Origin: an uncultured Clostridia bacterium
Lineage (GTDB): Bacteria > Acidobacteriota > Blastocatellia > Chloracidobacteriales > JADJPF01
Direction of reading: 5' to 3'
Assembly: GCA_964492845.1 (NCBI GenBank)
Contig: CAZBMZ010000032.1
Span: 1 to 12,089 of the forward strand
Length of the DNA stretch: 12,089 nucleotides
Part shown: piece by piece, positions 1-12,089 of the stretch
How the letters are laid out: each line of letters starts with the position of its first letter
Position numbering within the stretch: position 1 is the first letter of the stretch
Position numbers and translations under genes: made by a program
Notes under the pieces: model-generated
What the model saw: the letters and a program-made list of their open reading frames with translations, nothing else
What the model was told of the DNA's origin: nothing
Databases searched by the model: none

Positions 1-58
1 AATCGTGTTCCTTTACCTTCTTGATTTTATTTACAGAAATCTATTGACAGCCCCTTTG
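1..58 (+). mobile_element. 3' end of a second IS256-family copy (last 7 transposase codons NRVPLPS* at 1-24, then right terminal repeat). Partial; continues left of the window.
   Basis: Bases 1-55 align at about 90% with 2574-2630, the C-terminus and downstream end of the complete IS256 copy. Similarity is lost after cccc/ctcc + ttt, which defines the IS end. Confidence 0.7.
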
Positions 59-398
59 TTCTTTGAGGATGAACTTGAGCTAATCTTTTCCCTGTCTTTG
101 CTTCAATTGCTGCCAAAAGTGCAGCCGAGCCATTTTTTTCATAGCTATAATGCTCTCTCATAACTTTCCCATTTTGCAAAGATAGTGGCTCAATCTTGTT
201 TCCTATCAAAAAACAAGGACGCTCATCAAAACATATTACTGGATAAAGTGGGTTGTATGGTTGTTGATATAACCATAATATTTGCTCCATTCTTGCTATA
301 AACTCTGCATTTATACACCCTATACACCAAGTCTTTTTCAAATGTGGTTTTAATTCGTTTTTTTTAGGATATTTCCCACTTGGGTATGCGATATTTTC
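27..398 (-). CDS. IS630-family transposase orfB (start of DDE domain). Reached from orfA by a -1 frameshift and C-terminally truncated.
   Basis: The frame stays open upstream to 398 and overlaps the last 16 codons of orfA in the -1 frame. Translation contains VICFDERPCFL, the first catalytic D region of IS630 transposases. The last ~9 residues are encoded by the IS256 end sequence. Confidence 0.75.
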   Translation of the reverse strand, partial: ENIAYPSGKYPKKNELKPHLKKTWCIGCINAEFIARMEQILWLYQQPYNPLYPVICFDERPCFLIGNKIEPLSLQNGKVMREHYSYEKNGSAALLAAIEAKTGKRLAQVHPQRTKGLSIDFCK

Positions 399-772
399 TC
401 ACAATAGCCCAATTCTACTACTTTGTTTGCCAATAGCCTTAAATCCCACCTTGCATGTCCTGTTGGTGCTTGACTACACGCTAATGCTGTTATTTTTGCT
501 CTTTGTATTCCATCTATTTCTATTGGTCGGCCTGGTCTGGGCAAGTCTTCTAAAAACTTTAGCCCTTCTCTTTTGTACTTTTCTCTCCATTCTGCTACTG
601 TTACCCCTCTTACTCCTAGTGTTTGGGCTATTTCTTCCAGTGTTTTTCCTTTTTCCATTTCCAGTAGTCCTATCGCTCTTTTGTATACCCTTACTGGCTG
701 TTTTCCTTTATTTACTATCTCTTCTAATTTATCGTAATCTTCTTGTGTTAATTTGATGTGTTGTTTTTTCAT
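350..772 (-). CDS. IS630-family transposase orfA (N-terminal HTH DNA-binding part, 140 aa), ATG start.
   Basis: N-terminal HTH region typical of IS630/Tc1 transposases (KGKTLEEIAQTLGV, PRPGRPIEID). Ends ...ILKKTN* inside an A8 run. Confidence 0.85.
   Translation of the reverse strand: MKKQHIKLTQEDYDKLEEIVNKGKQPVRVYKRAIGLLEMEKGKTLEEIAQTLGVRGVTVAEWREKYKREGLKFLEDLPRPGRPIEIDGIQRAKITALACSQAPTGHARWDLRLLANKVVELGYCEKISHTQVGNILKKTN
358..365 (-). promoter_or_regulatory. Putative -1 programmed ribosomal frameshift site (A AAA AAA heptamer within an A8 run) joining orfA and orfB.
   Basis: The + strand carries T8 at 358-365. In the orfA frame this reads CTA AAA AAA ACG. A slip back by 1 nt enters the open orfB frame. 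Confidence 0.55.
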
Positions 773-859
773 TCTTACATTTTTTCACATTTTTCTGAAA
801 AAATCTAAGTTTATTTAATTTACGCTGTACTAAGAGAAAATAGGTGTGAATTTGTCTTA

Positions 860-1126
860 GTGGCGAAAGATAGTTCACATCTTGAATTAGCACAGCTTAT
901 AGAGCAACATCAGAGTGATGGATTAATTGAGCAAGGAAGTTGGACATCTCAAGTTGGTAAAAAAACTAGACATTATGAATATAGGATTCTACATCATGTT
1001 GATTTAACCAAAAGTAAAAAGGTAAATCTAAACTACTTTGAAGTTTGGGAACGTGACTCTTCTAATTCTTTACTCTATCATAATAGTTGGGTTACTGACT
1101 TTAGAGTTACTAAAGAGAGGGTGTAA
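860..1126 (+). CDS. Hypothetical 88-aa ORF with GTG start. Likely a fragment of a gene disrupted by the IS insertions.
   Basis: Open frame with host-like T-ending codon usage. GTG start directly after a stop, with no convincing SD, and no family recognised. Confidence 0.3.
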   Translation: MAKDSSHLELAQLIEQHQSDGLIEQGSWTSQVGKKTRHYEYRILHHVDLTKSKKVNLNYFEVWERDSSNSLLYHNSWVTDFRVTKERV

Positions 1127-1212
1127 ACTAAATTGTGTAAATGGCAAAGAAAAGAAAATAATGGGGATAAAAGGGAAAAGCTTTTCATCAAAGTGCAATT
1201 ATAAGCTAGCTC

Positions 1213-1272
1213 ATTTTTTGTCAAGTTTTTCTAAAACGCTCGTAAATACTCGCTAAAAACTTGACAAAAAAT
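1213..1272. repeat. Perfect 18-bp inverted repeat with a 24-nt spacer: ATTTTTTGTCAAGTTTTT at 1213-1230 and AAAAACTTGACAAAAAAT at 1255-1272.
   Basis: Read directly from the sequence. The right arm coincides with the presumed left terminal repeat of the IS256 element. Confidence 0.8.
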
Positions 1273-2633
1273 ATCGCTTCGCTTTCATATTTGCACTTAA
1301 GGATGAAAAGCTAGAAGAGAAAACCTATTACTGCCCAAAACTTTGAGCAGTAAATTAAGTACAAAAGGAGAAGAAAAAATGCCAATTACACGAGAAATAC
1401 TAAACGAAATAATGAAAGATTATAGCAGTCCAGAAGACCTATTAGGAGAAAAAGGATTATTACATCAACTAACAAAAGCCTTGATAGAGAAAGCACTAGG
1501 AGCAGAGTTAACAGAACATTTAGGCTATGAAAAATACGAAGAAAAAGGAAGAAATAGTGGAAATAGTAGAAATGGAAGTAGTAAAAAGAAATTGATAGGA
1601 AAACAAGGAGAAATAGAAGTAGAAATACCCCGAGACAGAAATGCAGAATTTCAACCACAACTAATAAAGAAAAATCAAAAGCGATTTGATGGATTTGATG
1701 ATAAAGTAATTTCAATGTATTCTCGCGGGATGACAACACGTGAAATACAAGCACACTTAGAAGAAATATATGGAGTAGAAGTCAGTGCAGCCTTAATAAG
1801 TGAAGTAACAAACGCAGTAATAGAGGAAGTCCGAGCTTGGCAAACTAGACCCTTAGATGCAGTATATCCAATAGTTTACCTAGATGCTATACAAGTAAAA
1901 ATACGCACAGAAGGAAAAGTCAGTAATAAAGCGATATATTTAGCAATAGGGGTAAATTTGAAAGGATACAAAGAAGTATTAGGAATGTGGGCTAGTGAAA
2001 ATGAAGGGGCTAGATTTTGGTTGAGTGTAGTGACAGAGTTAAAAAATCGTGGAGTGAAAGATATATTTTTGGCTTGCATAGATGGCCTTAAAGGATTTCC
2101 AGAAGCTATAGAATCGGTGTTTCCAAAAACTCAGATACAACTTTGTGTAATTCACGTAATTCGTAATTCTTTGGCTTACGTATCCTATAAAGACCTTAAA
2201 AAGATTGTTGTAGATATGAAGCTTATTTATCAAGCAGTTACCGAAACTGACGCTGAAATTGCCCTAGAGCTTTTTGCTGATAAATGGCAATCCCGTTATC
2301 CTATGGCTGTCCAAGTCTGGAAAAGCAACTGGCGACATATTCGCACTTTTTTTGCTTTCCCTTTAGAAATTCGCAAAGCTATTTATACTACTAATGCTAT
2401 TGAGTCTGTTAATTTTTCTTTGCGTAAGATTTCTAAAAACCGAGCTTTGTTTCCCAATGATGAAAGTGTTTTTAAGCTTTTTTACTTAGCTATTAAAAAC
2501 ATTTCTAAGAAGTGGACTATGCCTATTCAAAACTGGATTGATACCATTAACCAGTTTTCTATTTTCTTTGAAGATCGTGTTCCCTTACCCTCTTGATTTT
2601 TATTTACACAATTTGTTTGACACCTCCTTTCTA
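1253..2633 (+). mobile_element. Complete IS256-family insertion sequence (~1.38 kb).
   Basis: Single 405-aa Mutator/IS256-type transposase. The right end is defined by comparison with the second copy at 1-58. The left end is approximate: the presumed left terminal repeat is an imperfect match to the reverse complement of the right end. Confidence 0.75.
1379..2596 (+). CDS. IS256-family (Mutator-like) DDE transposase, 405 aa.
   Basis: ATG at 1379 preceded by AAGGAG at 1365-1370. The track ORF starts at TTG 1343, which is less likely. Motifs: VYLDAIQVKIR, CIDGLKGF and TNAIESVN, matching the IS256 DDE signature. Confidence 0.9.
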   Translation: MPITREILNEIMKDYSSPEDLLGEKGLLHQLTKALIEKALGAELTEHLGYEKYEEKGRNSGNSRNGSSKKKLIGKQGEIEVEIPRDRNAEFQPQLIKKNQKRFDGFDDKVISMYSRGMTTREIQAHLEEIYGVEVSAALISEVTNAVIEEVRAWQTRPLDAVYPIVYLDAIQVKIRTEGKVSNKAIYLAIGVNLKGYKEVLGMWASENEGARFWLSVVTELKNRGVKDIFLACIDGLKGFPEAIESVFPKTQIQLCVIHVIRNSLAYVSYKDLKKIVVDMKLIYQAVTETDAEIALELFADKWQSRYPMAVQVWKSNWRHIRTFFAFPLEIRKAIYTTNAIESVNFSLRKISKNRALFPNDESVFKLFYLAIKNISKKWTMPIQNWIDTINQFSIFFEDRVPLPS

Positions 2634-3414
2634 TGTAAGAAGTATTAATCCAACCACTACCTTGAGAAAGAGCAATTAGCTTTTCTACAGCCTCAAGACT
2701 ACCTTTGACAAACCTATGTTGGACTCCAACTACAAGTTTACCACTATATTGTTTGACTACTTGAGCAATCATTAGACCAGGCCACACTTTGAACTTTAGT
2801 CTTGATTGCCCATCTTGTTTTTCTTTATCTCTAAATGCTTGTAAACTTGCTCTTATATAAGAAACTAATCCATCTACACATATTAATATTTCTCCTGCCT
2901 TTGCACAGGCTCTAATTTTTCTCATCAATTCACTTATCAAGGCCATATCCCTATTTTTACTTATTACTCCTCCTAACCATAGCCTCGTTTGAACCATTAT
3001 CCCCATTGCCATCCACACTATTATTCCTTGTGGTTTCACTCTTATTTCGTCACATTGTACTTGTCCTATTTCTCTTGGCTTTTCTATCACCTCCTTATGA
3101 ACTTTTTCGCAGTGATTTCCCGCCTTGTTTTGCCAATTTCTTACTGTTCTTTCATCTAGCCCCATTGCCATAACTATTGCTTGTATTGGACATCCATTTC
3201 CTACTAATGTTATTACTGTTTCCACTAAGTCTATTTCCTGCTTTACTTTATGTATTCTGTAGTAAGCCGTCCCTTTGCTTTGTGCAAACGTTTTTTTACA
3301 TTCCTTGCACTTGTACCTTTTCTCTTTCTAACTATGTATTTTTATGTTCCCTTTTCCTACTTCCCCTCTAGCAATGCATTCCATATTCGGGCAAAATACT
3401 TCTGTTGAGTTCAT
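2527..3414 (-). pseudogene. IS1-family transposase with an in-frame TAG stop at codon 29 (3328-3330). The last ~34 codons are read from IS256-derived sequence.
   Basis: ATG at 3414. Translation: MNSTEVFCPNMECIARGEVGKGNIKIHS*KEKRYKCKECKKTFAQSKG...VETVITLVGNG...QVQCDEIRVK...ILICVDGL...YIERR. This gives a Cys4 zinc ribbon followed by InsB-like DDE motifs. The same frame is open from 3414 to 2530 apart from the TAG. Confidence 0.8.
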
Positions 3415-3485
3415 ACTGATAGTCCTTTCTTTTTTATCTCAATTTTGATTATCAGTATTTTTCTCTACTTTTTCAATCCTTACCC
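2633..3485 (-). mobile_element. IS1-family element remnant, 3'-truncated by insertion of the complete IS256 copy.
   Basis: IS1-type zinc-finger plus DDE transposase. GGTAAGG at 3478-3484 (minus strand) resembles the IS1 terminal GGTAATG. ACTGATA motifs lie near the start codon as in IS1. Homology to InsB stops at the ...YIER codon, exactly at the IS256 boundary (~2631). Confidence 0.6.
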
Positions 3486-3588
3486 TTGGCCACGGTTAAT
3501 TGGAGTGCTACCCGTCAATTCTCTATTCCAATACTTCAATTATAAACTTCTTCCTCTTACAAGTTATCCATGTTTTAGCAAAATTTAG

Positions 3589-3640
3589 TTGACCTTTTTA
3601 CCATTGCCATTTACTTTTAAGAAAATCAAACGTTTGTTTT
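3589..3640 (+). promoter_or_regulatory. Putative sigma70-type promoter (TTGACC, 17-nt spacer, TACTTT) plus a perfect 10-bp palindrome CAAACGTTTG (3627-3636). The palindrome is a candidate TetR operator.
   Basis: Read from the sequence. The palindrome lies between the -10 hexamer and the TetR start codon. A related half-repeat AATCA(A/T)C(T/C)GTTTG recurs at 3641-3653. Confidence 0.35.
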
Positions 3641-3663
3641 AATCATCTGTTTGAATTATAAAA

Positions 3664-4338
3664 ATGGCAAATAATTTATTAGAAAATCAAGAAGAATTAG
3701 GGACTAAGCATCGGCTACTAGCAGTTGCAGAAAGGCTTTTTGCTGAACGAGGGCTAGCAGCAACAAGTATTCGAGACTTGGCACGGGAAGCAGAAGTCAA
3801 CATTGCTGCGGTAAATTATTATTTTGGGAGCAAAGAAAATCTTTACCTAGAAACATTGCGCTATGCTTTTCAACAAACAGGCGTAAGTTCTCCAGAATTT
3901 GAAAAAATAGTTAAAAAAGCCGAAGCCATTAATACAAAAGAAGCGGCTGAAATAGCTATTACTAAATATATTGAAGAATTTCTTCTCTTGATTCTTTCCT
4001 CTGATCAAGCACGCCGGCATGCTTGTTTAATGAGTAGAGAAATCAGCGACCCTACACCAGCTTTGGACGTTATTGTTCAAGAATTTATTTTGCCCAAAAA
4101 TAGAGCTTTATCTAGATTAATTGCTCAAGTTCAACCTGCTTTAGCAAATTCTGACAAGCTTCCGCTTTATACTATTAGTATTGTTTCTCAATGTCTACAT
4201 TATCATTTTGCCCTACCAATTATCTTAAAAGTACTTAATCAAAAAGAAATGACTCCAGACTTAATTAGTCGTATTGCTAAACATATTGCTGAGTTTTCCC
4301 TAACAGCATTAAAAGGTGTAAATCAAATAGAGGTCTAA
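3664..4338 (+). CDS. TetR/AcrR-family transcriptional regulator, 224 aa.
   Basis: N-terminal HTH LLAVAERLFAERGLAATSIRDLAREAEVNIAAVNYYFGSKENLY is the canonical TetR_N signature. Stop codon lies 2 nt before the next start. Confidence 0.9.
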   Translation: MANNLLENQEELGTKHRLLAVAERLFAERGLAATSIRDLAREAEVNIAAVNYYFGSKENLYLETLRYAFQQTGVSSPEFEKIVKKAEAINTKEAAEIAITKYIEEFLLLILSSDQARRHACLMSREISDPTPALDVIVQEFILPKNRALSRLIAQVQPALANSDKLPLYTISIVSQCLHYHFALPIILKVLNQKEMTPDLISRIAKHIAEFSLTALKGVNQIEV

Positions 4339-4340
4339 AT

Positions 4341-5462
4341 ATGTTACGTATTGCCTTACAAATGCTTATTGGTGATCGCGCTAAGTATATTACTTTGGTT
4401 AGTGGATTAGCTTTTGTTTCTTTATTATTTATTCAACAAGGGTCGGTTTTCTGTGGATTAATGCTTCGTACTGCTAAACCTATAGAAACCGTTGGGGCGC
4501 AAATTTGGGTAGCAGATCCTACACTACAATCTATAGATGAGTCTAAACCTTTATTAGACACAGATTTAACACGTGTGCGAAGTGTGCAAGGCGTAAAATG
4601 GGCAGTTCCTTTATTTTTAAGACAAACTCAAGTCAGATTAAAAACAGGTAAATTTCAAACTGTAAGACTTTTTGGTTTAGATAACGCTAGTTTAGCAGGT
4701 CGTCCTGGCAAAATGCTTGAAGGTGATACATCTGCGCTTAACTCCCCTGATTCTGTAATAATTGGAAAAGCGGAAGCAGAACGCTTAGGTAGCCCTAAAA
4801 TTGGTGATACTTTTGAAATTAATGACCGTCTTGCTCGTGTAGTTGGAATTGCGGACGTTCCAAGAGATTTTCTATCTAACCCTTATGTTTACACTACTTA
4901 TGACCGTGCATTACAATATTCACCTCGCCAGCGTAAACAACTTAATTTTATTTTAGTCCAAGCTCAAGACTCTTTAGACCCTAAAGAACTTGTGGAAACT
5001 ATTAAAAAATCTACAGGTCTGGCTGCTTATACTAAAGAAGATATGGAGTGGCTTACTATTGGCTACTATATGAAAAATACTGGCATTCCAATTAATATTG
5101 GGATTTCTTTAACCCTAGTTTTTCTTGTTGGAATGGCTATTGCAGGACAAACATTTTATGCTTTTGCCCTACAAAATGAGCGTTATTTTGGCGCGCTTAA
5201 AGCAATGGGAACTAGTAGTTTTACATTAGTTAAAATGATTTTACTTCAAAGTTTAACAGTAGGAATAATTGGCTATAGCATTGGTTCTGGAGCAGGCTGC
5301 CTTATTGGTTGGGTTAATCAAACTGGCCGACTAGCATTCTTTACCCCCTATCAACTACTGTTAATTAGTTTTATTATAACAATTCTAATCTGCATGGTAG
5401 CTAGTTTAATTAGCATTAAACGAGTCTTACAATTAGAACCTGCCGTAGTTTTTCGTAGCTAA
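4341..5462 (+). CDS. ABC exporter permease, FtsX/MacB-type (DevC-like), 373 aa.
   Basis: N-terminal TM segment, a large extracytoplasmic domain, and a C-terminal hydrophobic three-helix FtsX-like region. Translationally coupled to the flanking genes. Confidence 0.8.
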   Translation: MLRIALQMLIGDRAKYITLVSGLAFVSLLFIQQGSVFCGLMLRTAKPIETVGAQIWVADPTLQSIDESKPLLDTDLTRVRSVQGVKWAVPLFLRQTQVRLKTGKFQTVRLFGLDNASLAGRPGKMLEGDTSALNSPDSVIIGKAEAERLGSPKIGDTFEINDRLARVVGIADVPRDFLSNPYVYTTYDRALQYSPRQRKQLNFILVQAQDSLDPKELVETIKKSTGLAAYTKEDMEWLTIGYYMKNTGIPINIGISLTLVFLVGMAIAGQTFYAFALQNERYFGALKAMGTSSFTLVKMILLQSLTVGIIGYSIGSGAGCLIGWVNQTGRLAFFTPYQLLLISFIITILICMVASLISIKRVLQLEPAVVFRS

Positions 5463-5465
5463 AAT

Positions 5466-6203
5466 ATGAAAATACAAGATAATCAACTAACAAACTATGA
5501 TATAGCAGTGTCTTTAACTAAAGTATCTAAAACTTTTGGTGTTGGAGACACTCAAGTTAAAGCATTAAAAACAGTGGATTTACAAGTTTCTTGTGGTGAA
5601 TTACTTTTACTAGTGGGCCCGTCTGGATGTGGTAAAACTACTTTATTAAGTGTGATGGCTGGAATACTGGATAATGATGATGGTGTAGTTGATGTTTTTG
5701 GTGTAAGAGTAGATAAATTAAGTCAGGCTCAAAAAACTAATTTTCGTCGTCAATATGTAGGTTTTATTTTTCAACAATTTAATTTAATACCAACTTTAAC
5801 AGCAGCAGAAAATGTTGCTATTCCTCTACTTATCGCTAAAACTCCTTATTCAAAAGCTGTAAAAAAAGGGCGGGAGTTTTTATCTTTAGTAGGGCTAGGC
5901 GAAAGAACAGAATTTTTTCCTACACAACTTTCAGGCGGACAACAACAACGTGTTGCTATTGCTCGTGCTTTAGTATCTGAACCTAGGCTTATTGTCTGTG
6001 ATGAACCTACTGCTAGTTTAGATGGAGATACAGGAAAATTAGTTATGGAGATGTTCCGACGTACCGCACTTAGCAAAGATCGAGCAATTATTGTTGTAAC
6101 ACATGATAACCGTATTTTTTCTTATGGCGACCGAATAGCAGAAATGTTAGATGGGCAAATCGTCAATGTTCATAATAACCATAATGATTTAGTACATCAA
6201 TAA
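5466..6203 (+). CDS. ABC transporter ATP-binding protein (DevA/MacB/LolD-type), 245 aa.
   Basis: Walker [13 protein letters not shown] signature [15 protein letters not shown], Walker [14 protein letters not shown]-loop VVTHD. Confidence 0.95.
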
Positions 6204-6231
6204 GATAGAGGGATTAGAAGGAATAATAAGT

Positions 6232-7299
6232 ATGAGAAAATATGCCAGTATTTTATTAGCACTAATTGGAATAAGTTTTGCAGTTTATTGGGTAAAAGTC
6301 TCTGCTCGTCCAACACCTATTGCCCAACCGCTTAATGAACCTGCACAAAACACTTATGATCAAACTATTGCTGGTGCAGGAATTATTGAAGCAGCAGGAC
6401 GTAATATTCAAATTAACCCTCCTATTGCTGGTCAAGTTACACAAATCTTTGTTAAAGAAAATGATTTGGTGAAAACAGGTGATAAACTCTTTTTGATAGA
6501 TGATCGGGAGCAACGCTCTAAAATTGTTAGTGCTGATGCTAATATTGCCCGTGCTGAAGCAACTTTAGCTACAGCACACGCTGATATTGCTACTCAAGAA
6601 GCAGCTAAACAAAGTGCTGATGCTAATATCTCTCAATTAAAAGCATTGCTAGAAGACAATGAACAAGTTTTAGCTAGTAATGAAAAACTTTATCAGACTG
6701 GTGTAATTGCCTTTTTAACTTATAATACTAGCTTAAAGGCTCGTGATGCTGCAAAAGCTCGTGTAAGTCAAGCTGAAGCACAATTTCAACAAGCAGATGC
6801 GTTGCTTAATAGTGCAACAGCTAGAATAAAAGAAGCAGAAGCCAATTTAAGTGTCTTAAAAGCGCAACGAGCAGAACTTTTAGTTAATTTAGAGAGATTA
6901 ACAGTTACTGCACCGCAAACTGGCCGAGTTCTACAGCTTAATATCCGTGTTGGAGAAATGATTACAGCTAATCCAATTCAAGCATCAATGTTGATTGGAG
7001 AGACAGATTTTTTACAAGTTCGAGTAGATATAGATGAGGTTAATGCTGTTAAATTTTCTTCTGGAAGCCAAGCAATTGCACATCTAAAAGGAGATTCAAA
7101 TAAAAAAATTCCTCTAGAGTTTATTAGAATAGACCCTTATATTTTGCCAAAGAAAAGCTTAACTGGTGATAATACTGAGCGTGTAGATATTCGTGTCTTG
7201 CAAGTAATTTATAGATTTTCACCTCCAACTTTTCCTGTTTATGTTGGTCAACAAGTAGATGTGTTTGTTGATGCAGCACCCAAAGTTGCAACCAAATAA
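6232..7299 (+). CDS. HlyD-family membrane-fusion (periplasmic adaptor) protein, DevB/MacA-like, 355 aa.
   Basis: N-terminal TM anchor ILLALIGISFAVYWV, a biotin-lipoyl-like segment (PIAGQVTQIFVKENDLVKTGDKLFLID), and a long Ala/Gln-rich coiled coil. SD GAAGGAA lies upstream. Confidence 0.85.
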   Translation: MRKYASILLALIGISFAVYWVKVSARPTPIAQPLNEPAQNTYDQTIAGAGIIEAAGRNIQINPPIAGQVTQIFVKENDLVKTGDKLFLIDDREQRSKIVSADANIARAEATLATAHADIATQEAAKQSADANISQLKALLEDNEQVLASNEKLYQTGVIAFLTYNTSLKARDAAKARVSQAEAQFQQADALLNSATARIKEAEANLSVLKAQRAELLVNLERLTVTAPQTGRVLQLNIRVGEMITANPIQASMLIGETDFLQVRVDIDEVNAVKFSSGSQAIAHLKGDSNKKIPLEFIRIDPYILPKKSLTGDNTERVDIRVLQVIYRFSPPTFPVYVGQQVDVFVDAAPKVATK

Positions 7300-7329
7300 A
7301 AAAAGCCTAGTAATAACTAGGCTTTTTTA
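7300..7329. terminator. Bidirectional Rho-independent terminator between convergent genes.
   Basis: AAAAAGCCTAGT-aata-ACTAGGCTTTTT is a perfect 8-bp GC-containing stem flanked by an A-run and a T-run. It sits 1 nt after the adaptor stop and about 20 nt after the methyltransferase stop. Confidence 0.8.
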
Positions 7330-7348
7330 AGTTAATTATAAATTTTTT

Positions 7349-8407
7349 CTAAGCCTTTACAGCCATAATTACATGATCCATCCAAGAGCCATCAGGAATT
7401 TCTTTTACTTCTGCTTTAACAAAACCTGCATCATAGAGCCAAGACATAATTTGTGCTGCCGTGTAACTCTCTCCCATAGTCATATTTAAGCTAAATAGTG
7501 CTGGCAGCAAGGGTTGAGCGTCTTCATCATCTAAAAGCATTTCTTGAATTACAATTAAACCATTTGATGACATAGCTTTATAGGCTTTGCGTAACATTTT
7601 TTTACAAGTTGCTTCAGAAAAACCATGTAAAACACCAGAAATTAACATTACATCATATTCCTGGTCATAAGTATGAAAAGGAACTTGTGCTGGTTTAACG
7701 CTAACACGTTCTTTTAGACCGGAACGAGCAATAATTTCTTCAGCATAAGGAACTACTTCTGGATCATCTAAGACGGTAGCTTGTAAATTTGGATTACGTA
7801 AACAAAGAACTGCTGCATAAGTTCCGGGCCCGCCTCCAACATCGCATAAATGTTGACGACCGCTTAAGTCTAACATCTTAGCTAAAGCTTCTGCCTGACC
7901 ACTCATTGCAACATTATGAGAGCTAAGAATCCAGGCACGACTAGTTTCTTGGTCTGTTCGTTCTGTTGTTTGACTATCATTTCGCAGGCCAGTTTGAACC
8001 GTGCTAGCTAAAGTGCCAAATCTTTCCCATAGCGAGCCTAAATGCAGCAAAAAATGACCTTGGTAATGTGGTTTATATTCAACTAGATATTGTGATGCAG
8101 TAGGTGAATTACTAAAATATTTATCGCTTTTTTCTAACATCCCCATAGCAGCGCAAGCAGTTAAAAGCTTTTCTGTCCAACGGCGATTTAAGCCAAGTTT
8201 ACGTGCTAAATAATCACTTGTAGCAGGGTTATTTTCTAGCCTAGTAAAGACTCCAAGCTTAATTGCAGCTATGAGCGCGCCAGAAGCCCAAAACCCTGTA
8301 GCAATATCATAGATTTTTTTGATATCCGATTGTCTATCGTTATTGTTAGCTTCATTAGCTGATTTATTAGGTGTTTTAGTCTTGGTTTTTGATTGTGGTG
8401 AGTCCAT
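7349..8407 (-). CDS. Class I SAM-dependent O-methyltransferase (plant COMT-like family 2 with N-terminal dimerisation region), 352 aa. Carries a Lys/Thr/Asn-rich N-terminal extension.
   Basis: SAM motif LCDVGGGPGTYAAV. COMT-like downstream blocks (VLDDPEVV, ...GLIVIQEMLLDD). N-terminus MDSPQSKTKTKTPNKSANEANNNDRQSD is low-complexity. Confidence 0.85.
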   Translation of the reverse strand: MDSPQSKTKTKTPNKSANEANNNDRQSDIKKIYDIATGFWASGALIAAIKLGVFTRLENNPATSDYLARKLGLNRRWTEKLLTACAAMGMLEKSDKYFSNSPTASQYLVEYKPHYQGHFLLHLGSLWERFGTLASTVQTGLRNDSQTTERTDQETSRAWILSSHNVAMSGQAEALAKMLDLSGRQHLCDVGGGPGTYAAVLCLRNPNLQATVLDDPEVVPYAEEIIARSGLKERVSVKPAQVPFHTYDQEYDVMLISGVLHGFSEATCKKMLRKAYKAMSSNGLIVIQEMLLDDEDAQPLLPALFSLNMTMGESYTAAQIMSWLYDAGFVKAEVKEIPDGSWMDHVIMAVKA

Positions 8408-8542
8408 AATTTAGCTAGTTTGTCCCCTTGTTTAAATAATTAAAAAATGATTAAAATTCTATCACGGTTTTTTACAGAAAATAAAAGAGTTAATAACAAA
8501 TAATATAGTTTATCAAAATAAATTGTTGAGAGTAGGTTATTT

Positions 8543-10780
8543 ATGGCTAAAAAAGTTTTCTTGCTAGTAATTTGCATTTTCTGCCTTTTAACAATTATCT
8601 TTCCTACAACTAAAGCCCAAATAGAAAATTTAGAGCCTGTTGGCAGACCGTTTATTCCTCTTGAAGCTAGATTAAAAACTTCTGCACCTGCAAATATGCT
8701 TATTAGTGGCACATTATATTTTCGCTTAAAAAATGAATCTGCACTTGATGATCTTTTAAGAGAACAGCAAGCTCCTACAAGTGAAAATTATCAAAAATGG
8801 CTTACTCCAAATCAATTTGGTGAAAAGTTTGGTGCTTCAAAAGATGTTTATCAAATGGCTATTGGTTGGCTAGAAAGCTCAAATATTAGAATTACTCAAA
8901 AATGGGCAAATCGTTTAAGACTAGATTTTCAAGCTCCTGTTTCGGAACTCCAAAAAGTTTTTCAAACACAAATACAGCTATTTGAACTAGATAACCAAAT
9001 TTACTATGCAAACTCACAAGCTAGCCATTTGCCTGCTAACTTAGCTTTAGAGATTATAGATGTTAAGCTAAATAGTTTTCTTTTTACAGAACCAAGCATA
9101 AAAAGACAACCTCAAGATATTTTGCCTACTGTAATAGATCGCGGACGTTTTGCTATTGGCCCACAGGATTTACACGTTGCTTATAATTTCAGACCGCTTT
9201 TTGCTAATGGCATTGAAGGCCAAGGACAAAAAATTGGTATTATTGCTAGAAGTGATTTTGATATGTCAGATGTTAATACTTATCGAGATTTATTTAAGTT
9301 ACCTGCTGTTAACATTGTAAAAATCCCTGCTGGTGGTGAAATAATTGACCGAGGTGGGATAGAAACCTTAGAAGTCTTGCTTGACACCCAATTATCAGGC
9401 GCGGCAGCACCAAAAGCAGATATTCAAGTAGTCATAGCCGATCGAGATAGTGATATTGATCAATCCTTAGCTTATTTTCTAAATGTTTTACCTGACACAA
9501 AAATATTAAGTATTAGTTTTGGAGCTTGTGAAAAATTTTTATTTCCTCAATTTGTTGCTTTATTTAACAATCTTTATAAACAAGCTGCGGCTCAAGGTCA
9601 GACAGTCTTTGTTTCTTCGGGTGATCGCGGTGCAAATGATTGTGGTGATGGACAAAGCTTGCAAGTTAATGGACTGGCCTCAAGTCCTTTTATAGTTGGT
9701 GTTGGAGGAACATCTTTAAGAGTTGAAACTAATAGTAATGGTGATGTAACAGCTTATCAAGATGAACAAGTTTGGCAAGGTAGCGGTGGTGGAATAAGTG
9801 TAATGTTTCCACGTCCAGACTTTCAAACTTTAGCTGGAATAACTCAAACAGGTCGGACGGTTCCTGATGTTTCATTGCTAGCCGACTTTAGTCGCCCAGG
9901 TTTTTTTGTTGTTGAAAGTGGGTTTACCCGTGTTATTGGTGGAACAAGTGCCTCTGCTCCGGTTTGGGCTGGGATTTTAGCCTTAACTAACCAGTTTTCT
10001 AAAACAGATGGTTTTGGTAATGCCAATCATCGCATCTACCAACTAGGTAAACAACAAGAAATTAGTGCTAGTCCTCGTTCATTATTTTTTAATGATATTA
10101 CGGTAGGAAATAATAGCGGTGGTGGACTCGATGGTTATCAAGCACGCCCAGGTTATGATCTAGCTACAGGTTGGGGAACACCTAATGTAGACCTGTTTGC
10201 TCGCAGTCTTTCTGGTGTTCCAGATAAAACTGATGGGTTATTTTTAACTTTTCCAAATGGAGGTGAAGTTTTACCACAAGATCAAACAATCAATGTTCGC
10301 TGGATTTTATCTCAAGACCTAGCTGCTAAGGCTACAAACCAAGATTTAATGCTTTCTACAGATGAAGGAAAGACATTTCAAACCATTGCTAACAATTTAG
10401 CTGCAAACCTACGAAGTTTTGATTTTACTCCAACAAAAATAACTGCAATAGCACGCTTTCGTATTGTTGTACGTACAAACTCTAGTAGCCAAATAGTTGA
10501 CACAAGTGATGCTAACATCAATATTGGCACAAACTTACGTATAGATTTTGCTCGCTACTCAATTTTAGATAACCGCTTAGAAATAATAGGCGAAGGGCTT
10601 TCCACAAAAGTAAAATTATTTGTTAATGGTGTTTCTATTAACCGTCCAGCAAAATTAATGGAGGATTTACTTTCATTTAAGGGCAAAGAGAAAAAGTTTA
10701 AGCTTAAAAAAGGTGAAAATACCGTAGCAATAGAAATTAATGGTATACGTTCAGCTATTTACAAATTTTTTGTTTTATAG
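8543..10780 (+). CDS. Secreted S53-family (sedolisin/kumamolisin-like) serine peptidase, 745 aa: signal peptide, pro-domain, catalytic domain, and a ~195-aa C-terminal extension of unknown function.
   Basis: Signal peptide MAKKVFLLVICIFCLLTIIFPTTKA. Catalytic Ser motif GGTSASAP, SSGDRG (oxyanion Asp), and the S53 Ca-binding motif GYDLATGWGTPN. SD GAGAGTAGG upstream. Confidence 0.85.
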   Translation: MAKKVFLLVICIFCLLTIIFPTTKAQIENLEPVGRPFIPLEARLKTSAPANMLISGTLYFRLKNESALDDLLREQQAPTSENYQKWLTPNQFGEKFGASKDVYQMAIGWLESSNIRITQKWANRLRLDFQAPVSELQKVFQTQIQLFELDNQIYYANSQASHLPANLALEIIDVKLNSFLFTEPSIKRQPQDILPTVIDRGRFAIGPQDLHVAYNFRPLFANGIEGQGQKIGIIARSDFDMSDVNTYRDLFKLPAVNIVKIPAGGEIIDRGGIETLEVLLDTQLSGAAAPKADIQVVIADRDSDIDQSLAYFLNVLPDTKILSISFGACEKFLFPQFVALFNNLYKQAAAQGQTVFVSSGDRGANDCGDGQSLQVNGLASSPFIVGVGGTSLRVETNSNGDVTAYQDEQVWQGSGGGISVMFPRPDFQTLAGITQTGRTVPDVSLLADFSRPGFFVVESGFTRVIGGTSASAPVWAGILALTNQFSKTDGFGNANHRIYQLGKQQEISASPRSLFFNDITVGNNSGGGLDGYQARPGYDLATGWGTPNVDLFARSLSGVPDKTDGLFLTFPNGGEVLPQDQTINVRWILSQDLAAKATNQDLMLSTDEGKTFQTIANNLAANLRSFDFTPTKITAIARFRIVVRTNSSSQIVDTSDANINIGTNLRIDFARYSILDNRLEIIGEGLSTKVKLFVNGVSINRPAKLMEDLLSFKGKEKKFKLKKGENTVAIEINGIRSAIYKFFVL

Positions 10781-10858
10781 CTTTTAGTAAAATGAATGGG
10801 GCAAAAGAGATATTAATAAACACTTTTTAAGGTTGTACTATGTATAATCTACAAATTT

Positions 10859-10882
10859 TTAAGATTGCACTTGCAATCTTAA
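10859..10882. terminator. Strong hairpin (11-bp stem TTAAGATTGCA / TGCAATCTTAA, 2-nt loop) between convergent genes. It overlaps the stop codon of the small ORF.
   Basis: Perfect palindrome read from the sequence, preceded by TTTTT. Lacks a clear downstream U-tract on either strand. Confidence 0.5.
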
Positions 10883-11130
10883 GCTACCTTTAATGGATGA
10901 TAGAGCTTTTCAGGATCTGTCTCTGCTGGTAATGTTTCAGCAACCATATAGTCAGGTATAGATAAAATTACTATACGTCCATCATTAGTTGTTGCAGGGA
11001 TTTCCCAAGCAATACCAGTCCAAGCAGCTAATTCAAAAGATTCTGGATCATTTGGTGAACCTCTTAATCTAATCCAACATTTTGCACCAGAAGTTTTATT
11101 AGTCCCTTCTTTTCCCATAAAATTACCCAA
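10879..11130 (-). CDS. Orphan small protein (83 aa from TTG 11130, or 79 aa from ATG 11118). No recognisable family.
   Basis: Open frame with balanced, Trp-containing composition (…CWIRLRGSPNDPESFELAAWTGIAWEIP…). Bracketed by hairpins. AAAGG lies 12 nt before the ATG. Confidence 0.35.
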   Translation of the reverse strand: MGNFMGKEGTNKTSGAKCWIRLRGSPNDPESFELAAWTGIAWEIPATTNDGRIVILSIPDYMVAETLPAETDPEKLYHPLKVA

Positions 11131-11260
11131 CCTTTCGTTTTCGAGATAATTAATTGTTGCTTAACCATTGTTGGGATGCAACAGCATTTTTTTAAGTTGT
11201 GTGAGTAATATTTTAGAAAAATAGCGTAAGTATTAGATTAAGCTAGACTTTAGCTAATAA

Positions 11261-11288
11261 CTAGGGCTAAGAAAAAATTTAGCCCTAG
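11261..11288. terminator. Hairpin CTAGGGCTAA-gaaaaaat-TTAGCCCTAG (10-bp stem), 20 nt downstream of the minus-strand permease stop.
   Basis: Perfect inverted repeat. No strong U-tract follows. Confidence 0.45.
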
Positions 11289-11308
11289 TCAAAGAAAACA
11301 TAAATTTA

Positions 11309-12089
11309 TTATTCATAACGTAATGCTACTAGTGGATCAACTTTTGTAGCGCGGTAAGCAGGAATATAGCTAGCTAGCAAGGCAGTTAGAGCTAAAATTA
11401 ATGGAGCTATTATAAAAGTTATTGGATCAAAAGCACTTACACCAAATAAAAGACCTGCAAAAAGACGTGCTAAAAATAAACCGCCTATTGTCCCAAGAAC
11501 AATACCTATCATAACTAGCAACATAGCTTGGCTAAGAACTAGTTTTAGGATATCAAAGGGTTTCGCGCCTAAAGCCATACGAACGCCTATTTCTTGGGTA
11601 CGCTGATTTACAGAATAGGCTAGGATTCCATAAATTCCAACAGCAGCAAGAACTAAAGCTAACAGCCCAAACAAAACTAGTAAAATAGCACTCATACGAG
11701 CAGCCCAAAGACTTTGGCCTATTATTTCAGAAACTGTATTGATGTTTGTAAGAGGTAAATTACTATCAAGTGATTGTACTTCTGATCTAACTGTCCCTAA
11801 GATGCTTTTAGGATCTTCTTTACTTTGAACATATAAAGTTACTAAATTTGTATAACGTTGAAATATTGGGATATAGGCACAAGGATTTGGCTCTTCACCA
11901 AGAGAAACTTGTTTAGTATCCTTAACAATACCTATTACTTCAGTAAAATTGTCATCTCCAAAAAACCTAAAACGTTTTCCGATAGCATCTTGTCCGGGCC
12001 AAAAGCGTTTTACCATTGCTTCATTAATAATTGCAACACCTACAGCAGTTTCTCTATCAGTGTCATTAAAATCTCGCCCTTGCAAAATA
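11309..12089 (-). CDS. ABC transporter permease, MacB/FtsX family (C-terminal part). N-terminus lies beyond the window edge.
   Basis: MacB-type periplasmic domain residues (GQDAIGKRFRF, VIGIVKDT) followed by a hydrophobic FtsX-like four-helix region ending ...VDPLVALRYE. The frame is still open at 12089; the track's Met is a TTG. Confidence 0.85.
   Translation of the reverse strand, partial: ILQGRDFNDTDRETAVGVAIINEAMVKRFWPGQDAIGKRFRFFGDDNFTEVIGIVKDTKQVSLGEEPNPCAYIPIFQRYTNLVTLYVQSKEDPKSILGTVRSEVQSLDSNLPLTNINTVSEIIGQSLWAARMSAILLVLFGLLALVLAAVGIYGILAYSVNQRTQEIGVRMALGAKPFDILKLVLSQAMLLVMIGIVLGTIGGLFLARLFAGLLFGVSAFDPITFIIAPLILALTALLASYIPAYRATKVDPLVALRYE

Follow-up and report, generated by a model that had tools for sequence, protein, structure and literature searches.

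Within the window (the whole 12,089-nucleotide stretch of DNA that was analysed) lies an ordinary four-gene operon of an ABC efflux pump predicted to be under repressor control; the host is probably an Acidobacteria-like bacterium. The genes are all located on the + strand, with intergenic distances of 2, 3 and 28 nt, and end at a hairpin terminator. The features are as follows:

3589-3594, + strand: candidate −35 element, TTGACC, identical in the closest TetR-bearing relative (locus L081); putative function
3612-3617, + strand: candidate −10 element, TACTTT, weak, 17-nt spacer from the −35; proposed from its sequence
3625-3642, no strand assigned: candidate PsrA-type operator box 1, ATCAAAC-GTTT-GTTTTAA, matrix score 18.2 bits; contains CAAACGTTTG
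3638-3655, no strand assigned: candidate operator box 2, TTTAATC-ATCT-GTTTGAA, matrix score 15.0 bits
3664-4338, + strand: regulator with TetR_N and CecR_C domains (Pfam), 224 aa
4341-5462, + strand: permease with MacB_PCD and FtsX domains (Pfam, AlphaFold model), 373 aa
5466-6203, + strand: ABC ATPase (ABC_tran, catalytic motifs), 245 aa
6232-7299, + strand: HlyD/biotin-lipoyl-type adaptor with an N-terminal membrane anchor (Pfam domains), 355 aa
7299-7328, no strand assigned: intrinsic terminator hairpin, a stem-loop with A-run and T-run flanks, plausibly usable from both strands

The four gene products and the terminator

The identities that an earlier note had given to the four genes, and their organization as an operon, are supported by the domains of the encoded proteins, the short gaps between the genes and the conservation of the locus across phyla. 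The regulator matches TetR_N (58.9 bits, cut-off 24) and CecR_C (90.3 bits, cut-off 24) in Pfam, displays 31% identity with Escherichia coli CecR over 181 residues and has YbiH/CecR (1t33 and 9i1x) as its nearest solved structures. Against the NCBIfam CecR equivalog model, NF008587, the protein scored 80.4 bits, below the 365-bit cut-off. It is related to E. coli CecR at the family level but is not orthologous to it.

The permease matches the Pfam families FtsX (53.8 bits, cut-off 25.5) and MacB_PCD (52.9 bits, cut-off 27). Its AlphaFold model (pLDDT 84) displays four transmembrane helices, TM1 and TM2 being separated by a large periplasmic domain, and a Foldseek search returned LolE, MacB, HrtB, Spr0695 and YbbP with a probability of 1.0 at ∼15% identity. 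The FtsX and MacB-like periplasmic core domains and the four-helix fold that typify MacB/type VII transporters are thus all present. The nucleotide-binding domain is not fused to the permease and is encoded by a separate ATPase gene (5466-6203), an arrangement allowed within the MacB/type VII superfamily (PMC5985334). The ATPase (ABC_tran, 114.5 bits) retains an intact Walker A motif (GPSGCGKT), signature motif (LSGGQ), Walker B motif (LIVCDE) and H-loop, and its best curated NCBIfam model is that of the DevA family, followed by LolD and MacB. The adaptor, encoded with the transporter (6232-7299) as in a tripartite pump, contains Biotin_lipoyl_2, HlyD_D23 and HlyD_3 domains and a long predicted helical segment. 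The curated models that it matches best are those of MdtN, RND_mfp, EmrA and YbhG-type HlyD proteins, with MacA reaching only 34 bits, while its matches in the PDB are MacA and EmrA.

The terminator, AAAAAAGCCTAGT-AATA-ACTAGGCTTTTTT, forms a 13-bp stem with a 4-nt loop (−16.4 kcal/mol, z = −5.4), a stability equalled by none of 200 shuffled sequences, and this GC-containing hairpin is followed by TTTTTT, as in intrinsic terminators. The folding and shuffling data confirm the strong terminator that had been proposed here. Its use in both directions is plausible, as an A-run and a T-run flank the hairpin and a convergent methyltransferase gene has its stop codon at 7349.

Gene order and relationship to known exporters

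The operon shares several properties with MacAB-TolC of E. coli. The permease has the four-helix topology and periplasmic MacB_PCD domain of MacB, the operon includes an adaptor gene, and most relatives of the locus also encode a TolC-family partner; the likely mechanism is also common to both systems, namely mechanotransmission from the periplasm (PMC5985334). In contrast to MacB, the nucleotide-binding domain is a separate polypeptide, and the permease itself is distant from MacB (∼15% identity, phmmer E = 1e-4). The genes of the E. coli system are ordered macA-macB rather than permease-ATPase-adaptor(-outer-membrane factor), and the adaptor is nearer the MdtN/EmrA/YbhG type than MacA.

The earlier note had placed the locus in the frame of the cyanobacterial DevBCA exporters, and one reading is that it encodes a true member of that family, exporting glycolipids or envelope lipids as in heterocystous cyanobacteria, with its genes merely rearranged. 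As in the DevBCA-HgdD system of Anabaena and its DevBCA-like paralogues, the permease, ATPase and adaptor are encoded by separate genes of one operon, the nucleotide-binding and transmembrane domains being distinct polypeptides, and the outer-membrane factor, encoded elsewhere in Anabaena, would be so here too (PMC8277102). In addition, among the curated models the permease scores best against DevC, in a full-length match, and the ATPase against DevA. All three scores against the NCBIfam models for the DevBCA family (TIGR01185, TIGR02982 and TIGR02971), however, are far below the respective cut-offs, with 53.5 bits for the permease against DevC (cut-off 290.35), 230.5 bits for the ATPase against DevA (cut-off 295.8) and 58 bits for the adaptor against DevB (cut-off 129), and MdtN, RND_mfp, EmrA and YbhG-type models all score higher than DevB for the adaptor. 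The host phylum also differs, the nearest relatives being Acidobacteriota, with others in Methylococcales, Nitrospirota, Planctomycetota and further groups, and not cyanobacteria; and genes for glycolipid synthesis are not found adjacent to the operon in the window or in close relatives. DevBCA is regulated by NtcA (PMC6161253), whereas the operon described here is predicted to be controlled by its TetR protein. The DevBCA frame is thus not apt, and membership of that family is highly unlikely.

Gene order leads to the same view. The Anabaena operon is ordered devB-devC-devA, that is adaptor-permease-ATPase (PMC8277102), and against that background the order permease-ATPase-adaptor had been considered unusual. 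This did not stand: of 80 related species-level loci, from approximately eight phyla, 67 have this order, and it is retained on annotated plasmids in relatives with 27-40% identity. As these 67 loci share it, the order is common in the family, a circumstance that the earlier note itself had named as telling against its claim; it is the rule for the subfamily, and consistently different from that of DevBCA. An orthologous TetR gene is located directly upstream in 27-28 of the 80 loci, and an OEP/TolC-family gene (PF02321) directly follows the adaptor gene in 43, mostly with a 4-bp overlap. Gene order and operator (see below) are standard for a widespread but unstudied pump subfamily.

Besides TetR and the outer-membrane factor, no neighbour is conserved among the 80 loci. 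This bears on the proposal that the O-methyltransferase and peptidase genes beside the operon give the context of its substrate, the pump being an exporter of, or immunity determinant for, a product of the methyltransferase and the secreted sedolisin-like peptidase. The genes are adjacent, the terminator is common to the operon and the convergent methyltransferase gene, and the identical arrangement occurs in one metagenome contig encoding the same proteins. In relatives at 84-87% permease identity, however, the flanks are entirely different, with genes for Wzy-type, glycosidase, kinase and two-component proteins. Close relatives show no synteny for the methyltransferase and peptidase genes, which therefore carry no information on the substrate. 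Furthermore, the methyltransferase gene is on the opposite strand, and pattern and matrix scans of the window found no operator box before it or before the peptidase gene. A functional link to these neighbours has very little probability.

The 12-kb window contains no gene for an outer-membrane factor, so that a tripartite assembly is here deduced from the relatives. The system could instead operate without a channel, as an inner-membrane or periplasmic mechanotransducer like LolCDE, or like YknXYZ or Spr0693-0695. The terminator directly follows the adaptor gene, none of the Acidobacteriota loci carries an outer-membrane factor gene, and LolE, HrtB and Spr0695 are among the best Foldseek matches of the permease. 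YknXYZ and Spr0693-0695 are adaptor-bearing MacB-type pumps of bacteria that lack an outer membrane. Against a channel-less system stands the translationally coupled OEP gene of the 43 relatives noted above; a TolC-like gene directly follows the adaptor gene in most relatives outside the Acidobacteriota. The genes for outer-membrane factors, moreover, frequently lie apart from those of tripartite pumps, and TolC of E. coli and HgdD of Anabaena each serve many pumps (PMC8277102), and the long helical segment of the adaptor and its similarity to MdtN and EmrA are typical of adaptors that dock to such factors. We consider a channel-less system improbable.

Regulator, candidate promoter and candidate operator boxes

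The −35 element of the proposed promoter appears genuine: TTGACC, with a 17-nt spacer, is also found in L081, and TTGACA occupies the same relative place in many distant orthologous promoters. The proposed −10 element fared less well. TACTTT matches three of six consensus positions and was not listed as a −10 by a consensus promoter scan, although L081 has TATTTT at the corresponding spacing.

The palindrome CAAACGTTTG at 3627-3636 occurs once in the window, where 0.03 copies are expected, and five of 200 shuffled sequences contained one. The earlier note had viewed this 10-bp element as a candidate TetR operator. That the region is a TetR-type operator is strongly supported as a prediction, by conservation across phyla and by matrix searches, but the register differs, the unit being an 18-bp box built on AAAC-N4-GTTT; the perfect palindrome results from box 1 having, by chance, GTTT as its N4 spacer. 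The single exact AAACN4GTTT of the window is that of box 1, which also has the window's top score (18.2 bits) with a matrix constructed from 35 sites in other loci, the window and L081 having been excluded from training; none of 200 random 12-kb sequences reached this value. The box is kept base for base in L081 and lies at −713 from the permease start, most orthologous boxes being at −650 to −790. Box 2 (15.0 bits) ranks second in the window, the next site scoring 9.4, and 0.08 such sites are expected per random 12 kb. It is offset by 13 bp from box 1, which it overlaps by 5 bp, and L081 contains the unit twice. The half-repeat AATCATCTGTTTG at 3641-3653, suggested previously as a second site, falls within box 2, and that suggestion is upheld by a matrix derived from other genomes.

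Across the related loci the box has the consensus TTCAAAC-N4-GTTTGAA and is usually in tandem, with spacings in multiples of 13 bp (among other loci, 13 bp seven times, 26 bp twice and 39 bp once). Exact AAACN4GTTT sites number 49 in 919 kb of loci, and 33 of them are positioned 600-900 nt ahead of the permease start, immediately preceding the TetR gene. Boxes scoring 12 bits or more are present in 25 of 28 TetR-bearing loci compared with four of 52 that lack TetR (Fisher p = 1.7e-13), and matrix sites number 55 in 80 kb near the genes vs nine in 839 kb elsewhere; both matrix-based comparisons are partly circular, since these loci also supplied the training sites, while the exact-pattern count and the scan of the window are not. 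Relatives at 84-86% permease identity were found to have neither TetR nor box, indicating that the regulation is dispensable.

The consensus is identical to that of the operator of PsrA of Pseudomonas and its counterpart in Stenotrophomonas, Smlt2053. The PsrA box was footprinted as TTCAAACN4GTTTGAA on P. putida rpoS, or as C/GAAAC-N2-4-GTTTG/C, and is located within −18 to +20 at the psrA promoter, which is autorepressed (PMC13104628; PMC10304680). Both 3625-3642 and 3638-3655 conform to C/GAAAC-N2-4-GTTTG/C at the regulator's own promoter (PMC13104628), and as with PsrA and Smlt2053 the box, frequently present as a pair of repeats, covers the beginning of the gene for the regulator itself. 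The DNA-binding head of the regulator is nearest to HlyIIR and then to PsrA (2fbq), 2FBQ being the PsrA structure (PMC13599538). Its recognition region, VNIAAVNYYFGSK, is nearly identical to VNLAAVNYHFGSK of PsrA, and conservation of the protein among 27 orthologues is highest in the head. Similarity to PsrA is nevertheless confined to the N-terminal 50-70 residues: the 2fbq match spans residues 14-62 and the NCBIfam PsrA model, NF053516, covers residues 12-82 with 57.5 bits (cut-off 300), while the ligand domain is of the CecR type. The targets also differ, PsrA acting on β-oxidation, rpoS and type III secretion (T3SS) genes and the regulator described here, by prediction, on an efflux operon.

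The CecR (YbiH)-ybhGFSR system of E. coli resembles the locus in the TetR_N plus CecR_C architecture of its regulator, in having the regulator gene first in an operon with an HlyD-type adaptor and an ABC exporter, and in a palindrome just upstream of the regulator gene. It differs in that its transporter is of the ABC-2 type (YbhFSR), not FtsX/MacB, and the adaptor comes first. The palindrome is TCTTAATCAA-N4-TTGATTAAGA in E. coli, compared with AAAC-N4-GTTT here.

The identity with the PsrA box raises the alternative that a separate PsrA-like global regulator of fatty-acid metabolism binds the boxes, while the adjacent TetR reads another sequence. Two loci without TetR, L004 and L012, have a box directly before the permease gene and so need a regulator encoded elsewhere. 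The box, however, tracks the adjacent TetR gene across unrelated phyla, in the 25 of 28 against four of 52 loci given above, and it is the TetR protein's own most conserved part that carries the PsrA-like recognition region. No other conserved palindrome was seen in the orthologous promoters. Binding by a separate regulator is therefore unlikely, and the TetR protein of the operon is the favoured ligand of the boxes.

Proposed mechanism and wider implications

We propose, with a probability of roughly 0.78, that the operon controls its own expression and encodes a tripartite-type ABC efflux pump of the MacB/type VII class. Transcription would start at ∼3624 from the promoter TTGACC-17-TACTTT, so that the two overlapping 18-bp PsrA-type boxes, 13 bp apart, would cover approximately +1 to +32. 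Dimers of the operon's CecR-type TetR are predicted to bind the boxes and block transcription of tetR-permease-ATPase-adaptor, and a lipophilic ligand in the CecR-type pocket would cause the repressor to leave the DNA. Derepression would then yield a single polycistronic mRNA ending at the hairpin at 7299-7328. The motor would consist of a permease dimer and an ATPase dimer, bridged by the anchored adaptor to a TolC-like outer-membrane channel that is probably encoded elsewhere in the genome, and mechanotransmission, as known from MacAB-TolC, would drive substrates out of the periplasm or outer leaflet.

A wider view, which we offer as speculative and rather doubtful, is that (TetR)-permease-ATPase-adaptor(-TolC) is a module that travels horizontally between phyla together with its own operator, its repressor combining a PsrA-type head with a CecR-type pocket. 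Should that pocket sense fatty acids or envelope lipids, as PsrA and Smlt2053 do, the module would serve for the inducible export of lipids or lipophilic toxins. The pump would then represent a distinct, uncharacterized branch of the type VII ABC transporters, a sister to DevBCA, and not a drug pump.

Gene order and family of the pump

Four co-directional ORFs, separated by intergenic gaps of 2, 3 and 28 nt, encode a TetR/CecR-type regulator and the permease, ATPase and adaptor of an ABC exporter.

Operon genes and terminator
3664-4338, + strand: TetR regulator (ORF 1; 224 aa), Pfam TetR_N and CecR_C
4341-5462, + strand: permease (ORF 2), Pfam MacB_PCD and FtsX
5466-6203, + strand: ATPase (ORF 3), Pfam ABC_tran
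6232-7299, + strand: adaptor (ORF 4), Pfam Biotin_lipoyl_2, HlyD_D23 and HlyD_3
7299-7328: terminator hairpin AAAAAAGCCTAGT-AATA-ACTAGGCTTTTTT, directly 3' of the adaptor stop codon

The ATPase retains intact Walker A, Q-loop, LSGGQ, Walker B (DE) and H-loop motifs, and the adaptor carries a hydrophobic anchor at its N-terminus. The terminator hairpin (−16.4 kcal/mol, z = −5.4) is followed after 21 nt by the end of a convergent O-methyltransferase gene. The ORF coordinates, the Pfam domains and the stability of the hairpin bear out the description, in the earlier note, of four packed genes closed by a strong terminator.

When one genome per GTDB species was scanned, at least 592 of the matched stretches encoded a relative of the permease. 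Synteny was analysed by tblastn with the window proteins in the best 80 of these loci, which display 46-78% permease identity.

Arrangement of the pump genes in the best 80 loci
67/80: permease-ATPase-adaptor, on one strand
5/80: arrangement cut by a contig end
3/80: adaptor-OMF-permease(-ATPase), Chlamydiae-type (OMF, outer-membrane factor)
5/80: other or unresolved arrangement

The hosts of the 67 loci include Acidobacteriota, Verrucomicrobiota, Planctomycetota (among them anammox genera), Methylococcales, Nitrospirota and Desulfobacterota-type lineages. The same order occurs in a distant, RefSeq-annotated Asticcacaulis (40% identity), together with a TolC gene, and on a megaplasmid of Nitratidesulfovibrio vulgaris (27.5% identity). 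These data show that permease-ATPase-adaptor is the norm for this pump subfamily, which refutes, on the ground named beforehand, the view that the order is unusual. A regulator HMM places a TetR orthologue immediately 5' of the pump genes, on their strand, in 27 of the 80 loci, and one more across a 196-nt gap; 43 loci carry an OEP/TolC-family OMF gene 3' of the adaptor gene, mostly with a 4-bp start/stop overlap. The fullest, ancestral-looking form is (TetR)-permease-ATPase-adaptor-OMF; in the Acidobacteriota branch, window included, the OMF gene is absent in cis.

Variants were seen in L056, L072 and L079 (Tepidisphaerales), in L038 and L064 (Chlamydiae) and L059 (an unclassified bacterial MAG) and in L090, a Paraburkholderia plasmid with a permuted gene order; they comprise tandem permease paralogue pairs, adaptor-OMF-permease-ATPase and ATPase-adaptor-OMF-permease. 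The tandem paralogues suggest a heterodimer, by analogy with LolCE. A plasmid search returned only distant relatives (at most 40% identity) with generic annotations, and on the Asticcacaulis plasmid the TetR gene is divergent and unrelated, and the PsrA-type box described below is absent. An entire TetR-permease-ATPase-adaptor operon, 71% identical, is also present in a MAG labelled Actinomycetota (L002), which could reflect mis-binning or horizontal transfer.

The top-ranked curated NCBIfam models for the permease and the ATPase are DevC and DevA, respectively, but all three Dev scores fall far below their cut-offs (DevC, 53.5 against 290 bits; DevA, 230.5 against 295.8 bits; DevB, 58 against 129 bits), and the adaptor is nearer to MdtN, EmrA and YbhG-type adaptors than to DevB. 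As a sequence search of solved structures with the permease matched only MacB (E = 1e-4), a fold search was needed; the AlphaFold model (pLDDT 84) matches LolE, MacB, HrtB, Spr0695 and YbbP at probability 1.0 and about 15% identity. The sub-threshold Dev scores and these fold matches place the pump in the type VII (MacB-like) ABC superfamily, outside the DevBCA family, with its NBD and TMD, as in DevCA, on separate polypeptides. The closest relatives of the permease (60-97% identity) are from metagenomes and MAGs labelled Acidobacteria, Blastocatellia or Acidobacteriaceae, and the G+C content of the window is uniformly about 35%. Nothing in the window or its relatives points to a cyanobacterial origin, and neither the Dev label nor the cyanobacterial frame is supported.

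Flanking genes and insertion sequences

Features flanking the operon
1111-1142 and 2602-2633: imperfect 32-nt terminal inverted repeats of an IS256-family element; transposase, 1343-2596
27-341, 350-772 and 2634-3225, all minus strand: IS630/DDE_3-like fragments
7349-8407, minus strand: O-methyltransferase gene
8543-10780, + strand: sedolisin-like peptidase gene (745 aa)
11309-12085, minus strand, running off the window: ADOP-family duplicated permease, a second FtsX-type permease

The O-methyltransferase and peptidase genes, named as neighbours in the earlier note, adjoin the operon only in a single contig encoding identical proteins. In relatives at 84-87% permease identity the flanks are unrelated, with TetR and box lost in some, and clustering of flanking ORFs across the 80 loci revealed no conserved neighbour besides TetR and OMF. 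The neighbours, not being conserved, therefore give no clue to the substrate. The sedolisin-like protein has a clear pro-kumamolisin activation domain (87 bits), its catalytic region scores just 18 bits against Peptidase_S8, under the cut-off, and its approximately 250 C-terminal residues gave no match.

Upstream of the operon, positions 1-3450 form a nest of insertion sequences. The metagenome contig with the identical operon breaks off 217 nt before the TetR gene, probably because assembly failed at the IS repeats. ADOP-family duplicated permeases are typical of Acidobacteria; the matching contig L088 encodes one of 821 aa (7863-10328), and no ATPase gene adjoins the ADOP permease within the window.

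Predicted operator boxes and the regulator

A repeated motif, conspicuous in other loci, lies upstream of the TetR genes. Exact copies of AAACNNNNGTTT number 49 in 919 kb of loci, 33 of them 600-900 nt 5' of the permease start, immediately ahead of the TetR gene. The aligned sites define an 18-bp palindrome, TTCAAAC-N4-GTTTGAA, with successive sites spaced by 13, 26 or 39 bp. An operator matrix, built from 35 sites of other loci with the window and its closest TetR-bearing relative, L081, left out, ranked two overlapping boxes first and second in the window.

Predicted promoter and operator
3589-3594, + strand: candidate −35, TTGACC, conserved in L081
3612-3617, + strand: candidate −10, TACTTT, 17-nt spacer from the −35
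3625-3642: box 1, 18.2 bits, the window maximum
3638-3655: box 2, 15.0 bits, offset by 13 bp from box 1

The third-ranked score anywhere in the window is 9.4 bits, and random 12-kb sequences contained 0.08 sites of at least 15 bits and, in 200 trials, none of at least 18.2 bits. Boxes of at least 12 bits occur in 25 of 28 TetR-bearing promoters compared with 4 of 52 TetR-less loci (Fisher p = 1.7e-13), 19 loci having two or more. The 80 kb near the genes hold 55 boxes, compared with 9 in the remaining 839 kb. These matrix-based counts are partly circular, as the matrix was trained on sites from the same loci. L081 (87% permease identity) retains the TTGACC −35, a TATTTT −10 at 17 nt and an identical AATCAAACGTTTGTTTTAATCAT core.

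The palindrome CAAACGTTTG is present as the earlier note stated (3627-3636; a single window copy against 0.03 expected) and lies within this deeply conserved predicted operator, but the register is AAAC-N4-GTTT rather than the 10-mer, which owes its perfect symmetry to the GTTT spacer in box 1, a spacer shared with L012 and L081. With the register thus corrected, the comparative evidence strongly supports the palindrome as part of a predicted TetR operator, and the proposed second site, the half-repeat, corresponds to box 2. An upstream copy of CAAACGTTT (3285-3293) was rejected as a third site, as it scores only 7.1 bits and the second half-site is missing.

L081 contains three boxes rather than two (7250-7300), with the 13-bp unit AATCATTTGTTTT duplicated, indicating that operator copy number varies by whole 13-bp units. 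Relatives at 84-86% permease identity (L084, 6900-7040; L085, 7900-8020; L086) have neither TetR gene nor box, their permease gene starting 15-20 nt past an unrelated gene. The regulatory module is thus acquired or lost over short evolutionary times. Two further Acidobacteriota loci, from Chloracidobacterium (L004, 5920-5940) and Blastocatellia (L012, 1997-2017), carry a 27-32-bit box directly before the permease and no TetR gene within 6 kb, which would mean that the regulator gene lies at another site or that the operator is a relic. In L002 a 25.7-bit box is located ~4 kb upstream of the permease, instead of at the TetR promoter.

The family consensus equals the PsrA box: the P. putida rpoS footprint is TTCAAACN4GTTTGAA, the general box is C/GAAAC-N2-4-GTTTG/C and the autorepressed psrA promoter carries a box between −18 and +20 (PMC13104628). 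Smlt2053 from Stenotrophomonas has two PsrA-type repeats and forms two shifted complexes (PMC10304680). When the DNA-binding head of the window TetR was searched alone, HlyIIR was closest and PsrA (2fbq; PMC13599538) next, the recognition regions being VNIAAVNYYFGSK in the window protein and VNLAAVNYHFGSK in PsrA. Among 27 TetR orthologues, conservation is highest in the head (mean top-residue frequency 0.69 vs 0.46 elsewhere). The full-length protein, by contrast, is CecR-like, with 31% identity to E. coli CecR and 1t33 and 9i1x as the best solved structures.

E. coli cecR is likewise the first gene of an adaptor and ABC exporter operon. Immediately before it, however, lies a different palindrome, a perfect 10-4-10 TCTTAATCAA-TCAT-TTGATTAAGA (E. 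coli K-12 NC_000913, locus L087, 6645-6700, minus strand), so the window box cannot simply be equated with a CecR box. The CecR literature searched does not state a CecR binding site. The half-site of the E. coli palindrome, TTAATC, equals the left half of box 2, at a spacing unlike that of the PsrA-type box. That a PsrA-type box travels with a CecR-type repressor and this pump across many phyla is mildly notable.

Proposed regulation and significance

The TTGACC-17 nt-TACTTT arrangement predicts a transcription start near 3624, which would place the boxes at roughly +1 to +32, before the ATG at 3664. In a consensus promoter scan promoter-like sites were no commoner than chance and the proposed promoter was unlisted, so the evidence for it is its conservation in L081. 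Rfam returned nothing at gathering thresholds over the whole window; hence no riboswitch or sRNA accounts for the 440-nt upstream gap. Placement is equivalent in L001, where two boxes lie 4 nt past TATAAT, while the first box in many loci from Proteobacteria, Nitrospirota and Planctomycetota fills the 17-nt TTGACA to −10 spacer, with one or two more downstream.

From this placement at the promoter, TetR dimers bound to the boxes are predicted to block initiation or promoter escape, and the 13-bp offset of the overlapping sites would set the dimers on different helix faces. The repressor would come off the DNA on binding a ligand in its CecR-type pocket, and the operon would then be transcribed through to the terminator. 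The pump most likely works like MacAB-TolC (PMC5985334), with an OMF encoded elsewhere, as is the case for E. coli TolC and Anabaena HgdD, whose genes lie apart from those of their pumps (PMC8277102).

The operon most likely encodes a repressor-controlled MacB-type tripartite pump of a widespread, uncharacterised subfamily; literature searches found no described member of this subfamily and no ABC pump controlled by a PsrA box. As repressor-controlled MacB-type pumps are common, the weight for basic biology is small, and the supposed oddity of the gene order can be dropped. The analysis delimits a subfamily spanning at least about 590 species-level genomes from many diderm phyla, in which the order is fixed and the TetR and TolC genes are optional. 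The match to the PsrA box offers a first guess at inducers, which may be fatty acids and lipophilic compounds. The predicted operator, tandem copies of TTCAAAC-N4-GTTTGAA spaced by 13 bp, is sharply defined across phyla, so that regulator and operator lend themselves to testing as a pair and might be reused as a genetic switch.

Follow-up and report, generated by a model that had tools for sequence, protein, structure and literature searches.

The open reading frame at positions 7349-8407 on the minus strand of the window (the whole stretch of 12,089 nucleotides analyzed here) has as its predicted product a cytoplasmic SAM-dependent methyltransferase with the COMT-type fold. We consider it probable that this enzyme is a small-molecule SAM methyltransferase of the Acidobacteriota, that its gene is vertically inherited and monocistronic at this locus, and that its ancestral role was linked to DNA repair. 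Under this explanation, the gene would represent, in the window, a narrow orthologue group of soil and groundwater Acidobacteriota, mainly Blastocatellia, that is passed on by vertical descent.

The gene starts at an ATG and encodes 352 residues carrying the two domains of family 2 (COMT-type) methyltransferases, the family to which the initial annotation had assigned it: a winged-helix-like OMT dimerisation domain (residues 28-109, positions 8081-8326, minus strand; PF08100, 6.6e-16, 58.3 bits against a cut-off of 25.6) and a Rossmann-type SAM-binding and catalytic domain (residues 171-329, positions 7421-7897, minus strand; PF00891 Methyltransf_2, 6.5e-22, 78.4 bits against a gathering cut-off of 22.3). 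Judged by these profile scores, both Pfam matches are far above chance. The AlphaFold2 model (pLDDT 85.3) displays the two-domain fold of the family and was matched by Foldseek with a probability of 1.00 to RedM, DsyB and the structure 5i2h, and the dimerisation domain can be aligned with the N-terminal domains of both RedM and DsyB. The end coordinate 8542 given earlier for this gene takes in both the open reading frame and the intergenic region that precedes it.

The residues expected for SAM binding could be read directly from the sequence. Motif I, the glycine-rich SAM-binding loop (DxGxGxG), is present as DVGGGPG at residues 189-195 (positions 7823-7843, minus strand), as is the acidic residue closing beta-2. 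In the alignment with DsyB, the SAM contacts G173, D196 and S239 of that enzyme correspond to G191, D214 and S257 of the methyltransferase (PMC10989797), among which the ribose-binding Asp214 is kept. The canonical general-base position of the family is occupied by His261 (codon at positions 7625-7627, minus strand), which aligns with RedM S253, a position that is "typically a histidine" in the family, and E289 aligns with the supporting glutamate E281 of RedM (PMC10784701). H261, Q288 and E289 are invariant across 24 aligned relatives; the residue following the catalytic His261 is Gly262, at a position where Asp or Asn is common in the family. The retained catalytic His261 and Glu289 therefore make an O-methyltransferase of a small hydroxylated metabolite the most likely function. 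Since RedM, an N-methyltransferase, and DsyB, an S-methyltransferase, are among the nearest solved relatives, it is the retained His/Glu pair only that points to O-methylation, and no biosynthetic cluster surrounds the gene. In the proposed mechanism, the enzyme would act as a homodimer and His261 would take a proton from the hydroxyl of a small, probably planar or aromatic metabolite, an amine or a thiol being less likely, after which the SAM methyl group would pass to the deprotonated acceptor atom.

The hallmark of the orthologue group is a disordered Lys-rich N-terminal tail of 17-34 residues. In the window protein the tail is rich in Lys, Thr and Asn and comprises codons 1-27 (positions 8327-8407, minus strand); residues 1-26 read MDSPQSKTKTKTPNKSANEANNNDRQ, K/T-rich in the first half and N/D/E-rich in the second, and pLDDT is below 50 at residues 1-21. 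The initial annotation had described a low-complexity basic extension absent from canonical members: the extension is real, but the label "basic" is weakened by a net charge of only +2 (4 K, 1 R, 3 D/E). After codon 1, no in-frame ATG, GTG or TTG occurs before codon 88, and a stop is found two codons 5' of the ATG. Synthesis of the dimerisation domain thus requires translation of the tail as well, and a downstream alternative start removing the tail was rejected. A signal peptide or membrane anchor composed of a basic n-region and the hydrophobic segment ATGFWASGALIAAIKLGVF was also rejected, because ATGFWASGALIAAIKLGVF forms helix 1 of the dimerisation domain and can be aligned with RedM and DsyB. 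Comparison of orthologues established the tail as a clade-wide compositional feature, kept down to approximately 52% identity, and among the 128 ORFs of the clade loci only the methyltransferase orthologues carry a Lys-rich N-terminus of this type.

The gene and its divergent neighbor share an AT-rich intergenic region (positions 8408-8542, GC 0.207) whose previously reported length of 135 bp proved exact. This neighbor encodes a secreted S53 peptidase of the kumamolisin/sedolisin type (745 aa, positions 8543-10780, plus strand; Pro-kuma_activ 1.8e-24) that matches kumamolisin 1t1e over residues 53-548 (2.4e-35), carries a signal-peptide-like N-terminal segment and a GGTSASAP serine motif, both read from the sequence, and has no Pfam match in its 196-aa C-terminal region. 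When orthologous intergenic regions were compared, conservation was limited to the methyltransferase-proximal half of the 135 bp. A candidate extended -10 promoter element of the methyltransferase, TGaTAGAAT, was located at positions 8456-8464 (minus strand); the window and four orthologous intergenic regions share the block AAAACCGTGATAnAAT with little or no variation. A Shine-Dalgarno-like AAGGGGA lies 15 nt 5' of the ATG (positions 8423-8429, minus strand), and five orthologous upstream regions all contain CAACAAGGGGA unchanged. The candidate promoter was called because of this cross-species conservation and not from a sigma70 consensus scan, in which promoter-like sites were no commoner than in shuffled sequences (5 versus 4.3 expected). 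Rfam searches at gathering thresholds matched no riboswitch or other RNA family anywhere in the window, the 5' region included.

On its other side, the methyltransferase gene is convergent on a TetR-DevCAB-like exporter operon, as had been noted from the start: the ends of the DevB-like and methyltransferase genes are at 7299 and 7349, respectively, and the 49-bp gap between them holds a bidirectional intrinsic terminator hairpin (positions 7299-7328) with a 13-bp stem, a 4-nt loop, A-run and T-run flanks and folding energies of -16.4 and -16.3 kcal/mol on the two strands. Going by their consensus features, these elements would function as promoter and terminator of the methyltransferase gene. 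The gene would accordingly be read as a monocistronic unit in the window, served by a conserved extended -10-like element and a ribosome-binding site of its own, and the bidirectional terminator would set it apart from the exporter operon.

Orthologues of the methyltransferase (51-98% identity) were found only in Acidobacteriota/Blastocatellia MAGs and in metagenomes. Every named close homologue is an Acidobacteriota MAG protein, and above 42% identity a single 50%-identity cluster representative was recovered among 1.8 billion proteins. A metagenome scan for further orthologue loci returned only paralogues of 30-42% identity, which were reused as the background set. The S53 gene lies divergently upstream of the orthologue in five loci (L001, L002, L003, L005 and L009, of which L001, L003 and L005 belong to the MAGs JBDIBI01, JAHFUF01 and JACQZQ01) and the S53 partners of the orthologues are 51-66% identical; 80-84% identical orthologues with a divergent S53 gene occur at four Blastocatellia/Acidobacteria MAG loci, and a 58%-identical orthologue has both S53 and Fpg neighbors. 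One orthologue adjoins the rpsK-rpsD-rpoA-rplQ cluster. The presence of tail-bearing orthologues across the Acidobacteriota, the S53 pairing in five loci and the ribosomal-cluster neighbor together argue for vertical inheritance, and the divergent S53 gene is conserved synteny within one sublineage. The initial annotation had itself named orthologues with the same tail in syntenic core-genome positions as the observation that would speak for vertical descent, and this is largely what was found.

The gene on the opposite flank of the orthologues provides a clue to their ancestral role. In 9 of the 14 orthologue lineages with context, the gene directly downstream encodes an Fpg/Nei-like glycosylase or exonuclease III (Xth). 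Fpg/Nei-like genes occupy this position in L004, L006, L007, L009, L011 and L099, separated from the methyltransferase gene by 1-246 nt, and Xth genes in L008, L012/L013 and L014/L015 (TIGR00195, 267-299 bits against a cut-off of 182.55); the gap to the downstream repair gene is 1-6 nt in three lineages. Neither type of neighbor was detected at any of 80 paralogue loci or in any of three relatives of 42-48% identity. The Fpg-like neighbors are mutual orthologues and the Xth loci share synteny among themselves; the repair-gene synteny may represent as few as two evolutionary events. From the same-strand repair gene that follows the methyltransferase in most other lineages, we infer that the ancestral role probably had to do with the physiology of oxidative damage; a basic tail could plausibly anchor the enzyme on DNA or another polyanion. 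The window itself holds no repair-gene neighbor; in its low-GC lineage this neighbor would have been lost and the net charge of the tail would have come down to +2.

A stronger version of this linkage, which strikes us as unlikely, would make the tail-bearing clade an unrecognized class of the COMT fold coupled to base-excision repair, tethered to DNA by a histone-like tail rich in Lys and methylating oxidized bases in situ or after their excision by the operonic Fpg/Nei-like enzyme, with the window lineage decayed or uncoupled. Stated for the single enzyme, the methyltransferase would be a dedicated repair partner whose Lys-rich tail sits on DNA and which methylates either a damaged or oxidized base in nucleic acid or a free base released by the Fpg/Nei-like glycosylase (for instance the 8-hydroxy tautomer of 8-oxoguanine), the window copy being a relic; this we also find doubtful. 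It is favored by the occurrence of two different base-excision-repair genes at the same position and by the lack of this linkage at the paralogue loci and in the nearest tail-less relatives. Bacterial repair proteins such as M. smegmatis Ku do bind DNA through low-complexity tails rich in Lys (PMC3553676). The charge of the tail peaks in the Fpg-linked orthologues (+6 to +10), a trend whose data points across orthologues are phylogenetically non-independent. A dedicated repair role is weakened by the small number of events that could account for the synteny, and fpg genes are often found in operons with unrelated genes. Furthermore, we know of no COMT-type methyltransferase that acts on nucleic acids or excised bases, and literature searches for such an enzyme, or for an OMT-Fpg-Xth association, found none. 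P0019 has Xth but lacks the tail, and the window lineage keeps the methyltransferase without a repair neighbor, which indicates that the enzyme is valuable on its own. A defense-system reading of the glycosylase and methyltransferase pair was rejected, since PADLOC gave only a generic match of the SAM domain (partial, 31-36 bits, to mad2) and none for the Fpg-like, Xth or S53 proteins.

We give similarly little credence to a membrane-peripheral methyltransferase acting on a lipophilic hydroxylated substrate (a carotenoid as for CrtF, a quinone or a bacteriochlorophyll-like pigment) and binding anionic phospholipids through its basic tail. The closest fold superposition, with a TM score of 0.79-0.83 and an rmsd of 3.0 Å, was indeed obtained with Plim_1147 (PDB 5i2h), an uncharacterized family-2 O-methyltransferase of Planctopirus limnophila labelled demethylspheroidene O-methyltransferase (PMC10784701), but sequence identity is only about 25%. 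The top NCBIfam match is likewise the CrtF/BchU model TIGR02716; at 76 bits against an equivalog cut-off of 276.1, and with no pigment-biosynthesis context, assignment to BchU/CrtF was rejected. Lipid- or glycan-related genes (GT21, PMT_2 and a fatty-acid hydroxylase) do adjoin the orthologue in L001, L002 and L005, but they are convergent instead of co-oriented and are missing from the window, and carotenoid or chlorophyll genes lie near the methyltransferase in no locus.

Co-regulation and functional coupling of the methyltransferase with its divergent S53 neighbor, in which the methyltransferase might for example process an aromatic product of extracellular proteolysis, appear improbable. 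Their pairing is kept from the window to the 58%-identical orthologue, with S53 partners 51-66% identical, but inherited synteny alone would give a pairing of this kind confined to one sublineage. The Fpg-only and Xth lineages lack the S53 gene, the peptidase is secreted whereas the methyltransferase is cytoplasmic, and it is only the methyltransferase-proximal half of their intergenic region that is conserved.

The initial annotation had offered two further readings, a co-acquired module and a plant-type or eukaryote-like protein of a symbiont. The physical adjacency of the methyltransferase, S53 and exporter genes and the presence of transposase genes (IS256-type and IS630-like) flanking the exporter at a distance of 1-4 kb, which implies that the region has been rearranged, are compatible with the former. 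Of the proposed module, the S53 pairing stood, as conserved sublineage synteny only. The exporter operon adjoins the methyltransferase in no relative examined, the convergent neighbors in L001, L002 and L005 being PMT_2 and GT21 glycosyltransferases, and its position in the window would be a lineage-specific, IS-associated juxtaposition. The composition of the gene is not deviant: its GC (0.387) and GC3 (0.235) fall inside the range of the other window genes, and no anomaly was found. A plasmid or phage origin was rejected: the best plasmid matches were at most 37% identical and the phage search gave no matches. The label "plant" did not survive either, as the nearest solved relatives are bacterial: PDB searches matched RedM (6.5e-36) and DsyB (7e-35), both over the full length, whereas plant COMT/IOMT chains matched nothing but the SAM domain (approximately residues 180-335), at 1e-5 to 1e-7, and membership of the plant caffeic-acid/isoflavone OMT subgroup was rejected on these grounds. 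A natural-product or tailoring module acquired horizontally together with the S53 peptidase and the ABC exporter, or a eukaryote-like symbiont protein, is thus very improbable and already largely refuted, all the more as the window contains no PKS, NRPS or RiPP precursor and the MAGs that carry the orthologues are those of free-living Acidobacteriota of groundwater and sludge.

As far as the window is concerned, the outcome is a deflationary one: what its gene encodes we take to be a routine, vertically inherited small-molecule methyltransferase, and it provides no evidence for a symbiont, for a eukaryote-like protein or for the import of a tailoring module. The orthologue group unites a COMT-type core, a conserved Lys-rich disordered tail and a recurrent operon-level linkage to two base-excision-repair enzymes. 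If this linkage is functional, it would tie a small-molecule methyltransferase fold to the handling of oxidative DNA damage in Acidobacteria, a phylum of poorly known physiology; for a protein family so far only generically annotated, this is a hypothesis specific enough to be tested.

Among known systems, the reductasporine N,N-dimethyltransferase RedM (PDB 8tji/8tjj) is the best match by both sequence and Foldseek, with approximately 31% identity over residues 28-337 and a common two-domain COMT-type architecture. RedM M157 and M301 correspond to M168 and M309 of the methyltransferase, whereas F153, H250, N254 and M297 are replaced by H164, G258, G262 and F305, so that the FxxxM and MxxxM substrate motifs of RedM read HxxxM and FxxxM. 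RedM has a Ser where the methyltransferase has the catalytic His261, and the RedM S253H variant is inactive (PMC10784701). Given His261, the differing motifs and the absence of a bisindole gene cluster from the window, a RedM-type N,N-dimethyltransferase was rejected. DsyB/DSYB (PDB 7wdq/7wdw), the MTHB S-methyltransferase of DMSP synthesis, is similar over its full length (approximately 28% identity) and shares the Gly after the catalytic-His position, but it lacks the catalytic His that the methyltransferase has. None of its six MTHB contacts (Y97, Q101, Y129, Y142, Q146 and H291) is identical in the methyltransferase, where F119, G124, E149, W159, S163 and M309 are found (PMC10989797), and an MTHB S-methyltransferase was rejected for this reason. 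Some relatives are annotated by PGAP as "acetylserotonin O-methyltransferase". Human ASMT (PDB 4a6d) is related to the methyltransferase by overall similarity alone (3.9e-25, approximately 26% identity), and both it and the plant COMT/IOMT enzymes (1kyz, 1fp2) belong to the same Pfam family and use the same His-based general-base chemistry. Their catalytic "HD" dyad is "HG" in the methyltransferase, and the Lys-rich tail distinguishes it from RedM, human ASMT and plant COMT/IOMT alike, all of which lack it.

The methyltransferase is encoded by an ATG-initiated ORF of 352 aa (7349..8407, minus strand), and the gene geometry described in the initial annotation was confirmed: it diverges from a 745-aa S53 (kumamolisin-type) peptidase gene (8543..10780, plus strand) across exactly 135 bp of 20.7% GC, and converges on a four-gene exporter block (3664..7299, plus strand). 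The S53 product carries a Pro-kumamolisin activation domain (1.8e-24), matches 1t1e over residues 53-548 (2.4e-35) and displays a signal-peptide-like N-terminus and a GGTSASAP serine motif, both recognized by eye in the sequence; its last 196 residues (10190-10777, plus strand) have no Pfam match. The exporter genes encode, in order, a TetR/CecR-like regulator, a DevC/MacB-like FtsX permease, a DevA-like ABC ATPase and a DevB/HlyD-like adaptor. Since none of the three transporter genes reaches the equivalog or subfamily cut-off of the heterocyst Dev models, the block is described as a tripartite exporter of MacAB/DevBCA-like type. Beyond the peptidase gene lie an 83-aa ORF (10879-11130, minus strand) with a sub-threshold DUF5440 match (22.6 bits vs 27) and a second MacB/FtsX-type permease gene (11309-12085, minus strand) running off the window end.

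The 49-bp convergent gap with the exporter block contains a strong bidirectional hairpin terminator. When five orthologous intergenic regions were aligned, conservation was found on the methyltransferase side only, in the block AAAACCGTGATAnAAT, which reads as a candidate extended -10 (TGnTAGAAT, 8464-8456), and in the Shine-Dalgarno-like element CAACAAGGGGA (8429-8423). This one-sided conservation makes the methyltransferase gene look like an independent monocistronic unit.

The initial annotation had also proposed a co-acquired module or a eukaryote-like protein, and neither proposal held up. Searching related loci by tblastn with the window proteins, we found the exporter genes beside the methyltransferase in no relative, and their juxtaposition is thus particular to the window genome, where they adjoin IS elements. 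In L001, L002 and L005 the convergent neighbors are instead PMT_2 and GT21 glycosyltransferase genes. The divergent S53 gene recurs in L001, L002, L003 and L005 (64-66% identical to that of the window by tblastn) and again in L009, beside an orthologue 58% identical to the window methyltransferase. In L001 (7099-7515), L005 (7108-7518) and L009 (2867-3289), the S53 gene is followed by a conserved gene of about 138 aa with no assigned function, with a PhyH dioxygenase gene next in the first two only; the 138-aa gene was not found in the window by tblastn. L002 (CAZHXL010000079.1), labeled "uncultured Clostridia bacterium", has the S53-methyltransferase-PMT_2-GT21 order of Blastocatellia MAGs at 83% protein identity, and its taxonomic label is probably wrong.

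The transposase genes lie left of the exporter block. Two adjacent minus-strand ORFs at 27-772, of 140 aa (HTH_32, 2e-16) and 104 aa, appear to be the N-terminal part of an IS630-like transposase broken in two, with a probable frameshift or truncation at the window edge. A Mutator/IS256-type transposase gene (1343-2596; Pfam 7.2e-126) has a 32-nt terminal inverted repeat on either side (1111-1142 and 2602-2633; 78% complementary), and together they form a complete-looking insertion sequence at 1111-2633. Its right end is overlapped by a 232-aa ORF with a weak HTH_29 match only (2527-3225, minus strand), and its left repeat is abutted by an 88-aa ORF without family match (860-1126, plus strand); both may be what is left of a different element that the IS256 insertion disrupted.

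Nothing supports a recent transfer or a eukaryotic origin of the methyltransferase itself. Its GC (0.387) and GC3 (0.235) fall inside the range seen across the window's other genes, and tblastn detected no match above 37% identity in plasmids and none in phages. A search of 5.8 billion proteins returned 70 relatives; all that exceed about 50% identity come either from Acidobacteriota MAGs or, unnamed, from metagenomes. The closest solved proteins are bacterial. Four Blastocatellia/Acidobacteria MAG loci recovered by a genome scan carry orthologues at 80-84% identity, and a further one carries an orthologue at 62%. In an exhaustive 50%-representative library with 12,497 detectable family members, the relative P0006 was the sole representative above 42% identity; by sequence, the clade is tight within a very large family. 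One Blastocatellia MAG locus (L001) carries, 6 kb from the orthologue, a paralogous Methyltransf_2/Dimerisation gene (2735-3751, minus strand) that is 25% identical to the window methyltransferase and devoid of the Lys-rich tail, which indicates several family-2 methyltransferases per such genome.

The low-complexity N-terminal tail noticed initially is real. Residues 1-26, MDSPQSKTKTKTPNKSANEANNNDRQ, come ahead of the dimerisation domain's first helix and are predicted to be disordered (pLDDT <50 at residues 1-21; model mean 85.3). They belong to the translated protein, because no alternative in-frame start exists up to codon 88 and the frame is closed by a stop two codons upstream of the ATG. 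In an alignment of 24 relatives, all members down to about 52-58% identity except P0019 carried a Lys/Ser/Thr/Ala/Pro-rich segment of 17-34 residues, which was absent from the nearest outgroup (42-48% identity). Its letters are poorly conserved and its composition is conserved, as expected from the sequence pattern of a functional disordered region. Net charge separates the subgroups: the tails of P0006-P0012, P0014 and P0016 carry +6 to +10, those of P0015, P0017 and P0018 carry +4 to +6, and those of the window's subclade no more than +2 to +4. When 128 ORFs of 120 aa or longer from 13 loci of the clade were compared, only the 10 methyltransferase orthologues themselves had at least 6 K+R and at most 5 hydrophobic residues in their first 30 positions; the tail is therefore specific to these orthologues and clade-defining. 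The initial annotation had named beforehand, as evidence against its own proposal, same-tail orthologues in syntenic positions across related species; these were largely found, which argues for vertical inheritance.

In most orthologue lineages a base-excision repair (BER) gene lies directly downstream of the methyltransferase gene on the same strand. It encodes an Fpg/Nei-family glycosylase in L004 (3298-4164), L006 (4586-5452), L099 (1805-2686), L009 (7157-8026), L011 (1324-2022) and L007 (7312-8190), after gaps of 3, 1, 6, 70, 75 and 246 nt, respectively; the L011 copy appears truncated. These neighbors are mutual orthologues (43-59% identity) that retain Pro2/Glu3 and the H2TH motif, possess an unusual CPxGH...CPxCQ zinc-finger-like C-terminus and, at about 88-107 bits, fall well short of the fpg equivalog cut-off of 203. 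In L014/L015 (L014 7032-7799), L012/L013 (L012 7553-8323) and L008 (about 7562-8326) the neighbor is Xth, judged from its score a bona fide exodeoxyribonuclease III (267-299 bits on TIGR00195 vs a cut-off of 182.55). The Xth-linked orthologues form a more distant subclade, and L015 contains the same Xth DNA (100% by tblastn), not called as a gene. Of the distinct orthologue sequences of known context, six have Fpg, three have Xth, and the other five, which are the window's subclade and P0010, have neither. No Fpg, Xth or S53 match was found at 80 paralogue loci (30-42% identity), nor a BER neighbor in three relatives at 42-48% identity, two of which sit in MFS-transporter operons. In a neighbor-joining tree of the core domain, the window's subclade is sister to P0006 and falls within the tail-plus-Fpg clade, so that loss of the BER neighbor in the window is secondary. 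The points of interest are mainly the clade-wide tail and the BER synteny, the latter no longer present at the window copy.

Because the Fpg-like neighbors are mutually orthologous and the Xth loci share synteny, the pattern may come down to two evolutionary events. Two such independent juxtapositions, each with a different enzyme of one pathway and with operon spacing kept across 52-68% protein divergence, are suggestive, not proof, of functional coupling. In some bacterial repair proteins, for example M. smegmatis Ku, Lys-rich low-complexity tails act as DNA-binding modules (PMC3553676). Given this precedent and the synteny, a BER-coupled, DNA-tethered role for the tail-bearing clade is retained at low weight, as an improbable reading.

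A small-molecule O-methyltransferase is the best-supported description. The Pfam matches, at 6.5e-22 for Methyltransf_2 and 6.6e-16 for the OMT dimerisation domain, are well over gathering scores, and DVGGGPG occupies residues 189-195. The nearest solved proteins by sequence are RedM (6.5e-36) and DsyB (7e-35), followed by algal DSYB and human ASMT (3.9e-25). Plant COMT/IOMT chains score only 1e-5 to 1e-7, through the SAM domain alone; "plant/COMT-type" thus stands as a family-2 fold class and fails as a plant affinity. Foldseek with the predicted model agrees, the best global superposition being 5i2h (TM 0.79-0.83), an uncharacterized planctomycete family-2 OMT. BchU/CrtF identity was rejected on its equivalog score (76 bits, far under the cut-off of 276). 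Literature-defined residues were placed through HMMER alignments. His261 aligns with RedM Ser253, a position "typically a histidine" in the family (PMC10784701), and Glu289 with RedM E281; RedM identity was rejected on His261. The DsyB SAM contacts G173, D196 and S239 are conserved, but none of its six MTHB-contacting residues (PMC10989797) is kept, and DsyB identity was likewise rejected. Unlike RedM and DsyB, the methyltransferase keeps the general-base machinery expected for O-methylation.
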